Shown: positions 1 to 40,646 of the stretch, piece by piece
Layout of the letters: the number at the start of each line of letters is the position of its first letter
Numbering within the stretch: the stretch's first letter is position 1
DNA from: a virus
Lineage: Duplodnaviria > Heunggongvirae > Uroviricota > Caudoviricetes
Strand: one strand, 5' to 3'
Virus record (IMG/VR): IMGVR_UViG_2675903413_000001
Location: 1 to 40,646 of that record
DNA length: 40,646 bases
The notes under the pieces: generated by a model
The model's input: only the letters and a program-made list of their open reading frames with translations
Databases searched by the model: none
What the model was told of the DNA's origin: nothing
Position numbers and translations under genes: made by a program

Positions 1-16
1 ATGGTGTCCCCTGCAG
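1..16. repeat. attL: attL core: 16-bp direct repeat identical to 40631..40646; reverse complement matches a tRNA 3' end (CTGCAGGGGACACCA)
   Basis: Exact 16-mer atggtgtcccctgcag at both window ends; integrase adjacent to the right copy. Confidence 0.8.
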
Positions 17-74
17 ACATCTACTTAAGGCGGCAGGGGATTGATTGGAATGGTGTTTTTTAGATGTGAAAAAT

Positions 75-95
75 ATTTTACCCGCTATTTTACCC
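75..95. repeat. Two direct copies of ATTTTACCC (75..83, 87..95); candidate arm-type integrase binding sites
   Basis: Same 8-bp motif recurs near attR as GGGTAAAA/TTTTACCC (40471..40527). Confidence 0.5.
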
Positions 96-290
96 ATTGG
101 CGCGGCTTAAGAGCTTATTTTTGAATTCACAATGGTCACGATATAACCATCTTGCTCGCCCGTGGATAACTTTGGCTTTAGGTAGGTCTCCGGACTTAAT
201 CCGGTCATAGATGAAGGTCTTACCGAAGCCAGTATCGGCCATGATGAATTTCAAATCAACCAGGGAATCAGGCTGTAGTTCGTGTTGCAT
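90..290 (-). CDS. xis: AlpA-family winged-helix DNA-binding protein, putative excisionase
   Basis: 66 aa; TGFGKTFIYDRIKSGDLPKAKVIHGRARWLYRD resembles AlpA/Xis HTH; SD GGAGA 8 nt upstream; lies next to attL. Confidence 0.6.
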   Translation of the reverse strand: MQHELQPDSLVDLKFIMADTGFGKTFIYDRIKSGDLPKAKVIHGRARWLYRDHCEFKNKLLSRANG

Positions 291-332
291 GAGTGCTATC
301 TCCGAATAGGGAATCGAATCTGCAAATCAGGT

Positions 333-356
333 AATAAAAAACCGCCATCAGGCGGC
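333..356 (-). terminator. Rho-independent terminator on minus strand (stem CCGCC/GGCGG followed by T-run)
   Basis: Plus 335..355 aaaaaaccgccatcaggcgg; on minus the hairpin is followed by TTTTTTATT. Confidence 0.5.
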
Positions 357-515
357 TTGGTGTTCTTTCAGTTCTTCAATTCGAATATTGGTTACGTCTG
401 CATGTGCTATCTGCGCCCATATCATCCAGTGGTCATAGCAGTCGTTGATGTTCTCTGCTTCGATAACTCTGTTGAATGGCTCTCCATTCCATTCACCTGT
501 GACTCGGAAGTGCAT
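348..515 (-). CDS. Hypothetical small protein (55 aa), not in ORF track
   Basis: Manual translation MHFRVTGEWNGEPFNRVIEAENINDCYDHWMIWAQIAHADVTNIRIEELKEHQAA; SD GGAG 7 nt upstream of ATG at 515. Confidence 0.35.
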   Translation of the reverse strand: MHFRVTGEWNGEPFNRVIEAENINDCYDHWMIWAQIAHADVTNIRIEELKEHQAA

Positions 516-587
516 TTATCATCTCCATAAAACAAAACCCGCCGTAGCGAGTTCAGATAAAATAAATCCCCGCGAGCGCGAGGATTG

Positions 588-872
588 TTATTCATTGCTG
601 ATATTCACCTTTATCGCGAACACCTTTACCGGTTTATCGCCGAAGTGCGGATGTGTGATTGTCTTGATTTCATAGCCGCTATACGGAACGTCAATTCTGC
701 GGCTGGAATCGTCACGCTTCGGATATCCCTTTGTGATAATCAGGCGGTCATATTCCCGGAACATAATTCGCTTATCCCAGTAGTCATTACACAGGCGATA
801 CTCTTCCGTTTTCTCGCCTGACTTCATCTGGTCGAAATATTCACCGTTAACTGCCAGTTGAAGGTTAGCCAC
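588..872 (-). CDS. Hypothetical early-region protein (94 aa)
   Basis: ORF track; start overlaps stop of upstream gene (coupled operon arrangement). Confidence 0.6.
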   Translation of the reverse strand: MANLQLAVNGEYFDQMKSGEKTEEYRLCNDYWDKRIMFREYDRLIITKGYPKRDDSSRRIDVPYSGYEIKTITHPHFGDKPVKVFAIKVNISNE

Positions 873-1452
873 GGTTAACCTCCTGCGGCGGTTCTGGTAG
901 AGGCATCCAGTGGGTTACTCCATGCCATATGCCAGTTAAGGTTTCAAACCTTGGCTCTCTGCCTTTCTGTGTCTTGGCATATTCATTCCTTGTATATACG
1001 CATTGTCTAACTGCATATCCATTCCATCCAATAACTGTTTGTCTAATTTCAGGCATTCGCTCACTACAGCTTATCCAACCATCCGGAGTTACCGGAGAGT
1101 TGCCCGATAGCTCGTGCAACTTGTAAGTTTGGCTTACAGGTTCGGCTTCCAGTTCTGCTATGCGCTTTTTTGCTGTTTCCAGCTCGCCCAGCAGTGTCAG
1201 CACGGTAGCCGGATTGGCTGCGGCGATGAATTCAGCATTGGCCTGCTGTTCCATTTGGAAATCTTCATCGAAACCGCTTTCTGGATGCGCTCCTTCAATT
1301 CTGCAAATGGGAATATATCCAGCAGCCTCGCGATGAATTAGTGCATCATCACCATCAAAGCTGCCATCTCCATATTCGATCGACCACTCACCACACGTTG
1401 CTTTCTCTGCCGCCTCTCGCAGTGCCTGATAGTCAATTGTCATTCTCTCCAT
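865..1452 (-). CDS. Ead/Ea22-like early protein with DUF551-like C-terminus
   Basis: 195 aa; coiled-coil middle; C-terminal WISCSERMPE ... HWMPLPEPP resembles the DUF551 hallmark. Confidence 0.6.
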   Translation of the reverse strand: MERMTIDYQALREAAEKATCGEWSIEYGDGSFDGDDALIHREAAGYIPICRIEGAHPESGFDEDFQMEQQANAEFIAAANPATVLTLLGELETAKKRIAELEAEPVSQTYKLHELSGNSPVTPDGWISCSERMPEIRQTVIGWNGYAVRQCVYTRNEYAKTQKGREPRFETLTGIWHGVTHWMPLPEPPQEVNRG

Positions 1453-2084
1453 CCTTCACAGTTGTAATCACTACATCCTTCAAAATCATATGGGCTGTAC
1501 TGCCAGGTGATTTTTCCGCAATGCGGACAATTCCAGCGCACCTTCCCGCTTCGCGACTTCTTTCTTCTGTTTTGCTTTTTCAACCAGTCAGGCATGACCA
1601 AACCTGCGCCCTGAACCATTGTTCTGCGGTTAAAATTATTGATATTGAACGTCCGGCGCTTTGCTGCATCAGCAATAGAAAATGGTAACCAAACTATTCC
1701 CGGTTCGTTTTTGTTGGCGACGCAAAAGATGGTCGCTTTGCTGAAGTTATCGGTTGGCAATCCACCATGTTGAAGCCAGTAAACATCGTTGCCGTTCCAG
1801 CTACCTTTTTTGTAGGCCACATACGCAGTGCAATCTGGCTCAATCAGGCTTTCTGTAGGGATTAACTGGCAATCAACGTGCCACACTGCCATTGCATCCA
1901 CGCTATCAGCGCAAACAGGCTGATCGATATCTCGCCCACAATTCCAGGCTTTTTGGGCTTCTTCCAGCGTGTAAACATGAGCGCGATCGATATCAGAACT
2001 GTAACCATTGCCGTTATGGCAATGGAATGAGGCGTTATTACCCACAGTTTCACGCAAGCACATCATGTAAAAACGGTTACTCAC
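1440..2084 (-). CDS. Hypothetical early protein (214 aa) with C-terminal Cys cluster (CPHCG...CSDYNCEGW)
   Basis: ORF track; GTG start at 2084 with SD AAGGAGGAG immediately upstream; GTGA overlap with upstream stop. Confidence 0.6.
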
Positions 2085-2266
2085 TGATCTCCTCCTTTGC
2101 GCAACATTGCATTCAGATATTTGTTTTGATTCACTGATGGAAAAGAATTTCTCTTAAGCAATTCCTCTCTCGATGGCATTGGCTTTACGCGTTGGCGAAT
2201 AATCATTTCTGCAGGAAGAATGCCGGGATTGTATGCAAGTCCTCTCATGGTAAATTCCTCAGTCAT
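2081..2266 (-). CDS. Hypothetical small protein (61 aa)
   Basis: ATG at 2266 overlaps TGA stop of the 97-aa gene (ATGA); its stop overlaps the next start; re-called from ORF 2081..2398. Confidence 0.45.
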
Positions 2267-2552
2267 TACTGATAGCGCCATAGCGTGAGCGGTAATTACG
2301 CAGGCGCGGGTCAATTTCAGGGAAGTGGGTATATGTGGCTTTGCGGAATGGTCGGATTGATGTCTGGTAAATTCGCTCGCGTTCTTCTTTCTCTGCAAGC
2401 CATATACAATGGCGAAATTCCTTTTCCTCTTTCGTTTCCTGCGGTAGAGACATTATTCGATCGTAGTTTTTTCTGAATTTATCCAGCACCTCCGATACGG
2501 AATTGCCGGAACAGCGGCGCGGGTCATCCGCACCATACAGAGGCGCTGGCAT
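2259..2552 (-). CDS. Hypothetical early protein (97 aa)
   Basis: ORF track; SD AAGGA 7 nt upstream of ATG 2552. Confidence 0.55.
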
Positions 2553-2575
2553 GATTAAATCCTTATTTTTCTGAA

Positions 2576-2959
2576 TCAGAATGGGATGGAATCGTCGTAT
2601 ACAGGAGTGTTCTGCTGGTTACTACTTTGCTGCTGCGGGCCATTTCCTGAAGCTGCAAATCCAATCTTTGCATTCAGTAATTCAAGAGTGATTGATTGAC
2701 CATTTTGCCCCTGATAAACATCAACCCTGATGTTTTCTCCGGTAATTTCTACAATGCCACCTTCAACAAGAACACTACGGTAGTAATCCGCTTGCGCTCC
2801 CGGCTTGGCAAATACAACGGCGCTGTAGTTTGTCCATTCTTTCTTTTTTGTCTGGCGATCGTAATACTGAACGCCAGCACGGATGTTGAATCCGATATTT
2901 TCCCCGGCCTGAAACTCTCTTACGGGCTTGTTTAGTCTTACAGTAATCGAATGTGCCAT
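2576..2959 (-). CDS. ssb: Putative phage single-stranded DNA-binding protein (127 aa)
   Basis: C-terminal acidic tail ...PVYDDSIPF as in SSB C-termini; ATG 2959 overlaps Erf stop (TAATG); ORF track start 3049 rejected. Confidence 0.5.
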   Translation of the reverse strand: MAHSITVRLNKPVREFQAGENIGFNIRAGVQYYDRQTKKKEWTNYSAVVFAKPGAQADYYRSVLVEGGIVEITGENIRVDVYQGQNGQSITLELLNAKIGFAASGNGPQQQSSNQQNTPVYDDSIPF

Positions 2960-3564
2960 TAAGCAGCAGCTCCTTCTAATTCGTCTCGTCTGATGTTGTA
3001 AACGTCCTGTGCTTTGTGCTGCTCCGGTGTTCCTTCGAGCATCTTCCACGCTTTGGCGAACGCCTGTTTAAGCTCTTCCACGGTGTTTTTTTGCATTGCT
3101 GCGTCAGTGAATGCCTTTAGAACCTGTTCAGGTGTAGGTGATGGTTTTGATTGCTTTGCTGCTGCATTCTGCTGATGTTTATGCTCGTCTGTATCTGCAT
3201 CTTTCGCATCATCAATGCCGAACAAACCATTGAGGCAATACTTGCGTGCATAAGAGCTTGTAGCTCCCGTAACTTGTGCAGAATCCATTCCTTTCTTGCT
3301 TTCTTCCTCTCGTGCAAGAGCGGTTGCCGTATGACTGTTTTCGCCATCGGTAATAGTTGCCGTGGCTTTCACGTAATACCGGTCACCAATCAACACAACT
3401 TCATCGCTGATTGATAAAAACAGGCCATTCAGTAACGGCTTAACGCCTTCAAGAATGTCTTCGCAGCTTCTGTATTTATATTTACCGAATGAGTTGTACT
3501 GATTCTTTGGCGCGTTCAGATTCTCCTGAATGGCTGCCAGCCTTGCATAAAATTCTTTGCTCAT
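2959..3564 (-). CDS. erf: Erf-family single-strand annealing recombination protein
   Basis: MSKEFYARLAAIQENLNAPKNQYNSFGKYKYRSCEDILEGVKPLL matches remembered P22 Erf N-terminus; ATG 3564 preferred over TTG 3594. Confidence 0.85.
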   Translation of the reverse strand: MSKEFYARLAAIQENLNAPKNQYNSFGKYKYRSCEDILEGVKPLLNGLFLSISDEVVLIGDRYYVKATATITDGENSHTATALAREEESKKGMDSAQVTGATSSYARKYCLNGLFGIDDAKDADTDEHKHQQNAAAKQSKPSPTPEQVLKAFTDAAMQKNTVEELKQAFAKAWKMLEGTPEQHKAQDVYNIRRDELEGAAA

Positions 3565-3665
3565 ATGTTTGATCTCAGAATGGACACGGCCCAAGAAAAT
3601 AACGCTGATTTAATACTTCGACTCGGGACAAGTTAAGGCATACCCGCATTCCTTCGCGGTCGCCA

Positions 3666-3824
3666 TTATGGCGATACCAGAGAGCTTTCTGCGTGTACAT
3701 GCGTCTCTGTAACTTGCTCTCCTTCACTGTGGTTGCAAGTGACATGAATATCTCCTTCGTTACCGATTAATTCTTTCATCTGACGAATGAATTCTTCGTC
3801 TGACCAGTTATCTGTGAAACTCAT
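3666..3824 (-). CDS. Hypothetical micro-protein (52 aa), not in ORF track
   Basis: Manual translation MSFTDNWSDEEFIRQMKELIGNEGDIHV...; ATG overlaps upstream stop (ATGA). Confidence 0.3.
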   Translation of the reverse strand: MSFTDNWSDEEFIRQMKELIGNEGDIHVTCNHSEGEQVTETHVHAESSLVSP

Positions 3825-3973
3825 TTCCTGCGATACCACGGAAGGTTGATAGCTGATTTCATCGCTTTATTTGCTTCAAGCCACATTTTGGAATCACCAA
3901 TAAATCTGGCTATTACTGCTTTGTTTTGTGCCGCACGAAGCATCTGGTGATTAATGGCTATTTCATTGCGCAT
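3821..3973 (-). CDS. kil: Kil-like small protein (50 aa), tentative
   Basis: Manual translation MRNEIAINHQMLRAAQNKAVIARFIGDSKMWLEANKAMKSAINLPWYRRK; FIGDxKM motif and position just downstream of cIII recall lambda Kil; SD GAGG 7 nt upstream. Confidence 0.35.
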   Translation of the reverse strand: MRNEIAINHQMLRAAQNKAVIARFIGDSKMWLEANKAMKSAINLPWYRRK

Positions 3974-4089
3974 AATAAGACCTCAACTCTTTTCCATCCG
4001 TCACGTAACTTGCGGGTGATTCGTTCAAGTAAAGATTCATTTAGTTGGAAGGCACCCATGCGAGCGCCTCCCGCGATTGCGTAAATCAT
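3958..4089 (-). CDS. cIII: CIII-type FtsH protease inhibitor (43 aa)
   Basis: Manual translation MIYAIAGGARMGAFQLNESLLERITRKLRDGWKRVEVLLCAMK; core ESLLERITRKLRDGWKR matches remembered lambda CIII; SD AAGGA 8 nt upstream. Confidence 0.8.
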   Translation of the reverse strand: MIYAIAGGARMGAFQLNESLLERITRKLRDGWKRVEVLLCAMK

Positions 4090-4113
4090 GGGTGGTTCCT
4101 TATGTTGGTTTTA

Positions 4114-5082
4114 TTAGTAGGTTATTTTTGTTGCGAATACTTCGCCTTTTACGATGGCTGTTATGATATTTTTAGCAACATCTTCTGATGCACCAACCTT
4201 GATAAGGTCAGCAAGTATTTTGTTATTTACTTCTTTCCGGTGAGCTTTATCCTTTGCTCTACGCTCTTCTTCTTCCTTGATTCTTTTTTCTTCTGCTATT
4301 CTGGCTTGCTCTTTTGCTTCAGCCTCGCGCCGGATTCGTTCAGCCTCCTCCTGTGCTTTTCGGCGTTCTGCTTCAATTGCCGCCTGCTTTTCTCTTTCAG
4401 CTCGTTCTGCTGCCTCTTTTGCTTCGCGCTGTGCTCGTTGCTCGGCTTCAATGCGTTCACGCTCTGCACGTTCCGCTGCTGCCTTAGCTTCTGCTTCTCG
4501 CCTTGCTGCTGCTTCAATTTCGGCTTTTGCCTTTGCTTCGGCTTCTGCTCTGGCTTTCTCTTCAGCTTCTCTTTTTAAGCGTTCTTCATGCTCTCGCTTT
4601 TCCTGCTCCACTTTGAGTCTTGCCTCTTCTCTTTTGCGGTCAAATTCGCGATCCATCAAAATCGCTATTTCATGGTCAGACTCAATTTGCTTTGCGAGAG
4701 CTTCAGCTGCTGCCTTAGCTTCTTCTTCGGCTTTAATCCGTGCCTGTTCCTCCTCATAATCAGTAAGAGGCTGGCGCGCCTTGGCTTTCAGTTCATCAAG
4801 GCGATCGCGCACTGTCTTGCGGTTGGCATCAATTAGCTTTGGAATTTCCTTCAGTTCAGCAACAAGGTCTTTGCCAAGACCATCGAGATATGTTTTCGTC
4901 TGCGCAACTTTATACGCCAGAGAAGCGATCTCCTTTCTGCCCTTTGCCGTTGTGATATCAGGCACAAAGGACATAACTTCACGTTCAACCTTTTGGAGAA
5001 TTTCTTCAATCTGGTCGGCAGACTGAAATACAGTCATTGCATTTGCTTTTTCAATAACAACTAAATCTGTTACTTCACTCAT
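4114..5082 (-). CDS. Coiled-coil protein with long E/A/K/R-rich central repeat region (322 aa), function unknown
   Basis: ORF track 4114..5178; ATG 5082 (MSEVTD) chosen because of strong SD GGAGGA 5 nt upstream; ~150 aa of AEAKA/ERAERE-type repeats. Confidence 0.65.
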   Translation of the reverse strand: MSEVTDLVVIEKANAMTVFQSADQIEEILQKVEREVMSFVPDITTAKGRKEIASLAYKVAQTKTYLDGLGKDLVAELKEIPKLIDANRKTVRDRLDELKAKARQPLTDYEEEQARIKAEEEAKAAAEALAKQIESDHEIAILMDREFDRKREEARLKVEQEKREHEERLKREAEEKARAEAEAKAKAEIEAAARREAEAKAAAERAERERIEAEQRAQREAKEAAERAEREKQAAIEAERRKAQEEAERIRREAEAKEQARIAEEKRIKEEEERRAKDKAHRKEVNNKILADLIKVGASEDVAKNIITAIVKGEVFATKITY

Positions 5083-5093
5083 ATATCCTCCAT

Positions 5094-5123
5094 CAAAAAA
5101 AATTGCCCTCACACTGGAGGGCA
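5094..5123 (-). terminator. Rho-independent terminator on minus strand (tL1-like), immediately upstream of the coiled-coil gene
   Basis: Stem TGCCCTC/GAGGGCA (5104..5123) followed on minus strand by ATTTTTTT. Confidence 0.55.
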
Positions 5124-5336
5124 AAGAAGATTTCCAATAATCAGAACAAGTCGGCTCCTGTTTAGTTACGAGCGACATTGCTCCGTGTATTCACTCGTTG
5201 GAATGAATACACAGTGCAGTGTTTATTCGTATGCCTGTCTTTTAACCACATCAGGCTCGGTGGTTCTCGTGTACCCCTACAGCGAGAAATCGGATAAACT
5301 CTATTCACCCCTACAGAGAGCAAAAGAGAAACGCCG

Positions 5337-5921
5337 ATGAACAACTCATGGTGGCAGGAACTAATGCATTTTTTCCTGCAAGGAATGACACTTAAACAGT
5401 TGATTCATATGCTAATCATCCTGATCATATTGATTATTGTTATGCCGGTAAGCGTAAAAGAATGGATAAACCTGCATAATCCAGAAATCCTTCCTCATTA
5501 CTGGATGTATTACATCCTGTTGTTTTGCGTTAGCTATGTGCTTAACGGCGTTGTTAATTCCGCTTATCACGCTGTGACTGAAAGAATTGAGGTATTCGCT
5601 GCTCAGAAGCGCAAATCTAAAGAAGAGAAATACGTGAAAGATTTGTTTGATTCGTTAACTCTTGGAGAAAGAGCGTATTTGGCACTCGCTGTAGTCGCTA
5701 ATAACCAGCTACAAACGGAAAAGGGAAGCCCTGAAGCAATCTCATTGCTCGAAAAAGGGCTTCTTATTCGGATACCTTCTGCTACTGGATATCCTGAAAT
5801 CGACCGTTTTGTTATCCCGGAACGCTATAGAAATGAGTGCTACATTAGGTTTGCTGGGAAGAAAGACAGTCTTATGGATGAACTTATCGCTCAGGATAAG
5901 CATGGCAAAACAAGTAATTAG
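5337..5921 (+). CDS. sieB: SieB-like superinfection-exclusion membrane protein (194 aa), tentative
   Basis: Hydrophobic N-terminal segments; size and position next to N as remembered for lambda/P22 sieB; on the strand opposite to the pL operon. Confidence 0.45.
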   Translation: MNNSWWQELMHFFLQGMTLKQLIHMLIILIILIIVMPVSVKEWINLHNPEILPHYWMYYILLFCVSYVLNGVVNSAYHAVTERIEVFAAQKRKSKEEKYVKDLFDSLTLGERAYLALAVVANNQLQTEKGSPEAISLLEKGLLIRIPSATGYPEIDRFVIPERYRNECYIRFAGKKDSLMDELIAQDKHGKTSN

Positions 5922-5933
5922 CAAATGATTTTA

Positions 5934-6206
5934 TCATCTCGCCGTCAGTTGTTTTGATTTCCTGTAGCCTGCCGCGTAAAGAGCTACGTTTGGAAGACAA
6001 GTTGAGCCTTCATATTTTCTGGTCAGCGTTGTCAGTGTTATTACTTCTGCTCTCATTGCTGGTTTGCGCTTACATTGCAAGACCACTCGTGAGGGGGTTG
6101 GTCTGTGTAGCTTGTCGGAGCTAATCGCCTCCTGACTTTGCAGGTTTGCGCGACGAGCTCTACGACGAGAAGCTGAGGTGCCTTTAAATTCTGTTTTTCT
6201 GGACAT
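5934..6206 (-). CDS. N: N-type transcription antitermination protein (P22 gene 24-like)
   Basis: Arg-rich motif SASRRRARRANL near N-terminus; C-terminus LPNVALYAAGYRKSKQLTAR matches remembered P22 gp24; SD GGGAGG upstream of ATG 6206. Confidence 0.8.
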   Translation of the reverse strand: MSRKTEFKGTSASRRRARRANLQSQEAISSDKLHRPTPSRVVLQCKRKPAMRAEVITLTTLTRKYEGSTCLPNVALYAAGYRKSKQLTAR

Positions 6207-6302
6207 AGATTCCTCCCGAATAAACTTTGGTGATGCAATCTCGAAGCTCTTCCTGAGACGGTTGCTTCGGCATTGCATCCCACAGCTCATGTGGTTGGGT
6301 GA

Positions 6303-6351
6303 TCTGGCTTTTCAGCCACGTAGTCGAGTGTTCGACGTTGTTTAAAGAGCA
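6303..6351 (-). promoter_or_regulatory. nutL: nutL: boxA-like TGCTCTTTAAACAA (6338..6351) and boxB-like hairpin TGGCTGAAAAGCCA (6303..6316)
   Basis: Read on minus strand between pL and N; boxA resembles rrn boxA TGCTCTTTAACAA; boxB has a GAAA(A) loop. Confidence 0.55.
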
Positions 6352-6395
6352 TGCCAGTCTGTTCCGTTTGGCTACCAGCGTCCTGCTGCTGAAAA

Positions 6396-6470
6396 TGATA
6401 GTCACATATTGTGATTTAATGGTCAATCACAAAATGTGTAAAATAAGGATGTGACACGTTATGTGTATGA
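6396..6470 (-). promoter_or_regulatory. OL operators and pL promoter region
   Basis: Palindromes TCACAtatTGTGA (6402..6414) and ATCACAaaaTGTG (6426..6438); minus-strand -35 TTGACC / -10 GACTAT candidate. Confidence 0.5.
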
Positions 6471-6675
6471 TTTTTTTGTGTAAATAGTTTTCCCCGCGAT
6501 GGTTTTGCTTACTTAAGTCGGGGGCAGCAGCAGGATGGTGTGCTGAAAAGTTCGAAAAACGAGCGAAGTAGGTGGTGGCGAGATGGCGGTATATGGGAGT
6601 TGTATTAAGAATTATAGTAGTTTAATCAAAGGCTTGGGCTGGCTGTCAGGTGCTGTCCTGATAATGATCGGCGGG

Positions 6676-6703
6676 AAATAAAAAACCCGGCGCGGTGGCC
6701 GGG
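6676..6703 (-). terminator. Rho-independent terminator on minus strand, just downstream of the 340-aa gene
   Basis: Stem CCCGGC/GCCGGG (6686..6703) followed on minus strand by TTTTTTATTT. Confidence 0.65.
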
Positions 6704-6713
6704 TTTGAAGGTA

Positions 6714-7736
6714 TCACTTTGAAATCCTTGATATCATGGCAAGTTCGATAATTCCGCTTCGGATTTTGTAGTCTCCGAAAAGTTTCGTCGTATCAGATTC
6801 TTTCATTGCATCGTACAGCAAATCAGTTTCTTCTTTATCAAAGAATTCCGTCAGCACATAAGCTGGGAAGGAGTAGTCCTCTCCAACCTTTCTGCATGTA
6901 ACTGTCAGCTTTTCTGGAGTTTTCTTAATCCCCTCAATCTCAACCTCTACGGTAAGTTCGCTGTTAGTCATTTTTTCACGCGGGTTCTGGATCATCTCTT
7001 TGATATCTTTTTGGTCTAACTCAATTTTAGCAAGACCATTGAATTCGACTTTATCGGCATCAGAAACCCCTTTTAACACACCAACAACAGCATTAGCTGC
7101 ATGGTTTTGAATTCCTTCTGAAATATCCCTTGCTGCTGGAGTAGCACTTGATGCGCTAAGAGCTTCAACAATTCCATCCTTGAGAATTCTCATTCTCTCA
7201 TTTTCAGAATTGTTATCTTCTTTAGCTTCGTCAAGCTCAAGCTGTTTCATGTCTTTTTCATGCTTGTTTTTTAGGTGCGACTTTACGAGCCACGCCCCAG
7301 TAAGGAGTAGAGATATGAGAACTAAGCAGATTGCCTTTTCTGTTCCAGTCATACCTTGGGTTGATCTCTCAAATGCTATACCAAAAGAATCTATGACATC
7401 CTTAATGGCAACGATAAGGTCAGTACATCCTGGCTCGACCTTAAATATGATTTCAAGCTCTTCACGATCATTCTTAGTGAGGTGCTTAAGGTTGTCAGTT
7501 CCGTGCTTAACAAGCGTATATGCTTTATAGAGTTCAGTCTGAAACTCGCACATCCCTTGAGCTAGCGATGCCGGAATGGTTCCATTATAGCGCTCAGGAT
7601 CCCCGTAAATCTTGAAATTTACGACATTTACGAAATTTATGTTTAAGTTTTCTACCGTAAACTCTTCACCCTTCTTAAGGCGATGTAGCAAAGATTCAAC
7701 GTCGCTTAGGTTTGAAACCTCAATTTGATTTTCCAT
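6714..7736 (-). CDS. Unassigned 340-aa protein in the immunity-region moron slot, with one central hydrophobic segment
   Basis: ORF track; lies between repressor stop and OL/pL; AICLVLISLLLTGAWLV hydrophobic stretch; own terminator; no family recognised. Confidence 0.7.
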   Translation of the reverse strand: MENQIEVSNLSDVESLLHRLKKGEEFTVENLNINFVNVVNFKIYGDPERYNGTIPASLAQGMCEFQTELYKAYTLVKHGTDNLKHLTKNDREELEIIFKVEPGCTDLIVAIKDVIDSFGIAFERSTQGMTGTEKAICLVLISLLLTGAWLVKSHLKNKHEKDMKQLELDEAKEDNNSENERMRILKDGIVEALSASSATPAARDISEGIQNHAANAVVGVLKGVSDADKVEFNGLAKIELDQKDIKEMIQNPREKMTNSELTVEVEIEGIKKTPEKLTVTCRKVGEDYSFPAYVLTEFFDKEETDLLYDAMKESDTTKLFGDYKIRSGIIELAMISRISK

Positions 7737-7830
7737 TTTGCCCTTGGATTTTATCCCTGGTAAAAGTGAATCGTTCCAATCTTAAGTCGGATACGCGCTG
7801 TGTGTAATTTCGGCAAGTGACGCAAAATCT

Positions 7831-8478
7831 TTACCCAAACGTCTCTTCAGGCCACTGAGCCTTAACTACCTTGCCTATGATTCGGCAGCTATGGTCGCAA
7901 TCCAGGGTTCTGTATGCCGGGTTTAAAGGCACCAGGTAACTAACCCCTGCATCCTTCTCATACTTCTTGAACGTTGCCTCTGAATCACCATTTGCAGAAG
8001 CTACGCAGAAATCCCCAGACTCTACCGGCTCGGCAGGGTCTACGAGTATTAGCATACCCTCAGGAAAGCTCGGCCTTACGCCCTGTGGCGCAGTCATAGA
8101 ATGGCCTTTCACCTCAAGCCAGAAAGCTTTTTCGCTGGCTTTTGTGGTCGTTGGGACCCATGCCTTTGCATCGCTGGCTGTGTAGCTTCCCACCTCCGAA
8201 AACGGCCCGGCCTGCACTGAAGAAAATAACGGGTACTCATATTGGCGAAATACGGCGTCTGAATCCTCGCCAAACATTATTTTTGCCGGAGATACGCCGA
8301 GTGCCGCCCCAAGAACCAGCGCGTCATCCGCGCTAACCTTTCTTGTTCCTAACTCGTAGTTACCCAGGCGTGAAGGCGCAGCCCAGCCGCAAAGCTTGGC
8401 CAATTGAGCCTGGCTAAGTCCTTTAGCTTCTCTAAGGGACTTGATCCTTTCCCCGATAATTTCATGCATCGTTTTCAT
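7831..8478 (-). CDS. cI: CI/C2-type prophage repressor (HTH plus LexA-like S24 peptidase domain)
   Basis: 215 aa; N-terminal HTH ([11 protein letters not shown]), C-terminal domain with GDSM and catalytic Lys region typical of autocleaving repressors; divergent from cro. Confidence 0.85.
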
Positions 8479-8489
8479 CCCTTAAATGT

Positions 8490-8556
8490 AACACGCAACG
8501 TGATTGAACTCTGTACACGAATTGAGGTTGACTGTTAATCACAAATTGTGTGTAAT
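8490..8556. promoter_or_regulatory. OR operators with PR promoter (-35 TTGACT 8528..8533, -10 TGTAAT 8551..8556)
   Basis: Palindromes CACGcaaCGTG (8492..8502) and ATCACAaatTGTG (8538..8550) between the divergent repressor and cro. Confidence 0.55.
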
Positions 8557-8586
8557 GGGTGTGTGATTAATGCTAGGGAGACCGCA

Positions 8587-8805
8587 ATGAACAAAATTGC
8601 CCAGCAGCGAAAAAAAATCGGAGTTTCGCAAGCTGTACTAGCTTCGGCAATTGGTTGGGGGCAATCCCGCATCGCCAACTATGAGCTGAATATCCGTACT
8701 CCTGGCCTTAACGATTGCCGAATGATCGTAGAAGGCCTCAGGAAGTTAGGGTGCCAATGTTCTTTGGATGATGTTTTCCCTCCATCCAGTAACAAAGCCG
8801 CCTAA
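8587..8805 (+). CDS. cro: Cro-like HTH regulator (72 aa)
   Basis: ATG 8587 with SD GGGAG; HTH GVSQAVLASAIGWGQSRIANYE; first rightward gene after OR. Confidence 0.7.
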   Translation: MNKIAQQRKKIGVSQAVLASAIGWGQSRIANYELNIRTPGLNDCRMIVEGLRKLGCQCSLDDVFPPSSNKAA

Positions 8806-8813
8806 GCAGTACC

Positions 8814-8858
8814 CGCTCTTTTCAAAATGGACATTCGTCCTACGTCGCTGAAAAGCGA
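8814..8858 (+). promoter_or_regulatory. nutR: nutR: boxA-like CGCTCTTTT (8814..8822) and boxB-like hairpin TCGCTGAAAAGCGA (8845..8858)
   Basis: Located between cro and cII; same architecture as nutL. Confidence 0.55.
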
Positions 8859-8943
8859 GTTCCAATATATCTGACCAACTAAGGCCATATGCGTTTCCAC
8901 GCATACCTTTCAACTAACTATTCACTATTGGAAATATTAAGAA

Positions 8944-9240
8944 ATGACACAAGCAAGTTACAGCAAGCCAACACAGCGAGAAATTGATCGCGCAGAAACA
9001 GATTTACTCATCAACCTGTCAACGCTTACCCAGCGCGGTTTGGCAAAGATGATTGGCTGTCATGAATCGAAGATAAGCAGAACGGACTGGAGATTTATTG
9101 CTTCGGTCTTGTGTGCTTTCGGAATGGCATCAGACATCAGTCCGATTAGCAGGGCTTTTAAGTATGCGCTTGATGAAATCACAAAGAAAAAATCCCCGGC
9201 CGCCACCGAGGATTTTAAGCAAATTGATATGCAATTCTGA
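8944..9240 (+). CDS. cII: CII-type transcriptional activator
   Basis: 98 aa; C-terminus KKKSPAATEDFKQIDMQF matches remembered lambda CII KKRPAATERSEQIQMEF. Confidence 0.8.
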   Translation: MTQASYSKPTQREIDRAETDLLINLSTLTQRGLAKMIGCHESKISRTDWRFIASVLCAFGMASDISPISRAFKYALDEITKKKSPAATEDFKQIDMQF

Positions 9241-9271
9241 GGGAATTACTGGATCAATCCACAGGAGTAAT

Positions 9272-9439
9272 TATGACAAAACGTCGTAAGAAATACCAGG
9301 AAAAAGAAGAGATTCGACACCCTGATTCACCTGAGGGATTAGTGGTAGCCGCAGCAAATAACAGGGCGTTCGCAGAGCGCCTTGTTGGTGTTTACAGACT
9401 AGCCAAAGCAGGAGTGAAACATGGGCGTCGTTAAGTTAG
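9272..9439 (+). CDS. Possible small ORF (55 aa) between cII and O; low confidence
   Basis: Manual translation MTKRRKKYQEKEEIRHPDSPEGLVVAAANKQ...; good SD AGGAG; overlaps start of O-like gene. Confidence 0.2.
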
Positions 9440-10311
9440 CTGATTACAGGCATAACCCTGTACAACATCAGGAGGCATCCAGTATGGGGTATGTCTCTAT
9501 ACACCGCCAGTTTATGGACAGCAGGCTCTATAAGGACTCTCAGGCAGTACATCTTTGGCTTCACTTAATCCTCAAGGCTAATCACGAATCTACTGTCGTC
9601 AATACGGATATCGGTCCGATAACTGTTGATCGCGGTCAGATGATAACTGGACGCCCGTCGCTGGTCAGAGAAACATTCATCCCCGACAACAAAGTTCGGA
9701 GCTTATTACGGACTTTTGAGTCGAAAGGGATGCTTAATATTTGCTCGATGGGGAAGAAATTTAGCCTGTTTACAATCGTTAAATATGACGATTTTCAGGC
9801 AAAAAATTGTCCAACGGTTGTCCAACGGTTGTCCAACGCAAACACCAGTAATGGCGCGGCTCTCAGCGGAGATTGTCCAACGGTTGTCCAACGGTTGTCC
9901 ATAAACAATAATATAAATAATATCTCTAATACTGACGTATTAGAGAGTGCCACAGCAGACAAAAAGTCTGACAAGAAAAAACCTTCCGTCAGCTGTCAGG
10001 ATGTTGTCGATGCTTACCACAAAATCATTCCTGAAGCGCCAAGAATCCGCGCACTGAATGACAAGCGTAAAAACCAGATCCGAACGTTCTGGCGCAAAGC
10101 CGGAGTGATAACCCGCCAGCTTGACGGGCATGGGTTCACGATGCAGGACTGGAGAAATTATTTGAGCTACGTAGGCGAAAATTGCCGATGGATGTTCGAA
10201 GAGCGCCCAAACCATCAGCGCGGAACCGTCTGGCACAAAAAGGGATTTGATTTCCTGCTTAACGATAATACCTACCTGAAAGTTCGTGAGGGTGAACACG
10301 ATGACCGATAA
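9421..10311 (+). CDS. O: Replication initiation protein, lambda O-like replisome organiser with internal origin
   Basis: 296 aa; contains the iteron array; followed by overlapping helicase gene; alternative start at 9484. Confidence 0.7.
   Translation: MGVVKLADYRHNPVQHQEASSMGYVSIHRQFMDSRLYKDSQAVHLWLHLILKANHESTVVNTDIGPITVDRGQMITGRPSLVRETFIPDNKVRSLLRTFESKGMLNICSMGKKFSLFTIVKYDDFQAKNCPTVVQRLSNANTSNGAALSGDCPTVVQRLSINNNINNISNTDVLESATADKKSDKKKPSVSCQDVVDAYHKIIPEAPRIRALNDKRKNQIRTFWRKAGVITRQLDGHGFTMQDWRNYLSYVGENCRWMFEERPNHQRGTVWHKKGFDFLLNDNTYLKVREGEHDDR
9806..9903. repeat. ori: Replication origin iterons: six copies of TTGTCCAACGG in two groups of three
   Basis: aattgtccaacggttgtccaacggttgtccaacgc (9806..9840) and gattgtccaacggttgtccaacggttgtccat (9871..9903), inside the O-like gene as in lambda ori. 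Confidence 0.8.
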
Positions 10312-11737
10312 TTTTTATGCGCCGCCCCATAGCATCGAGGCAGAGCAGGCGGTGATTGGTGGATTGCTTCTGGATGATGACAGCAGTGAGCGCGTCCAGA
10401 AAGTTCTGGCGATGCTGAAGCCTGATTCATTTTACAGCCGACCACACAAAATCCTTTTCGAAGAAATAACCAGAATGCACCGGGAGCAAAAGCCAGTAGA
10501 TGGCCTGACGCTTTTCGATGAACTGGAGCGTAAATCGTTAACGGCGTCTGTTGGCGGTTTTGCTTATATCGCTGAGATCGCAAAGAACACGCCAAGCGCC
10601 GCAAACATCGTTGCCTATGCAATGCAGGTTCGCGAAACCGCAATGGAACGCTACGCCATCAACCGCATGACTGAAGCGACGGAATTGCTCTATTCCCGCA
10701 ACGGAATGACTGCGACGCAGAAGTACGAAGCTATTCAGGCGATTTTCACGCAACTGACAGACCATGCAAAAACCGGATCGCGTCGCGGCCTTCGCTCATT
10801 TGGTGAGGTCATGGAAGACTGGGTTAGCGACCTTGAGAAACGATTTGACCCATCAGGCGAACAACGGGGAATGAGCACAGGTATCCCATCGCTGGACAGG
10901 ATGCTGTCACCGAAAGGTCTGGTGAAAGGCTCTCTGTTTGTCATTGGCGCTCGCCCTAAGATGGGGAAAACGACGCTATACAGCCAGATGGCAATCAATT
11001 GCGCAGTGCATGAGAAAAAGCCCGCTTTGATGTTCAGCCTTGAAATGCCAGGTGATCAGATACTGGAAAAACTGGTAGGGCAGAAGTCTGGTGTTAACCC
11101 GAATATTTTTTACCTTCCGGCGACAAATGACGCTGATGACGGCTATCAGGGTGATTACGATGGTGACTTCAACAGGGCGATCGAAACAGCCAATCGCTTG
11201 AGTGAAATCGACCTGCTTTACATCGACGACACGCCGGGATTATCTCTGGCTCAAATCGTCAGCGAAAGCCGTCGAATCAAGCGAGAAAAAGGATGTGTTG
11301 GCATGATTCTGGTCGATTACCTGACACTAATGACTGCTGAGAAGGCCGATCGCAACGACCTTGCTTACGGCATGATCACCAAAGGACTGAAGAACCTTGC
11401 CAAAGAGCTTGATTGCGTTGTTGTGCTTCTGACGCAGCTTAACCGCGCACTGGAAAGCAGAACCAATAAACGCCCATTACCAAGTGACTCACGAGATACA
11501 GGGCAGATTGAACAGGATTGCGATTATTGGGTCGGGATCCATCGTGAAGGCGCTTTTGATGACAGTGTTCCACCTGGTGAAACTGAACTAATCCTTCGTC
11601 TCAATCGTCATGGCAATACCGGCACGGTGTATTGCATTCAGGCAAATGGCGCTATTTATGACACAGACCAACAGTCTGCTGAAATGCGCCGCCGTGAACG
11701 CGAGGAACCGCAGTCCAAGAAGAAAGGAGGATTCTGA
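10301..11737 (+). CDS. DnaB-like replicative helicase (P22 gene 12-like)
   Basis: Walker A GARPKMGKTT; DnaB N-terminal motif SIEAEQAVIGGLL; ATG 10301 with SD GAGG. Confidence 0.85.
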   Translation: MTDNFYAPPHSIEAEQAVIGGLLLDDDSSERVQKVLAMLKPDSFYSRPHKILFEEITRMHREQKPVDGLTLFDELERKSLTASVGGFAYIAEIAKNTPSAANIVAYAMQVRETAMERYAINRMTEATELLYSRNGMTATQKYEAIQAIFTQLTDHAKTGSRRGLRSFGEVMEDWVSDLEKRFDPSGEQRGMSTGIPSLDRMLSPKGLVKGSLFVIGARPKMGKTTLYSQMAINCAVHEKKPALMFSLEMPGDQILEKLVGQKSGVNPNIFYLPATNDADDGYQGDYDGDFNRAIETANRLSEIDLLYIDDTPGLSLAQIVSESRRIKREKGCVGMILVDYLTLMTAEKADRNDLAYGMITKGLKNLAKELDCVVVLLTQLNRALESRTNKRPLPSDSRDTGQIEQDCDYWVGIHREGAFDDSVPPGETELILRLNRHGNTGTVYCIQANGAIYDTDQQSAEMRRREREEPQSKKKGGF

Positions 11738-12006
11738 TGAATAAAAAACAATTAGCCATTCTCGAAAAGGCATGGGATGCACAAATATCATGCGCTTTGA
11801 AAGAACAGGCACTACCAATAATCCAGACCAAATCGAAAATAGCCAGGCAGTTATGCGATGACGGATTCCTGAACGAAGTTGAGATTACGCGCCAGATGGT
11901 AACGTTCAAAGGGTATGAGATAAATCATCATGGTATAGCGGCGTATTGCTCCCATCTTCCTGATGACGTTGACATTGATGAAATGGAAAGGGAGATGAAG
12001 CAATGA
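11737..12006 (+). CDS. Hypothetical nin-region protein (89 aa)
   Basis: ORF track; ATG overlaps helicase stop. Confidence 0.55.
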   Translation: MNKKQLAILEKAWDAQISCALKEQALPIIQTKSKIARQLCDDGFLNEVEITRQMVTFKGYEINHHGIAAYCSHLPDDVDIDEMEREMKQ

Positions 12007-12031
12007 CCATCTACATCACTGAGCTAATAAC

Positions 12032-12064
12032 AGGCCTGCTGGTAATCGCAGGCCTTTTTATTTG
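12032..12064 (+). terminator. Rho-independent terminator in nin region (tR2-like)
   Basis: Stem AGGCCTGC/GCAGGCCT (8 bp) followed by TTTTTATTT. Confidence 0.6.
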
Positions 12065-12079
12065 GGGGAGAGGGAAGTC

Positions 12080-12262
12080 ATGAATCTGGACGAGCAAGAT
12101 GCACAAACTATTAGCTCATACATAAGGGCATCAAGACCAGATTACAAAGGTCCGGTATTCGTAGATTTATCTCGCCTTGAAGAGATTTACATGTGGAAAG
12201 CAAGGTTACTTACGCATTTTGTTATTCGAACGATGACTAGCAACATTACAAAACCAATGTAA
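12080..12262 (+). CDS. Hypothetical nin-region protein (60 aa)
   Basis: ORF track 12062..12262; ATG 12080 with SD GAGGGAAG. Confidence 0.5.
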   Translation: MNLDEQDAQTISSYIRASRPDYKGPVFVDLSRLEEIYMWKARLLTHFVIRTMTSNITKPM

Positions 12263-12277
12263 CTGGAAGAGGTGAAT

Positions 12278-12493
12278 ATGAGCACACTCGCAGACCTTAT
12301 TCATGCCGATATGGCTGAAGATGGAGCAAGGCGTAATAGGTACTGGAAATCATCGAGACTTCCAGTTTGTGAAAGATTCAACCACAGGCCAAAACCAAAA
12401 CGTAGCCGACGAGACAAAGTGTTGAAAAAACTCATGCAAATTAACATGGCTGGTTTTGTCAGATTCGTGAGTGAAACGACTAACGGGGATTGA
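12278..12493 (+). CDS. Hypothetical basic protein (71 aa)
   Basis: ORF track; ATG 12278 with SD GGAAGAGG. Confidence 0.5.
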   Translation: MSTLADLIHADMAEDGARRNRYWKSSRLPVCERFNHRPKPKRSRRDKVLKKLMQINMAGFVRFVSETTNGD

Positions 12494-12494
12494 T

Positions 12495-12809
12495 ATGGAC
12501 GAATCAAGAAAGAAGTTTGAGGAATACGTTGCCAAAAAATTGAGATTACCATTCGAGATGATAACCGAGGCAAGAAATGGTGATAGGTACTTCGCATTTT
12601 CAAGCATGGATATTCGTCACTCCTTAAATGAGTGGTGGACTTTATGGCAGGCATCGCGAGCAGATATTGAAATAACCGCGCCAAAGTTTATCGACAGCAG
12701 AGAAGCATTAGCCAAAGGGTTTACTGTTGATTATTCCAATGGCTTCGGTGATGGAATGGATGCTTATGAGGAAAACATCCGCGCTGCTGGAGTCAAAGTA
12801 AAGGAGTAA
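12495..12809 (+). CDS. Hypothetical nin-region protein (104 aa)
   Basis: ORF track 12471..12809; ATG 12495 directly after upstream stop. Confidence 0.5.
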   Translation: MDESRKKFEEYVAKKLRLPFEMITEARNGDRYFAFSSMDIRHSLNEWWTLWQASRADIEITAPKFIDSREALAKGFTVDYSNGFGDGMDAYEENIRAAGVKVKE

Positions 12810-12811
12810 CG

Positions 12812-13222
12812 ATGAAGCAGACAATCTTCCTCCGAAGTAAGCAACAACAGCAAGCTGCAATCAACGCCATCCTCGCAACACCACTCGATAAAGACAAGCC
12901 AGTCACCATCCGCATTATTGACTACAAGCGCAACCTTGACCAGAACGCAAAATTTCACGCGATGCTGGCGGATATCGCACGTCAGGTTCAATGGTGCGGC
13001 AAATGGTTAAAACCAGAACAATGGAAGGTTTTGTTGATCAGCGGTCATGCAGTGGCAACAAAGCAGGAAGCTGATGTTTTGCCCGGGCTTGAAGGCGAAT
13101 ACGTCAACATTCGCGAAAGCAGCGCGCAGATGAGTGTGAAGCGTATGGCAAGTCTTATCGAGTACACAACAGCCTGGGCTATTGGTCAGGGTGTCAGATT
13201 TACCGACAGGAGGTACGAATGA
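12812..13222 (+). CDS. ninB: NinB-type recombination protein
   Basis: 136 aa; motif [32 protein letters not shown] resembles remembered lambda NinB. Confidence 0.75.
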
Positions 13223-13395
13223 GACGACAGCGACGAAGTATCACCGACATCATCTGCGAAAACTGCAAATACCTTCCAACGAAACGCTCCAGAAATAAAC
13301 GCAAGCCAATCCCAAAAGAATCTGACGTAAAAACCTTCAACTACACGGCTCACCTGTGGGATATCCGGTGGCTAAGACATCGTGCGAGGAAATGA
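13219..13395 (+). CDS. ninD: NinD-like small protein (58 aa), not in ORF track
   Basis: Manual translation [58 protein letters not shown]; SD AGGAGG; ATGA overlap with ninB stop. Confidence 0.6.
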
Positions 13396-13799
13396 CAATG
13401 CTTTTAATTCAACCTGGATTTGGCCTTAGCATCAAAAAAGGCCACATGTTTGGCGAGAAAGAGTCACAACGAAAAATGGTGTCTATCCGGTTGCCATTTA
13501 TCAGTATTTATTGGCTAAACAGGGAGGCAACAAATTATTGGTATACATGCGCCAGAGCAGCATTTAACGACCCTGACTGGTTTGTGAAAAACCACCATGC
13601 AGTTCGTCAGGCAAAGAGAAAGGCCAATACGACATACATGAAGGCGTATCGAAAAGCATGGAAAGAACACCGCGATCGATACCAGCAAGACATGGAAAAG
13701 CTTGAATCAGAAAACATGGAATTAAGACGAAAGCTCGGTGAAGCAAAACGAGACATTGATGCTTACAAGCGACTTTTTAATGGTGAAAGCCATGCTTAG
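13392..13799 (+). CDS. Hypothetical nin-region protein with C-terminal coiled coil (135 aa)
   Basis: ORF track 13356..13799; ATG 13392 overlaps ninD stop. Confidence 0.5.
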
Positions 13800-13968
13800 T
13801 CCATCCCAATCCCTCCAATACCAGAAAGAAAGCGTCGAGCGGGCTTTAACGTGCGCTAACTGCGGTCAGAAGCTGCATGTGCTGGAAGTTCACGTGTGTG
13901 AGCACTGCTGCGCAGAACTGATGAGCGATCCGAATAGCTCAATGTACGAGGAAGAAGACGATGGCTAA
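13792..13968 (+). CDS. ninF: NinF-like Cys-rich small protein (58 aa)
   Basis: [44 protein letters not shown] matches remembered lambda NinF. Confidence 0.7.
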
Positions 13969-14572
13969 ACCAGCGCGAAGACGATGTAAAAACGAAGAAT
14001 GTCGGGAATGGTTTCACCCTGCATTCGCTAATCAGTGGTGGTGCTCTCCAGAGTGTGGAACAAAGATAGCACTCGAACGACGAAGCAAAGAACGCGAAAA
14101 AGCGGAAAAAGCAGCAGGGAAGAAACGACGACGAGAGGAGCAGAAACAGAAAGATAAACTGAAGATTCGAAAACTCGCCTTAAAGCCCCGCAGTTACTGG
14201 ATTAAACAAGCCCAGCAAGCCGTAAACGCCTTCATCAGAGAAAGAGACCGCGACTTACCATGTATCTCGTGCGGAACGCTCACGTCTGCTCAGTGGGATG
14301 CCGGGCATTACCGGACAACTGCTGCGGCACCTCAACTCCGATTTGATGAACGCAATATTCACAAGCAATGCGTGGTGTGCAACCAGCACAAAAGCGGAAA
14401 TCTCGTTCCGTATCGCGTCGAACTGATTAATCGCATCGGGCAGGAAGCAGTAGACGAAATCGAATCAAACCATAACCGCCATCGCTGGACTGTCGAAGAG
14501 TGCAGGGCCATCAAGGCGGAGTATCAGCAGAAACTCAAAGACCTGCGAAATAGCAGAAGTGAGGCCGCATGA
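13961..14572 (+). CDS. ninG: NinG (Rap) recombination-associated protein
   Basis: 203 aa; Cys motifs and size consistent with lambda NinG. Confidence 0.75.
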
Positions 14573-14775
14573 CGTTCTCAGTAAAAACCATTCCAGACAT
14601 GCTCGTTGAAGCATACGGAAACCAGACAGAAGTAGCACGCAGACTGAAATGTAGTCGCGGTACGGTCAGAAAATACGTTGATGATAAAGACGGGAAAATG
14701 CACGCCATCGTCAACGACGTTCTCATGGTTCATCGCGGATGGAGTGAAAGAGATGCGCTATTACGAAAAAATTGA
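14569..14775 (+). CDS. ninH: NinH small DNA-binding protein
   Basis: 68 aa, [37 protein letters not shown] matches remembered lambda NinH. Confidence 0.75.
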
Positions 14776-15418
14776 TGGCAGCAAATACCGAAATATTTGG
14801 GTAGTTGGCGATCTGCACGGATGCTACACGAACCTGATGAAAAAACTGGAGACGATAGGATTCGACACCAAAAAAGACCTGCTTATCTCGGTTGGCGATT
14901 TGGTTGATCGCGGTACAGAGAACGTCGAATGCCTGGAATTAATCACATTCCCCTGGTTCAGAGCTGTACGTGGAAACCATGAGCAAATGATGATTGATGG
15001 CTTATCAGAGCGTGGAAACGTCAATCACTGGCTGCTAAATGGCGGTGGCTGGTTCTTTAATCTCGATTACGACAAAGAAATTCTGGCTAAAGCTCTTGCC
15101 CATAAAGCAGAAGAACTTCCGTTAATCATCGAACTGGTGAGCAAAGGTAAAAAATATGTCATCTGCCACGCCGATTATCCTTGTGACGAATACGAGTTTG
15201 GAAAGCCAGTTGATCATCAGCAGGTAATCTGGAACCGCGAACGAATCAGCAACTCACAAGACGGGATCGTGAAAGAAATCAAAGGCGCGGACACGTTCAT
15301 CTTTGGTCATACGCCAGCAGTGAAACCACTCAAATTTGCCAACCAGATGTATATCGATACCGGCGCAGTGTTCTGCGGAAACCTCACATTGATTCAGGTA
15401 CAGGGAGAAGGCGCATGA
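14753..15418 (+). CDS. ninI: Ser/Thr protein phosphatase (lambda NinI-type)
   Basis: Metallophosphatase motifs GDLHGC, GDLVDRG, GNHE; start MRYYEK. Confidence 0.85.
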
Positions 15419-16038
15419 GACTCGAAAGCGTAGCTAAATTTCATTCGCCAAAAAGCCCGATGATGAGCGACTCACCACGGGCTACGGCTTCTGACTCTCT
15501 TTCCGGTACTGATGTGATGGCTGCTATGGGGATGGCGCAATCACAAGCCGGATTCGGAATGGCTGCATTCTGTGGTAAGCATGAACTCAGCCAGAACGAC
15601 AAACAAAAGGCTATCAACTATCTGATGCAATTTGCACACAAGGTATCGGGGAAATACCGTGGTGTGGCAAAGCTCGAAGGAAATACTAAGGCAAAGGTGC
15701 TGCAAGTGCTCGCAACATTCGCTTATGCGGATTATTGCCGTAGTGCCGCGACACCGGGCGCAAGATGCAGAGATTGCCACGGTACTGGCCGGGCCGTTGA
15801 TATTGCCAAAACAGAGCAGTGGGGGAGAGTTGTCGAGAAAGAGTGCGGAAGATGCAAAGGCGTCGGCTATTCCAGGATGCCAGCAAGCGCCGCATATCGC
15901 GCTGTAACGATGCTAATCCCAAACCTTACCCAACCCACCTGGTCACGCACTGTTAAGCCGCTGTATGACGCTCTGGTGGTGCAATGCCACAAAGAAGAGT
16001 CAATCGCAGACAACATTTTGAATGCGGTCACACGTTAG
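15415..16038 (+). CDS. Q: Late-gene antiterminator Q (lambda-type)
   Basis: 207 aa, reads as lambda Q by recollection ([19 protein letters not shown]...), Cys-rich zinc motif. Confidence 0.85.
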
Positions 16039-16080
16039 CAGCATGATTGCCACGGATGGCAACATATTAACGGCATGATA

Positions 16081-16109
16081 TTGACTTTTTGAATAAAGTT
16101 GGGTAAATT
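16081..16109 (+). promoter_or_regulatory. Late promoter PR' (-35 TTGACT, 17-bp spacer, -10 TAAATT) with qut region
   Basis: ttgactttttgaataaagttgggtaaatt immediately downstream of Q, as in lambda. Confidence 0.65.
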
Positions 16110-16143
16110 TGACCCAACGATGGATAAATGCACTCGTTAAATA

Positions 16144-16176
16144 AAGCCCTGAGTTAATAGCTCGGGGCTTTTTCAT
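16144..16176 (+). terminator. tR'-like rho-independent terminator about 30-60 nt downstream of PR' start
   Basis: 9-bp stem AGCCCTGAG/CTCGGGGCT with one G-U pair, followed by TTTTTCATTT. Confidence 0.6.
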
Positions 16177-16525
16177 TTCTGCAATCCGGTCAGGACCTTC
16201 GAGTTAATGCGTGCTGCACGACACGTTGACACTCATACGCGAGAGTCCTGAGTCAGATTGAAGGCTATCAGGTAAGAGCATATCGACGCACTGATAGGGC
16301 TGGATTGGAAGATCATTCAGAGACCCGGCAGACAGATGTGTTCTTTCCGATGGTTTTCGTAAGCGACTTTGCGGTTTTTTAGAAACTGATCACAAAGATA
16401 AATGCAAACGAAGAAATGTATCTGGCCGTAGCTTAACCGCTAAACACCAGTGAGGTATTCCAGTTCCTCATCAACGAATCTGGCGCACTGGCCCGGTGTG
16501 ATTAATAATGGGCACACAACGGAAA

Positions 16526-16608
16526 GAGCATTACTGGTGACGGAGACTAGCGATTAGCTATATGCGAAAGTTCTAGAAGCCAAGGCGGTTCGACTCCGCA
16601 AGTGCTCT
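16526..16608 (+). other. tRNA-like fragment: canonical T-arm GGCGG-TTCGACT-CCGC and 7-bp acceptor-like pairing, but no canonical D or anticodon arm found
   Basis: ggcggttcgactccgca at 16584..16600; gagcatt (16526..16532) pairs with agtgctc (16601..16607); internal arms do not fold as tRNA. Confidence 0.3.
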
Positions 16609-17074
16609 TTCAGTTGTGGTGAATACGCAGGCTGATGCGTTAATCAGGTGAACGAGACACCCGCCGGTCCGTGATATGGCACACCGTGCCGGTCATATCT
16701 GCCGCGGTTAGGTTTACGAGGATTTCGTAAAGCTGGTCTAGGGTGAAGCCGTGAAAGCGGAGGAAGTAAAACGAGGCGTCGGTACACGCCTATCGTCATT
16801 AAGTCGGAGTTCAGCACCGACCGCCACAACCCAAACTGGGCCGTAGCCACTGGCTATCCTGAATTCATCAGTGATAGTTATGCTGCGGCTTTCTACACAT
16901 GACCTTCGTGAAAGTGGGTGGCAGGAGGTTGCGCTAACAACCTCATGCCGTTTTGCCCGTGCATATCGGTCACGAACAAATCTGATTACTAAACACAGTA
17001 GCCTGGATTTGTTCTATCAGTAATCGACCTTATTCCTAATTAAATAGAGCAAATCCCCTTATTGGGGGTAAGAC

Positions 17075-17398
17075 ATGAAGATGCCAGAAAAACATGACCT
17101 GTTAGCCGCCATTCTCGCGGCAAAGGAACAAGGCATCGGAGCAATCCTTGCGTTTGCAATGGCGTACCTTCGCGGCAGATATAATGGCGGTGCGTTTACA
17201 AAAACAGTAATCGACGCAACGATGTGCGCCATTATCGCCTGGTTCATTCGTGACCTTCTCGACTTCGCCGGACTAAGTAGCAATCTCGCTTATATAACGA
17301 GCGTGTTCATCGGCTACATCGGTACTGACTCGATTGGTTCGCTTATCAAACGCTTCGCTGCTAAAAAAGCCGGAGTAGAAGATGGTGGAAATCAATAA
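17075..17398 (+). CDS. S: Holin S with dual-start motif (MKM)
   Basis: 107 aa, [34 protein letters not shown] reads as lambda S by recollection. Confidence 0.85.
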
Positions 17399-17858
17399 TC
17401 AACGTAAGGCGTTCCTCGATATGCTGGCGTGGTCAGAGGGAACTGATAACGGACGACAGAAAACCAGAAATCATGGTTATGACGTCATTGTAGGCGGAGA
17501 GCTATTCACTGATTACTCAGATCACCCTCGCAAACTTGTCACGCTAAACCCCAAACTCAAATCAACAGCTGCAGGCCGTTACCAGCTTCTTTCCCGTTGG
17601 TGGGATGCCTATCGTAAGCAGCTTGGCCTGAAAGATTTCTCTCCGAAAAGCCAGGACGCTGTGGCATTGCAGCAGATTAAGGAGCGTGGCGCTTTACCGA
17701 TGATTGATCGCGGTGATATCCGTCAGGCAATCGACCGTTGCAGCAATATCTGGGCTTCACTTCCGGGGGCTGGTTATGGTCAGTTCGAGCATAAGGTTGA
17801 CAACCTGATTGCAAAATTCAAAGAAGCTGGCGGAACGGTCAGAGAGATTGAGGTATGA
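17382..17858 (+). CDS. R: Endolysin R (lytic transglycosylase type)
   Basis: 158 aa, matches remembered lambda R ([24 protein letters not shown]...). Confidence 0.85.
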
Positions 17859-18322
17859 GCAGAGTAACCGCGATTATCTCCGCTCTGGTTATCTGCATCA
17901 TCGTCTGTCTGTCATGGGCTGTTAATCATTACCGTGATAACGCAATCGCCTACAAAGAGCAGCGCGATAAAAAAGTCAGTGAGCTGAAGCAGGCGACCGC
18001 CACCATCTCTGACATGCAGCAGCGTCAGCGTGATGTTGCTGAGCTCGATGCAAAATACACGAAGGAGTTAGCTGATGCGAAAGCTGAAAATGATGCTCTT
18101 CGGCGCAAGCTTGATAATGGTGGTCGGGTGCTCGTCAAAGGAAAATGCTCTGTGCCATCCTCAGCCGAAACCTCCAGCGCCTCCGGCATGGGCAATGATG
18201 CCACCGTCGAACTCTCTTCAGTTGCTGGACGAAACGTTCTCGGTATCCGGGACGGAATCATCAGCGACCAAACAGCACTGAGAACGCTTCAGGAATACAT
18301 CAGGACGCAATGCCTTCGATGA
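17855..18322 (+). CDS. Rz: i-spanin Rz
   Basis: 155 aa, N-terminal TM segment, coiled coil; lambda Rz-like. Confidence 0.8.
18075..18281 (+). CDS. Rz1: o-spanin Rz1 lipoprotein embedded in +1 frame of Rz
   Basis: Lipobox MVVGC, Pro-rich [11 protein letters not shown]; entirely within Rz. Confidence 0.7.
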
Positions 18323-18700
18323 TAGCGATAATTTTACTCATCATCCTTCACATCTGGCTCTGTAGACAGGGTGGTGATCACTTCTGGAGTGAATCCAGAT
18401 TAAACATCTCATTGCTGATGCTTGATATTGAGCATCTGGCGCGCGGTAAGGGGCTGCGTTGAGATAAGAGCCAGTTCATTACAAAGCCTATCTACGGGTG
18501 GGCTTGATAATGAAACCGGAATTTATTCTGGGCAACCAGTTACGGCAGTACAGCGAAACAACCCAAGCCAGTAAGTGGGGAAATAACACTGGCAGCCACT
18601 GAAAGATGAACCTCCAGCCTTATGGCAAAAAAGATTCTTTGTGGTGGCGGACTGATGGAAAGACATCCTAATCAAGCAACCACTCCACAGGGTCATAATT

Positions 18701-19081
18701 ATGAACGACCAGCAAATCGAAAAAGAAATCGTTGAGAAAGGCAAAACCGCTCCGCGAGTTACCCCGCAGCACATCGAAGACGTGATTAAAAGCGAGCATT
18801 ACTTTACTGCTTATGATGGACGAAATGGTGCCATTTCCAGCAACGAATATTGTGGCAGGGAAAAACCAGAAGAAGGCGATCGTGATTTATCACCATTGAA
18901 GTTGCTCACTTTCTGCGTACTGGTGCTGAAGAATGGCTTCACCGTCACCGGAGAGAGTGCCTGTGCAAGCCCTGAAAACTTTGATGCAGAAATTGGTCGG
19001 AAGATTGCCAGGCAGAATGCTGTAAACAAAATCTGGATGCTTGAAGGTTACTTGCTGAAGCAGAAGCTAAGCGAACAGTAG
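18701..19081 (+). CDS. Hypothetical protein (126 aa) between lysis and terminase genes
   Basis: ORF track; no family recognised. Confidence 0.55.
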   Translation: MNDQQIEKEIVEKGKTAPRVTPQHIEDVIKSEHYFTAYDGRNGAISSNEYCGREKPEEGDRDLSPLKLLTFCVLVLKNGFTVTGESACASPENFDAEIGRKIARQNAVNKIWMLEGYLLKQKLSEQ

Positions 19082-19184
19082 TTATTACAAAAGCCATTCC
19101 CTACAGAGTGGCTTTGATAATGGCTTATACCCTACACGGGATAACTTAACTGATATCCCTTTTAACGGATAAACGGAGCCAACA

Positions 19185-19427
19185 ATGGCAGAGATTATTC
19201 CCATGACTGAAGAACAGAAATTCCAGTTAGAGATTTACAAACTGGTCATGAACCAGAACGCAGCCGCAGAAGAAGCATTTCAATTCATTGGCACTGACGA
19301 GCTGAAGCTTGAGCTATTCAAAATTCACTTCCAGTCAGGCGGCGCTAATTCAGATATCACGACCCGCACTATCGAAGCGGTGCGTAAATCTAAGGAAGCG
19401 TTAGACCTGTTCACTACCGGAGCATGA
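19185..19427 (+). CDS. Hypothetical protein (80 aa)
   Basis: ORF track; SD GGAG upstream. Confidence 0.5.
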   Translation: MAEIIPMTEEQKFQLEIYKLVMNQNAAAEEAFQFIGTDELKLELFKIHFQSGGANSDITTRTIEAVRKSKEALDLFTTGA

Positions 19428-19456
19428 TGCTCAACCTGAAATGACAACTAAGTGAG

Positions 19457-19885
19457 ATGAATATGGCGACTGAACCAAAAGCTGGTCGCCCCTCTGATTA
19501 TATGCCGGAGGTGGCTGACGATATCTGCTCGTTGCTTTCTTCTGGCGAAAGTTTGCTGAAAGTGTGTAAGCGTCCTGGTATGCCGGATAAGTCCACTGTT
19601 TTCCGCTGGCTAGCAAAGCATGAGGATTTTCGCGACAAGTACGCGAAGGCAACTGAGGCACGAGCTGATTCTATTTTCGAAGAGATATTCGAAATTGCTG
19701 ACAATGCGATTCCAGATGCTGCTGAAGTGGCAAAGGCAAGACTTCGCGTTGATACACGCAAATGGGCGTTGGCCCGAATGAATCCCCGTAAGTATGGCGA
19801 CAAGGTAACTAACGAGCTTGTCGGTAAGGACGGCGGCGCAATCCAGATTGAAACATCACCGATGAGCACTCTATTCGGAAAATGA
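19457..19885 (+). CDS. terS: Terminase small subunit (Sf6 gp1-like)
   Basis: 142 aa; matches remembered Sf6 small terminase; directly upstream of large subunit. Confidence 0.8.
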   Translation: MNMATEPKAGRPSDYMPEVADDICSLLSSGESLLKVCKRPGMPDKSTVFRWLAKHEDFRDKYAKATEARADSIFEEIFEIADNAIPDAAEVAKARLRVDTRKWALARMNPRKYGDKVTNELVGKDGGAIQIETSPMSTLFGK

Positions 19886-21294
19886 CCTCGATTAATCCTA
19901 TCTTTGAACCGTTCATTGAGGCGCATCGCTACAAAGTCGCCAAAGGCGGTCGAGGTAGCGGTAAGTCATGGGCAATTGCGAGGCTGCTTGTTGAAGCGGC
20001 GCGCCGGCAGCCTGTGCGTATTCTCTGCGCTCGTGAACTGCAAAACAGTATCAGCGATTCGGTAATCCGGTTGCTTGAAGACACCATAGAGCGGGAAGGG
20101 TATTCGGCTGAGTTTGAAATTCAGCGTTCCATGATTCGTCATCTCGGAACGAATGCTGAATTCATGTTCTACGGCATAAAAAACAACCCGACGAAGATTA
20201 AATCGCTCGAAGGCATTGATATCTGCTGGGTTGAAGAAGCGGAAGCGGTAACGAAGGAATCGTGGGATATCCTGATTCCAACCATCCGTAAGCCGTTCTC
20301 TGAAATATGGGTAAGTTTCAACCCGAAAAACATCCTCGACGATACCTATCAGCGATTCGTCGTAAATCCTCCCGATGATATTTGTCTGCTGACGGTGAAC
20401 TACACCGACAATCCGCACTTTCCTGAAGTTCTCCGTCTGGAGATGGAAGAGTGTAAACGCAGAAATCCGACACTGTATCGTCACATCTGGCTTGGTGAGC
20501 CAGTAAGCGCAAGTGATATGGCAATCATCAAACGTGAATGGCTTGAAGCTGCTACCGATGCGCACAAGAAACTCGGATGGAAAGCGAAAGGCGCTGTTGT
20601 CTCTGCGCATGACCCGTCAGATACAGGGCCAGATGCTAAAGGTTATGCATCGCGTCACGGTTCGGTGGTTAAGCGCATTGCCGAAGGTCTGCTGATGGAC
20701 ATCAACGAGGGTGCTGACTGGGCTACTTCGCTGGCGATTGAAGACGGCGCTGACCATTACCTGTGGGATGGTGATGGTGTTGGTGCCGGGCTACGCAGAC
20801 AGACAACGGAAGCGTTCTCCGGCAAGAAAATCACCGCTACGATGTTCAAGGGCAGCGAATCGCCATTTGATGAAGATGCACCATATCAGGCCGGAGCATG
20901 GGCTGATGAAGTCGTGCAGGGCGACAACGTTCGCACTATTGGCGATGTATTCCGCAATAAGCGAGCGCAATTCTATTACGCGCTAGCTGACAGGCTGTAT
21001 CTGACATATCGGGCGGTTGTCCACGGTGAGTATGCAGACCCCGACGACATGCTGAGTTTCGACAAAGAAGCGATAGGCGAGAAGATGCTGGAGAAGCTGT
21101 TTGCAGAACTGACGCAGATTCAGCGCAAATTCAATAATAACGGGAAGCTGGAGCTTATGACTAAGGTCGAAATGAAGCAGAAGCTCGGTATTCCATCTCC
21201 TAACCTGGCTGATGCGCTGATGATGTGTATGCATTGCCCGGCATTGGTCCGCGAAGAAACAGAAATATACGTTCCCTCATCCTCCGGTTGGTAA
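19882..21294 (+). CDS. terL: Terminase large subunit
   Basis: 470 aa; Walker A KGGRGSGKS; P22/Sf6-like TerL. Confidence 0.9.
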   Translation: MTSINPIFEPFIEAHRYKVAKGGRGSGKSWAIARLLVEAARRQPVRILCARELQNSISDSVIRLLEDTIEREGYSAEFEIQRSMIRHLGTNAEFMFYGIKNNPTKIKSLEGIDICWVEEAEAVTKESWDILIPTIRKPFSEIWVSFNPKNILDDTYQRFVVNPPDDICLLTVNYTDNPHFPEVLRLEMEECKRRNPTLYRHIWLGEPVSASDMAIIKREWLEAATDAHKKLGWKAKGAVVSAHDPSDTGPDAKGYASRHGSVVKRIAEGLLMDINEGADWATSLAIEDGADHYLWDGDGVGAGLRRQTTEAFSGKKITATMFKGSESPFDEDAPYQAGAWADEVVQGDNVRTIGDVFRNKRAQFYYALADRLYLTYRAVVHGEYADPDDMLSFDKEAIGEKMLEKLFAELTQIQRKFNNNGKLELMTKVEMKQKLGIPSPNLADALMMCMHCPALVREETEIYVPSSSGW

Positions 21295-21296
21295 AC

Positions 21297-23423
21297 ATGG
21301 CAGAGACATTAGAGAAAAAACATGAGCGGATCATGCTCAGGTTTGACCGCGCCTATTCTCCACAGAAGGAAGTGCGCGAAAAGTGCATTGAAGCTACGAG
21401 GTTTGCTCGTGTCCCCGGAGGTCAATGGGAAGGAGCAACGGCGGCTGGAACTAAGCTTGATGAGCAGTTCGAGAAGTATCCTAAGTTTGAAATCAATAAG
21501 GTAGCAACTGAACTTAACCGCATCATTGCAGAATACCGCAATAACAGAATAACCGTTAAGTTTCGTCCTGGTGACAGAGAGGCAAGCGAAGAGTTAGCCA
21601 ATAAATTAAATGGTCTGTTCCGTGCTGACTACGAAGAAACTGATGGCGGTGAGGCTTGCGATAATGCATTTGACGACGCTGCTACTGGTGGTTTCGGTTG
21701 CTTCCGTTTGACGTCGATGCTGGTCAATGAATACGACCCCATGGACGATCGTCAGCGTATTGCTATTGAACCAATATACGACCCGTCGCGCTCTGTGTGG
21801 TTTGACCCTGACGCTAAGAAGTACGACAAATCTGACGCGTTGTGGGCGTTCTGTATGTATTCGTTGTCACCTGAAAAATATGAGGCTGAATACGGAAAGA
21901 AACCTCCTACTTCTCTGGATGTAACGTCTATGACCAGTTGGGAATATAACTGGTTTGGTGCAGATGTTATTTACATAGCGAAGTATTACGAAGTTCGTAA
22001 AGAGTCTGTTGACGTCATCAGTTATCGACATCCAATCACTGGAGAGATTGCAACATACGACAGTGATCAGGTTGAAGATATTGAAGATGAACTGGCAATA
22101 GCTGGATTTCATGAAGTGGCAAGGCGCTCAGTGAAGCGCCGTCGTGTGTATGTATCCGTAGTGGATGGTGATGGTTTCCTTGAGAAACCTCGACGTATTC
22201 CTGGTGAGCATATCCCCCTCATCCCGGTTTATGGAAAACGCTGGTTCATTGATGACATTGAGCGTGTCGAAGGGCACATTGCAAAAGCAATGGATCCACA
22301 GCGTTTGTACAACCTTCAGGTTTCAATGCTGGCTGATACTGCAGCGCAAGACCCCGGTCAGATTCCTATAGTTGGCATGGAGCAAATTCGTGGACTTGAG
22401 AAGCACTGGGAGGCTCGCAACAAGAAACGCCCAGCGTTCTTGCCGTTGCGCGAAGTGAGAGATAAATCTGGCAACATTATCGCTGGAGCTACCCCGGCAG
22501 GATATACACAGCCTGCGGTTATGAATCAGGCATTGGCTGCATTACTACAGCAAACCAGTGCAGATATTCAGGAGGTTACAGGCGGCAGTCAGGCCATGCA
22601 GCAGATGCCAAGTAATATTGCTCAGGAAACGGTTAACAACTTGATGAACAGAGCAGATATGGCTTCGTTTATCTATCTGGACAATATGGCGAAAAGTCTT
22701 AAACGAGCTGGTGAAGTATGGCTGTCAATGGCTCGTGAAGTGTACGGTTCAGAGCGTGAAGTGCGCATCGTTAACGAAGATGGAAGTGATGATATCGCTG
22801 TCCTGAGCGCACAGGTTGTTGACAGGCAAACAGGGGCTGTTGTTGCGTTAAATGACCTTTCTGTCGGTCGATACGATGTGACGGTTGATGTTGGACCAAG
22901 CTACACAGCACGACGTGATGCAACGGTTTCTGTACTGACAAATGTCCTTAGCTCTATGCTTCCAACAGACCCAATGCGTCCGGCAATTCAGGGTATTATT
23001 CTGGACAATATCGATGGCGAAGGCCTTGATGACTTCAAAGAGTACAACCGAAACCAACTGCTGATATCTGGCATTGCAAAACCACGCAATGAGAAAGAGC
23101 AGCAGATTGTTCAACAGGCGCAAATGGCAGCACAAAGCCAGCCAAATCCTGAAATGGTTCTCGCTCAGGCGCAAATGGTAGCAGCGCAGGCAGAAGCGCA
23201 AAAAGCAACTAACGAAACTGCTCAAACTCAAATCAAAGCATTTACTGCCCAGCAGGATGCGATGGAGAGTCAGGCAAACACTGTCTATAAACTGGCTCAA
23301 GCCAGAAACATCGATGACAAAGCAGTGATGGAGGCAATACGCCTTCTGAAAGATGTCGCCGAGTCACAACAACAGCAATTCCAGTCACCACCACAGTCTC
23401 CGGCAGACTTAATGCCGAGTTAA
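21297..23423 (+). CDS. Portal protein
   Basis: 708 aa from ATG 21297 directly after terL stop; ORF track start 21225 would overlap terL. Confidence 0.85.
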   Translation: MAETLEKKHERIMLRFDRAYSPQKEVREKCIEATRFARVPGGQWEGATAAGTKLDEQFEKYPKFEINKVATELNRIIAEYRNNRITVKFRPGDREASEELANKLNGLFRADYEETDGGEACDNAFDDAATGGFGCFRLTSMLVNEYDPMDDRQRIAIEPIYDPSRSVWFDPDAKKYDKSDALWAFCMYSLSPEKYEAEYGKKPPTSLDVTSMTSWEYNWFGADVIYIAKYYEVRKESVDVISYRHPITGEIATYDSDQVEDIEDELAIAGFHEVARRSVKRRRVYVSVVDGDGFLEKPRRIPGEHIPLIPVYGKRWFIDDIERVEGHIAKAMDPQRLYNLQVSMLADTAAQDPGQIPIVGMEQIRGLEKHWEARNKKRPAFLPLREVRDKSGNIIAGATPAGYTQPAVMNQALAALLQQTSADIQEVTGGSQAMQQMPSNIAQETVNNLMNRADMASFIYLDNMAKSLKRAGEVWLSMAREVYGSEREVRIVNEDGSDDIAVLSAQVVDRQTGAVVALNDLSVGRYDVTVDVGPSYTARRDATVSVLTNVLSSMLPTDPMRPAIQGIILDNIDGEGLDDFKEYNRNQLLISGIAKPRNEKEQQIVQQAQMAAQSQPNPEMVLAQAQMVAAQAEAQKATNETAQTQIKAFTAQQDAMESQANTVYKLAQARNIDDKAVMEAIRLLKDVAESQQQQFQSPPQSPADLMPS

Positions 23424-23436
23424 CCAGGAGTAATCA

Positions 23437-24321
23437 ATGGAAAACGAACTGATCATCGACGGTCAGGTTATTGGCCTGTCTGAAACACAGGAAAATGCAG
23501 AAGAAACCATCATCCAAACAGAGTCACAGCCTGAGAATGAAAGCCAGGATGACAACGGTAAAGAGGTGGCAACTGAGCCTGAAAAAACCGAAGAGACACC
23601 AGAAGATTACGCCTTGCGTATTGGTGATGAAGAAATTCAGCTTAACGCTGACGATGATGATCACATTGACGGGAAACCTGCACCGCAATGGGTGAAAGAT
23701 CTTCGCAAAGGCTTCAAAGAAACACAGAAAGAAAACCGTGAGTTGCGCCGCCAGCTTGAGGAAGCATTAGCCAAGCCTGCGGAACATCAGCAACCACAAC
23801 CAGACGCTATTCCACCAAAACCGACTCTTGAGTCGTGTGATTATGACGAACAGGCGTTTGAACAGGCATTGACTGATTGGCATGAGAAAAAAGGCCGTGT
23901 CGAACAGCAGCAGCAACAAAAACTACGTCAGCAACAGGAATACCAACAGCGTTTCCAGCAAAGGGTAGAAGCGCATAAACAACGGGCAGCCAAACTTCCT
24001 GTGAAAGATTATCAGGAAATGGAGGCCATTGTTCTTAGTGAGCTACCACCAATTCAGCAGGAAATCATCATTCACTGTGCAGACGAAGGCTCTGAACTAC
24101 TCGCCTATGGCTTAGGTAAGAGCCAGCAATTACGCCAGCGTGTAGCCGCTGAGACAGATCCAATTCGCGCAGCATTCCTCTTGGGGCAGATTAGCAAACA
24201 GGTAAGCCTTGCTCCAAAACCAAAGAAAGCCATCAAGCCAGAGCCGGAAGTACGTGGTGGCGGTGCTGATGCGAAACAAGACGAATTCAACAAATTATGC
24301 CCCGGCGCAAAAATCGAATAA
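23437..24321 (+). CDS. Scaffolding protein
   Basis: 294 aa, acidic/Gln-rich, located between portal and coat genes; SD AGGAG. Confidence 0.8.
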   Translation: MENELIIDGQVIGLSETQENAEETIIQTESQPENESQDDNGKEVATEPEKTEETPEDYALRIGDEEIQLNADDDDHIDGKPAPQWVKDLRKGFKETQKENRELRRQLEEALAKPAEHQQPQPDAIPPKPTLESCDYDEQAFEQALTDWHEKKGRVEQQQQQKLRQQQEYQQRFQQRVEAHKQRAAKLPVKDYQEMEAIVLSELPPIQQEIIIHCADEGSELLAYGLGKSQQLRQRVAAETDPIRAAFLLGQISKQVSLAPKPKKAIKPEPEVRGGGADAKQDEFNKLCPGAKIE

Positions 24322-24332
24322 GGAAAAGATAA

Positions 24333-25604
24333 ATGCCTAACAATCTCGACAGTAACGTCAGTCAAATCGTTCTGAAAAAATTCCTTCCTGGTTTTATGTC
24401 AGATTTAGTTCTGGCGAAAACCGTAGACCGTCAGTTGCTGGCAGGTGAAATCAACTCCAGCACTGGCGATAGCGTTAGCTTTAAACGTCCGCATCAATTC
24501 TCATCCCTCCGTACTCCCACTGGTGATATTTCGGGGCAAAATAAAAACAACCTGATCTCAGGTAAAGCTACGGGGCGTGTAGGTAACTACATCACTGTTG
24601 CTGTTGAATATCAGCAACTGGAGGAAGCGATCAAGCTTAACCAACTGGAAGAAATTCTCGCGCCGGTTCGCCAGCGAATCGTTACCGACCTTGAAACAGA
24701 GCTTGCTCACTTCATGATGAATAACGGTGCGTTGTCACTTGGTAGCCCCAATACTCCAATCACCAAATGGTCTGATGTTGCGCAGACGGCATCTTTCCTG
24801 AAAGACCTCGGCGTTAATGAAGGTGAAAACTATGCTGTAATGGATCCATGGTCTGCACAGCGACTTGCTGATGCGCAGACTGGTTTGCACGCTTCAGATC
24901 AATTGGTTCGTACTGCATGGGAGAATGCGCAGATTCCAACCAATTTTGGCGGCATTCGCGCACTGATGTCTAATGGGCTTGCCTCTCGTACGCAGGGGGC
25001 ATTTGGCGGAACACTGACAGTCAAAACACAGCCAACTGTTACCTATAACGCAGTTAAAGACTCATACCAGTTCACTGTAACATTGACCGGAGCGACAGCC
25101 AGCGTTACAGGTTTTCTGAAAGCTGGTGATCAGGTTAAATTCACCAATACCTACTGGCTGCAACAGCAGACCAAACAGGCGTTGTATAACGGAGCCACAC
25201 CAATTAGCTTCACTGCAACGGTTACTGCTGATGCTAATTCAGACAGCAGTGGCGATGTGACGGTTACGCTTTCTGGTGTTCCGATTTATGACACTACAAA
25301 CCCGCAGTACAACTCTGTAAGTCGTCAGGTAGCGGCAGGCGATGCCGTATCTGTAGTAGGCACTGCTAGCCAGACAATGAAGCCAAACCTGTTCTATAAC
25401 AAGTTCTTCTGTGGACTTGGCTCTATCCCACTGCCGAAACTGCACAGTATTGATTCTGCTGTTGCAACATATGAAGGTTTCTCCATCCGCGTACATAAAT
25501 ACGCAGATGGCGATGCCAACGTGCAAAAAATGCGCTTTGACTTACTGCCTGCATATGTGTGCTTTAACCCTCACATGGGCGGTCAGTTCTTCGGTAATCC
25601 GTAA
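24333..25604 (+). CDS. Major capsid (coat) protein
   Basis: 423 aa, position and size as in P22/Sf6 coat. Confidence 0.85.
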   Translation: MPNNLDSNVSQIVLKKFLPGFMSDLVLAKTVDRQLLAGEINSSTGDSVSFKRPHQFSSLRTPTGDISGQNKNNLISGKATGRVGNYITVAVEYQQLEEAIKLNQLEEILAPVRQRIVTDLETELAHFMMNNGALSLGSPNTPITKWSDVAQTASFLKDLGVNEGENYAVMDPWSAQRLADAQTGLHASDQLVRTAWENAQIPTNFGGIRALMSNGLASRTQGAFGGTLTVKTQPTVTYNAVKDSYQFTVTLTGATASVTGFLKAGDQVKFTNTYWLQQQTKQALYNGATPISFTATVTADANSDSSGDVTVTLSGVPIYDTTNPQYNSVSRQVAAGDAVSVVGTASQTMKPNLFYNKFFCGLGSIPLPKLHSIDSAVATYEGFSIRVHKYADGDANVQKMRFDLLPAYVCFNPHMGGQFFGNP

Positions 25605-25646
25605 TAACAAGGGGCTTCCGCCCCTTTTATGTTTTAAGGAAACAAT

Positions 25647-25832
25647 ATGGATCGCATGAGTGTATTCCTTGCCGCAGATAACGAATCCGGACATGTACAG
25701 GCCGTTATCGCAGAAAAAGACTTCCAGTTTTTCGAAAAGTTGGGCTTTGTTGCCTCAGTTGATGAATTGAAACCGACCAGTAAGCGAGGTCGTAAGGCGG
25801 CAGACAATGGCAACAGTACTGACAAAGGGTGA
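25647..25832 (+). CDS. Hypothetical small protein (61 aa)
   Basis: ORF track; follows a hairpin after coat. Confidence 0.5.
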   Translation: MDRMSVFLAADNESGHVQAVIAEKDFQFFEKLGFVASVDELKPTSKRGRKAADNGNSTDKG

Positions 25833-26289
25833 GATCGTCCTTTTTGCGCTTCGTAAGTTTGCTATTGCTTCTAATGCATCGCTGACTGATGTTGAGCCGC
25901 AATCAATTGAAGATGGTGTAAATGATCTGGAAGATATGATGTCCGAGTGGATGATTAACCCCGGCGACATTGGTTACGCTTTCGCAACTGGAGATGAGCA
26001 GCCATTACCAGATGATGAGTCAGGTCTTCCAAGAAAATACAAACACGCAGTAGGCTATCAGTTATTGCTGAGAATGCTATCTGATTACAGCCTTGAGCCA
26101 ACTCCGCAAGTTCTCAGTAACGCCCAACGCTCATATGATGCCTTGATGACCGACACTCTGGTTGTTCCTTCAATGCGACGACGTGGAGATTTTCCTGTAG
26201 GACAGGGTAATAAATATGACGTGTTTACATCTGACCGATATTATCCAGGCGATCTCCCTATGATTGATGGCGATATCCCAAACGCATAG
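25807..26289 (+). CDS. Head completion / tail adaptor protein (P22 gp4 homologue)
   Basis: 160 aa; motif ASLTDVEPQS resembles remembered P22 gp4. Confidence 0.75.
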   Translation: MATVLTKGEIVLFALRKFAIASNASLTDVEPQSIEDGVNDLEDMMSEWMINPGDIGYAFATGDEQPLPDDESGLPRKYKHAVGYQLLLRMLSDYSLEPTPQVLSNAQRSYDALMTDTLVVPSMRRRGDFPVGQGNKYDVFTSDRYYPGDLPMIDGDIPNA

Positions 26290-26297
26290 GTGAATAA

Positions 26298-27716
26298 ATG
26301 CCGATTCAGCAACTTCCGCTTATGAAAGGTGTCGGCAAAGACTTTCGAAACGCCGACTATATCGACTATCTGCCAGTGAATATGCTGGCTACACCCAAAG
26401 AAATCCTCAACAGCAGCGGATATCTTCGCTCATTCCCGGGCATTGCCAAACGCTCTGATGTGAACGGTGTATCGCGCGGCGTCGAGTACAACATGGCGCA
26501 GAATGCTGTTTATCGCGTGTGTGGTGGCAAGCTGTACAAAGGAGAAAGCGAAGTCGGTAATGTTGCCGGAAGTGGTCGCGTATCAATGGCGCATGGTCGA
26601 ACATCACAGGCGGTAGGCGTTAATGGTCAACTGGTCGAGTATCGCTATGATGGTACGGTTAAAACCGTCTCAAACTGGCCTACAGACAGCGGATTCACTC
26701 AGTATGAGTTAGGTTCTGTTCGTGACATTACGCGCTTACGTGGGCGTTATGCGTGGTCAAAAGACGGCTCTGATTCATGGTTTATCACTGACCTTGAAGA
26801 CGAATCGCATCCTGACCGTTACAGCGCACAATATCGCGCAGAATCGCAGCCGGACGGTATCCTCGGCATCGGAACATGGCGAGACTTCATCGTCTGCTTT
26901 GGTTCATCGACTATTGAATATTTCTCCCTGACTGGCGCAACCACCGTTGGTGCTGCTTTGTATGTCGCGCAGCCATCACTGATGGTGCAAAAAGGCATCG
27001 CCGGGACTTACTGCAAAACGCCGTTTGCTGATTCCTATGCTTTCATCAGCAATCCGGCAACAGGTGCACCGTCTGTATATATCATCGGCTCCGGTCAGGT
27101 GTCACCAATCGCCAGCGCGAGCATTGAGAAAATTCTCCGCTCCTACACTGCTGATGAACTGGCTGATGGTGTGATGGAATCGCTGCGGTTTGATGCTCAT
27201 GAGTTGCTGATTATTCACCTGCCGCGCCATGTACTGGTGTACGACGCACCTTCAAGCGCCAATGGTCCGCAATGGTGTGTGCTGAAAACAGGCCTGTATG
27301 ACGATGTGTACCGCGCTATCGACTTCATTTACGAAGGCAATCAGATAACGTGCGGCGATAAACTGGAATCCGTGACCGGGAAATTGCAGTTCGATATCAG
27401 CAGCCAGTATGGGCTACAGCAAGAACACCTGTTGTTTACACCACTCTTCAAAGCTGAGAACGCCAGATGTTTTGATCTGGAAGTTGAATCATCGACTGGT
27501 GTCGCTCAGTACGCTGACCGCCTGTTCCTCTCTGCAACCACTGACGGCATAAACTGGGGAAAAGAGCAGATGATTGAGCAGAATGAACCGTTCATTTACG
27601 ACAAACGCGTTTTGTGGAAGCGTGTCGGGCGCATCAGGAAAAATGTCGGCTTCAAATTGCGCGTTATCACGAAGTCACCTGTCACTCTGTCTGGCTGCCA
27701 GATAAGGATTGAGTAA
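26298..27716 (+). CDS. Tail hub protein (P22 gp10 homologue)
   Basis: 472 aa, synteny and size. Confidence 0.75.
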
Positions 27717-28417
27717 TGGCTGATTCATCACTGAATGATCCTGTCGTGGTTCAGGCTACGCGCCTTGATGCTTCAATTTTGCCACGCAATATATTCAGCC
27801 AGTCTTACCTGCTGTATGTCATAAATCAGGGAGCTGATGTCGGTGCAATTGCTGGGAAGGCAAATCAGGCTGGTCAGGGCGCTTACGATGCCCAGGTAAA
27901 AAACGATGAACAGGACGTCGAACTGGCAGATCACGATGCAAGAATCACCGCAAACACAAAAGCGATAAATCTACTTGAGGTCAGGTTAACAACTGCCGAA
28001 GGGAAGATAGTCGTACTGCGTAGCGATGTTGATTACTTGCTGGATGAGGTTATCGATATTCAGGCGCATCTGGTCACTGTTGACCAAAGACTGGATAACG
28101 TAGAAAACGATGTCTCTGGCATTAAGAGTGATTACGTATCGAAAACCGTAACCGAATCGCAGTCTCTTGCGTCACCGCTGGATGTAAAAACATCATATTC
28201 AGTTGATGGAATTCAGGTCGTTGGAGCAAGGCAGACCGGATGGACTGCAGCCACAGGTACACCTCTTCTTGGCTCATTCAACGCTAACCAGTCATACACG
28301 GTCGGCACTACGTACACACAATCCGAAGTCGCGGCTCTCGCTACAGGTTTGCAGCAGGCTCGGCAGCGTATTCTGGCGCTTGAAACGGCACTTAGATTAC
28401 ATGGGCTGATTGACTGA
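27716..28417 (+). CDS. Tail needle (P22 gp26 homologue)
   Basis: 233 aa; N-terminus [25 protein letters not shown] and heptad repeats match remembered P22 gp26. Confidence 0.8.
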
Positions 28418-28872
28418 TGATTACATTCAAACCAACGCGAAACATCGACCTGATCGAAGCTGTCGGAAATCACCCTGACATTATTGCCGGGAGCAACAAC
28501 GGTGATGGATACGACTACAAGCCTGAATGCCGTTACTTTGAGGTGAACGTGCACGGGCAGTTCGGCGGCATTGTTTACTATCAGGAGATTCAGCCGCTGA
28601 CATTCGATTGCCACGCCATGTACCTGCCAGAGATTCGCGGCTTCAGCAAGGAAGTCGGGCTGGCGTTCTGGCGATACATTCTGACTAACACCACCGTTCA
28701 GTGCGTCACATCGTTCGCCGCACGCAAATTCCGCCACGGGCAGATTTACTGCGCAATGATTGGCCTTAAGCGTGTCGGAACCATCAAGAAATACTTTAAA
28801 GGCGTGGATGACGTGACTTTTTACAGCGCCACACGCGAAGAACTAATCGACTTCCTGAATCACGGGAGATAG
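28417..28872 (+). CDS. P22 gp14-like morphogenesis/DNA-transfer protein
   Basis: 151 aa; synteny. Confidence 0.6.
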   Translation: MITFKPTRNIDLIEAVGNHPDIIAGSNNGDGYDYKPECRYFEVNVHGQFGGIVYYQEIQPLTFDCHAMYLPEIRGFSKEVGLAFWRYILTNTTVQCVTSFAARKFRHGQIYCAMIGLKRVGTIKKYFKGVDDVTFYSATREELIDFLNHGR

Positions 28873-28874
28873 CC

Positions 28875-29570
28875 ATGTTATATGCATTTAAGCTGGGCAG
28901 AAAACTGCGCGGCGAGGAACCTTGGTGCCCTGAAAAAGGCGGGAAAGGTGGTAGCTCTGATAAAAGCGCAAAGTATGCAGCAGAAGCCCAGAAGTATGCC
29001 GCAGACCTGCAAAATCAGCAGTGGCAGACGATCATGAAAAACCTTGCTCCGTTCACGCCGCTTGCGGAGCAGTATGTTAACCAGCTTCAGAATCTTTCCA
29101 GTTTAGAAGGTCAGGGGCAGGCACTTAATCAGTATTACAATTCTCAGCAGTATAAAGACCTTGCAGGTCAGGCTCGTTACCAGAGTCTTGCTGCTGCGGA
29201 GGCGACTGGCGGACTTGGTTCGACAGCTACAAGCAATCAACTGGCTACGATTGCTCCGACTCTCGGTCAGTCGTGGTTATCAAACCAGATGAGCAATTAC
29301 AATAATCTGGCAAACGTTGGGCTTGGTGCGCTGCAAGGTCAGGCAAACGCTGGGCAGACGTACGCCAACAACATGAGCAGCATTGCACAGCAAAGCGCAG
29401 CACTTGCCGCTGCTAACGCCAATAAACCATCAGGCCTTCAGACAGCAATTAGCGGCGGAGCTTCAGGGGCTATGACTGGCGCTGCTCTTGGCTCTATTGT
29501 TCCAGGACTTGGCACTGGATTAGGTGCGGCAATTGGCGGCGGACTTGGCCTGCTTGGATCGTTGTTTTAA
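28875..29570 (+). CDS. Ejection protein (P22 gp7 homologue)
   Basis: 231 aa; Gly/Ala-rich C-terminus; synteny. Confidence 0.7.
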   Translation: MLYAFKLGRKLRGEEPWCPEKGGKGGSSDKSAKYAAEAQKYAADLQNQQWQTIMKNLAPFTPLAEQYVNQLQNLSSLEGQGQALNQYYNSQQYKDLAGQARYQSLAAAEATGGLGSTATSNQLATIAPTLGQSWLSNQMSNYNNLANVGLGALQGQANAGQTYANNMSSIAQQSAALAAANANKPSGLQTAISGGASGAMTGAALGSIVPGLGTGLGAAIGGGLGLLGSLF

Positions 29571-29579
29571 GGGGTAATC

Positions 29580-31046
29580 ATGGCTACTTGGCAAGGAACA
29601 AATGGCGGATTGTTGGCTGGTATCGGTGGTGTCAACTCAAACGCTCCGAGCGTAAATGACATCGGCAACACGCTTCAGCTTACCAGGCAGAACAATGATA
29701 TTGAGCGTTCAGGCGCTAACAATGTTGGGCTGACAGCTTTGCAAGGTCTTTCTGGTATTGCGGGTGTTTTTCAGCAGGAAAAGCAGGCTCAGCGGCAGAA
29801 AGAATTTCAGCAGGCATACGCTAATGCTTATGCGTCTGGTGATCGCGGTGCTTTGCGTCAGTTGGCTACTCAATATCCAGACCAGATTGAATCTGTTCGC
29901 AAAGGCATGGGATTCATTGATGAAGACCAGCGCAATTCTATCGGCACCTTAGCGGCTGGCGCACGCCTTGCTGCCTCGTCTCCAGAAGCAATGCAATCAT
30001 GGCTGCAAAACAACGCCAAGGAACTGACTCGCGTCGGTGTTGACCCTAATAACGTTGCTCAGATGTATCAGCAGAATCCTTCAGGATTTGGTGAGTTTGT
30101 TGATCACCTTGGGATGGCTGCTCTCGGTCCGATTGACTACTTCAATGTTCAGGACAAGATGGCTGGTCGTGAAATTGACCGAGGCAGACTGGCAGAGACA
30201 ATCCGCAGCAATCAGGCTGGTGAAGCACTTCAGGCGAGAGGGCAGGATATTAGCCGAGCAAATGCGTTAACGTCAGCATATGCACCAACATCCGCAATGC
30301 AGAATTACAATCAGTACGCGCAAATGTTAAAGGTAGATCCAGATGGTGCAGCGGCATTTGCGGCAGCGGCGGGAATTAATCCCAATGCTAAGAAATTACT
30401 TAAGGTTGAAACCAATCCTGATGGCTCGGTAACTAAGTATTACACCGATGGCAGCGAGGAAGCCGGAAAACTAAACCAACCTATATCTGGTGATGGCATT
30501 AAACCAATTAGCTTGCCACAAGCGCAAAGCATCATAGATAAGGCTAATGAGGGTTCCAAGAAGGCGGCGGGATTTGCTTTGCGATTAAAAGATTCAATGG
30601 ACTCAATGAATCAGCTTAGTAAAAGCATTGACCCTAAGCGAGTTGCATTAATAAATAGCTCTCTTGGTGATGGGACTATTGCAAATTTAAGCCTATCACC
30701 AGCGGAGCAGCAATATATGGTAAATGCGAGAGACGCCTTGTATGCAATTTTGCGCCCAGAAACAGGTGCAGCAATTACTCTGCCAGAGATGCAGGAGTAT
30801 TCCAAAATGTACCTGCCTCAGCCCGGTGATTCCAAGGCTGCTACTGAAACAAAAATGCGAAAAATGCAGGGCCAATATAACTCATTACGTGGTCAGTCTG
30901 GTCGCGTTTATGATGCTTTGGTGGTTTCAAGTGCTGCAAATAGTCAACAACAGAGCAATAGCCAACAACCGACAAATACCCAACAGCAGCAGAGTCAATC
31001 CGGATCATATACCTCAAAATCAGGCATTCAATTTACGGTGGAATGA
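29580..31046 (+). CDS. Ejection protein (P22 gp20 homologue)
   Basis: 488 aa; synteny. Confidence 0.7.
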
Positions 31047-32884
31047 TGAAAGTAACTGCAAACGGTAAGACATTTACCTTCCCTGATGGTACGAGCACGG
31101 AAGATATTGGCACCGCCATTGATGAGTATTTTGCTGGTCAGGCTGTTCAGCAACAAACAGTTAATCAGGCCAATAATGAACCAGCACGTGAAGAACCATC
31201 ATTGATGCAACAAGCTGGTGATTGGCTCACTGGTGGTCAAAGTGCAGGGCAAATTGCAGAACAGGCTGGTCGTGGTCTGGTAAACATACCATTTGACGTA
31301 TTGCAGGGTGGCGCAAGTCTGATTAATGCAATCAGTCAGGGGCTTGGTGGACCCAAGGTTTTGGATGATGTTTATCGTCCAGTAGACAGACCGACAGACC
31401 CCTACGCGCAAGCCGGTGAAACAATTGGTGGGTATTTAGTTCCAGGAGTTGGAACGGCAGGAAGCATGGCTATTGGATCACTGGCAGAGGCCGCAAATCA
31501 GAAAGGCGATTTCGCACAAAATGCAGCTAAAAATGCCGGAGTTAACCTTGCCGCTCAGGGGGTTCTTTCCGCAGCAGCAAAGGGAATAGGGCGTGGAATA
31601 ACGGCTATAAAAGGTGATATTGCGCCAGAAGTGGCGAAGAAAATTGCCACATCAGAATCGATGGGCGTGACACCAATGACATCTGATGTTATCCCGCCGA
31701 AAAATGCTTTCACTCGCGGCCTTACTCAGGATGCCGAGGGGGCTTTGCTCGGGACAGGCTCAAAGAGAGCGGAGCAATATGCAACGCGTAGTAAGCTGGT
31801 AAGCAATTATTTTGACCGTTTTGGTGAGTACAACCCTGATGATGTGGTGAAATCTCTGACCACCACGTTAAGGGGGCGGAAGGATGCCGCTGGCGCTGTT
31901 ATCAATGACGTCACCAATAAAATGGGTAATGCCGCAGTTGATACCACAAATACCATGAATGCTCTGAATACAGCGATCGCAAGACAGGAACGGCTTGGGA
32001 CGTCTGCCAATCAAAGCCTGCTTACATCCTTGCGTAACCTACGTGAAGAATTAGCAAACCCTGCAACTGATTTGGATGTTACGTTTGATCTCTTGCGCCA
32101 GCACAGAACAGCATTTAGATCTAATGTTCAGGGAGATGCTATGGTCTTCCCCAACCAGGCAAAAGCAGCTACCAATATGGTAGAGAATGCAATGTCAAAA
32201 GACCTTCGTAACGCAGTTGCTAAAAACCTAGGTGCATCAGACGCAGCAAAATACCTTAAAGCAAATTCCGATTATGCAAACGTTTATAATAAGGTGCTTA
32301 ATAAAAACATTGCTAACAAGCTCAACAAGGCAAGCAGTGAAGCCAGTCCTGAACTTATAAATACCGTTGTATTAAGTAGAAAACCATCTGACGTGAAACG
32401 AATCTGGAGCGCATTGGATGATAAAGGGAAAGATGCTATGCGTGCAGCTTACGTCAGCAAAATAGCGGAAAAGGCAGGTGACTCTCCAGCCAAGTTCATC
32501 ACTGAAGTTAATAAGCTGAAATCTCAGTCAGGCGGTGAAATTTACAACACTATTTTTTCTGGAAAGCACATGAAAGAACTTGATGCTCTTCATGAAGTTC
32601 TACAGCAAACAGCAAGGTCAGACACCGCAAATGTAGTAACTCAGACGGGGCAATCGCAAGCCAACAGGATAAGGACGATTGGCGCAACTGCGACTCTTGG
32701 CGTATCAATGGGGCTTGAGGCTGGTTTCGGTGCAATGATGCGCTTGTATGAATCCAAAGCAGCAAGGAATGCTCTCTTACGCTTGGCAAACACCAAAGCA
32801 GGAACACCAGCCTATGAAAGAGCGCTAAATCAGGCGGCTACTGCCGTGCGCCCGCTCTTAGTTAACGAAGCTACCCGGCAGTAG
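31043..32884 (+). CDS. Ejection protein (P22 gp16 homologue)
   Basis: 613 aa; synteny. Confidence 0.7.
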
Positions 32885-32906
32885 CACTGTAAGCCAGGGA
32901 CGGCAT

Positions 32907-33401
32907 TTATTTTATAGTTTTTATGAATTCTTTATTAAATCCCTTCGCTTCTCCGGGGTATCTTCCAAAGACAATTTTTATAAAAACAGAAAAAATAAAG
33001 ATAGCAACGCTTAACAACAATTGCAGTATCATTGGAACCCAAAGAACTACAGGATCTATATTCATGAAACCAAATATTCTTCCGGCGATCATGGCGAAGT
33101 ACCACACTGTTATCAGTAAACTTAGTGGCATATGAATTACTGATATTACCAATCCAAGAGCATCAGTAATTCTGTTTTCAAATTTTTCAGGGGAAAACTT
33201 TTCTTTAAGGTAATTCAGTGCGCAGGCCTCATTCTCTGGATTTTCAGCATTTTTCCCTATAGCAATAGAAATCTCAGATATCCTTGATTCAATTCTTTTA
33301 CGTTTAATAAAACTAGAAAAAAAGAACCACGCAATCTGCAACCCTATCCCCAGAAATAGAGTTGCGGCAACTAGCACAGCGTAACTCATAGAATCAGACA
33401 C
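32907..33401 (-). CDS. Multi-pass membrane protein in the sieA-equivalent slot (about 165 aa), function unknown
   Basis: Several hydrophobic segments; GTG 33401 with SD AAGGAGG 5 nt upstream (alternative ATG 33389); AT-rich; ORF track start 33617 rejected. Confidence 0.6.
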
Positions 33402-33431
33402 ACCAACCTCCTTAGTTTTACGCAGGATACC

Positions 33432-33797
33432 ATGAAAAAAGTTAACATTGGAAACGTACCAAAGATGCTCGTTCCGCTCTTTGAGAGCGGTACAATTGTG
33501 TTTTGTAGAGACTTTCCAGAATGGCAACGCCTGCATCAAAAACTTGGTGTGGACGTGCAGGACTCGGATGCCAACGGAGCGTCTCATACAATGAGCAGCG
33601 AGAATGGTGTTTTGCATGTGATAGGCGTGTTCAATGGCAAACTATCTACTATTGCCCATGAGTGTGCTCACATGGCATTCGATATCTGCTCAAGGGTAGG
33701 TGTTGATGTTGAACCAGGAAGAGCCAACGAGACTTACTGCTACTTAATGAGCAGGCTTGTTGAGTTCTGCGAGCGACATATCAAAAAGCCGGAGTGA
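33432..33797 (+). CDS. Small protein (121 aa) with HExxH motif (HECAHMAFD), putative zinc metallopeptidase-like
   Basis: ORF track; divergent from the membrane gene. Confidence 0.55.
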
Positions 33798-33810
33798 CCC
33801 GGCTTGAGTA

Positions 33811-33990
33811 TTACTTTTTGCTGTCTGGAGTTCGCTTATCCAATACCCAGCCATGACCTGGCTTTGTTGTTGGCGGAAGCCTTTCGTTGTCCTTGACGGT
33901 GGCAAAATTGTCTTTCTTACCGCCGCGTGGGCCAACCTCTTGGTATATTCCGCCGTTTTTTCCTGTGTTTTCACCTGGTTTTTTCGCCAT
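33811..33990 (-). CDS. Lys/Gly-rich small protein (59 aa)
   Basis: MAKKPGENTGKNGGIYQEVGPRGGKKDNFATVKDNERLPP...; SD GAGG upstream of ATG 33990; preferred over overlapping ORF 33744..33974. Confidence 0.45.
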   Translation of the reverse strand: MAKKPGENTGKNGGIYQEVGPRGGKKDNFATVKDNERLPPTTKPGHGWVLDKRTPDSKK

Positions 33991-34073
33991 GATATACCTC
34001 AACATACACCCGTTATTGGGCGATTAAATATTGATCTCATTTTATAAGTAGTCAATATGGCCCAGGTAAATGC

Positions 34074-34106
34074 AAAAATTAACCCACCTTCAGGTGGGTT
34101 TTTTGT
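34074..34106 (+). terminator. Rho-independent terminator, possibly bidirectional
   Basis: Stem AACCCACC/GGTGGGTT followed by TTTTTTGT; A-tract upstream. Confidence 0.65.
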
Positions 34107-34155
34107 ACAAATCCTTCAGCCAGTACATAACTACTGACAGATAACCAACGCAACG

Positions 34156-34180
34156 ACCCAGCTTCGGCTGGGTTTTTTTA
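34156..34180 (+). terminator. Second rho-independent terminator upstream of tailspike
   Basis: Stem ACCCAGC/GCTGGGT with TTCG loop followed by TTTTTTT. Confidence 0.65.
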
Positions 34181-34237
34181 TGCCCAAAATTCACCGTAGC
34201 CATGCTGCGGCGATTCCTTGTATCTGGAGCAAATTAA

Positions 34238-36397
34238 ATGACAGATATTACAGCTAATGTGATTGTATCGATGCCTTCGCAACTCTTCACTATGGCTCGT
34301 TCTTTTAAAGCCGTAGCCAATGGCAAAATTTATATCGGAAAAATTGACACTGACCCGGTAAATACTGAAAACCAGATTCAGGTTTATGTAGAGAATGAAG
34401 ACGGATCTCACGTTCCTGTTTCGCAACCAATCATCATTAACGCTGCTGGTTACCCGGTATATAACGGACAGATTGCCAAGTTCGTAACTGTGCAAGGCCA
34501 TTCGATGGCTGTTTATGATGCATACGGTGTGCAGCAGTTCTATTTTCCTAATGTGCTGAAGTATGACCCGGATCAGTTTTCTGCAGAATGGCTTGCCAAG
34601 ATGTCTGCGCCTGATTCTTATGCATTATTTGGTACATTCTCATCAATAGCAGATCTACGAGCATTTACTGCATACTCATCAGTTAAGGAAAATGGAAGAG
34701 TCTATGTTGATTCTTATCACCTTGGAACTGGTTATGGCGGAGGATATTTCCGCTGGAATTCAACCAGCACTGATACTGATGACGGAGGCTATACCATTAA
34801 CCCAACTGGCAATACTGGAACAGGACGCTGGAAGCGAGAGATATCCTCTGCGTATGTCGCAAGGACGGTGAGTCCGTTGGAGTTTGGGGCAAAAATTAAC
34901 GATAGTACCTTCGACTGCGCGCCAGCTATCAATGCTGCGATTTCATATCTAAACCCTTACCTTGATGCCTCATATGACTCACATCAAGGCGGGGATGTTG
35001 TTTTTCCAACTGCTCAATACTTCATTAATGACACTATTTATCTCTCTCCAAATGTAAGGGTAATTGGCACGGGAGGAACGTCTGGCTTTAGATATTCACG
35101 CGCAGGATGCTCAATTATTATTGCTATGACGTCCATGGATGTAAATAAATTGCTTCTAGATACCGCTCCATGGCTATCAGACGGCACTGCAAGATATACA
35201 GTGACAAACAGTGTGGAAAATGGGCTGTATTTGAGTGCTGGATATTATGGACCATATATAGAGAATATTGTTTTATTGGGCCGTCCAGATACGCAGGCGG
35301 GAATTAGAATCTGGAGGACTCCGGATGCCAAACTGATTGGAGTTGCAGTGTATGACTGTAAGGTTAGCTTTTGGATAAGTGGTTCTTGGGGGACTGCGGT
35401 AGAGAATTGCTTTGCACAAGGCGCTAAATATGCAACATTTTTAACACCCCACACTACGGCACTAAACTTGGTAGGAGGATATTATACTGGTAATTTATCG
35501 CAAACATGGGATAAAGGCACGGCACAATGGTTCCACAGATCCGGAGATGTATCAAATAGACCAAATATTGCCTATGTCACCACTTTTCTCTATGCCCACG
35601 ACTGTGTCGACATAAATATGCACGGAGTAACATGGGAGGGGTACAATCGAGATTTCGCCCTCTTTTATAGTGGTAACGTTAATGTTTTCGGAGGTTATAG
35701 TGAGAGTGTAAATGTAGCCGCCAGCGAGACTGGTCACCGAGTTTGGTGTCAGTGCGTGGGGTCAACTATTAATACGTTCGGTGTTTTCTGCAACCATGAT
35801 ATAAAAGATTTTGTTGTTCAATCTGGAAACACACTGTCAAGTGGGGCGGTAGTCAAGACTGATATCTCACAGATCAATGTTCGCGACATGAAGATTGGAT
35901 CACCATTTAAATTGATTACCAAAGATCTTGGCTTCGGGCGTTATGGAATCAAAATAAATTGCGAGCATCCAATTACAGAAAATATAGCTGATACTTTAGC
36001 GCCGTTGAGAGGTTATACAGTCCAATTTAAAGGGCTTCTTGATGTGTACACCATGCGTTCACCTTCAATCGCTCAAGGAGCAAACACATTCGATATACAG
36101 GTAAGCAATTGTGTGGCAGGGGGAGAATACTCATGCAGGCTTCTAATGAAAAATGTGGCTGTAACATTACAGCAAGATTTAAGATTTAATGTTTTGGTGG
36201 GTAATGTTTGCAGCGTTACTGGATATCAAGGCAGAAGCTTAGTTGGAACATCTACCATACCAGCACCATCTGCAAGCTTTAATTCAACAACGGGGGTGTT
36301 GACTCTCACCTTTACCGGAAACTCTGCAAATTACTCACTTAATAGGTTAAAAGTTGTTCCACTGGAGGAGCAGCCGCCATTTACCTACTCGACGTAA
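34238..36397 (+). CDS. Tailspike: conserved P22-family N-terminal head-binding domain fused to a distinct beta-helix receptor-binding domain
   Basis: 719 aa; first ~115 aa ([42 protein letters not shown]...KYDPDQF) match remembered P22/HK620 tailspike N-terminus, remainder diverges. Confidence 0.85.
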
Positions 36398-36408
36398 GCA
36401 CTAATGGG

Positions 36409-36427
36409 CGGCGATGCCGCCCAAATT
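36409..36427. terminator. GC-rich hairpin between convergent tailspike and gtr genes
   Basis: GGGCGGC-gat-GCCGCCC; no strong T-run, so terminator function is tentative. Confidence 0.4.
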
Positions 36428-36430
36428 ACT

Positions 36431-37885
36431 TCAGCACGGGGTGTTGCCTCCTCCTTTTAACCATATTAAAAAGCCATTGTTTTCTTGGTTGAAATATATC
36501 GAATAAGAATTGGTGGATTTTATTGGCTTGGTTATAGATGCACATACATTGGATATTATCTTTTTCTGTTCTTCTCTAGCAAAATTGAATTTTACATTTG
36601 GGATGTCGATTGACTGGGCAGCCATGCTAGACGTCCAATCATATGTTGGAACCAACATTGTAGAGATTAATGGATATGCTTTTACAGTATTTATCGATAA
36701 GGGAGCTATTGGCGCCCTGCCAGAATATACAATGTACGAATTTATATTGTAATCTGAGCTATTTCTGATGTCATTAATTGACAGGTATAAAATTGACTTG
36801 TCATAAATTCTCTGCTCTTTGATAGCAAAGGAAAAGCCATATGAAATTACATATAAAGGTATTGCGATGACAGCGATTGCAAAATATTTTTTATTATTAC
36901 TAATTTCGCTTATGGATATCATGGTGAAAATTAAAGCTGTTAATCCTACAGCCCCCATCATCATTCTCGCTGCAATGGCTGATTCACCGAAAATCGCCAG
37001 CATTCCTATTGGTGATATGGCAACCACGGAAATACAGATTATGATTATCGCGATATTTAAAAACGAAACTCTTGGTTTGGTTGTTGTTACCAGTAACGCT
37101 AAAGTCAATAAATATATTGCCACATAATAGATAGATAGACTTGATTCTAATAAAGTATAAAATCTAACCATTCTTTTTACAAAGTAATCAATAAGTGACG
37201 CATCTAACGATATTGCCTGGTCTCTTGTTCCAGTCATCGGGAAAGCAACCTTTATTATAAAATAATAAAGAATCATGCCAATGGCGAGAGATGCCATTGC
37301 TTTTAAAGCTAAAATAATAACTTCCTTTGCGCAGTCATTAGATTTTTTTAATTTCACAATTAAGTTTACTGCCACAAGAGCTATGTATGAATTTATTGAT
37401 GTCTGATATAAAGCCGCGCTAAAAGCAATGATAATAAAAGATGCAATAAAGTAGATTTTGTCTTCTTTAAGTGCGTAGACAGAAGCAACAACCGCACCAC
37501 AAAGTGAAAGCGTCATTGGCAGGTTATCGTACTGATAGAGCATGTTTTCTATATAAAATGGACTTAGCGCGAAGCCTGACGCGCAAATTAACGCTGCCAC
37601 GCTTGTCGAACCAAGTATGTGACGAGTATAGAAAATTGCTGTCATTGACATTACTGCTACTGATAATACCTGTCCAAATATTCCATAACCAGGTAGCTTG
37701 GATGAGGATATCATTAGCAGATGCATCAGCAAATCTGCTAAAGGCCTTCCGTTTTGAGACCACCCATCAAAACCATTCTGCGCCCTAAAAATATCATCAA
37801 CGTAAAGTTGATTGTTTATGATGAATGGCAAATAAAACAACCCTATTAATATAAATGGGATGTGATAAGTATTATTTTTTTTCAT
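36431..37885 (-). CDS. Serotype-specific O-antigen glucosyltransferase (Gtr type-specific), polytopic membrane protein
   Basis: 484 aa; highly hydrophobic; AT-rich; downstream of gtrA-gtrB. Confidence 0.75.
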
Positions 37886-38801
37886 TTTTAATGCCCTTCA
37901 AAATATACCTAGGACGCTGCTTAACTTCAGTGTAAATTCTGCCGATGTACTCACCAAGAACACCTATCCCTATTAACTGGATTCCGCCCAGAAACAAAAT
38001 AGATACTAACAGTGAAGGATAACCACGTACCGCATTACCGAAAGCCAACGTGTCGATAATCATCCAGGCGCCGTAAAGAAACGACAGGCCGGCGACCATC
38101 AGGCCAATATAAGTCCACATGCGAAGAGGGAAGGTTGAGAAGCTAGTAATGCCCTCAAGTGCCAAGTTCCAGAGCTTCCAGCCATTGAATTTTGAGTCTC
38201 CGGCGACACGCCCAGCGCGAGCATACTCGACAACATCAGTACGCCCTCCAACCCAACTCAGAACGCCCTTCATGAAGAGGTTGCGCTCCGGCAACAGTTT
38301 GATGTTCTCAACCACGGCACGGGACATCAGGCGGAAGTCACCGACGTTCTCCTCGATCTGCGGATTGCTTATTTTGTTATGCAGCTTATAAAACCACTCA
38401 GCGGATTTGCGCTTTAGTCTGCTGTCGGTGGAGCGATCAGAACGCTTAGCCAGGACCATGTCAGCGCCTGCCTGCCACTTCTCGATGAGATAAGGAATGA
38501 CTTCAATCGGGTCCTGCAGGTCAACATCAATCGGGATAACCGCATCACCTGTTGCGTGGTCAAGCCCGGCGAACAGAGCGGGCTCTTTACCGAAATTACG
38601 GGTGAAGGAAAGAGGAACGACAAGCGGATCGGCCACAGCCAGAGCATTAATAATTGACTCCGTAGCGTCTTTGCTGCCGTCATTTATGAAAACAATTTCC
38701 ACTTCATATGACTTCAATTCTTCGAATTCACGTACCGTTTTATAAAAAATTGGTATCGCTTCTTCTTCATTGAAGACAGGAACGACCAGAGATATCTTCA
38801 T
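37872..38801 (-). CDS. gtrB: Bactoprenol glucosyltransferase
   Basis: 309 aa; GT2 motifs ([21 protein letters not shown]) and C-terminal TM segments. Confidence 0.85.
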
Positions 38802-39160
38802 TTCGCATCCCTAAAGACAATGAACTTTGAATAGACGAAACCGCACACCAGGCTGATGGCGGAGAAGGTGACAAGAGTGACAATTGGAGGAAGTGAACAT
38901 CTATCAGCAGCCCATCCAACAGTAGCACTCAGTGTTCCCATGAACCCGACATATAACATGTAGCGCATCGTTGTAGTTGATGCTTTGAATGTGAATTTTG
39001 CATTCGCGAAGAAGCTAAAACTCACAGCCACAACAAAACCTGCGAAGTTTGCCAGAGCCTGATTGGTATGCGCGGCATAGATACATACACCAAAAACCAC
39101 CCAGTGTATAAGGGTGTTCAGCACGCCAATAGAGGTGTACTTTGCAAATAGTTTTAACAT
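38798..39160 (-). CDS. gtrA: Bactoprenol-linked glucose translocase (flippase)
   Basis: 120 aa four-TM protein; matches remembered GtrA sequence. Confidence 0.85.
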
Positions 39161-39312
39161 TTCTTCTATCAGCTAATAATCAAAGGCATGAAGTCTATCA
39201 TCCAAGTCTCAATCGATCGATACTTGCTGTGGTTGATGAGACAACACTGAGACACACAAAGCTTTGCACTGGATTGCAAGGCTTTGTGCTATCCGATGGT
39301 GTTTAAGTTTCC

Positions 39313-40470
39313 TCACTCCACCTTTTCATCAATCCAGTCCGCCCACCACTGCATCATTTCTCTGCGCTTATCGAGATACTGAGCATGGTTGTAAATCCCG
39401 CGCACAGATCCGCCGTTGGCATGTGCAAGTTGCACTTCAATAGCGTCAGCAGGCCATTCGTGCTCGTTCATAATCGTGCTGAATTCATGCCTGAATCCGT
39501 GACCGCTTTCCAGACCCTCATAGCCGATTTGTTTAATCACAAGTAATACCGCGTTCTCGCAGATTGGCTTCTTCTTATCGTTGCGCCCGGCAAAAACAAA
39601 CTCTGATACTGGTTTAGTGATGGAGCTTAGCGTAGTGAGAAGTTCAACCACCTGGTCTGACATAGGAACAACATGAATCTTGCGGCCCTTCATCACACTG
39701 GCGTCGATGGTGATAATCCTGTTTTCAAAATCGACGTTCTTCCATTGCATGGAACGAAGCTCTTTCGTTCTTAGGGCTGTGTAGCGTAAAACTTTGGTCG
39801 CAATGAGCGATACGATGCTTCCTGAAAATGTTGCCAGTGCTTTGTTGAATGCAGGGATCTGGTCTGCTGGAAGAAACGGGAAGTTCTTCTTGCGGTATCC
39901 TTTCATGGCGTCTGCAAGGTCAGGTGCCGGGTTATATTTAGCCCTTCCGGTGACAATAGCGTAACGGAAAACCTCGCCGCATCTTCTGCGTGCTTTGTTG
40001 GCTCGCTCCATTGCACCGCGATCTTCAAATCTGCGGATTACTTCCAACAGTTGCATCGGCTCAATATCCTGAATTTCAAGGCCGCCGATGATGGGTAAAA
40101 TGTCGTCATCAAACATTTTTGCAAGTTCAGTCGCATACCCTACTGACCATACTTGCTTCTTGTGCTCGTACCATTCCTTGTAAATCGCACTAAAGGAATT
40201 GTTGTTAGACGAAGCCTTTTTCGCTTTTACCGGATCGATGCCAACCGAGATGTCTTTCCTCGCGGTCCATGCTTTATCCCTTGCCTCCTGCAAAGTCATA
40301 AGCGGATATTTTCCGACGGTCAGGATTTTCTCCTTACCGTCAATCTTGTAGCGAAGCTGCCATACCTTTTTCCCTGACACAGGGACATAAAGGTACAGGC
40401 CATTACCATCGAGAAGGCGGTATGGTTTTTCTTTCGGCTTTGCTGCTTCAATCTGCTTAACGGTGAGCAT
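39313..40470 (-). CDS. int: Tyrosine integrase (P4 family)
   Basis: N-terminus MLTVKQIEAAKPKEKPYRL typical of P4-type integrases; catalytic region with R...HxxR...Y; alternative GTG start 40506. Confidence 0.85.
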   Translation of the reverse strand: MLTVKQIEAAKPKEKPYRLLDGNGLYLYVPVSGKKVWQLRYKIDGKEKILTVGKYPLMTLQEARDKAWTARKDISVGIDPVKAKKASSNNNSFSAIYKEWYEHKKQVWSVGYATELAKMFDDDILPIIGGLEIQDIEPMQLLEVIRRFEDRGAMERANKARRRCGEVFRYAIVTGRAKYNPAPDLADAMKGYRKKNFPFLPADQIPAFNKALATFSGSIVSLIATKVLRYTALRTKELRSMQWKNVDFENRIITIDASVMKGRKIHVVPMSDQVVELLTTLSSITKPVSEFVFAGRNDKKKPICENAVLLVIKQIGYEGLESGHGFRHEFSTIMNEHEWPADAIEVQLAHANGGSVRGIYNHAQYLDKRREMMQWWADWIDEKVE

Positions 40471-40527
40471 GGGTAAAAATCCGGTGGGTAAAATTATTTT
40501 ATCCACTTTTTACCCGTCATGGTGTGC
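40471..40527. repeat. Arm-type repeats near attR: GGGTAAAA twice (40471..40478, 40485..40492) and TTTTACCC once (40517..40524)
   Basis: Same 8-bp motif as 75..95 at the other prophage end. Confidence 0.5.
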
Positions 40528-40630
40528 GGCTGTCAACGATCTGACGCGAACCATGCCGAACTGTTAATCTACGGAAAGCTTGATATTCAAGGGATTTTGC
40601 GGACTGGTACGGATGGGAGCGAACTGATAA

Positions 40631-40646
40631 ATGGTGTCCCCTGCAG
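40631..40646. repeat. attR: attR core: 16-bp direct repeat identical to 1..16
   Basis: Exact repeat at window end. Confidence 0.8.
40632..40646 (-). tRNA. 3' end of a tRNA gene (argW-type tRNA-Arg by recollection), truncated by the window edge
   Basis: Reverse complement CTGCAGGGGACACCA is a tRNA 3' end with CCA; the tRNA body would lie beyond the window. Confidence 0.4.

Follow-up and report, generated by a model that had tools for sequence, protein, structure and literature searches.

Several described systems resemble the locus analysed here in genomic position or in protein architecture. Lambda Rex consists of two genes, rexA and rexB; RexB has four transmembrane (TM) helices and RexAB causes membrane depolarisation. 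BstA is reportedly encoded by a prophage defence gene just downstream of the prophage repressor, and is said to be a soluble protein with a KilA-N-like domain. PdpSau of S. aureus prophages and AbiP of Lactococcus are membrane-anchored abortive-infection proteins with an OB-fold-like domain, and the C-terminal part of PdpSau is positively charged and was predicted by its authors to bind DNA (PMC10127798). P22 SieA and similar proteins are inner-membrane superinfection-exclusion proteins (PMC10461980). SNIPE (PD-lambda-1), which has an N-terminal TM helix, DUF4041 and a GIY-YIG nuclease (PMC13190303), acts as a membrane-anchored defence protein that uses the site of phage genome injection.

Organization of the immunity region

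The window, which is the whole stretch of viral DNA analysed (40,646 nucleotides), contains a lambda-like prophage element whose immunity region has the following features.

about 6398..6468, minus strand: OL operators and pL (transferred from the VT1-Sakai annotation, approximate), with AATCACAAAATGTG-type repeats at ~6403-6454
6673..6706, minus strand: rho-independent terminator, with the stem at 6683-6706 and the T-run at 6673-6682
6708..7834, minus strand: exchangeable cassette, with blastn breakpoints at window positions 6704-6707 and 7835
6714..7736, minus strand: ORF of 340 aa (stop codon counted in the coordinates), a member of phrog_6191 and the sole gene of the immunity-operon slot
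7737..7830, minus strand: leader of the ORF, 94 nt, with a Shine-Dalgarno-like AAGGG at 7741-7745
7831..8478, minus strand: cI-type repressor of 215 aa (HTH_3 plus Peptidase_S24), 100% identical to WP_001299796.1
about 8488..8556, no strand assigned: OR operators, PRM and PR, with AATCACAAAATGTG-type repeats at about 8534-8566

The positions of OR, PRM and PR were transferred from features marked 'putative' in the VT1-Sakai record, which is 93% identical, and are approximate.

The initial annotation had described a leftward 340-aa ORF between a cI-type repressor and OL/pL, and the analysis agrees with that arrangement. The ORF begins with ATG, and homologues of its product keep the same N-terminus and length. 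Its GC content is 0.403 (window, 0.465; cI, 0.522), which places it in the lowest 3.8% of same-size windows and confirms that it is AT-richer than the flanking genes, as had been remarked. The leader moves together with the ORF and not with cI. Neither a sigma-70-like promoter nor a terminator was seen when these were sought in the 94-nt leader, the predicted fold of the leader RNA is not significant (z = -0.85, with three sequences, too few for covariation), and an Rfam scan of the whole window gave no match. Since the ORF is co-directional with cI and 94 nt downstream of it, with no promoter- or terminator-like site in the leader and a terminator right after its stop codon, it would be transcribed along with cI from PRM in the lysogen.

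The terminator has a stem of 9 bp with 6 G-C pairs, followed by TTTTTTATTT, and a fold energy of -16.6 kcal/mol (z = -2.7). It comes directly after the stop codon of the ORF. The claim of a strong terminator in this place therefore stands, with its limits a few bases away from the 6676..6703 first given, but the claim that the terminator is the gene's own does not. The same terminator also lies 3' of rexB, PDC-M63B, H0053 and diverged members of the ORF's family, and homology to phages with the same immunity and other cargo resumes at 6704-6707, so that the terminator is part of the shared immunity-operon frame. Judged by these alignments, it is the common end of the repressor (PRM) operon. 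The neighbouring ORF at 5337-5921 on the plus strand encodes a SieB homologue; the 340-aa protein has no match to Pfam PF14163, the SieB family.

The exchangeable rexAB slot

The ORF is genuine and conserved, and forms a one-gene cassette between the repressor stop codon and the shared terminator. The cassette is the only stretch that is swapped among prophages with the identical repressor, both of its flanks being common to all, and the breakpoints are the same against VT1-Sakai, mEpX1 and E. coli G3/10. The prophage of E. coli G3/10 has repressor WP_001299796.1 and the same terminator-to-pL flank, and its cargo between these two junctions is rexA-rexB. The ORF thus occupies the rexAB slot itself, a stronger statement than the rexAB-equivalent position originally proposed. 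When slot cargo is compared across related prophages, the junctions are fixed and the cargo is rexA-rexB, the PADLOC candidate system PDC-M63A/B (E 7.5e-45 and 1.8e-41), H0053 plus a 93-aa gene, or a member of the ORF's own family, including one that is only 26% identical (WP_001272876.1) and lies behind a 100%-identical repressor. Prophages that share this one repressor thus differ in the slot by at least five sets of cargo. This variety makes the rexAB slot of lambdoid prophages, an exchange site with fixed junctions, a convenient place to look for candidate defence genes, and gives a natural isogenic series in which to test them.

Like lambda Rex, which is found between identical junctions in G3/10, the ORF lies between cI and the immunity-operon terminator, and both are presumably transcribed with cI and stopped by that terminator. 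Both also include a membrane component. Rex is a two-gene system, however, whereas the cassette holds a single ORF, and the four TM helices of RexB contrast with one hydrophobic peak in the ORF protein. Alignment of an 84-member family profile with hhalign gave probabilities of 0.7% for RexA and 0.2% for RexB. The position attributed to BstA would match that of the ORF, but the ORF protein has a TM helix and no KilA-N match in Pfam.

Members and genomic settings of the family

The 340-aa protein is a full-length match to phrog_6191 (E 1.9e-105, 353.7 bits), its residues 1-339 aligning with positions 4-332 of a profile of 338. Because this family is without known function, membership in it says nothing about mechanism. 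The protein has no match in Pfam or NCBIfam and matches 0 families of PADLOC-DB v2.0.0; relaxing the Pfam threshold to E <= 1 brings up just a sub-threshold match to Na_trans_assoc. Scans of 84 diverse relatives against Pfam (E <= 0.01) and PADLOC likewise gave no consistent family. An exhaustive profile search recovered 762 cluster representatives (clusters at 50% identity), nearly all of them full-length, while a profile search of a named protein database returned 'hypothetical protein' names only and one of PDB sequences gave a single weak, chance-level match (OAS2, E 0.006). No paper on the family was found in the literature. On these searches the family is large and unnamed in any database, and the earlier statement that the ORF could not be assigned to RexA, RexB or a named family holds (hhalign below 1% for both Rex proteins; phrog_6191 the sole assignment). 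Profile and fold searches together turned up phrog_6191 and a C-terminal OB fold, and no characterised full-length homologue.

In viral loci a co-directional S24 repressor lies directly upstream of the family gene in 27 of 32 cases, and a repressor with only an HTH domain in one more (28/32). Clustering at 60% identity sorts the 27 S24 repressors into 13 groups. The same post-repressor position is seen in Morganella, where PDC-S43 adjoins the family gene, in Cronobacter and in two distant metagenomic members. Other members have different surroundings: one lies beside DruA and a DEAD/MZB helicase (Druantia genes) on a T4SS element, one beside an MmeI-type R-M enzyme with a resolvase, and one in the accessory region of a satellite-like element with AlpA, D5-primase and TerS. 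Some adjoin integrase or tail-fibre genes, and some a SopA-like type-III effector and DinI. Two loci (L048 and L058) were considered as P4-like satellites and rejected, their 807-aa neighbour being the SopA-like effector. A search of plasmids for the family gave 3 of 72,556 records, and a scan for distant subfamilies yielded three loci only, which were noisy and high-GC.

P22 SieA offers a parallel in that it is a prophage-expressed, predicted inner-membrane protein, as the ORF product would be, with a proposed interference with the genome-delivery conduit, and in that its sequence types diverge strongly within one function, as do those of the ORF family. The ORF family differs in being much more widely spread, also on non-phage mobile elements, and none of the 11 matches obtained by tblastn against 50,697 phage records is in P22 or HK97.

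Predicted architecture of the protein

The product of the ORF is predicted to consist of the following parts.

7353..7736, minus strand: N-terminal alpha/beta domain (aa 1-128), the family's most conserved part, net acidic
7278..7334, minus strand: single predicted TM helix (aa 135-153)
aa 153-172: charged linker, modelled with low confidence, preceding the hairpin
7068..7232, minus strand: long helical hairpin (aa 169-223)
6717..6968, minus strand: C-terminal OB-fold domain (aa 257-340), fast-diverging, net acidic

The N-terminal domain, whose conserved residues include G45, L86 and G103, has no recognisable fold in the PDB. The one central hydrophobic stretch noticed at the outset, AICLVLISLLLTGAWLV, proved to be a TM helix conserved throughout the family. 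Its mean Kyte-Doolittle value over 19 residues is 2.04, and of 84 diverse members 83 have a hydrophobic peak at this point of the alignment (mean 1.81) and no second peak, hydrophobicity being kept while the sequence varies. The helix is rich in small residues, and small-xxx-small motifs occur in 74 of 84 members compared with 62.7 +/- 3.4 after shuffling; GxxxG is not enriched (13/84 observed, 12.4 expected).

Fold searches with the model of the 340-aa protein returned OB folds only. The OB domain has a net charge of -5 in the window protein and -2.3 on average in the family, with positive values in only 10 of 84 members, and this acidity argues against DNA binding. The identity of the N-terminal domain exceeds that of the C-terminal domain in 96.8% of 3,486 pairs, which suggests that the latter is a variable recognition module. 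The 130-aa N-domain is not preceded by a signal peptide, and the C-domain is cysteine-poor. The net charge of the 10-residue flanks of the TM helix is +0.44 (N side) and -0.36 (C side); flanks of 15 and 25 residues have no positive-inside bias, and in the window protein lysine and arginine are more numerous in the C-side flank (4 vs 2). The missing signal peptide, the 10-residue flank charges, the scarcity of cysteine and the acidity of the OB domain hint weakly at an N-in/C-out topology. The pTM of 0.72 for the full-length model could indicate a predicted packing of the N-domain against the C-domain, which would be awkward if they were on opposite sides of the membrane.

PdpSau and AbiP share with the ORF protein a single-gene organization on a prophage or mobile element and the combination of one membrane helix with an OB-fold domain. 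Their TM helix is N-terminal, however, whereas that of the ORF protein follows a conserved 128-aa domain, the basic C-terminus of PdpSau contrasts with the acidic OB domain, and the ORF protein has an additional helical hairpin. Comparison of the family with PdpSau (phage 53 ORF016) gave an hhalign probability of 0.1% and a BLASTP E of 8.3. SNIPE resembles the ORF protein in being single-pass (PMC13190303), as the latter is predicted to be, but the ORF protein has no nuclease or other catalytic domain by Pfam and PADLOC.

Candidate function and alternative explanations

The ORF had been put forward as a candidate for a defence or exclusion function, and as a candidate it gains support by association. 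Elsewhere the slot is occupied by rexAB or by a PADLOC candidate system, the family stays behind repressors of many types, and distant members adjoin Druantia and MmeI-type R-M genes. From this sequence context the ORF is a credible candidate for a new anti-phage defence gene. The best explanation as a whole, which has about an even chance of being correct, is that lysogens express it as an anti-phage protein of the inner membrane, which recognises the invader through a variable C-terminal module. The core of this explanation, that the gene is co-transcribed with cI from PRM and that its product would reside in the inner membrane and guard the lysogen against superinfecting phages, is judged slightly more probable than its contrary when the three parts are taken jointly.

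A more specific mechanism, whose parts taken jointly are doubtful, can be proposed for this anti-phage protein. The N-terminus would be inside and the C-terminus outside, so that the variable hairpin-plus-OB module would lie in the periplasm and could recognise either a host entry factor or a component of the machinery by which the incoming phage delivers its genome (tape-measure or ejection proteins). An oligomeric chassis would be formed by the conserved N-domain and the TM helix, and infection would be halted at the membrane, as the genome enters or shortly afterwards. Specificity would then be expected to move with the C-terminal half when it is swapped, the chassis being conserved and the C-terminal module variable. 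Against entry blocking, a pure blocker would have no obvious need for a conserved domain of 128 aa across the membrane from the blocking module. It is also conceivable, though again rather improbable, that with the ORF a large and so far unnamed family of single-gene anti-phage systems has its first example. This family, of at least 762 clusters at 50% identity in prophage immunity operons, satellites and conjugative elements, would have a previously undescribed N-terminal fold and a fast-evolving inner-membrane OB module that detects or blocks genome entry, and would thus be the non-enzymatic equivalent of defences located at the membrane, such as SNIPE. If the ORF does restrict phages, a widespread single-gene system would be added to the defence catalogues, with a second, sequence-unrelated architecture for the theme of membrane anchor plus OB fold found in AbiP and PdpSau.

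Alternatively, the protein could be a membrane-anchored sensor-effector of abortive infection like AbiP, PdpSau or RexB, in which a cytoplasmic OB domain binds phage nucleic acid or protein after entry and triggers oligomerisation of the TM helix, depolarisation, and death or arrest of the cell. That the slot elsewhere holds rexAB, a membrane depolariser, fits this alternative, as do the enrichment of small-xxx-small packing motifs in the TM helix and the excess of lysine and arginine on its C side in the window protein. The pairing of a TM helix with an OB fold is likewise as reported for PdpSau and AbiP (PMC10127798). The net acidic OB domain, however, contrasts with the positive C-terminus of PdpSau, to which the family has no sequence or profile similarity. 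Moreover, because the TM helix is central and not N-terminal, a cytoplasmic C-domain would require export of the signal-less 130-aa N-domain, which would be unusual. On balance abortive infection of this kind is unlikely. Less probable still is a lysogen membrane protein with no anti-phage role, serving envelope or stress fitness, lysogenic conversion or the tuning of prophage induction, the last of which has reportedly been proposed recently for RexA and RexB. Virulence and fitness genes are among the cargo of moron slots, some family members stand beside prophage cargo unrelated to defence (the SopA-like effector and DinI), and none of the 84 members scanned has a match among the PADLOC models. 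Yet the ORF is dispensable, other prophages with this same repressor having rexAB or PDC-M63 in its place, its distant relatives adjoin Druantia and R-M genes or lie in a satellite accessory region, and the strong divergence asymmetry, with a fast C-terminal module, fits an arms race better than housekeeping. Even if not defensive, the product would still be a common membrane protein, probably expressed in lysogens.

Phage homologues in GenBank records PV340541 and PV340549-PV340554 carry the label 'T2SS GspM containing protein', which would make the family a component of type II secretion or of a similar pilus-assembly system. GspM is likewise a bitopic inner-membrane protein, but no Pfam GspM family matches the 340-aa protein at E <= 1 or the 84 relatives at E <= 0.01, and there are no secretion-system genes nearby, the gene being alone in phage immunity regions. 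With fold searches that return OB folds only, a GspM/T2SSM identity is extremely improbable and effectively refuted.

The immunity region and its exchangeable cassette

The 340-aa gene that the initial annotation had placed between the CI-type repressor and the OL/pL operators was found again together with the repressor, the operators and the hairpin, and that description was right to within a few bases. The features of the region are as follows.

5337-5921, + strand: SieB homologue (Pfam PF14163, 2.6e-24; phrog_1301, 9e-122)
5934..6290: N antiterminator, downstream of the ORF
~6403-6454: OL, repeated AATCACAAAATGTG-type operators
6683-6706: stem of 9 bp with 6 G-C pairs, starting seven bases past the ORF stop and followed by TTTTTTATTT
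6708..7834: exchangeable cassette (ORF and leader), spanning from the repressor stop to the terminator's upstream foot
6714..7736, - strand: 340-aa ORF, ATG start
7737-7830: leader of the ORF, 94 nt
ending at 7831, - strand: 215-aa repressor (HTH_3 and Peptidase_S24), upstream of the ORF
~8534-8566: OR, repeated AATCACAAAATGTG-type operators

A Shine-Dalgarno-like AAGGG lies 5-9 nt 5' of the ORF start. The ORF is AT-richer than its neighbors, as had been noted, with a GC content (0.403; window 0.465, cI 0.522) within the lowest 3.8% of same-size windows. The SieB homologue adjoins N on the opposite strand and is located ~800 bp from the slot, the interval between repressor and terminator, so the prophage has a second lysogen exclusion gene.

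Both flanks align at 91-97% with those of the phages VT1-Sakai and mEpX1 and of an E. coli G3/10 prophage, and similarity is wholly lost between window positions 6704-6707 and 7835, which defines the limits of the cassette. The slot of G3/10 is filled by rexA-rexB, at the same junctions and behind the same repressor accession as in the window (WP_001299796.1, common also to BA92 and E110019), and the proposed rexAB-equivalent position of the ORF is thereby substantiated. The ORF thus occupies the slot of lambda Rex by position, but its product is unrelated by sequence to RexA or RexB. In mEpX1 the cargo consists of two genes matching the PADLOC candidate system PDC-M63A/B (E 1.8e-41 and 7.5e-45), which encode a DUF6932 protein and a 310-aa protein (2811-4219 of that locus). 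Sakai Sp15, BA92 and E110019 carry a gene for a 183-aa protein, H0053, plus a 93-aa gene; slot cargo lies at 2813-3364 of the VT1-Sakai locus and at 3213-4052 of loci L066 and L067. H0053, present with its 93-aa partner in O157 Sp15-type prophages, has no Pfam or PADLOC match. These other cargoes are likewise uncharacterized and are further defense candidates. E. coli 2017.10.01CC, whose repressor is 100% identical to that of the window, carries in the slot a 348-aa protein of the same family as the window protein (WP_001272876.1; L065 3215-4261).

The ORF had been described as having its own terminator. A hairpin of the rho-independent type does follow it directly (fold of -16.6 kcal/mol, z = -2.7), but the terminator is common to the immunity operon rather than private to the ORF. 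Family members with only 45-50% protein identity are also followed by CCCGGCCACCGCGCCGGG and a T-run, and the equivalent site in VT1-Sakai is annotated as 'terminator for the pRM transcript', which together indicate that the terminator is the shared end of the operon.

DNA of the leader is conserved among loci (the window, L023 5902-6003 and L032 5906-6003) whose proteins are just 47-50% identical, and the leader moves together with the family gene and not with cI. Its RNA fold is not significant (z = -0.85). Since the leader contains no promoter-like or terminator-like site, and since the gap between repressor and gene is as short as 6-22 nt in other members, the ORF is probably co-transcribed with cI from PRM, in which case the protein would occupy the inner membrane of the lysogen.

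Gene family and genomic contexts

The window protein matches phrog_6191 over its full length (E 1.9e-105), a family without known function and the only one to which it belongs; no match was found in Pfam, NCBIfam or PADLOC, in agreement with the earlier failure to assign it to RexA, RexB or any named family. Homologues in annotated phages include those of mEp332 (74% identical) and the PhiR12 series (49%), which are labeled 'T2SS GspM containing protein', a label supported neither by profile scans nor by fold searches. A word-indexed search returned only 11 clusters; with HMMER, an exhaustive profile search over 1.84 billion representatives returned 762 members at E <= 1e-3, of which 328 reach E <= 1e-10, and almost all are full-length (310-375 aa). 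None of 84 diverse members consistently matches a Pfam or PADLOC family, source names are 'hypothetical protein' throughout, and the family is unmentioned in the literature searched. The family is thus uncharacterized and missing from the domain and defense libraries searched. Identical copies of the window protein are encoded on 79 contigs, E. coli according to source names, and its 90% cluster also includes Cronobacter, Franconibacter, Leclercia and Pantoea sequences. The window allele was found in none of 5,426 complete RefSeq E. coli genomes at the megablast level.

Among 39 viral loci, 32 have sufficient upstream sequence to be judged, and in 27 of these an S24-type repressor is directly upstream and co-directional, mostly with a gap of 44-127 nt; one more has an HTH-only repressor. 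The 27 repressors form 13 clusters at 60% identity. The same order occurs in Cronobacter, in two metagenomic prophages with a protein just ~24% identical to that of the window, and in Morganella, where a DUF3024 gene (L005 4566-4907; PADLOC PDC-S43, E 1.3e-30) is interposed, indicating that the slot can take two cargo genes in series. The window cassette is a single gene.

Other members adjoin tail-fiber and tail-fiber-assembly genes or DinI at prophage ends, follow an integrase gene directly, adjoin an MmeI-type restriction-modification enzyme and a resolvase, or lie at the accessory end of a satellite-like element (AlpA, D5-primase, small terminase). A distant member on a T4SS conjugative element (L011 7445-13008) has DruA and a large DEAD/MZB helicase, a Druantia-like pair, directly downstream. 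One copy, interrupted near residue 190 by an IS3-family element (L058 6001-6612), adjoins a SopA-like type-III effector gene. No recurring partner gene was found among the contexts examined.

Protein architecture

An AlphaFold2 model based on a 10-sequence alignment (mean pLDDT 80, pTM 0.72) has the following elements.

aa 1-124: alpha/beta N-domain
aa 131-145: helix
aa 153-172: charged linker, low confidence
aa 169-223: long helical hairpin
between hairpin and barrel: short beta element
aa 257-339: beta-barrel (OB domain)

In 83 of the 84 members the single central hydrophobic stretch reported initially coincides in alignment position and is the top Kyte-Doolittle 19-mer (mean 1.81; >= 1.6 in 60 of 84), with no second peak in the scan. 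Its hydrophobicity is fixed in position while the residues vary freely, a pattern characteristic of a genuine single transmembrane helix. Gly, Ala, Ser and Thr abound in the helix; small-xxx-small motifs are present in 74 of 84 members (62.7 +/- 3.4 in shuffles), and GxxxG is not enriched.

The N-domain is the better conserved portion: mean pairwise identity is 27% for the N-domain versus 17.6% for the C-terminal half, and is higher for the former in 96.8% of 3,486 pairs. This contrast is sharpest in the 2017.10.01CC allele: its N-domain and transmembrane helix share 26% identity with those of the window protein, BLAST detects no similarity in the C-terminal half, and the allele is a natural instance of C-terminal module replacement. 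The OB domain is acidic (net charge -5 in the window protein, -2.3 on average, above zero in just 10 of the 84 members).

Proposed function

Slot alleles and family neighborhoods tip the balance somewhat toward a role of the protein in restricting superinfecting phages. Much more tentatively, it might act at the membrane as the phage genome enters or shortly thereafter, and the variable hairpin-plus-OB module would then provide the surface for recognition. An N-in/C-out topology is weakly favored by the lack of a signal peptide ahead of the 130-aa N-domain, the net charges of the 10-residue flanks (+0.44 on the N side versus -0.36 on the C side), a C-domain poor in cysteine and an acidic OB domain ill-suited to DNA binding. 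The evidence on topology is weak, and part of it conflicts: in the window protein, K and R are more numerous on the C side of the helix. SNIPE/PD-lambda-1 (PMC13190303) and P22 SieA (PMC10461980) are functional analogies only, as defenses at the site of genome entry, with no sign of membership.

The main rival is abortive infection of the AbiP/PdpSau/RexB kind, in which a cytoplasmic OB sensor would trigger membrane depolarization. PdpSau and AbiP, which cause abortive infection and combine a membrane anchor with an OB-fold-like domain (PMC10127798), are the nearest described proteins by architecture, but their anchor is N-terminal rather than central, their C-terminus is basic whereas the OB domain here is acidic, and homology of PdpSau to the window protein was not found; we consider this mechanism unlikely. 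A non-defense role in the membrane seems less probable still.

If restriction of superinfecting phages is indeed its role, the gene would represent a prophage-borne, single-gene, membrane-anchored defense on a chassis without a recognized fold. Defense candidates of this sort are numerous and the ORF is one of them, though an above-average one by comparative evidence, given its exact allelism with rexAB, the 13 repressor types, the deep positional conservation and the pattern of a chassis plus a variable module.

Other features of the window

An ORF (9421-10311, + strand) for a 296-aa replication-initiator-like protein without a Pfam match contains 11-nt direct repeats (TTGTCCAACGG) in two groups of three (9806-9846 and 9872-9912). 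The repeats, which encode the recurring peptide CPTVVQRLS, are probably origin iterons, and a DnaB-type helicase gene (10286-11737) follows this ORF. A 354-aa protein without a Pfam match (4114-5178, - strand) has a long low-complexity core rich in Glu, Ala, Lys and Arg, and its biased composition accounts for several long spurious antisense ORFs in this region.

What the first reader, a model, noticed from the sequence alone, without database searches (positions are those of the whole stretch)
12003..12083. 26-codon hydrophobic micro-ORF with an embedded intrinsic terminator in the nin region
An ORF (MTIYITELITGLLVIAGLFIWGRGKS) is coupled by ATGA overlaps to the genes on both sides, and its coding sequence contains an 8-bp-stem hairpin plus T-run (12032..12064). 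It is either a translated small membrane peptide or simply a tR2-like terminator whose reading frame is coincidental.
Basis: seen in the sequence. Interest (0 to 1): 0.2.

Follow-up and report, generated by a model that had tools for sequence, protein, structure and literature searches.

The report
Lambda tR2 terminator inside ninA ORF
This 81-base stretch is the already well-known tR2 transcription terminator of phage lambda, sitting inside the short, named and apparently translated ninA reading frame, so the finding is real but ordinary.

Summary
Window 12003..12083 is a 26-codon ORF joined by ATGA overlaps to both neighbours. It contains an 8-bp GC-rich hairpin (12032..12055) followed by a T-run.

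It is not new. The 81 nt are 80/81 identical to phage lambda 40567..40647, between ren and ninB. The hairpin and T-run are letter for letter the lambda tR2 intrinsic terminator used in termination biochemistry. The ORF is the named gene ninA (identical peptide filed as "NinA protein"; PHROG 5907). The element occurs in about 420 phage records and in 2053 of 5426 complete E. coli genomes.

Comparison of about 150 relatives shows both layers are maintained:
- **Hairpin:** its synonymous sites vary about 14-fold less than the adjacent 5' codons. It survives when an HNH endonuclease gene splits ninA. In HK97-type phages it is replaced by an unrelated terminator hairpin of identical length, in frame.
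- **ORF:** all 7 unrelated upstream gene ends carry their own Shine-Dalgarno motif. In 14 of 15 downstream contexts the frame stops within -14..+9 nt of the next start.

Published reporter data show the lambda ninA start is active and lowers tR2 efficiency only from about 0.87 to 0.72. The either/or is therefore false: it is a terminator inside a translated bridging ORF. A function for the peptide itself is unproven.

The parts
11737..12006 (+). Upstream 89-aa ORF (unknown function, phrog_2239). Its TGA overlaps the ninA ATG (ATGA).
   Evidence: Homologue of ST104 ORF30.
11990..11994 (+). Shine-Dalgarno-like GGGAG, 8 nt before the ninA ATG, inside the 3' end of the upstream gene.
   Evidence: Sequence. 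It is one of 7 independent upstream contexts that all carry an SD-like 4-mer 5-10 nt from the ATG.
12003..12083 (+). ninA ORF, 26 codons, MTIYITELITGLLVIAGLFIWGRGKS.
   Evidence: It is 80/81 nt identical to lambda 40567..40647 with an identical peptide. The exact peptide is filed as 'NinA protein'. It matches phrog_5907 at E = 1.6e-19.
12032..12039 (+). tR2 hairpin, 5' arm AGGCCTGC.
12040..12047 (+). tR2 hairpin loop TGGTAATC.
   Evidence: No synonymous variation was seen in the loop in 139 loci.
12048..12055 (+). tR2 hairpin, 3' arm GCAGGCCT.
   Evidence: Stem variants 33T, 51T and 52T keep G.U pairing.
12055..12063 (+). U-run of tR2 (TTTTTATTT), the region where RNA is released. It is read as Leu-Phe-Ile in ninA.
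12064..12077 (+). Purine-rich GGGGGAGAGGGAAG: the SD for the downstream gene, read as Gly-Arg-Gly-Lys at the end of ninA.
   Evidence: Sequence. It is shared by several downstream contexts.
12080..12262 (+). Downstream 60-aa ORF (phrog_21123, unknown function). Its ATG overlaps the ninA TGA (ATGA).
   Evidence: The same gene follows the hairpin in L019 and L008.
5934..6290 (-). N-like antitermination protein gene, the presumed factor that lets RNA polymerase read through tR2.
   Evidence: phrog_271 at E = 4.9e-25. Its role here is inferred from lambda biology.
8814..8858 (+). nutR-like site between cro and cII: boxA-like CGCTCTTTT (8814-8822) and boxB-like hairpin TCGCTGAAAAGCGA (8845-8858).
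   Evidence: Read. A matching nutL-like GCTCTTTA (6350-6343) plus GGCTGAAAAGCC (6317-6306) lies on the minus strand. This is pattern resemblance only and was not tested.
15415..16038 (+). Q-like late antiterminator gene, the last gene of the operon. Its expression is gated by tR2.
   Evidence: phrog_127 at E = 6.6e-83. A terminator-like site follows at 16143..16171.

Best explanation
Window 12003..12083 is this lambdoid phage's copy of the lambda ninA/tR2 module.

(1) The hairpin 12032..12055 plus U-run is the intrinsic (Rho-independent) terminator tR2 of the early-rightward operon. It lies after the replication genes (O-like, DnaB-like, orf89) and before the nin genes and Q. RNA polymerase not modified by the N-like antiterminator mostly stops here, which delays Q and late-gene expression. 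N-modified polymerase reads through.

(2) The terminator is embedded in a genuinely translated 26-codon ORF, ninA. This ORF is one link of the 'chain of interlinked genes' of the nin region.
- Ribosomes leaving the upstream gene, or binding the SD in its 3' end, start at the overlapping ATG.
- On read-through transcripts they translate through the hairpin and stop on the start codon of the next gene, handing translation on (a bridging, coupling role).
- On transcripts that ended at tR2 the ninA stop codon is missing, because it lies 17 nt beyond the U-run. The message is therefore non-stop and is expected to be rescued and degraded.
- Because the ATG is only 29 nt before the stem, a newly initiating ribosome rarely catches the polymerase, so termination stays efficient.

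Shown: identity with lambda tR2/ninA, conservation patterns, SD and stop/start geometry, and the lambda reporter data. Inferred: that the same holds in this phage's own upstream context, N-dependence here, the bridging purpose, and non-stop decay in a real infection. The peptide's own sequence is probably mostly a by-product of the signals it overlaps.
For: **Identity**
- 80/81 nt match lambda 40567..40647, with an identical 26-aa ORF between ren and ninB.
- The hairpin and T-run equal the lambda tR2 template CAGGCCTGCTGGTAATCGCAGGCCTTTTTATTTGG used for cryo-EM and in vitro termination.
- GenBank records annotate this spot as ninA, tR2 terminator or rho-independent terminator.

**Operon position**
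- The order is cI, cro, cII, O, DnaB-like, orf89, ninA/tR2, NinB, NinG, NinI, Q, with an N-like gene on the other arm.

**RNA-level constraint on the hairpin**
- Synonymous variants were seen in 5 of 139 loci across hairpin codons 11-18, against 64 of 127 across codons 2-10.
- Three of four stem variants keep pairing as G.U.
- The hairpin is retained intact after an HNH gene insertion that splits ninA.
- HK97-type phages carry an unrelated hairpin of equal stability (-16.1 vs -16.2 kcal/mol) plus a U-run at the same place. A third variant differs from it by a compensatory U-A to C-G pair.

**Translation of the ORF**
- 7 of 7 unrelated upstream contexts have an SD 4-mer 5-10 nt from the ATG, against a 6-8% background. 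Naive P is about 1e-8.
- In 14 of 15 downstream contexts the stop lies -14..+9 nt from the next start.
- The HK97-type replacement swaps exactly 20 nt for 20 nt (7/20 identical) and keeps the frame.
- Codons 2-10 show 7 synonymous and 6 conservative non-synonymous variant types, against 26-28% synonymous expected (P about 0.03-0.04).

**Experiment (Li et al., NAR 2016, PMC4824070)**
- With the native lambda ninA SD and AUG, tR2 efficiency is 0.721 and the upstream reporter is halved.
- The SD mutant gives 0.862 and the AUG-to-AAG mutant 0.870, with upstream expression restored.
- tR2 efficiency is 0.916 with a stop codon 28 nt upstream.
Against: - There is no direct measurement for this phage. 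Its SD context (GGGAG, 8-nt spacer, in orf89) differs from the lambda ren context used in the reporter work.
- The lambda ribosome-profiling paper cited for NinA (Liu et al. 2013) and Cheng et al. 1995 could not be read here.
- I found no report that the NinA peptide has been detected, and none of a phenotype. The nin region is dispensable.
- RefSeq/PGAP does not annotate the ORF in E. coli genomes.
- A minority of relatives lack an intact ORF: the HNH-split forms, and L029, L060 and L116.
The P values are therefore rough.
- N-dependence here rests on an N-like gene and nut-like motifs only.
Confidence: 0.88

Rival explanations
1. Terminator only. The hairpin is tR2 and the 26-codon frame is an untranslated accident of a short spacer between two genes.
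For: - The hairpin is the most conserved part and survives when ninA is split.
- The hydrophobic and basic peptide composition follows from reading a GC stem, a U-run and a purine-rich SD (sequence).
- PGAP ignores the ORF, and the nin region is dispensable.
Against: - 7 of 7 independent upstream SDs.
- Stop/start proximity in 14 of 15 downstream contexts.
- Frame-preserving, same-length hairpin replacement.
- SD and AUG mutations of lambda ninA change reporter output.
- An excess of synonymous change in codons 2-10.
Confidence: 0.07
2. True dual coding. NinA is a functional single-pass small membrane protein in its own right, and the terminator has been fitted into its coding sequence.
For: - The N-terminal MTIYITEL[IVM][TA]G is kept with mostly synonymous or conservative change.
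- Three different 'bodies' all read as about 13-18 hydrophobic residues followed by basic residues: lambda type, HK97 gp56 type, and the 34-aa form created by the HNH insertion.
- The HNH-borne tail stays open for 25 codons in AT-rich DNA, where by my estimate only about 10% of frames would.
- A PHROG family exists.
Against: - The statistical signal is weak (P about 0.03).
- The C-terminal tails differ freely with the downstream junction.
- The L13Q change in the hydrophobic core occurs in 7 loci.
- Within HK97 gp56 the invariant part is exactly the hairpin-encoded part, as expected from RNA constraint.
- U-rich and GC-rich signals give hydrophobic codons anyway.
- I found no reported phenotype, and the region is deletable.
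Confidence: 0.25
3. Leader-peptide-like attenuator. Translation of ninA, coupled to the upstream gene, is a regulatory device that lets a closely following ribosome melt the tR2 stem and tune read-through, as in the pyrBI leader where the terminator lies inside the leader ORF.
For: - Geometry: the terminator lies inside a short translated ORF.
- Translation from the ninA AUG lowers efficiency from about 0.87 to 0.72, and ribosomes stopping 5-13 nt before the stem suppress tR2 strongly, to efficiencies of 0.15-0.53.
- The pyrBI leader has the same topology (Table S9).
- There is a sub-threshold Rfam Trp_leader match at 11955..12061.
Against: - The effect measured is small, and tR2 'retained most of its efficiency'.
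- With a stop codon 23-28 nt upstream, as in the native ATGA arrangement (26 nt), efficiency is 0.83-0.92.
- No alternative antiterminator hairpin appears in the folds.
- There is no run of regulatory codons, and no obvious pause-inducing U-tract upstream.
- The Rfam hit scores 21.5 bits against a gathering score of 41 (E = 0.25).
- The known control of tR2 is N antitermination.
Confidence: 0.1

Closest known systems
Phage lambda tR2 intrinsic terminator with the ninA ORF (lambda 40567..40647; also P22 ninA)
   Same: The sequence is essentially identical: 80/81 nt, with one synonymous ATC/ATT difference. It has the same peptide, hairpin, U-run and downstream SD, the same place in the pR operon, and the same ATGA interlinking.
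   Different: Only the neighbours differ. Upstream is an 89-aa ORF30-like gene after a DnaB-type helicase instead of P and ren. Downstream is a 60-aa unknown ORF instead of ninB, and NinB follows about 730 nt later. The ninA SD is therefore a different sequence.
HK97 gp56 / HK544 gp48 module (same PHROG 5907)
   Same: It has the same first 32 nt (MTIYITELITG), the same position after the helicase gene, a terminator-like hairpin plus U-run of equal stability, the same frame, and Leu-Phe-x-Trp over the U-run.
   Different: The 20 nt forming the hairpin are unrelated (7/20 identical), giving a 10-bp stem with a 5-nt loop in a different register. The ORF is 32 codons with an acidic tail.
pyrBI leader and other leader-peptide attenuators
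   Same: A short translated ORF and an intrinsic terminator overlap. A ribosome close behind the polymerase can suppress the hairpin.
   Different: There is no antiterminator alternative structure, no regulatory codons and no known metabolic signal. The measured effect of ninA translation on tR2 is modest, and control is by the N antiterminator instead.
ATGA-interlinked gene chain of the lambdoid nin region (Kroger and Hobom 1982, as cited)
   Same: ninA is one link of this chain. Start and stop codons overlap on both sides, as is typical for nin genes.
   Different: It is the only link that carries a transcription terminator inside its coding sequence.

Membership tests
Lambda tR2 (intrinsic, Rho-independent terminator) | GC-rich stem-loop immediately followed by a U-run | tested here: met
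   An 8-bp stem (6 G-C), an 8-nt loop, then TTTTTATTT. Folds at -16.2 kcal/mol, z = -3.4.
Lambda tR2 (intrinsic, Rho-independent terminator) | Sequence identity with the characterised lambda tR2 | tested here: met
   The hairpin and U-run are identical to lambda NC_001416 and to the tR2 template sequence printed in bioRxiv 10.1101/2022.08.30.505822.
Lambda tR2 (intrinsic, Rho-independent terminator) | Location in the early-right operon, between the replication genes and the nin/Q genes | tested here: met
   PHROG assignments give cro, cII, O, DnaB-like, then the element, then NinB, NinG, NinI and Q.
Lambda tR2 (intrinsic, Rho-independent terminator) | Actually terminates transcription, and is overridden by N antitermination | not testable with these tools
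   For lambda, efficiency is about 0.9 in vivo. Here there is only an N-like gene and nut-like motifs.
NinA (PHROG 5907; lambda/P22 ninA) | Peptide homology | tested here: met
   phrog_5907 at E = 1.6e-19 over 26/27 positions. The exact sequence is filed as 'NinA protein', UniRef K7PHM1.
NinA (PHROG 5907; lambda/P22 ninA) | Start overlapping the upstream stop and stop overlapping the downstream start (interlinked nin chain) | tested here: met
   ATGA at 12003-12006 and at 12080-12083.
NinA (PHROG 5907; lambda/P22 ninA) | Is translated | tested here: inconclusive
   An SD is present here and in all 7 upstream contexts. The lambda start site is active in a reporter.
NinA (PHROG 5907; lambda/P22 ninA) | A defined molecular function of the peptide | not testable with these tools
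   I found none in the literature searched. The PHROG is labelled 'unknown function', and there is no Pfam or NCBIfam model.
Leader-peptide transcription attenuator | Mutually exclusive antiterminator/terminator structures | tested here: not met
   Folds show only the terminator hairpin, extended by A/U pairs.
Leader-peptide transcription attenuator | Match to a curated leader RNA family | tested here: not met
   The only hit is Trp_leader at 21.5 bits, against a gathering score of 41, E = 0.25.
Leader-peptide transcription attenuator | Translation of the short ORF substantially controls termination | tested here: not met
   From the literature rather than my own test: efficiency is 0.72 with ninA translation and 0.86-0.87 without.

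The most novel reading that the evidence does not exclude
The ORF is kept not for its peptide but as a built-in 'non-stop trap' and coupler. Transcripts that end at tR2 lack the ninA stop codon, so they are non-stop messages subject to ribosome rescue by tmRNA and to rapid decay. This would lower replication and cII-region expression from polymerases that were not N-modified. Only read-through transcripts would yield full NinA and pass ribosomes on to the nin genes. A stronger variant is that NinA is in addition a functional small membrane protein, making this a conserved three-layer overlap of terminator, SD and peptide.
Probability: 0.25. Interest if true: 0.4.

Novelty: already known. Interest (0 to 1): 0.1.

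Why it matters
As a discovery it matters little. tR2 is one of the most used model terminators, and ninA has been named since the 1980s.

The check has three modest uses:
- It shows the scan correctly spotted a real dual-use element.
- It flags that ninA is unannotated in RefSeq E. coli genomes (2053 of 5426 complete genomes carry it). People who use "tR2" with its natural upstream 40-50 nt therefore import an active translation start.

If the non-stop-trap or membrane-peptide reading were true, it would add a small new layer to lambda early regulation.

Tried and rejected
- **Peptide homology search:** I used exact-sequence cluster look-up and PHROG, Pfam and NCBIfam scans instead.
- **Papers not held:** Liu et al. 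2013 (lambda ribosome profiling) and Cheng et al. 1995 (nin-region terminators) could not be read. PMC5737525 does not mention ninA.
- **Rfam:** there is no terminator family hit, only a sub-threshold Trp_leader match, rejected as chance or generic terminator resemblance.
- **Genome-contig scan:** a degenerate N-terminal pattern gave 21 loci. Most are verbatim phage lambda, including its ren end, in assemblies of unrelated bacteria. I treated these as contamination and excluded them. Only Escherichia and Shimwellia loci were informative.
- **71-nt fold:** z = -0.66, uninformative because flanking sequence dilutes the signal. It was replaced by 42-nt folds.
- **First site-variation script:** it had an off-by-one in the hairpin anchor. 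It was redone, and only the corrected numbers are used.
- **Covariation between hairpin types:** a formal test between lambda-type and HK97-type hairpins was not attempted. The two stems pair in different registers and are not positionally homologous.
- **'Hairpin-free' 34-aa variant:** I considered it as independent proof of a peptide and rejected that. It is the 5' stump of ninA reading into an inserted HNH element, and the hairpin sits about 690 nt downstream.

Full report
**1. The observation**

- An ATG at 12003 opens a 26-codon frame, MTIYITELITGLLVIAGLFIWGRGKS, closed by TGA at 12081-12083.
- The upstream 89-aa ORF (11737..12006) ends in the TGA of ATGA at 12003-12006.
- The downstream 60-aa ORF starts at the ATG of ATGA at 12080-12083.
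- The terminator scan reports a stem at 12032..12055 (8 pairs, 6 G-C, 8-nt loop) followed by TTTTATTTGG.

As a bare motif this is not beyond chance. One search found 16 such sites in 10 kb against 11.1 +/- 3.3 in shuffles, and a 71-nt fold gives z = -0.66. The 42-nt element alone folds at -16.2 kcal/mol, z = -3.4.

**2. What it is**

The 81 nt match phage lambda NC_001416 40567..40647 at 80/81. That is the gap between ren and ninB, and lambda has the identical 26-aa ORF with the same ATGA overlaps. The single difference is a synonymous ATC/ATT.

The hairpin and T-run are identical to the "lambda tR2" template sequence printed in a cryo-EM study of intrinsic termination.

GenBank records label this spot in several ways:
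- ninA or NinA: P22, epsilon34, Sf101, mEp234, HK630, Bp96115.
- "tR2 terminator": Lahn1.
- "rho-independent terminator": 933W, Emek, mEp235.

The exact peptide is filed as "NinA protein" (UniRef K7PHM1), and the P22 form as Q38675. It belongs to PHROG 5907, of unknown function. It has no Pfam or NCBIfam model.

A phage-L genome paper lists ninA among the lambda and P22 nin genes. It recalls the ATGA-interlinked architecture first described by Kroger and Hobom in 1982.

The element occurs in 421 of 50,697 phage records. It also occurs in 2053 of 5426 complete E. coli genomes, with up to 6 copies per genome. There PGAP annotates only the neighbours.

**3. Context in this window**

PHROG scans give a standard lambdoid early region.

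| Coordinates | Strand | Assignment |
|---|---|---|
| 5934-6290 | - | N-like antiterminator |
| 7831-8478 | - | cI-like repressor |
| 8548-8805 | + | cro-like |
| 8944-9240 | + | cII-like |
| 9421-10311 | + | O-like |
| 10286-11737 | + | DnaB-like helicase |
| 11737-12006 | + | orf89 |
| 12003-12083 | + | ninA/tR2 |
| 12080-12809 | + | three small unknown ORFs |
| 12812-13222 | + | NinB |
| 13961-14572 | + | NinG |
| 14678-15418 | + | NinI |
| 15415-16038 | + | Q-like |

A strong terminator-like site follows at 16143-16171.

boxA/boxB-like motifs lie after cro (8814-8858) and upstream of the N-like gene (6350-6306, minus strand). This is resemblance only. The element therefore sits exactly where tR2 sits in lambda.

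**4.

I collected about 150 loci with two anchors, plus hand-picked GenBank records. One anchor was the ORF's 5' end, which is unbiased for what follows. The other was the hairpin, which is unbiased for what precedes.

*Hairpin*
- In 5'-anchored loci, hairpin codons 11-18 carry only 6 variant types.
- Their synonymous variants occur in 5 of 139 loci. In hairpin-anchored loci, codons 2-10 carry synonymous variants in 64 of 127 loci. That is about 14-fold less synonymous diversity in the hairpin.
- No loop third position varies.
- Of four stem variants, three (33T, 51T, 52T) keep a G.U pair. Only 52A, in 2 loci, breaks a pair.
- In 7 of 129 hairpin-anchored loci an AT-rich insertion of about 690 nt has split ninA just before the stem. 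The insertion carries a 203-aa HNH_3/AP2 endonuclease gene. The hairpin and U-run are kept intact directly after the HNH stop codon.
- In HK97/HK544-type phages the 20 nt forming the hairpin are replaced by 20 unrelated nt (7/20 identical). These form a different 10-bp hairpin of equal stability (-16.1 kcal/mol, z = -4.6), again followed by a U-run.
- A third form, L084 (-15.3 kcal/mol), differs from the HK97 type by a compensatory U-A to C-G pair.
- Within HK97 gp56 variants the hairpin-encoded residues are the invariant ones.
- Terminator function is thus the most strictly kept property.

*Frame*
- The ATG is preceded by seven unrelated upstream gene ends: ren, two helicase types, the ORF30-like gene and others.
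- Each has its own GGAG-type 4-mer 5-10 nt upstream, against 6-8% of positions or ATGs in the window. Naive P is about 1e-8.
- Downstream there are about 15 different continuations. In 14 of them the ninA frame stops within -14..+9 nt of the next gene's start. The junctions seen are ATGA, GTGA, GTGGCTGA, ATGGTTAA, TAAATG, or a stop followed 4-6 nt later by a start. One continuation is an in-frame fusion.
- Some of these contexts share ancestry. My rough estimate for the independent ones is still well below 1e-5 (inference).
- The HK97-type hairpin swap preserves length and frame.
- Codons 2-10 show 7 synonymous variant types and 6 non-synonymous ones, all conservative (T/N, I/V, T/S, I/M, T/A). 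About 26-28% synonymous would be expected (P about 0.03-0.04).
- Disruptions are rare: L029 and L060 are single-base indels and L116 is a TGG-to-TGA change.

Counts are descriptive and P values are rough.

**5. Experimental knowledge**

Li et al. (NAR 2016, PMC4824070) placed lambda tR2 with increasing lengths of its natural upstream sequence behind a reporter. [quoted passage not shown] They also note that tR2 lies 30 bp after its AUG and 16 bp before its stop.

| Construct | tR2 termination efficiency |
|---|---|
| Stop codon 8 nt upstream | 0.246 |
| Stop codon 13 nt upstream | 0.526 |
| Stop codon 18 nt upstream | 0.734 |
| Stop codon 23 nt upstream | 0.829 |
| Stop codon 28 nt upstream | 0.916 |
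| ninA SD + AUG present | 0.721 (upstream reporter halved) |
| SD mutated | 0.862 (upstream expression restored) |
| AUG changed to AAG | 0.870 (upstream expression restored) |

The authors attribute the halved upstream reporter to non-stop mRNA decay. They conclude that the start site "is not weak". They also conclude that a terminator within the first ~100 nt of an ORF escapes ribosome suppression, because the ribosome has not yet caught the polymerase.

In the native arrangement the upstream stop codon lies 26 nt before the stem, in the high-efficiency range.

From memory, not verified here:
- Cheng et al. (Science 1991) showed that tR2 activity depends on stem sequence as well as stability. 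This would fit the strong nucleotide conservation.
- nin deletions removing tR2 make lambda N-independent.

**6. Mechanism**

*Shown*
- The element is lambda tR2 inside ninA.
- Both the hairpin and the ORF's translation signals are evolutionarily maintained.
- In lambda the terminator is about 0.9 efficient, and the ninA start is active with only a modest effect on termination.

*Inferred for this phage*
- Unmodified polymerase from pR stops at 12059-12064, and N-modified polymerase passes.
- On read-through RNA, ribosomes coupled from orf89, or recruited by GGGAG at 11990-11994, translate ninA and melt the stem. They stop on the ATG of the next gene, whose SD (12064-12077) lies inside ninA's last codons.
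- On terminated RNA, ninA has no stop codon, so rescue and decay follow.

Most of the peptide can be read as a by-product of the signals it overlaps:
- The stem codes for G-L-L...A-G.
- The U-run codes for L-F-I.
- The purine-rich SD codes for G-R-G-K.

Only MTIYITELIT lies outside known signals.

**7. Rivals**

- **Terminator with an untranslated, accidental frame.** Contradicted by section 4 (frame) and section 5. Confidence 0.07.
- **Functional membrane peptide.** Not excluded. It is supported weakly by the N-terminal substitution pattern. It is also supported by the fact that all three alternative bodies are hydrophobic with a basic end, including the HNH-borne tail that is not forced by a hairpin. 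It is weakened by free variation of the tails, an L13Q core variant in 7 loci, dispensability of the region, and the by-product argument. Confidence 0.25.
- **Leader-peptide attenuator.** The topology resembles pyrBI. However, there is no alternative structure and no regulatory codons, only a sub-threshold Rfam hit, and a small measured effect. Confidence 0.1.

**8. Novelty and score**

Rating: already known, interest 0.1.

The only mildly new points are comparative: the same-length hairpin cassette swap, the HNH insertion that spares the terminator, and the independent SDs. There is also the practical note that ninA is missing from RefSeq annotation.

Noticed in passing
L019 6334..7079 (also L103, L008 = phage phi330, L009 = phage PA28, and Stx2a_WGPS6 hit H96): A ~690-nt AT-rich insertion with a 203-aa HNH_3/AP2 endonuclease gene sits inside ninA, between about codon 9 and the tR2 stem. 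The terminator is kept, with the HNH stop (TAA) ending 1 nt before the stem. The ninA stump reads on as a new 34-aa hydrophobic ORF that overlaps the HNH start. That 34-aa peptide is seen on more than 1000 contigs. It looks like a free-standing homing endonuclease targeting ninA. By Li et al.'s data, a stop this close to the stem should weaken tR2.
   Followed up: partly
L010, L011 (HK544 gp48), L057, L088, L098, L170; L084: HK97-type phages keep the first 32 nt of ninA but carry an unrelated terminator hairpin of exactly the same length (20 nt for 20 nt) in frame. L084 has a compensatory variant of it, one base shorter, which fuses the frame to the next gene.
   Followed up: partly
L155, L157, L159-L165, L167, L168, L172-L174 (genome contigs): Verbatim phage lambda sequence (ren end, ninA, ninB) appears in draft assemblies titled Pseudomonas, Oceanobacillus, Bradyrhizobium, Psychrobacter, Shewanella, Nocardioides and others. 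Several contigs for which the record title gives coverage show coverage of about 1 or lower, and three are about 48.4-48.5 kb. This is almost certainly lambda DNA contamination or spike-in.
   Followed up: no
Protein cluster of HK97 gp56 (P0005-P0019): Many NCBI records name the 32-aa HK97 gp56/NinA homologue 'histone H1', an evident annotation error that has propagated across E. coli, Salmonella and Shigella genomes.
   Followed up: no
E. coli complete genomes: The 81-nt ninA/tR2 element is present in 2053 of 5426 complete E. coli genomes, with up to 6 copies. In the rows listed PGAP annotates only the neighbours (ren or helicase, NinB), never the ORF or the terminator.
   Followed up: partly
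window 8814..8858 (+) and 6350..6306 (-): Paired boxA-like (CGCTCTTTT / GCTCTTTA) and boxB-like GAAA-loop hairpins (TCGCTGAAAAGCGA / GGCTGAAAAGCC) lie after cro and upstream of the N-like gene. They are probably nutR and nutL of this phage.
   Followed up: partly
window 16081..16171 (+): A promoter-like site (16081-16109) is followed by the strongest terminator-like hairpin of the region (16143-16171, 13 pairs), just downstream of the Q-like gene. This is the expected pR'/tR' arrangement for Q antitermination.
   Followed up: no
window 11955..12061 (+): Sub-threshold Rfam match to Trp_leader (21.5 bits against a gathering score of 41, E = 0.25). It probably reflects a generic terminator-plus-short-ORF resemblance, not homology.
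   Followed up: yes
window 12080..12809 (+): Three small ORFs of unknown function (phrog_21123, phrog_1785, phrog_343) lie between tR2 and NinB, where lambda has ninB directly. The mosaic junction is exactly at the ninA stop / next start.
   Followed up: no

Follow-up and report, generated by a model that had tools for sequence, protein, structure and literature searches.

A widespread phage RNA family resembling the coding piece of tmRNA carries an arm antisense to host tmRNA

The window analysed here is a 40,646-nucleotide stretch of DNA from a virus of the class Caudoviricetes (IMG/VR record IMGVR_UViG_2675903413_000001, positions 1 to 40,646). Its late region contains a lambda-type Q gene, a late promoter and terminator, and the holin gene S, which is preceded by the interval 16186..17074. 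The features flanking this interval are as follows.

15415..16038: lambda-type Q
16081..16109, + strand: PR'-like late promoter (TTGACT-17-TAAATT), from alignment with lambda and HK620 and the pR'/qut annotation of HK620
16143..16180, + strand: tR'-like intrinsic terminator, a 13-bp hairpin (16143..16171) and a T-run, with terminator-type Rfam matches at sub-threshold scores only
17075: start of the holin gene S

A lambda-like qut sequence follows the promoter, which is the only promoter-like site in the window upstream of the RNA element described below, and the presence of the tR'-like terminator means that the sequence 3' of it requires Q antitermination. The interval is non-coding, as a sequence-only reading of this DNA had held: that reading reported no + strand open reading frame of at least 60 aa, and the longest in fact encodes 50 aa (16871..17023), followed by frames of 35, 31 and 25 aa. 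The - strand contains a single 68-aa frame (16644..16850), for which no PHROG match was found. The same reading correctly viewed the space between Q and S as an insertion hot spot; the tRNA genes of Stx phages sit in this same interval. Lambda aligns to the two ends of the interval only (34% of its length), so that the colinearity with lambda that would speak against an inserted segment is not observed. Common to lambda, CUS-3 and the window are a long hairpin module and the last ~260 nt before S, the match to CUS-3 beginning at 16597.

Between the terminator and the shared 3' sequence lies a structured RNA element, the main part of which (16351..16513) is located 70-230 nt upstream of the tRNA-like T-arm singled out by the sequence-only reading and was missed there. 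Its components and the adjoining modules are listed below.

16263..16355, + strand: upstream hairpin module, in which GGTAAGAGCAT (16271-16281) pairs with ATGTGTTCTTTCC (16336-16348) round a ~55-nt cassette (fold)
16351..16381, + strand: antisense arm, three colinear blocks against nt 68-106 of E. coli tmRNA (alignment, duplex energy)
16382..16403, + strand: 22-nt A-rich linker, with the resume context ATAAAT at its end
16404..16436, + strand: tag-like frame without a start codon (codon-like variation)
16422..16450, + strand: H5-like hairpin with the stop codon in its loop (covariation, helices 1 and 2)
16451..16483, + strand: pseudoknot A (covariation, helices 3 and 4)
16486..16513, + strand: pseudoknot B (covariation, helices 5 and 6)
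16515..16618, + strand: long 3' hairpin with a 17-bp stem (fold, cassette conservation, compensatory stem versions)
16533-16600, + strand: variable tip cassette of the long hairpin, holding the T-arm
16625..16640, + strand: small conserved hairpin ACGCA-GGCTGA-TGCGT, just inside the part that matches CUS-3

By computation, the arm is complementary to host tmRNA. Block 1, TGGTTTTCGT (16351-16360), is complementary to tmRNA nt 97-106; block 2, GCGACT (16363-16368), to nt 86-91, which include A86 and positions 1 and 2 of the resume codon; and block 3, TTGCGGTTTTTTA (16369-16381), to nt 68-80. The complementarity spans the resume codon and tag codons 3-6 of tmRNA, and nt 79-107 are single-stranded in the free molecule. 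When the interval was compared with E. coli ssrA by plain blastn, the matches were all short, with no sense-strand similarity beyond the first 13 nt of the frame, and detection of the antisense relationship needed gapped local alignment to the reverse complement. With this procedure 80 of the 86 non-redundant family members have an arm whose best alignment is with nt 68-106 of the reverse-complemented E. coli ssrA; scores are 22-42, where shuffles average ~15 (z up to 13.8) and the sense-strand control gives 12-18. The predicted duplex of the window arm with tmRNA has an energy of -37.1 kcal/mol, compared with -14.8 +/- 3.2 (minimum -26.6) for 500 shuffles; this restricted duplex replaced an RNAduplex calculation with 70-nt arms against full tmRNA, in which shuffles reached ~-40 kcal/mol and the background was too high. 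Arm sequences differ between divergent lineages, and all are complementary to tmRNA nt 81-91 and 97-106. Across 120 Enterobacterales and Pasteurellales genomes (a set with no Salmonella ssrA among its loci) the target region hardly varies, and is therefore too conserved for a comparison of phage-host covariation. The arm thus has the extended, conserved complementarity beyond chance of an antisense or sponge RNA, and its target is conserved across the host range. In 30 of the 86 members a strong sigma-70 promoter places the arm at the 5' end of the RNA. Some of the complementarity could derive from an inverted duplication of a captured ssrA. The arm 10-mer matches host tmRNA at 9.4 of 10 positions, versus 6.8 of 10 for the element's own frame. 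Salmonella tmRNA probably has GAA ACC, and an AGG variant was noted in a Vi01-like arm.

The linker that follows the arm, about 15 to 22 nt in length across lineages, has U at -5 and A at -4 relative to the frame, as does E. coli tmRNA (U85, A86), and the homologous 'aataaatgcaaacgataa' is accepted by ARAGORN as a tmRNA resume consensus. The frame itself, GCA AAC GAA GAA ATG TAT CTG GCC GTA GCT TAA, encodes ANEEMYLAVA followed by a stop, as compared with the E. coli tag ANDENYALAA; family members end in LAVA or LMAA where the host tag ends in ALAA. In each of the 128 elements from the first database scan it comprises 10 codons and a stop; it has no start codon in 79 of the 86 members, and is accompanied by a Shine-Dalgarno-like motif in a single one. 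A resume codon with its determinants and a start-less frame closed by a stop, as in one-piece tmRNA, are therefore all present. Variation in the frame reveals codon-like selection: synonymous and nonsynonymous changes stand at 452:901, versus 61:1742 and 206:1407 in the other two frames, and third positions vary predominantly, with all four Ala codons at the last position, CTG or TTG for Leu and AAC or AAT for Asn. Since the first scan required ATAAATGCAAACGA, part of the invariance of AN(D/E) reflects how the elements were ascertained; a scan with pseudoknot B as its sole anchor recovered the same kind of frame.

The stop codon and the sequence 3' of it fold into a secondary structure supported by covariation. 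In the H5-like hairpin the outer stem pairs 16422-16425 with 16447-16450 and the inner stem 16429-16432 with 16439-16442, with compensatory exchanges such as those of column pair 112/138 (GC 31, AU 21). Pseudoknot A, formed by TGAGG (16451-16455) with CCTCA (16466-16470) and CCAG (16460-16463) with CTGG (16480-16483), is 99% paired, and its exchanges include CG 33 / UA 29 and GC 45 / AU 17. Pseudoknot B is formed by CACT (16486-16489) with GGTG (16495-16498) and GCCC (16491-16494) with GGGC (16510-16513); its column pair 179/202 occurs as CG 44, GC 11 and UA 7, and longer covarying versions are also seen. In the scanned loci the search patterns imposed the pseudoknot B loop TGATTAATAAT, but it is conserved also in six BLAST-derived sequences that are free of this bias. 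Over the named structure as a whole, 93.6% of cells are paired and 17 of 25 pairs show double changes; none of 500 shuffles was as good, and slid controls gave 25-48%. This test of a named structure replaced an all-pairs covariation screen, in which lineage effects were dominant. As in tmRNA, an H5 hairpin surrounds the stop codon and pseudoknots follow, here two versus three.

The stem of the long 3' hairpin is formed by CACAAC-GAAAGAGCATT pairing with AGTGCTCTTTC-GTTGTG (16515-16520 and 16522-16532 with 16601-16611 and 16613-16618; minimum free energy -40 kcal/mol, z = -2.9). Its tip holds the T-arm GGCGG-TTCGACT-CCGC (16584..16600), which the sequence-only reading had recognized and which is real: GCGG (16585-16588) and CCGC (16596-16599) give 4 bp, extended by a G.A pair, round the 7-nt loop TTCGACT (16589-16595). 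The accompanying 7-bp acceptor-like pairing (16526..16532 with 16601..16607) also exists, as part of the 17-bp helix, and we agree that canonical D and anticodon arms cannot be folded. The suggestion that the interval contains an RNA element with a tRNA-like T-arm was thus well founded. Six phage records, belonging to four phages with no other relationship (swi2 x2, PGN829.1 x2, GP-1 and Mulvp2), share the 111-nt piece 16515..16625 at 94-98% identity, which is more than chance would give. Relatives carry many compensatory versions of the stem, with tips of 5 to ~150 nt, and the T-arm cassette is one of many interchangeable tips on a covarying hairpin. An ungapped 16-mer scan of the stem separated real from shuffled sequences modestly (13.9 versus 12.5 pairs), owing to bulges, so that it is the list of compensatory versions, and not the scan statistic, that supports the stem; an MFE-based script for the long hairpin was dropped as unreliable. 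The upstream hairpin (-32.4 kcal/mol, z = -3.2, 0 of 200 shuffles as good) is a module of the same type, and the 3' strand of such a hairpin lies directly 5' of the arm in 37 of the 86 members. The small hairpin at 16625..16640 reads GCGCA...TGCGC in most relatives and follows the long hairpin in many members. The long 3' hairpin is best read as a structural or processing module with exchangeable tips, and is not a tRNA.

Similar sequence is found in up to 719 phage records and in 135 of 5426 complete E. coli genomes (about 2.5%). The phage carriers include lambdoid or P22-like (HK620 among them), P1-like, SSU5, T1-like, Felix O1-like, Vi01-like and N4-like phages, and wherever we looked among them the element had no RNA annotation. 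Its place in temperate phages is always the late strand between Q/tR' and S; in the virulent Felix O1-, Vi01-, N4- and T1-like phages it has its own promoter or lies within tRNA clusters, far from the lysis genes. A search of literature open without subscription, tag peptide strings included, returned no prior description of the RNA. Two known RNAs were considered and rejected as the same element: lambda PreS/LPR1, which sits between ea10 and ral, and AgvB of EHEC, a short Hfq sRNA.

Trans-translation is the main bacterial pathway for ribosome rescue and quality control, and is a drug target. We propose, with a little less than even confidence, that the phage RNA, by docking on host tmRNA, masks the host template and provides a tag encoded by the phage. 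A fuller version, which we put forward more tentatively, is that this widespread family constitutes the coding piece of a tmRNA split between two genomes: it would hybridise to host tmRNA and silence the host template, and the charged tRNA-like domain of the host molecule, together with SmpB, would deliver the phage tag. In the window, a stable non-coding RNA would be produced within the Q-dependent late transcript. The RNA is predicted to be ~250-300 nt long and to begin (A)GAUAGUUUUCG; in lambdoid phages it would be processed, with ends near 16350 and 16620. The 5' arm would pair with tmRNA over the 3' strand of PK1, the -4..-1 determinants, the resume codon and tag codons 3-6, and this pairing would mask the host tag template. 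The sequence 3' of the arm would then offer a resume context (UA at -5/-4, then GCA), the 10-codon frame, a stop in the H5-like hairpin and the two pseudoknots. The phage RNA would have no tRNA-like domain of its own, and the alanine-charged tRNA-like domain and SmpB of host tmRNA would carry the docked phage template to stalled ribosomes, such that rescued polypeptides would be tagged AANEEMYLAVA in place of AANDENYALAA; AANDDVVLMAA and AANDNVFLAVA would be further phage tags of this type. The net effect would be a two-piece tmRNA divided between the phage and host genomes. Docking in vivo, use of the frame by ribosomes and a benefit to the phage are what we infer from these features, and we know of no precedent for a template given in trans via hybridisation to tmRNA.

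The main rival, which we regard as unlikely, is that the RNA is purely an antisense inhibitor or sponge. The arm would sequester the resume region of tmRNA or trigger its cleavage by RNase III, and trans-translation would be shut down or titrated; the tag-like frame would then either be a relic that is not translated or serve to decoy SmpB or the ribosome. The complementarity of the arm is the strongest single signal in our data and fits this explanation well, anti-sRNAs are made by phages and prophages (AgvB, PMC4104026), and a passage of PMC4131195, citing Mao 2009, reports that molecules consisting of the tRNA-like domain alone inhibit tmRNA. A relic frame, however, would not be expected to hold 10 codons and a stop in every element of the first scan or to vary with a synonymous bias, nor would the resume context, H5-like hairpin and pseudoknots be expected to be kept under covariation.

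An autonomous, unconventional phage tmRNA, one-piece or permuted, that is charged and used without host tmRNA appears improbable. Its tRNA-like domain would have to be the T-arm cassette hairpin or an adjacent tRNA, and there are several observations in its favour: the 3' hairpin of the window combines an acceptor-like helix with a T-arm bearing the canonical TTCGACT loop, some relatives have a T-arm module directly 5' of the template or a tRNA directly 3' of it, and the best sub-threshold Rfam matches are to permuted tmRNA models. Sub-threshold matches to tmRNA models, which speak for the tag frame of the docking proposal as well, recur at the element in three independent sequences (the window and loci L010 and L255), and locus L009 is matched, weakly, by the general tmRNA model alone (13 bits); the Rfam tmRNA scores, 8.8-30.7 bits, fall below the gathering thresholds of 47-84. 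Against this explanation, a tRNA-like domain is not detectable by computation for the RNA family. ARAGORN found neither tRNA nor tmRNA in 16186..17074, and the Rfam tRNA model RF00005 had no match in the interval at E<=10; in place of a cloverleaf the fold consists of a 17-bp helix, a single long, irregular arm and a T-arm of 4 bp. The helix adjoining this T-arm carries G3-C70 rather than the G3:U70 of one-piece tmRNA, with U73 and no encoded CCA. Among 130 scanned loci, 127 gave no ARAGORN tmRNA call; one of the three calls was a true ssrA control, and those in L009 and L105 were judged spurious, as they rest on real tRNAs or give a nonsense tag, the L105 call, the only permuted one, having used real tRNA genes. 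A T-loop motif occurs within 150 nt downstream in just 18 of the 86 members, a stretch that may include real tRNA genes, and upstream in 5, and Felix O1-type members have a plain hairpin. Where a T-arm module lies 5' of the template, its following strand and that after the downstream T-arm share one sense, and mutual pairing of the two is therefore impossible. Upstream AGTGCTC with GAGCATT, which is G3:U70-like in one register, was considered as a hidden tRNA-like domain and rejected, because no T-arm precedes the 3' strand, CCA is absent, and members with their own promoter have no upstream strand. An autonomous tmRNA would also leave the arm unexplained.

It is quite improbable that the element acts only in cis, as a late-leader structure governing processing, stability, antitermination or translation of S, with no target in trans and a resemblance to tmRNA that is fortuitous or historical. 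Its fixed position on the late strand of temperate phages is what such a function would predict, the hairpin module and additional leader structure are retained in lambda and CUS-3, and a long-range pairing of 16612-16620 with 16822-16830 covaries in lambda too. The alignment of the interval shows the antisense arm and tag template to be absent from lambda and CUS-3. The same module has its own promoter, or resides in tRNA clusters, in virulent phages far from their lysis genes, which argues against a purely cis-acting role.

The decayed tRNA gene or functionless insertion scar suggested by the sequence-only reading, which the T-arm-like hairpin adjoining a helix and the tRNA genes established in this interval of Stx phages might have favoured, is now very improbable and largely refuted by the lack of any tRNA or tmRNA model match, the 94-98% conservation of the cassette in unrelated phages, the alternative tips on a covarying stem, and the strong structural and codon-level constraint on the neighbouring module. 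Scarcely credible, too, is a conventionally translated micro-ORF, whether begun at the ATG located 2 nt before GCA (the overlapping +1 frame, MQTKKCIWP*) or at some non-canonical start in phase with GCA. The length of the +1 frame is not constant (7-9 codons) and its ratio is the 61:1742 given above, 85 of the 86 members have no Shine-Dalgarno-like motif, and the frame of GCA is interrupted by a stop 7 codons upstream and usually has no start codon.

These findings raise the possibility that phages may block or re-programme ribosome rescue through RNA; we know of no virus that re-programmes trans-translation. If the docking proposal is true, template replacement on a docked tmRNA would be a new way of using that molecule, a viral re-coding of the bacterial ribosome-rescue and degradation tag, and would define a new class of phage counter-measure or take-over function as well as a natural tool for altering the tag in vivo. 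Some lambdoid/P22 hybrid phages depend on host tmRNA, and the element might bear on this dependence. An unannotated gene would sit in long-studied phages, namely HK620, P1-like, Felix O1-like, Vi01-like, N4-like and T1-like phages and their relatives. Even the conservative inhibitor reading would make this the first phage-encoded RNA directed against tmRNA.

Among the closest known systems is the tmRNA (SsrA; RF00023, clan CL00001) of Enterobacterales, with which the phage RNA shares a GCA resume codon after U(-5)A(-4), a 10-codon frame starting Ala-Asn-Asp/Glu and ending in Ala, and a stop in an H5-like hairpin loop followed by H-type pseudoknots. Unlike tmRNA, it has no G3:U70 acceptor stem or CCA and in most members no T-arm, has one pseudoknot fewer after the frame, and carries, in place of PK1, an arm antisense to host tmRNA. 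The two-piece permuted tmRNAs of alpha- and beta-proteobacteria and cyanobacteria (RF01849, RF01850, RF04321), the source of the best sub-threshold Rfam matches, embody the logic proposed here, in that a coding piece separate from the aminoacylated piece is joined to it by base-pairing. Both of their pieces, however, come from one gene and pair via the acceptor stem and P2, whereas the phage element encodes no acceptor piece and is predicted to pair with the template region of a complete host tmRNA.

Among phages, ssrA genes have been described in the mycobacteriophages Bxz1, Cali and others and in Bacillus phage G, along with a gene of DS6A for the tRNA-like domain only (Hudson, Lau and Williams 2014, PMC4131195); no Enterobacterales phage appears among the results of their exhaustive search. 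These too are tmRNA-derived phage genes, and DS6A is an example of a phage that has retained part of a tmRNA. They encode complete tmRNAs or the tRNA-like domain alone, whereas the present family is the converse, a template only, joined to an antisense arm. The anti-sRNAs AgvB and AsxR of EHEC prophages, which target GcvB and FnrS (Tree et al. 2014, PMC4104026), are likewise phage-borne and act by pairing with an abundant host non-coding RNA, as is predicted here; unlike the present RNA, they are short and Hfq-dependent, mimic an mRNA target site, and lack a coding-type frame or pseudoknots. Finally, the lambda Q-S leader and the tRNA-stx cargo of Stx phages occupy the same slot 3' of PR'-tR'; in contrast to the Stx phages, the interval of the window has no real tRNA gene.

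In this lambdoid/P22-like phage, the non-coding stretch that the sequence-only reading had singled out lies in the following setting:

16038, end of lambda-type Q
16081-16109, PR'-like promoter, between Q and S
16143-16171 plus T-run, tR'-like terminator, between Q and S
17075, start of holin S

The stretch is real: no + strand ORF longer than 50 aa occurs from 16186 to 17074, the longest being a 50-aa ORF (16871-17020) just upstream of S that matches phrog_22751, a family of unknown function (E = 3e-29). Comparable small ORFs of phage Huey are annotated as hypothetical proteins, and because the DNA underlying both is kept as leader sequence in lambda, the phrog_22751 family may consist of over-called ORFs. 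A 68-aa ORF on the - strand (16644-16850) has no PHROG match. By its alignments the interval is a mosaic: 16041-16639 is ~93% identical to HK620 and HK633, 16597-17074 is ~98% identical to CUS-3 and Huey, and lambda is similar solely at the PR'/qut end and over the final ~260 nt before S. Elsewhere in the window, ARAGORN places a tRNA-Ala (anticodon CGC) at 8198-8280 on the - strand, opposite the late genes.

A sensitive blastn search with 16180-16640 matched 719 phage records, whose common part, ~16340-16530, lies just upstream of a T-arm motif. The element in this part (16351-16513) is carried by diverse phages:

Kuttervirus (PhiSH19)
Felixounavirus (PHB11), between tRNA-Ile and tRNA-Arg of the tRNA cluster and on the same strand as the tRNAs
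Schitoviridae (FSL SP-058, PGN829.1)
Klebsiella phages with genomes of ~46-48 kb (e.g. BUCT610)
SSU5 and a P1-like phage, each beside tRNA-Asn

Megablast found the element in 135 of 5426 complete E. coli genomes, and both prophages inspected (n=2) have it between Q and the holin gene. No record inspected annotates it as an RNA: the locus is either blank or called a 'hypothetical protein'. Every Rfam family stays below its gathering score there. In the P1-like phage (MH445381.1), a divergent member at 1185-1450 (tag ANDDLMMVAA) lies between the dmt methylase gene and tRNA-Asn/tRNA-Thr, and a hairpin module with a GAGGGTTCGAATCCCTAC T-arm cassette directly follows tRNA-Thr (1805-1895); a third tRNA has been reported in this region of P1. 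In swi2, positions 1287-1900 hold, in order, a promoter, the element, ~180 nt more of structured sequence, tRNA-Met and a terminator, an arrangement in which the element seems to lead a small RNA operon. In FSL SP-058 the GenBank tRNA coordinates are ~1.1 kb off from the ARAGORN and Rfam positions at the same locus, which looks like an annotation error in the record.

The proposed structure combines a two-helix hairpin, whose loop holds the stop codon of a tmRNA-type tag frame, with two H-type pseudoknots 3' of it, and was tested on 62 diverse, aligned members. Paired cells amounted to 93.6%, both-side changes occurred in 17 of 25 pairs (175 cells), none of 500 shuffles matched the observed pairing values, and partner-slid controls were 25-48% paired. 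All aligned members carry ATAAAT and then GCA AAC GA, which opens the frame of 10 codons and a stop; ARAGORN accepts aataaatgcaaacgataa as a tmRNA resume consensus. The window encodes ANEEMYLAVA, and other members ANDDVVLMAA, ANDEQFLAVA, ANDNVFLAVA, ANDNTFLAVA and others, compared with ANDENYALAA in E. coli tmRNA. The first database scan demanded ATAAATGCAAACGA, which biased the first three tag residues accordingly. A second scan, anchored solely on the downstream pseudoknot, recovered the identical architecture, with ACAAAT, GTAAAT or CAACT before GCA, the tags ANDNYALAAA and ANDSEMRVAA (Asn = AAT), and one ACA mutant that is probably dead.

Variation within the tag frame is codon-like. Pairwise differences at codon positions 1, 2 and 3 number 2018, 1725 and 3355, the synonymous to nonsynonymous ratio among single-nucleotide codon differences is 452:901 in the GCA frame versus 61:1742 and 206:1407 in the other two, and the last position draws on all four Ala codons. 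Among 86 non-redundant members, 79 lack any ATG, GTG or TTG in the stretch from the in-frame stop upstream to GCA, and an SD-like motif occurs in only one.

The 62 nt preceding the resume context were aligned (gapped local) to the reverse complement of E. coli K-12 ssrA, the gene of host tmRNA. The arms of 80 of the 86 members map to ssrA nt 68-106, with scores of 22-42 versus a shuffled mean of ~15 (z up to 13.8) and 12-18 for the sense strand. In the window, three blocks are colinear with the target:

16351-16360, complements ssrA nt 97-106
16363-16368, complements nt 86-91 (A86 to C91, including the first two resume-codon bases)
16369-16381, complements nt 68-80, which in the published tmRNA structure include the PK1 3' strand

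The predicted duplex is -37.1 kcal/mol, versus -14.8 +/- 3.2 (minimum -26.6) for 500 shuffles. The target, almost invariant among 120 Enterobacterales and Pasteurellales genomes, is met by lineage-specific complementary sequences:

main type, GCGACU + UUGCGGnUUUUUA
SSU5 and some divergent members (L255, L258, L259), GCGACUGUUUU, contiguous with nt 81-91 via a G.U pair at U85
Felix O1 type, GCGuCUAUUUU

A 10-mer around AGTTTTCG matches the host at 9.4/10 positions versus 6.8/10 for the element's own frame, so the arm tracks the host and not the element itself. Most arms, such as those of the window and L099, have a deletion of the complement of AAACG, a sequence common to the host and phage frames, and this would leave the phage frame single-stranded.

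A strong promoter (TTGACA-17-TAGATT or TATAGT) precedes the arm in 30 of 86 members; it stops 7-12 nt short of GTTTTC, which places the arm at the RNA 5' end. No promoter of this kind is seen before the arm in the window, so its RNA would have to derive from the Q-antiterminated late transcript.

Downstream of the pseudoknots, the sequence-only reading had seen a T-arm (GGCGG-TTCGACT-CCGC, 16584-16600) with a flanking 7-bp pairing (16526-16532 with 16601-16607) and had proposed a decayed tRNA gene as one possibility, beside a tRNA-like RNA element or an insertion scar. Motif and pairing both exist, the latter within a 17-bp helix, but decay is not borne out: the 111-nt piece bearing the T-arm recurs at 94-98% identity in swi2 (an E. 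coli phage of 47.6 kb, genus Swiduovirus), Klebsiella phage GP-1, Enterobacter phage Mulvp2 and the N4-like PGN829.1, and is therefore a conserved unit. The tRNA-finder and Rfam checks proposed with that reading, made with ARAGORN and the Rfam tRNA model, give no tRNA within 16186-17074. The T-arm is one of the variable tips of a long hairpin (16515-16618) that follows the pseudoknots and whose stem is seen in many compensatory versions, among them:

CACAACAGGTAATGGC / GCCATTACCTGTTGTG
TACCCACGGTTGAAAG / CTTTCAACCGTGGGTA
AATATTCTAAAGAGCA / TGCTCTTTAAAATATT

The tips range from 5 to ~150 nt with sequences unrelated among members; a T-loop motif occurs in 18 of 86 members within 150 nt downstream, a stretch that may take in adjacent real tRNA genes. 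Lambda and CUS-3 retain the long-hairpin module alone. Relative to its Kuttervirus relative PhiSH19, L066 has ~100 nt extra with a T-arm (GGGAGGTTCGATTCCTCCC) right after pseudoknot B, which suggests that T-arm cassettes move as units.

Directly past the long hairpin, GTTGTGGTG (16612-16620) is complementary to CGCCACAAC (16822-16830), ~200 nt further 3'. Because this pairing covaries in lambda (GTTGTGCTG ... CAGCACAAC) and swi2 (GGTGTGGTG ... CACCACAAT), the remaining Q-S leader may form one larger structured RNA domain competing with the hairpin base. A small hairpin 3' of the long one (ACGCA-GGCTGA-TGCGT, 16625-16640) is kept in many unrelated phages and covaries (GCGCA...TGCGC). The CA-rich CACACAAC and CCACAACC (16513-16521 and 16824-16832) resemble the GcvB R1 target consensus CACAACA, which the EHEC prophage anti-sRNA AgvB mimics (PMC4104026), and GTTGTGGTG resembles the GcvB seed itself.

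The element lacks the defining tmRNA feature, a tRNA-like domain. Neither in the window nor in the scanned loci did ARAGORN report a credible tmRNA of the standard or permuted kind, although it picked up the E. coli ssrA control; the helix beside the T-arm has G3-C70 and U73 without CCA; and in the Felix O1 type the element finishes in a plain hairpin abutting a tRNA gene. Two further ARAGORN tmRNA calls, resting on real tRNA genes or yielding a nonsense tag, were rejected. The recurring sub-threshold Rfam families at the element in the window, L010 and L255 are tmRNA models, and in swi2 the general tmRNA model alone matches weakly.

A translated-looking tmRNA template, a missing tRNA-like domain and the arm need one explanation, and the most economical is a template swap on host tmRNA. 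The arm would tether the phage RNA to host tmRNA and mask the template that the host itself encodes. The charged tRNA-like domain of the host, together with SmpB, would enter the stalled ribosome, where the phage RNA docked on it would, we infer, provide the resume codon and tag. The main rival, a pure antisense inhibitor, accounts for the arm but leaves the codon-level constraint unexplained. Fitting less well are an autonomous tmRNA (no tRNA-like domain), a decayed tRNA (a T-arm, in a conserved piece), a cis-acting leader element (between Q and holin here, in a tRNA cluster in PHB11) and a micro-ORF (start codons mostly absent). The phage tag keeps the AND start and C-terminal Ala of the ssrA tag, while NY becomes MY, VV, QF or VF and ALAA becomes LAVA or LMAA. 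Since the NY and ALAA residues of the ssrA tag bind SspB and ClpX, phage-tagged proteins may meet a different fate from ssrA-tagged ones.

An exhaustive tmRNA survey lists phage ssrA in mycobacteriophages and Bacillus phage G only, plus a tRNA-like-domain-only gene in DS6A (PMC4131195). Neither these tag peptides nor a phage RNA antisense to tmRNA was found in the openly accessible literature searched. Lacking the defining feature, the element belongs to no tmRNA family. Compared with a two-piece tmRNA, it would work like the coding piece, each functional step being inferred from sequence.

What the first reader, a model, noticed from the sequence alone, without database searches (positions are those of the whole stretch)
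32907..33401. Membrane protein of unknown function in the sieA-equivalent slot
Directly downstream of the last ejection gene (gp16 homologue), convergent with it, lies an AT-rich gene encoding a ~165-aa protein with several hydrophobic segments and a strong SD (AAGGAGG). In P22 this position holds sieA and the immI genes, so a membrane protein here is a plausible superinfection-exclusion factor acting at DNA entry. I cannot confirm sequence similarity to SieA from memory.
Basis: partly seen in the sequence, partly recalled or inferred. Interest (0 to 1): 0.5.

Follow-up and report, generated by a model that had tools for sequence, protein, structure and literature searches.

The report
P22 sieA superinfection-exclusion gene orthologue
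The gene is a close copy (92% protein identity) of sieA from phage P22, a characterised inner-membrane protein that stops related phages from injecting their DNA, so it is a known gene in its usual place.

Summary
Window 32907-33401 (- strand) is an intact 164-codon ORF with a GTG start, an AAGGAGG Shine-Dalgarno 5 nt upstream, 34.9% GC against 46.5% for the window, and three hydrophobic segments. It lies 22 nt from the stop of the gene 16 homologue and converges on it.

It is not of unknown function. It is sieA: 151/164 residues (92%) and 95.6% of nucleotides match phage P22 SieA. It matches PHROG 7745 'SieA-like' end to end (E 1.7e-108). It has the type-A length and the conserved C-terminal motif FxRYPxEAxxFNK. 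The 31 nt annotated as the sieA promoter in P22 are identical here.

P22 SieA was characterised by Leavitt et al. 2024 (mBio, PMC10883804). It is an inner-membrane protein, sufficient on its own to block DNA injection by P22-like phages. Escape mutations map to ejection proteins gp16 and gp20.

The same allele (100% nt) is annotated 'hypothetical protein' in an E. coli prophage. Alleles at 95% nt identity or more occur in 35 of 5,426 complete E. coli genomes and in about 30 IMG/VR contigs.

Novelty: already known. Interest: low. The side observations (a conserved HExxH ORF next to sieA, absent immI, variable sieA upstream region) are minor.

The parts
32907..33401 (-). sieA coding sequence (164 aa from GTG 33401; alternative ATG at 33389 gives 160 aa), type-A SieA
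   Evidence: 92% aa and 95.6% nt identity to P22 sieA. PHROG 7745 E 1.7e-108, residues 1-164 on profile positions 1-164. dN/dS against P22 is 0.40.
33407..33413 (-). Shine-Dalgarno AAGGAGG, 5 nt before the GTG
   Evidence: Read directly from the sequence. Conserved in all 30 IMG/VR relatives examined.
33432..33462 (-). Putative PsieA promoter, equivalent to the stretch annotated in P22 record BK000583
   Evidence: 31/31 nt identical to the annotated P22 promoter. The 85 bp upstream that sufficed for function in PMC10883804 differ at 2 nt. The simple sigma-70 consensus scan did not pick it up.
33786..33805 (-). Terminator-like hairpin after the orf59a-like gene, equivalent to P22's annotated 'mnt terminator', upstream of PsieA
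   Evidence: P22 locus L001 3500-3522 maps to window 33783-33805.
33309..33386 (-). Hydrophobic segment 1 (residues about 6-31), followed by KRKR
   Evidence: Kyte-Doolittle scan and charge count.
33078..33164 (-). Hydrophobic segment 2 (residues about 80-108)
   Evidence: Lies within helix 71-109 of the low-confidence AF2 model.
32967..33053 (-). Hydrophobic segment 3 (residues about 117-145)
   Evidence: Matches helix 117-147 of the AF2 model.
32931..32969 (-). Conserved SieA motif FxRYPxEAxxFNK (residues 145-157: [13 protein letters not shown]), predicted cytoplasmic
   Evidence: Sequence. Motif as defined for SieA types A, B and C in PMC10883804.
31043..32884 (+). Context: gene 16 homologue (ejection protein). 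This is the resident phage's own copy of one of the two protein classes that SieA acts against in superinfecting phages.
   Evidence: 77% identical to P22 gp16; G532 is kept and P546 is Ala here. Its C-terminal 200 aa are 98-100% identical in all E. coli-clade sieA loci.
29580..31046 (+). Context: gene 20 homologue (ejection protein), the other SieA-escape locus in P22
   Evidence: 37% identical to P22 gp20. RefSeq calls the LSC52 equivalent 'phage DNA ejection protein'.

Best explanation
This is the sieA gene of a P22-like (Lederbergvirus-type) temperate phage, in a type-A allele that circulates in E. coli prophages.

By orthology with P22 SieA, the 164-aa protein is expressed at a low level from the prophage, here probably from the P22-type PsieA promoter. 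It inserts into the inner membrane with three transmembrane helices. The predicted topology puts the N-terminus outside, the 32-79 loop inside, and the C-terminal tail inside. It prevents superinfecting P22-like short-tailed phages from moving their DNA across the inner membrane, by interfering with assembly or function of the conduit built from ejection proteins gp20 and gp16. Adsorption is unaffected, and other phage types are not excluded.

Shown here: identity, gene position, signals, hydrophobic architecture, motif. Inferred from the P22 experiments: localisation, expression and the exclusion phenotype.
For: **Sequence identity.**
- BLASTP against P22 SieA gives 151/164 identities, no gaps, E 7e-114.
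- Megablast gives 95.6% identity over the whole gene to 41 Salmonella phage records, many annotated as sieA or superinfection exclusion protein.
- PHROG 7745 'superinfection exclusion SieA-like' matches at E 1.7e-108, full length.

**Synteny.** The order is gene 20, gene 16, sieA (convergent), then orf59a, then tailspike, as in P22. The same holds in all 30 IMG/VR loci and in the E. coli LSC52 prophage.

**Signals.** The annotated PsieA is 31/31 identical, and the SD is conserved.

**Architecture.** There are three hydrophobic segments. Lys+Arg counts are 0 (residues 1-5), 10 (32-83), 0 (109-118) and 5 (146-164), which agrees with the published TMHMM topology. The motif [13 protein letters not shown] sits at 145-157.

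**Selection.** The ORF is intact with dN/dS 0.40 against P22. All 13 differences lie outside the fixed motif positions and most are conservative.

**Published function of the orthologue (PMC10883804).**
- A single chromosomal copy with 85 bp of upstream DNA lowers P22 plating by at least 10^7.
- It blocks K+ release.
- The protein fractionates with the inner membrane.
- Escape mutations are gp16 G532W and P546S, plus gp20 T338I, T341I, A348T or G350D.
- It works in E. coli, against CUS-3.
Against: Nothing speaks against the identity. The function of this particular allele is untested. It differs from P22 SieA at 13 residues. No expression data exist for this genome. The simple promoter scan did not score PsieA; it is a putative and probably weak promoter even in P22. 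Pfam, NCBIfam and PADLOC have no SieA model, so support from curated families rests on PHROGs alone.
Confidence: 0.92

Rival explanations
1. It is a sieA orthologue whose exclusion spectrum differs from P22 SieA. For example, it might be tuned to the ejection proteins of E. coli P22-like phages, including HK620-type phages that largely escape P22 SieA.
For: There are 13 substitutions against P22, and dN/dS is 0.40, higher than the neighbouring orf59a at 0.05. The sieA allele and the C-terminus of gp16 fall into the same two clades: E. coli clade SieA 97-100% with gp16 C-terminus 98-100%, P22 clade 92% with 80%.
Against: P22 SieA (type A) and HS1 SieA (type B) are only 24% identical yet gave indistinguishable spectra in PMC10883804, so 8% divergence is unlikely to matter. 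The co-variation with gene 16 is what simple physical linkage predicts, since the two genes are 22 nt apart.
Confidence: 0.05
2. It is a silent or decaying remnant: an intact-looking ORF that is not expressed or no longer excludes.
For: Function and expression were not tested. immI, which neighbours sieA in P22, has been lost here. In many relatives the P22-type promoter is replaced.
Against: The ORF is full length with no frameshift, and the SD, start and promoter are intact. The protein is identical in three independent contigs or genomes, and 97-99% identical copies are kept in about 25 others with no disrupted copy seen among the full-length loci. dN/dS is below 1.
Confidence: 0.03

Closest known systems
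Phage P22 SieA (type A; DAA00996.1, BK000583 13336-13830)
   Same: Same length (164 aa), 92% identical, same start, SD and promoter sequence. Same position convergent with gene 16. Same three hydrophobic segments and C-terminal motif.
   Different: 13 mostly conservative substitutions: L26F, N30S, L37I, V44I, K53E, Y60C, V61A, R73K, I85V, I91M, E116D, I132V, N153K. The genome context lacks mnt-arc-ant. The relatives are E. coli prophages, not Salmonella phages.
E. coli prophage HS1 SieA (type B) and the Providencia/Morganella/Proteus type C SieA (PMC10883804)
   Same: Same family, gene position, predicted membrane core and FxRYPxEAxxFNK motif. HS1 SieA has the same exclusion spectrum as P22 SieA.
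   Different: [quoted passage not shown] The window protein has the short type-A form. I did not compare it directly with type B or C sequences.
Injection-blocking membrane proteins of other phages: HK97 gp15, Tuc2009 Sie2009, TP-J34 Ltp
   Same: Prophage-encoded membrane proteins that block DNA entry after adsorption. For HK97 gp15 and TP-J34 Ltp, escape maps to the incoming phage's conduit or tape-measure proteins (as summarised in PMC10883804).
   Different: They act on long-tailed phages. No sequence relationship was seen here: the PHROG scan returned only phrog_7745, and Pfam and PADLOC returned nothing significant. These are functional analogues, not family members.
SieB (Pfam PF14163)
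   Same: Another P22 prophage-expressed exclusion gene.
   Different: An unrelated protein with an abortive-infection type mechanism. The window's real sieB is at 5337-5921 (+). The finding's protein does not match PF14163.

Membership tests
SieA (P22-like phage superinfection exclusion protein A), type A | Full-length sequence similarity to P22 SieA | tested here: met
   151/164 identical, no gaps, E 7e-114. PHROG 7745 E 1.7e-108, 1-164 on 1-164.
SieA (P22-like phage superinfection exclusion protein A), type A | Gene lies between the gene 16 and gene 9 (tailspike) homologues of a P22-like genome | tested here: met
   Gene 16 homologue at 31043-32884 (+), sieA at 32907-33401 (-), tailspike with P22 head-binding domain at 34238-36397 (+). 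Same order in P22, E. coli LSC52 and the IMG/VR loci.
SieA (P22-like phage superinfection exclusion protein A), type A | Three predicted transmembrane segments with a cytoplasmic C-terminal tail | tested here: met
   Kyte-Doolittle peaks at about 6-31, 80-108 and 117-145, and the Lys/Arg distribution fits N-out/C-in. The low-confidence AF2 model (pLDDT 67.7) is all-helical with matching helices. No dedicated topology predictor was available.
SieA (P22-like phage superinfection exclusion protein A), type A | Conserved motif FxRYPxEAxxFNK at P22 residues 145-157 | tested here: met
   [13 protein letters not shown] at 145-157. Motif as defined in PMC10883804.
SieA (P22-like phage superinfection exclusion protein A), type A | Type A form: no N-terminal extension or extra transmembrane segment as in types B and C | tested here: met
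   164 aa. The longer 236-aa reading is excluded because homology in relatives ends at -31 or about -18 upstream.
SieA (P22-like phage superinfection exclusion protein A), type A | Expression in the lysogen from PsieA | tested here: inconclusive
   The promoter stretch annotated in P22 is 31/31 identical, but it did not score in the consensus scan. Expression cannot be measured here.
SieA (P22-like phage superinfection exclusion protein A), type A | Inner-membrane localisation | not testable with these tools
   Shown for P22 SieA-FLAG by fractionation (PMC10883804).
SieA (P22-like phage superinfection exclusion protein A), type A | Blocks DNA injection by P22-like phages, with escape through gp16 and gp20 changes | not testable with these tools
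   Shown for P22 SieA (PMC10883804).
SieB (PF14163) | Match to the SieB profile | tested here: not met
   No PF14163 hit for the finding's protein at E up to 0.1. The ORF at 5337-5921 does match it (2.6e-24).
Known anti-phage defence systems in PADLOC-DB | Match to any PADLOC model | tested here: not met
   No hit at E up to 0.01. PADLOC v2 appears to hold no SieA model.

The most novel reading that the evidence does not exclude
The E. coli-clade type-A SieA allele, which always travels with one particular gp16 C-terminus, may have a shifted exclusion spectrum relative to P22 SieA. For instance, it might efficiently exclude HK620-type ejection-protein sets. In many relatives it may also be driven by a promoter other than PsieA, for example read-through from mnt, because their upstream DNA is unrelated beyond -31 or -18.
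Probability: 0.06. Interest if true: 0.35.

Novelty: already known. Interest (0 to 1): 0.08.

Why it matters
It matters little beyond annotation. The gene can be named sieA with confidence. RefSeq calls the identical protein (WP_039720083.1) 'hypothetical protein', as it does for 14 of the 15 E. coli hits listed.

[quoted passage not shown] A lysogen should therefore resist superinfection by other P22-like phages at the DNA-entry step. That is relevant when predicting phage host range or the outcome of phage therapy on strains carrying such prophages.

It also adds an example of a type-A sieA in an E. coli-type P22-like genome. Every isolated phage record carrying sieA in the collection searched is a Salmonella phage.

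Tried and rejected
**The 236-aa ORF (ATG 33617).** Rejected. The extension overlaps orf121 on the other strand. Relatives lose homology at -31 or about -18 upstream of the GTG.

**Curated families and solved structures.** Pfam, NCBIfam and PADLOC have no SieA model, giving only sub-threshold noise (Kri1, DUF6161). A PDB sequence search found no hit at E up to 1.

**Collection scans.**
- The genome-contig scan with the single protein found no confirmed relative. Its patterns were exact peptides of this allele, and each species has only one representative genome. I did not repeat it.
- tblastn against the phage collection found only the 41 P22-allele Salmonella records and no type B or C proteins.

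**Structure prediction.**
- The single-sequence AlphaFold model of SieA had mean pLDDT 67.7. I used it only as weak support for helices and ran no fold search.
- The orf121 model had pLDDT 44.9 and is unusable.

**Literature.** Hofer et al. 1995 (PMC176996) is not held. The promoter and start-codon history therefore rests on the P22 record's annotation and on Leavitt et al. 2024.

**Searches not run.** I deliberately skipped the large protein-database searches (search for homologous proteins, the search of protein representatives). Identity was already settled at 92% to the type protein.

**gp16-SieA co-evolution.** Considered, and set aside in favour of physical linkage.

Full report
**1. The observation**

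The window holds an ORF on the - strand ending at 32907. The mechanical ORF runs back to an ATG at 33617 (236 aa). The stop is TAA at 32907-32909.

The gene 16 homologue (31043-32884, + strand, stop TAG) ends 22 nt away, so the two genes converge. The gene is AT-rich: GC 0.349 and GC3 0.309. The whole window is 0.465 and genes 20 and 16 are 0.47.

Kyte-Doolittle 19-residue means reach 1.6-2.6 in three stretches, at about residues 6-31, 80-108 and 117-145. An open frame of 164 codons at this composition has probability 2.7e-6, and 1 of 200,000 shuffles was open.

**2. What it is**

Megablast of 32700-34300 against the phage collection hit P22 and its close relatives at 95.9% identity over window 32784-34120. 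The features under the match are annotated 'sieA / superinfection exclusion protein'. In the curated P22 record BK000583, sieA is a 495-nt gene on the strand opposite to gene 16 and directly after it.

- The window protein and P22 SieA are both 164 aa and align without gaps at 151/164 identities (92%, E 7e-114).
- PHROG 7745 'superinfection exclusion SieA-like' matches residues 1-164 on profile positions 1-164 at E 1.7e-108.
- Pfam, NCBIfam, PADLOC and the PDB hold nothing for it. That probably explains why RefSeq labels the identical E. coli protein 'hypothetical'.

The 31 nt annotated as the sieA promoter in P22 are identical here (window 33432-33462, - strand). The 85 bp upstream of the start differ at 2 nt, both in the leader. 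That 85-bp stretch was enough to drive a functional single-copy gene in Leavitt et al. 2024.

The 13 substitutions against P22 are mostly conservative, and dN/dS is 0.40 (13 non-synonymous, 9 synonymous). The motif FxRYPxEAxxFNK, which the paper gives as conserved across SieA types A, B and C at P22 residues 145-157, reads [13 protein letters not shown] here.

**3. Start codon**

Related contigs that lack the neighbouring orf121 lose all similarity upstream of -31 or about -18 from the GTG. They keep the SD and the coding sequence. This rules out the 236-aa reading. The in-frame candidates are therefore GTG 33401 (164 aa, 5-nt spacer) and ATG 33389 (160 aa, 17-nt spacer). The paper itself calls the start uncertain.

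**4. Distribution**

- In the phage collection, only 41 records carry the gene. All are Salmonella or 'Enterobacteria' phages of the P22 group, all with the P22 allele at about 91.5% aa identity to the window.
- In complete E. coli genomes, 35 of 5,426 hold it at 95% nt identity or more. One, strain LSC52, is 100% identical. There it sits in a P22-like prophage between the gene 16 homologue and the tailspike, annotated 'hypothetical protein'.
- IMG/VR gave 32 loci: about 27 of the 'E. coli' allele (97-100% aa) and 4 of the P22 allele.
- In all of them sieA converges on gene 16. The last 200 residues of gp16 follow the same two clades, at 98-100% and 80%.
- The other side, between sieA and the tailspike, is highly mosaic. 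It occurs with or without orf121 and orf59a, and with several versions of mnt, arc and ant.

This agrees with Leavitt et al., who report type A or B SieA in E. coli and Salmonella prophages, always between genes 16 and 9.

**5. How it most likely works**

This section is inferred from the orthologue. For P22 SieA the paper shows the following.

- One chromosomal copy with its own promoter lowers P22 plating by at least 10^7 and lysogenisation by 10^5, and abolishes K+ release.
- The FLAG-tagged protein is found only in the inner membrane.
- Exclusion is specific to P22-like phages, and it works in E. coli against CUS-3.
- Escape needs changes in the C-terminal parts of gp16 (G532W, P546S) and gp20 (T338I, T341I, A348T or G350D).
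- Hybrids with HK620 ejection proteins partly escape, while those with Sf6, L or CUS-3 proteins do not.

The authors conclude that SieA interferes with assembly or function of the gp20/gp16 trans-envelope DNA conduit at the inner membrane.

The window protein keeps the length, hydrophobic architecture, motif and expression signals, so the same mechanism is the best-supported explanation.

One inference is my own. The charge distribution is Lys+Arg 0 in residues 1-5, 10 in 32-83, 0 in 109-118 and 5 in 146-164. With it, only about 15 residues would face the periplasm. Any contact with the conduit is therefore more likely within the membrane or at its cytoplasmic face.

**6. The resident phage's own ejection proteins**

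gp16 is 77% identical to P22 gp16. G532 is kept, and the position of P546 is Ala. gp20 is only 37% identical. Whether these make the phage sensitive to its own SieA cannot be said. P22 itself is excluded by its own SieA.

**7. Context**

The window looks like a complete P22-like genome in phage order. gtrC, gtrB and gtrA (36431-39160, -) are followed directly by the integrase (39313-40506, -). It also has sieB (5337-5921, PF14163 at 2.6e-24) and a c2-type repressor (7831-8478). It therefore carries all four prophage protection systems listed for P22. immI (mnt, arc, ant) is absent: similarity to P22 ends near 34120, and the tailspike gene follows at 34238.

**8. Verdict**

The gene is a known, experimentally characterised gene (sieA, type A) in its canonical place. 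Novelty is 'already known' and interest is low. The remaining uncertainty is only whether this allele is expressed and active, which bench tests modelled on the 2024 paper would settle.

Noticed in passing
window 33432-33797 (+): A 121-aa ORF runs divergently from sieA. Its ATG is 30 nt from the sieA GTG, and it overlaps the annotated PsieA. It is 100% identical to an unannotated stretch of the curated P22 record (BK000583 13861-14223) and matches PHROG 1365 (unknown function). Homologues at 32-40% identity occur in epsilon34 gp70, L/ST64T, lambdoid mEp phages, and Pseudomonas, Klebsiella and Aeromonas phages. In a four-sequence alignment (window, epsilon34, mEp044, Pseudomonas phCDa), HECxH (76-80) and ANETYxY (98-104) are invariant, with Glu100 exactly 20 residues after the second His, as in thermolysin. 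PDB hits to thermolysin are weak (E 0.1-0.7). It may be a small zinc-metallopeptidase-like protein of unknown role. The AF2 single-sequence model was unusable.
   Followed up: partly
window 33402-33486 compared with loci L007-L034: The P22-type PsieA is not part of the conserved sieA module in most E. coli-clade relatives. Homology upstream of sieA stops at -31 (e.g. L007, L015, L020, L033) or about -18 (e.g. L011, L012, L018). In those loci an mnt-like gene lies upstream in the same orientation. sieA there must use a different promoter or read-through.
   Followed up: partly
window 33811-34237: The immI genes mnt, arc and ant that follow sieA in P22 are absent. Only the orf59a-like gene (33811-34005, -, weak YjzC-like, PHROG 3202) remains, followed by two terminator-like hairpins (34081-34100, 34155-34174) before the tailspike gene.
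   Followed up: partly
window 31043-32884 (gp16) and 29580-31046 (gp20): The ejection genes are mosaic: gp16 is 77% identical to P22 gp16 but gp20 only 37%. At the SieA-escape positions, gp16 G532 is conserved and P546 is Ala. The gp20 escape region aligns poorly.
   Followed up: partly
window 5337-5921 (+), 7831-8478 (-), 36431-39160 (-): The genome also carries sieB (PF14163, PHROG 1301), a c2-type repressor and gtrABC. With sieA, these make up all four P22-type prophage protection systems.
   Followed up: yes
window 6714-7736 (-) and 4114-5178 (-): Two sizeable early-region ORFs (340 aa and 354 aa) have no Pfam or PADLOC match and only 'unknown function' PHROGs (6191; 1376 and 21365). The 340-aa one lies between the N-like antiterminator gene (5934-6290) and the repressor, a typical moron position.
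   Followed up: partly
window 39161-39312 and both window ends: gtrA (38798-39160) and int (39313-40506) are adjacent, which is the phage (attP-intact) order and not the prophage order. At 40,646 bases the window looks like a whole, circularly permuted P22-like genome. No phage or E. coli record covers more than about 60% of its last 11.6 kb.
   Followed up: partly
window 34238-36397 (+) and 36431-37885 (-): The 719-aa tailspike has the P22 head-binding domain (PF09008, residues 1-113) but a different receptor-binding part, with a weak pectate-lyase-like hit. The gene after it is an AT-rich (GC 0.353) GtrC-like glucosyltransferase (PF14264). This suggests an O-antigen specificity different from P22.
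   Followed up: no

Follow-up and report, generated by a model that had tools for sequence, protein, structure and literature searches.

A recently exchanged receptor-binding module, shared in one block with gtrC, on the conserved anchor of a P22-like E. coli prophage tailspike

The gene at positions 34238-36397 very probably encodes the tailspike (gp9 homologue) of a P22-like, Lederbergvirus-type E. coli prophage at argW, built as a two-layer mosaic in which a putatively O-antigen-cleaving β-helix was brought in by a recent cassette swap. The window, by which we mean the whole stretch of 40,646 nucleotides that was analysed, is essentially an entire P22-like prophage. The main value of the locus lies in a very clean, recent cassette exchange that involves three phage lineages and links predicted receptor cleavage to receptor modification: gtrC, an O-antigen-modifying gene, is part of the exchanged block, and this block occurs in three unrelated phage types. 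The gene and the parts of its product are as follows.

34238-36397, plus strand: tailspike gene, an ATG-to-stop reading frame of 719 aa in the list of open reading frames; the protein is WP_053270777.1 by exact-sequence look-up
34238-34579, plus strand: head-binding (virion anchor) domain, aa 1-114, from PF09008, PDB sequence matches and identities of 75-95%
34580-34927, plus strand: linker helix, intermediate β domain and start of the β-helix cap, aa 115-230; P22-like backbone, with profile matches and a pLDDT of 83-92 over aa 130-200
34928-36397, plus strand: β-helix body and C-terminal β-sandwich, aa 231-719; putative O-antigen binding and cleaving module

The automatic RefSeq annotation of this protein reads "phage head-binding domain-containing protein". 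A preliminary description of the DNA had taken the first ~115 residues for the head-binding domain of the P22 family, and every comparison bears this out. Pfam Head_binding (PF09008) spans residues 1-113 along its full profile (1-113 of 113), with E = 1.6e-65 and 218.9 bits against a cut-off of 24. In a PDB sequence search the N-termini of the solved Sf6, P22 and HK620 tailspikes align with residues 1 to ~120/130 (E = 5e-65 to 3e-43), and pairwise BLASTP over aa 1-114 gives identities of 74.6% to P22 gp9, 91.2% to Sf6 gp14 and 94.7% to HK620 gp9. The protein is thus a gp9-type tailspike by its PF09008 domain, and its gene lies where such genes typically lie in P22-like phages, after gp7, gp20, gp16 and the immI remnants and before the conversion genes and integrase; the complete order is gp7, gp20, gp16, sieA, immI remnants, tailspike, gtrC, gtrB, gtrA, integrase. 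Across the late region the DNA is 95-97% identical to HK620, Sf6 and vB_EcoP-683R2. An E. coli assembly contains a copy of the locus (L006), 99.99% identical across 11.4 kb, beside yfdC and argW; the flank of this copy matches E. coli yfdC and tRNA-Arg at 99.8% identity. ARAGORN found no tRNA at the prophage end inside the window, its single match being internal; argW lies just outside.

The similarity to known tailspikes was said to end abruptly at KYDPDQF, and pairwise alignment with the P22, Sf6 and HK620 proteins, which the same description had proposed as a check, does place a junction at codon 114. Past aa 114, pairwise BLASTP against these three tailspikes gives no match better than E = 0.003. 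Megablast with the tailspike gene finds matches in 31 phage records and in 1113 of 5426 complete E. coli genomes, and all listed matches stop at nt 338-351 of the gene, which is codon 114 (the F of KYDPDQF) give or take at most 3 codons. At this junction DNA identity goes from 90-97% to below detection in the space of one codon. None of the listed matches, whether in phage records or in complete E. coli genomes, covers 80% of the gene.

The KYDPDQF junction is an old module boundary common to the family, and the latest exchange was bounded elsewhere, at tailspike codons 231-233 and inside gtrB, and therefore carried gtrC along. The single junction that had been proposed is thus real as an old boundary, but there is a second, younger one at codons 231-233, and the block that begins there reaches into gtrB. 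The exchanged cassette and its two crossovers are:

34928-38639, no strand assigned: recently exchanged 3.7-kb cassette with the tailspike β-helix and C-terminus, the whole of gtrC and five-sixths of gtrB (its 3' part), from DNA comparison with L017, L004 and L007
34928-34935, plus strand: left crossover, tailspike codons 231-233, in a conserved cap-helix motif of 10 residues; last L017 difference at 34927, first L007 difference after the switch at 34936
38635-38639, minus strand: right crossover, gtrB codons ~54-56; last L007 difference at 38634, first L017 difference at 38640

As the three-way DNA comparison shows, the parentage switches are reciprocal and are resolved to 8 bp on the left and 5 bp on the right. 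Within 34928-38639, not one of 3712 bases differs from the epsilon15-like prophage L017 (100% identity), and the identity to the siphovirus-type prophage L004 is ~99%. The flanks follow the P22-like prophage L007, to which they are 100% identical beside the crossovers (34787-34908 and 38635-39396) and ~99% identical farther out; three differences from L007 lie in 34450-34786. Over 34450-34900 the DNA is ~99% identical to L007 (the same 3 differences), as opposed to only 64-73% to L017 and L004. With such breakpoints and 0 mutations over 3.7 kb, this natural recombinant is unusually clean. The proteins tell the same story. Residues 228-719 show 0 differences from the tailspike P0138 of an epsilon15-like prophage and 4 from the siphovirus-type P0001, as against 46-57 differing positions among the 113 of residues 115-227, while residues 1-235 are near-identical to those of P0003, a tailspike from a second P22-like prophage, and the helices of these two proteins only ~59% identical. 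GtrC follows the β-helix in the exchange, since it is 98.8% identical to its counterpart in L004 and only 23% to that in L007 (25% for P22). Horizontal exchange of receptor-binding modules, which the preliminary description had proposed, is well supported by these data: the block is identical over 3.7 kb to that of a phage with an unrelated anchor and unrelated virion genes, and both ends switch parent within a few bases.

A pattern of conserved anchor and divergent tip could in principle arise in one vertically inherited gene under uneven selection, with no recombination at all, and receptor-binding tips are generally under diversifying selection. Such a history has practically no chance of being correct here. 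The collapse of DNA identity within one codon at codon 114, the C-terminal module that is 100% identical in DNA in a phage with a different anchor and virion gene set, and the reciprocal switches at both crossovers all speak against it, and the three-way comparison refutes it. The event was instead a very recent double crossover, at codons 231-233 of the spike and at codons ~54-56 of gtrB, that replaced the β-helix, gtrC and most of gtrB in one piece. Around the crossovers the sequences of the putative parents are ~65-90% identical, with perfect identity only over short runs. Because the crossovers lie in conserved, partly diverged flanks and because both Erf and Abc2 are encoded within the window, relaxed homologous recombination is the likely route, possibly by the phage's own Erf/Abc2.

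The same module sits on three different anchors, in P22-like, epsilon15-like and siphovirus-type phages. The best database match, P0001, begins with PF18668 (TSP1/Gp66-type) instead of the head-binding domain but shares 92% identity with the C-terminal 83% of the protein. Its host prophage is of siphovirus type (tail terminator, Big_2 tube protein, tape measure), and its anchor is present on 1485 phage records, including phages whose names mark them as siphoviruses, such as vB_EclS_CobraSix and vB_StyS_KFSST1. P0138 carries an epsilon15-type anchor, 72-87% identical to the N-termini of the epsilon15, TL-2011b and BUCT554 tailspikes. In every examined carrier of the exact module (the window and L006, L004 and L005, L017 and L018), a gtr operon follows directly downstream. 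One sequencing run, ERR6160569, yielded both L008, a prophage of the backbone type, and the identical-cassette prophage L017, which would fit recombination in a polylysogen, provided that the run represents a single isolate. A second, independent pair shows a comparable arrangement: the P22-like prophage L010 (P0002) and the lambda-like siphovirus-type prophage L011 (P0008) share a 3.76-kb block of 88% identity, made up of the receptor domain and a 630-aa Acyl_transf_3/SGNH O-acyltransferase, the two enzymes being 93% identical. Constant co-travelling of spike module and modification gene is ruled out by other loci, as the β-helices of L014 (Yersinia) and L015 are 80% identical and their GtrC proteins only 40%, and the prophage of P0004 has no gtr operon. 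Recent events thus show joint transfer, and over longer time helix and modification gene reassort.

An AlphaFold2 model of the monomer, built from 43 homologues, has a mean pLDDT of 80.6 and ~90 from residue 130 onward. It predicts a linker helix (~111-121), a small β domain (~129-205) and a cap helix (228-238), from which a right-handed parallel β-helix runs to ~575-590 and is followed by a C-terminal β-sandwich (~595-710). The structural neighbours of the model are β-helix proteins, and the BFVD viral fold search returned nothing closer than generic tailspikes and EPS depolymerases. The remaining ~600 residues had been described as a different, β-helix-like domain, and structure prediction, which was suggested at the time, agrees, in that the C-terminal receptor-binding domain is modelled as a long right-handed parallel β-helix. 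Residues 115-230 are not novel: family profiles over residues ~116-290 match WceF (E = 7e-30), CBA120 TSP2 (E = 2e-24) and K2-2 TSP (E = 1e-13), and the intermediate domain behind the linker is homologous to all three. Sequence and profile matches to the PDB end at ~aa 290, and the helix body beyond has no clear sequence homology there. Because profile homology is clear only for residues ~116-290, the intermediate domain and helix cap are widely shared and the helix body is not.

Pfam PF12708 (Pectate-lyase-3-like / Pect-lyase_RHGA_epim) reaches 25.6 bits against a cut-off of 27, with the first 60-90 of its 213 profile positions aligned; two relatives, P0001 (29.8) and P0021 (37.7), lie above the threshold. 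Structural matches of the β-helix to solved structures are only 12-17% identical, and catalytic residues are therefore not transferable from any of them. The acidic residues D253, D308, E342, D458, E467, E489 and E497 are invariant in the family and are candidates for catalysis.

This receptor-binding family is uncharacterised and rare. With the helix and C-terminus as query, HMMER run in full against 1.84 billion representative proteins gave 15 matches at E<=0.001; a single one extends along all 480 residues, at 53% identity, and the second best is a fragment of 323 residues. Megablast and tblastn of the receptor module against 50,697 phage records returned only weak matches to the first part of the helix (27-38% identity, E>=4e-6), in Acinetobacter, Klebsiella and Kayfunavirus spikes; judging by these searches, no carrier of the module is known among the 50,697 records. 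Sensitive blastn did not find the β-helix and gtrC block in the 5,426 complete E. coli genomes, in which megablast with the tailspike gene had matched only the first ~340 bases.

Taken on fold and relatives, the protein is most likely a glycan-cleaving tailspike, with a putative hydrolase activity favoured over that of a lyase or esterase. P22-like tailspikes are homotrimers, of which six sit on the tail hub of each virion. Residues 1-114 would dock the presumably trimeric spike (a trimer is assumed, the model being of the monomer) onto the tail hub, and this docking role would keep the anchor fitted to the conserved tail proteins. The spikes of P22, Sf6, HK620 and CBA120 suggest by analogy that the β-helix is most likely an endoglycosidase that binds the host O-antigen along its length and cuts it, which would set the host range. 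Two other functions for the module have to be weighed. It might be a capsule depolymerase, directed at a capsule or exopolysaccharide (a K antigen or a colanic-acid-like EPS) and not at O-antigen. Capsule or EPS depolymerases (K2-2 TSP, Depo32, Fri1 gp49, WceF) make up many of its nearest structural neighbours, and P22-like phages with capsule-specific spikes exist, for example CUS-3 with its endosialidase and phiHS3. At 12-17% identity, however, fold neighbours are uninformative on substrate, and the best structural matches also include the O-antigen-specific CBA120 tailspikes. The gtr operon behind the spike gene in all examined carriers of the exact module points to O-antigen as well; Gtr systems modify this polymer via undecaprenyl-phosphate-glucose. 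A capsule target seems to us quite unlikely.

The preliminary description had named an O-antigen-specific glycanase or esterase, and the second half of this proposal does not fit the protein well. Pfam finds no SGNH or other esterase-type domain at E<=1 in the tailspike, the model contains no α/β domain, and it shows only β-helix from ~210 to 590 in one continuous run. More broadly, it is unlikely that the module is a polysaccharide lyase, an esterase or deacetylase, or a non-catalytic binder instead of a glycoside hydrolase. In addition to the single fold, several invariant acidic residues are kept in the helix, as in hydrolytic tailspikes, and the nearest relatives detectable by sequence, WceF and Fri1 gp49, are named glycoside hydrolases. 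An O-antigen hydrolase remains our preferred reading of the module, and the genes downstream of it are those expected to modify the same polymer.

36431-37885, minus strand: gtrC, serotype-specific O-antigen glucosyltransferase of 484 aa; PF14264 Glucos_trans_II, E = 2.3e-32
37872-38801, minus strand: gtrB, bactoprenol glucosyltransferase of 309 aa, containing the right crossover; PF00535, E = 3.5e-30
38798-39160, minus strand: gtrA, flippase component of 120 aa, P22-like backbone; PF04138
39313-40506, minus strand: integrase, with Pfam integrase domains; prophage beside argW and yfdC in E. coli

GtrA (PF04138), GtrB (GT2, PF00535) and GtrC (PF14264) all score above threshold, and their genes are adjacent and co-oriented, as in a gtrABC operon. 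GtrA and GtrB are 76-100% identical to those of other Gtr operons (88-96% for GtrB; for GtrA, 100% in L007 and 85.8% in L004), and GtrC is variable. The G+C content drops to 34-36% in sliding windows covering gtrC. P22-type gtr phase variation depends on GATC sites; upstream of gtrA only one GATC was seen.

When expressed from the prophage, gtrABC most likely glucosylates the same O-antigen that the spike would recognise. Glucosylated lysogens would then no longer be a substrate for the spike, which would protect them from superinfection and spare the host's O-antigen from self-cleavage. The exchanged unit thus consists of a predicted receptor-cutting domain and a predicted receptor-modifying gene, and spike and GtrC may be functionally matched. 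The chances seem to us about even that the β-helix and the adjacent O-antigen-modifying gene form a co-adapted cassette, to cut the receptor and then disguise it, that moves as a unit between unrelated temperate E. coli phage lineages (P22-like and epsilon15-like podoviruses and siphoviruses) through relaxed homologous recombination within two conserved flanking regions, the spike intermediate domain with its cap helix and gtrB/gtrA, probably inside polylysogens. If this is true, a phage inherits its receptor specificity along with its superinfection immunity, and selection acts on the cassette as a unit and not on the tailspike gene.

Two intrinsic terminators precede the tailspike gene, in agreement with the preliminary description.

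34081-34100, plus strand: first intrinsic terminator, a bidirectional hairpin; homologue of HK620 tMNT and a P22 mnt-region remnant; terminator scan, RNA fold of -16.9 kcal/mol, z = -4.46
34155-34174, plus strand: second intrinsic terminator; homologue of the P22 ant terminator and HK620 tANT; terminator scan, RNA fold of -14.5 kcal/mol, z = -2.92

Both consist of a hairpin and a T-run, with 8 pairs each, 5 of them G-C; 8 terminator-like sites are present in the region, compared with 3.3 +/- 2.1 when it is shuffled. Between the ejection-protein genes and the tailspike gene, the window and HK620 are almost identical. The first hairpin can be aligned at nearly every base with what is annotated as tMNT in HK620, and the second is kept in HK620 and in P22, where it is the annotated ant terminator (16012-16035). 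Late transcripts presumably pass these terminators by antitermination, as in P22. The HK620 annotation describes tMNT and tANT as "associated with remnants of the P22 mnt and ant genes". On account of these alignments, the tandem terminators are inherited vestiges of the immI (mnt/ant) region; an immI, or "ant moron", region has been described for P22-like phages (PMC2629481). A role as a special regulatory feature of the tailspike gene is ruled out for them by their conservation as tMNT/tANT remnants in HK620 and P22, so that their presence upstream stands and their specificity to this gene does not.

These results bear on the prediction of host range and serotype conversion from prophage sequence. 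Codons 231-233, where the spike has been spliced naturally, are also a candidate site for grafting, which is relevant to the engineering of tailspikes and tailocins.

A modular tailspike with a conserved anchor and a swapped receptor domain is textbook for P22-like phages and is not new in kind (PMC2629481, PMC10408124). Conserved anchors of residues 1-115 on unrelated receptor domains, and gtrABC operons mobile between P22-, lambda- and P2-like phages, have been reported (PMC2629481), as have the horizontal transfer of receptor domains across phage genera and, for Lederberg- and Uetakeviruses, modification genes that follow the gene of the receptor-binding protein (PMC10408124). Known tailspikes also include some whose sole difference is in the attachment domain. 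An explicit description of joint transfer of helix and modification gene was not found in the literature searched.

Among characterised spikes, HK620 gp9, Sf6 gp14, P22 gp9 and the CUS-3 endosialidase resemble the window protein in the anchor of aa 1-114 (75-95%), in gene position and in the KYDPDQF module boundary, and HK620 also in its tMNT/tANT terminators. The receptor part, in contrast, has no significant sequence similarity to those of P22 and Sf6 (endorhamnosidases), HK620 (endo-N-acetylglucosaminidase) or CUS-3 (endosialidase), and unlike these P22-like tailspikes the window spike has an extra intermediate domain of the CBA120-TSP2/WceF type. From CBA120 (Kuttervirus) TSP1 and TSP2 and from WceF of Pantoea stewartii it differs in turn in its helix, only 12-16% identical to theirs, and in that those proteins have other anchors and belong to other phage types; WceF is a bacterial enzyme, and the substrate specificity of CBA120 and WceF is not transferable to the window spike. 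P0138 of the epsilon15/phiV10-type (Uetakevirus) prophage and P0001/P0139, the siphovirus spikes with the PF18668 anchor, have the same β-helix and C-terminus (99-100%) followed by the same gtrC, but their virion anchors and the rest of these phages are unrelated to those of the window. A receptor-modifying gene directly downstream of the tailspike gene is likewise found with the BTP1 tailspike and GtrC, P22 gtrABC, Sf6 oac and CUS-3 neuO, although the window GtrC is only ~25% identical to that of P22. In Salmonella phage BTP1, GtrC has been shown to protect the O-antigen from the phage's own tailspike and to block superinfection, and it is reported to act without GtrA and GtrB (PMC4413052), whereas the window has a complete gtrABC operon of predicted function.

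Across gtrC (window 36431-37885), the sliding composition profile falls to 34–36% G+C in 1-kb windows, whereas the tailspike helix region has a G+C content of 42–44% and the bulk of the phage lies at 45–51%. The low G+C over gtrC relative to the rest of the phage suggests that this gene is of foreign origin, and that this origin predates the cassette exchange. The prophage also carries P22-type recombination genes, whose products are candidates for having carried out the relaxed recombination that we infer at the cassette borders.

Window 2259-3594, minus strand: Abc2 (anti-RecBCD, PF11043) and Erf (PF04404)

Two siphovirus-type prophages bear on the flanks of such cassettes, L004 with gtrCBA and L011 with an acyltransferase. 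In both, two small ORFs of 79 and 106 aa lie just downstream of the cassette; this pair, shared at 77% DNA identity, may serve the siphovirus-type lineage as its conserved right flank when cassettes are exchanged.

L004 15060-15619: small ORF pair past the cassette
L011 10262-10821: small ORF pair past the cassette

As the comparison with L007, the P22-like prophage that matches the cassette flanks, reveals, the backbone-type prophage L008 (9640-10059) has lost most of gtrB and gtrA to a deletion, and the L008 conversion operon is degraded. L008, which is P22-like, and the epsilon15-like cassette carrier come from one sequencing run, ERR6160569.

P22-type gtr operons undergo phase variation through a cluster of GATC sites together with OxyR. 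Upstream of gtrA (window 39161-39312), inspection by eye finds a single GATC site, and such phase variation is therefore not evident there. The tailspike gene contains, towards its 3' end, a weak hairpin that could be an end point of gtr operon transcripts; it is placed comparably to the leftward terminator "tJ" annotated inside gene 9 of HK620.

Window 36158-36173, minus strand: weak terminator-like hairpin

In the immunity region, ARAGORN calls an 83-nt tRNA-Ala with anticodon CGC (window 8198-8280, minus strand). The call falls within a 215-aa ORF (7831..8478) and is probably a false positive.

The "ant moron" region contains no intact mnt, arc or ant within window 32907-34005, and HK620 likewise lacks intact copies of these genes.

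Window 32907-34005: "ant moron" region
Window 32907-33401: sieA-like membrane protein, as called in the identical locus
Window 33432-33797, plus strand: hkcC-like ORF
Window 33786-33805: terminator belonging to the orf59a-like ORF
Window 33811-34005, minus strand: orf59a-like small ORF

A further exclusion gene lies elsewhere in the prophage.

Window 5337-5921, plus strand: SieB-type superinfection-exclusion gene (PF14163)

With the SieB-type gene, sieA and gtrABC, the prophage has at least three exclusion systems, as does P22.

Follow-up and report, generated by a model that had tools for sequence, protein, structure and literature searches.

The gtr operons closest to the cassette described here are those of Salmonella phage P22, of the Shigella flexneri phages SfI, SfII, SfIV and SfV, and of Escherichia phage Hf4s, a Lederbergvirus that seroconverts E. 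coli 4s. In P22, the tailspike gene is convergent with gtrC, which is followed by gtrB, gtrA and int, and the family I GtrC links glucose 1-6 to galactose (O:1 factor). P22 gtrABC lowers P22 infectivity (PMC3688519), and Hf4s lysogens have O-units with an additional lateral glycosylation and fail to adsorb Hf4s (bioRxiv 10.1101/2021.06.09.447823). In the Sf phages, an AT-rich type-specific gene lies 3' of conserved gtrAB. The order intS-gtrA-gtrB-gtrC is also found at argW in the CPS-53/KpLE1 element of E. coli K-12, as yfdG-yfdH-yfdI. The mobility of both gtr genes and tailspike receptor-binding domains between phage types has already been published (PMC2629481, PMC10408124).

In the window, by which we mean the whole stretch of 40,646 nucleotides analysed here, three minus-strand genes in the canonical order lie between a tailspike gene on one flank and an integrase gene on the other. 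They were assigned from their open reading frames and Pfam matches as gtrA (38798-39160), encoding a small membrane protein of 120 aa and proposed undecaprenyl-phosphate-glucose flippase; gtrB (37872-38801), encoding a GT2 bactoprenol (undecaprenyl phosphate, Und-P) glucosyltransferase of 309 aa; and a type-specific gtr in the gtrC position (36431-37885), encoding a polytopic protein of 484 aa (WP_053270778.1). Consecutive genes overlap, by 4 nt where gtrA ends and gtrB starts and by 14 nt where gtrB ends and gtrC starts. The tailspike gene (34238-36397, plus strand; 719 aa, WP_053270777.1) converges on gtrC, while the integrase gene (39313-40470, minus strand; 385 aa as called, with the frame open to 40506 from an upstream GTG) is co-oriented with gtrA and immediately upstream of it. 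The open reading frames agree exactly with the preliminary description, which had placed three co-oriented genes between tailspike and integrase at these coordinates. New relative to that description are their place on the minus strand, their joint mobility with the tailspike receptor-binding domain and the promoter type, which is not of the phase-variable kind. Gene order, overlapping reading frames, GtrA, GtrB and a polytopic, AT-rich third gene are the features of a gtrABC operon, and its setting is that of a temperate phage: the contig is a P22-like prophage, and int immediately precedes gtrA. Very probably, the cassette is a working gtrABC operon for lysogenic conversion, carried by an E. 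coli prophage of the P22-like (Lederbergvirus) group.

This layout is shared with P22 and with Hf4s, whose int-gtrA-gtrB DNA is 91% identical and likewise lies beside the tailspike gene. In contrast, the Sf phages are not podoviruses in which a tailspike gene neighbours the cassette, and their attP lies between int and gtrA. The integrase is an IntS-type tyrosine integrase with Pfam matches to Phage_integrase, Phage_int_M and Arm-DNA-bind_3, and its DNA is ~96% identical to int of Sf6, HK620 and HK633; unlike in P22, the integrase and attachment site are of the IntS/argW type. Two sister loci (L004 and L005) show the order yfdC-int-gtrA-gtrB-gtrC-tailspike, with the prophage at the argW/yfdC site. 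ARAGORN did not find an attachment tRNA near int at the contig end; judged from the two sister loci, the contig appears to end just short of argW. Chromosomal site and gene order are also those of CPS-53/KpLE1; however, the third gene of that element is unrelated in DNA, and the window, with its complete set of P22-like virion genes, is no remnant.

The conserved part of the cassette is readily recognized. GtrA matches Pfam PF04138 (GtrA_DPMS_TM; E 1.8e-13) over its full length and is, by BLASTP, 98% identical to GtrA of Hf4s, 91-92% to those of SfI, SfII and SfV, and 79% to that of P22. GtrB matches PF00535 (Glycos_transf_2; E 3.5e-30) and aligns over residues 2-302, including the DVD (DXD) motif, with Synechocystis GtrB (PDB 5EKP; E 3.9e-88); its C-terminus contains two hydrophobic segments. 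It is 88-93% identical to GtrB of SfIV, SfV, SfII, SfI and P22 (90-93% for the Sf phages and 88% for P22) and 93% to that of Hf4s. The proteins previously described as a GtrA flippase and a GtrB bactoprenol glucosyltransferase are near-orthologues of experimentally studied GtrA (79-98%) and GtrB (88-93%). An NCBIfam search of the three Gtr proteins gave no model at the cut-off, and GtrA and GtrC had no match of any kind. At the DNA level, gtrAB is 84-87% identical in ~2,000 complete E. coli genomes.

The 484-aa protein belongs to Pfam Glucos_trans_II (PF14264, E 2.3e-32) and PHROG 4829. It has 9-11 hydrophobic segments within residues 1-356, and its structure model contains ~12 long helices followed by a C-terminal alpha/beta domain, in agreement with the polytopic third gene product first described. 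A multi-helix core, an acidic motif in the first loop and likeness to solved GT-C enzymes were found in the model, which places the protein as a GT-C-fold membrane glycosyltransferase of the Glucos_trans_II superfamily. Residues D30, D31 and R34 are invariant across 82 members of this superfamily. Catalysis is likely to take place at the acidic pair D30-D31, which the model puts in the first periplasmic loop, as suggested by conservation and by place in the model rather than by residue-level superposition. The protein differs from GT-C enzymes that use polyprenyl-phosphate sugars (ArnT, PglB/AglB/STT3, Pmt, AftA/B and ALG enzymes), with which sequence identity is 5-14%, in its small C-terminal periplasmic domain (~384-484), and its acceptor would be an O-antigen repeat, not lipid A, protein or arabinan.

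Among characterised Gtr proteins, P22 GtrC was the sole one with significant similarity, at 24.8% over 467 aa (E 3.9e-27), end to end. Published GtrC types share at best ~40% identity with one another (PMC2629481). The identity to P22 GtrC is at the between-family level, and membership in the P22-type GtrC (Salmonella GtrC family I) was rejected: the two proteins share a superfamily and belong to different families. Membership in the Shigella flexneri GtrI, GtrII, GtrIV or GtrV families was likewise rejected, as BLASTP against these gave short fragments only (E 0.21-3.4). Hf4s GtrC, a 410-aa protein related to that of epsilon34, showed no significant similarity (E 1.3). The comparison with characterised Gtr families that the preliminary description had proposed places the 484-aa protein outside all of them, and it represents an uncharacterised Gtr family. 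No characterised Gtr is close enough to indicate its acceptor sugar and linkage, in line with the earlier view that specificity cannot be read from the sequence. The gene is also rare. Searches of phage records with gtrC (megablast and tblastn) gave nothing above 28% identity, with no Shigella phage among the tblastn matches, and megablast and blastn against 5,426 complete E. coli genomes gave no DNA match.

By homology to the established Gtr model, GtrB would transfer glucose from UDP-glucose to undecaprenyl phosphate at the cytoplasmic face of the inner membrane, and the resulting Und-P-glucose would reach the periplasmic face with the help of GtrA. There, the 484-aa enzyme would draw on Und-P-glucose and place a glucosyl branch on one particular sugar of the O-antigen repeat during its growth. 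The altered O-antigen of the lysogen may then be bound or cleaved poorly by the phage's own and related tailspikes, and this poor binding would give superinfection exclusion at the level of adsorption, together with a changed serotype.

The tailspike itself is of the P22-like (Lederbergvirus) type, a head-binding domain followed by a beta-helix receptor-binding domain (RBD). Residues 1 to ~120 form a P22/Sf6-type head-binding adaptor (Pfam Head_binding, PF09008, E 1.6e-65), and PDB matches to Sf6 gp14 and P22 gp9 cover residues 1-129. Residues ~212-719 (nt 34873-36397) form the beta-helix receptor-binding/depolymerase domain; its model is of moderate confidence (pLDDT 74.5), and the best Foldseek matches are phage tailspike depolymerases (probability 1.0). 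The RBD is unrelated to those of the P22 and Hf4s tailspikes, and tblastn against 50,697 phage records gave no match. Its 37 homologues carry four different N-terminal adaptor types.

Our analysis revealed that this RBD family and the Gtr subfamily travel together. In all seven visible contexts of the subfamily (48-100% identity), which come from E. coli and Yersinia kristensenii and from at least three phage types, the gtr gene lies tail-to-tail with a tailspike gene of the one RBD family. The same gtrC and RBD occur in P22-like, epsilon15-like and siphovirus prophages. In epsilon15-like prophages, a 4.2-kb block containing the RBD and the cassette (34873-39061) is 97.6-98.7% identical to the window, with nothing else nearby in common. 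The Yersinia member stands at the 48%-identity end of the subfamily and still keeps the RBD pairing. As background, the O-antigen clusters of Y. kristensenii O11 and E. coli O98 are related. The earlier proposal that the O-antigen change probably affects the receptor recognised by the tailspike gains indirect support from the seven contexts and from the block to Hf4s adsorption in Hf4s lysogens. A further possible reading is that RBD and gtr cassette form one portable module, which recognises a specific E. coli O-antigen and then masks it, and which has moved in recent times as a unit among three virion architectures unrelated to one another, a P22-like podovirus, an epsilon15-like podovirus and a CobraSix-like siphovirus. 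Within it, gtrC would be a replaceable cartridge, swapped through recombination between the conserved gtrB and the 3' end of the tailspike gene. Such a swap would account for gtrC DNA that is 100% identical between the P22-like and epsilon15-like lineages, while the flanking genes differ by 1-4%.

The O-antigen could instead be glucosylated for another reason. The selected role may be protection against unrelated O-antigen-dependent phages or altered host antigenicity; the cassette and the tailspike gene would then be neighbours only because they share an insertion hot-spot where the late operon ends. We regard this as unlikely, although several observations point that way. The slot downstream of the tailspike takes unrelated cargo: an RBD 61% identical to that of the window is paired with a Gtr of just 22.5% identity (L015), and another, 65% identical, with an O-acetyltransferase (L019). 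Strict one-to-one coupling of RBD and Gtr was rejected, since some relatives of the RBD have a Gtr of another family, or an acetyltransferase, as their partner. At a further locus (L012), gtrC and RBD identity are uncoupled (57% versus 91%). In addition, Hf4s conversion blocks the unrelated phage DT57C as well, and gtr operons also move alone between phage types (PMC2629481). In contrast, the co-inheritance of RBD and cassette as a single block across phage types that are otherwise locally unlike, the persistence of the pairing as far as Yersinia and the self-exclusion demonstrated experimentally in Hf4s and P22 argue for masking of the tailspike's own receptor.

A second alternative is that the cassette is intact but its type-specific enzyme acts on another periplasmic glycan (enterobacterial common antigen, capsule or core) or has no detectable substrate in this host, so that no serotype conversion takes place. 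In gel assays, Salmonella GtrC families II and IV left the LPS and its O-antigen without detectable change (PMC3688519), so that an effect on the O-antigen does not follow automatically from a place in a gtr operon. The 484-aa protein, at most 25% identical to any characterised Gtr, has an acceptor that is unreadable from its sequence. However, gtrC lies tail-to-tail with an O-antigen-type beta-helix tailspike gene in every visible context, its nearest characterised relative, P22 GtrC, acts on O-antigen, and related RBDs share their slot with an O-acetyltransferase of the O-antigen-modifying type. The purifying selection on gtrC argues for a real substrate in these hosts. Action on a different glycan is accordingly given little weight, and O-antigen glucosylation remains the preferred reading.

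The base composition of gtrC bears on its origin. Its GC content is 0.353, against 0.478 for gtrB, 0.446 for gtrA, 0.474 for int, 0.429 for the tailspike gene and 0.465 for the whole window; the low GC observed in the preliminary description is real and confined to gtrC. Its separate acquisition, also proposed there, agrees with the mosaic boundaries: the 91% DNA homology to Hf4s ends at ~37878-37920, at the 3' end of gtrB, and the homology to SfIV and E. coli yfdGH ends there too. The low GC could in principle follow from the residue composition of a strongly hydrophobic membrane protein, since Ile, Leu, Phe, Tyr, Asn and Lys are abundant in it and both GC1 (0.357) and GC2 (0.365) are low. 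This explanation is highly improbable, as GC3 is low too (0.336 versus 0.529 for gtrB and 0.528 for int), the homology to Hf4s, SfIV and yfdGH halts exactly at the end of gtrB, and the gtrC DNA is identical across lineages with differing flanks. Separate acquisition of gtrC is thus retained.

The type-specific gene is intact. Its dN/dS is 0.16 relative to an allele with 98.8% protein identity and 0.11 relative to a 77% allele, and the range for gtrB and gtrC together is 0.05-0.16. A pseudogene, which the preliminary description had named as grounds for abandoning serotype conversion, is therefore rejected by the dN/dS of 0.11-0.16, together with the intact reading frame. An identical 484-aa protein is encoded on 9 contigs, which represent three phage backgrounds. 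Carriers are the assemblies GCA_001269265.1, GCA_001576135.1, GCA_023967315.1, GCA_958328435.1, GCA_023895615.1 and GCA_042688885.1 and the sequencing runs ERR6160569, SRR19869941 and SRR30604758. The gtrC start codon is closely followed by an A8 run. Phase variation of gtrC by slippage in this run was considered and rejected, as the run has equal length in all copies and is missing from other alleles.

The gtr regulatory region (39161-39312, minus strand), from the int stop to the gtrA start, was aligned with those of P22, SfII, SfV and Hf4s. The P22 gtr operon has a phase-variation signature, a mapped transcription start and an intrinsically active core promoter (PMC2909390). A -35-like TCGATC and a -10-like TAGACT (39197-39192) in the window align with this core promoter. 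The region contains a single GATC (39218-39215, position -58), which lies inside the -35-like element and corresponds to GATC4. The ~77-nt P22 segment with GATC1-3 and the OxyR A/B half-sites is missing here, as it is in SfII, SfV and Hf4s; the Sf phages have the same type of gtrA upstream region, with one GATC or none. Dam/OxyR phase variation of the P22, LT2_I and PT4_II type was therefore rejected, because just one of the four GATC sites is present. In published work, the P22 core with GATC4 alone was uniformly active, and a single-GATC gtr operon did not phase-vary (PMC2909390). The operon is probably expressed steadily from a P22-type core promoter, without a Dam/OxyR switch. The promoter is assigned by homology only, since a generic promoter and terminator scan of 36200-39500 gave counts not above those of shuffled sequence and flagged neither the P22-type promoter nor the hairpin described below.

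Between the stop codons of the convergent tailspike and gtrC genes lie 33 nt, which contain a GC-rich hairpin, GGGCGGC-gat-GCCGCCC (36406-36422), without a T-run. Homologous junctions between tailspike and modification genes each have a hairpin of their own sequence, and in P22 a terminator is annotated at the corresponding position. The hairpin is a probable bidirectional terminator.

That the cassette is a silent or decaying passenger, unexpressed or non-functional in this prophage, is the least credible alternative: related loci (L016 and L017) do lack gtrA and most of gtrB, the generic scan called no promoter or terminator above background and the A8 run directly follows the gtrC start, but the three reading frames are intact with coupled overlaps, the identical protein recurs on the 9 contigs, gtrB and gtrC are under purifying selection with the invariant motif residues present, and the core promoter has its homologue in that of P22, which is mapped and intrinsically active.

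This study also provides insights into lysogenic conversion in these phages. The cassette is ordinary in kind. Its specificity gene, of a rare and uncharacterised type, moves among different phage types beside one tailspike family. The finding of one and the same gtrC between flanks that have diverged offers a clear example from nature of cartridge-like exchange in a conversion slot. If the reading of RBD and cassette as one module is true, the 484-aa enzyme defines a new Gtr family and creates an O-antigen variant outside the serotyping scheme. The RBD, if expressed, could serve as a probe for the unmodified receptor, with the Gtr as the matching masking enzyme. Prophage gtr cassettes change the O-antigen and thereby alter serotyping results, phage susceptibility, which concerns phage therapy and tailocin design, and antibody recognition. 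With the gtrC allele described here, some E. coli O-antigen would receive a glucosylation of an uncharacterised kind, which would escape in silico serotyping from the rfb cluster.

The window spans contig CXXP01000013.1 (E. coli assembly GCA_001269265.1) in full (40,646 bp) and is a P22-like (Lederbergvirus) prophage. Identity to phages N7, HZ41, CUS-3, Sf6 and HK620 was 95–96% in int, the N-terminal part of the tailspike and adjacent segments. The three co-oriented genes of the preliminary description were recovered as exactly three minus-strand ORFs, namely gtrA (38798–39160, 120 aa, Pfam GtrA_DPMS_TM), gtrB (37872–38801, 309 aa, Glycos_transf_2) and the type-specific gtrC (36431–37885, 484 aa, Glucos_trans_II), with overlaps of 4 nt (gtrA/gtrB) and 14 nt (gtrB/gtrC). 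As described there, the cassette lies between the tailspike gene (34238–36397, plus strand, 719 aa, P22 head-binding domain), which is convergent with gtrC, and a co-oriented IntS-type integrase gene (39313–40470, minus strand). A GC hairpin (36406–36422) separates the convergent tailspike and gtrC stop codons, and each homologous tailspike/modification-gene junction has its own hairpin.

The surrounding region encodes a SieA-like superinfection-exclusion protein (32907–33617, minus strand; PHROG 7745, residues 73–236 of a long ORF) and a small YjzC-like ORF (33811–34005, minus strand; PHROG 3202). Between the SieA-like gene and the tailspike lies a plus-strand ORF of 121 aa with an HExxH motif (HECAH; 33432–33797), which matched PHROG 1365 (unknown function; E 1.4e-39) but no Pfam family, and which is kept in the sister prophages L002, L004, L005 and L019. 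No Arc/Mnt gene is present upstream of the tailspike in the window; the related prophages L015 and L019 have one. A tRNA-Ala (anticodon cgc) called by ARAGORN at 8198–8280 (minus strand), within a 215-aa ORF (7831–8478), may be a false positive.

GtrB aligned over its full length to the solved Synechocystis GtrB (5EKP, E 3.9e-88), the alignment keeping the DXD motif (DVD) in register, and was 88–93% identical to GtrB of SfIV, SfV, SfII, SfI and P22. GtrA shared 98% identity with its counterpart in coliphage Hf4s, 91–92% with those of SfI, SfII and SfV, and 79% with that of P22. These identities allow the established roles to be transferred with confidence: GtrB forms undecaprenyl-phosphate-glucose (Und-P-glucose) from UDP-glucose, and use of Und-P-glucose on the periplasmic side requires GtrA (PMC2909390, PMC2629481). 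The cassette is very likely a working O-antigen glucosylation operon acting through Und-P-glucose.

The type-specific protein (WP_053270778.1) is named in the database only as a “glucosyltransferase domain-containing protein”. Hydrophobic segments number 9–11 in residues 1–356, and the C-terminal part is hydrophilic. Of 1.84 billion cluster representatives scanned, 972 were related at E <= 1e-3; just two were above 40% identity, after which values fell sharply to 30% or less. D30, D31, R34, P109, D120, Q161 and Y207, invariant in an 82-member alignment, are all present in the window protein. The AlphaFold model built from this alignment was confident (pLDDT 93.1, pTM 0.93). In it D30–D31, the inferred catalytic residues, lie in the loop that immediately follows membrane helix 1, and residues ~384–484 form a small alpha/beta domain. 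The segments, invariant residues and model support the earlier reading of a polytopic type-specific transferase. Its lower GC content was also borne out (0.353, versus 0.478 in gtrB, 0.446 in gtrA and 0.474 in int). The drop is confined to gtrC and extends to third codon positions (0.336 versus 0.529 in gtrB), and is therefore not merely an effect of hydrophobic amino acids.

An A8 homopolymer (37875–37882, minus strand) comes straight after the ATG start codon of gtrC, where gtrB and gtrC overlap; it was rejected as a conserved slippage tract since its length is equal in all copies of this allele and diverged alleles lack it. The possibility that the type-specific gene is a pseudogene, considered in the preliminary description, is argued against by the intact ORF and by dN/dS values of 0.16 against the 98.8%-identical allele L008 (12 synonymous and 6 non-synonymous codon changes) and 0.11 against the 77% allele L010. 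With gtrB at 0.05–0.07, these substitution ratios indicate that both genes are under purifying selection.

The proposed BLAST comparison with characterised Gtr proteins gave a significant match to P22 GtrC only (24.8% over 467 aa, E 3.9e-27); GtrI, GtrII, GtrIV, GtrV and Hf4s GtrC gave no significant BLASTP alignment (E 0.21–3.4). P22 GtrC belongs to family I, which adds glucose 1-6 on galactose (PMC3688519). Since published GtrC types share ~40% identity at best (PMC2629481), the window GtrC represents a Gtr family without a characterised member. Consequently, acceptor and linkage are not predictable, as had been anticipated. The protein is rare: tblastn against 50,697 phage records found nothing above 28% identity, gtrC DNA had zero matches by megablast and blastn when 5,426 complete E. 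coli genomes were searched, and a search of 5.8 billion proteins returned only six homologues at >=48% identity. The exact 484-aa protein occurs on 9 contigs.

Block 34873–39061, covering tailspike residues ~212–719 (the receptor-binding domain, RBD), gtrC, gtrB and most of gtrA, is 97.6–98.7% identical in prophages L001, L003 and L007. These are epsilon15-like (83.5% identity to epsilon15, 90% to Enterobacter phage BUCT554), and their tailspike, unlike that of the window, lacks the P22 head-binding domain. A third phage type, with a tape-measure protein and 82% identity to Enterobacter siphovirus CobraSix, carries a 99% gtrC allele and a 98% RBD. More distant GtrC relatives also adjoin related RBDs: 57% GtrC and 91% RBD identity in a metagenome contig (L012), 51% and 58% (L013) and 49% and 60% (L014) in sequencing-run contigs, and 48% and 58% in Yersinia kristensenii (L011). 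All seven visible contexts of the Gtr subfamily thus pair with one RBD family. The window's RBD had no tblastn match in the 50,697 phage records; its model (pLDDT 74.5) matched solely phage tailspike depolymerases (CBA120 TSP2, Klebsiella K2-2 TSP, Acinetobacter gp49 and WceF). Among tailspike homologues P0009–P0045, members of the RBD family carry no fewer than four kinds of N-terminal adaptor: P22 head-binding PF09008, Tail_spike_N PF18668, the T7 tail-fibre N-terminus (PF03906) and one of epsilon15 type without a Pfam match.

The coupling of RBD to Gtr is not exclusive. L015 combines a 61% RBD with a Gtr only 22.5% identical, and L019 carries, behind a 65% RBD, an Acyl_transf_3+SGNH O-acetyltransferase (8198–10518, 630 aa) in the cassette's slot. 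Upstream of the latter remain the initial 77 nt of gtrA and ~130 nt of its upstream region (86% identity to window 39084–39290); here an alternative modification enzyme has been set behind the same control region. In the P22-like argW prophages L016 (9640–10059) and L017 (9647–10056), gtrA and most of gtrB are lost, and an intact 484-aa Gtr belonging to a different family lies beside a 61%-identical RBD; this orphan would depend on gtrAB from elsewhere. L001 and L016 derive from one strain (run ERR6160569), whose two prophages, one epsilon15-like with the window's gtrC allele and one a P22-like remnant with a 22%-identical Gtr, carry related RBDs and different Gtr enzymes.

Between the window and the epsilon15-like prophages, gtrC DNA is 100.00% identical, against differences of 4.1% in gtrB and 1.05% in the RBD, a pattern that fits recent gtrC replacement via recombination in conserved flanks. 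L002, a P22-like prophage with the identical cassette, is integrated at the bioA-ybhB site and retains at ~8490–8725 (window 39161–39396) an 84-nt IntS 3'-end remnant beside the host junction, so the cassette has been exchanged from one integration module to another as well.

In P22, the gtr upstream region has four GATC sites (-135, -122, -71 and -58), two pairs overlapping OxyR half-sites, the signature of Dam/OxyR phase variation (PMC2909390). The window region instead belongs in type with those of SfII, SfV and Hf4s: of the four sites just the -58 GATC remains, within TCGATC aligned to the P22 -35 region; TAGACT stands in place of TACACT, and a ~77-nt P22 segment bearing the other sites is absent. 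With GATC4 as its only site, the P22 core promoter shows uniform activity (349 Miller units), and a single-GATC Salmonella gtr operon shows no phase variation (PMC2909390). By homology, we predict steady, non-phase-variable expression of the cassette.

We moderately favour the view that the cassette would chiefly act by making the O-antigen, once modified, unusable for the prophage's own tailspike, because of the RBD linkage and experiments on relatives. Lysogens of Hf4s gain lateral glycosylation and lose Hf4s adsorption (bioRxiv 10.1101/2021.06.09.447823), and P22 gtrABC reduces P22 infectivity (PMC3688519). For two Salmonella GtrC families, no effect on LPS was detected (PMC3688519). Cassettes beside tailspikes and low-GC type-specific genes have already been published, as have gtr exchange between phage types (PMC2629481) and, for Lederberg- and Uetakeviruses, RBD exchange, the receptor-binding protein being followed by modification genes (PMC10408124). 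The additions made here are modest: a Gtr family and an RBD family, both uncharacterised, that are consistently paired in three virion types, and a sign of cartridge-like gtrC replacement.
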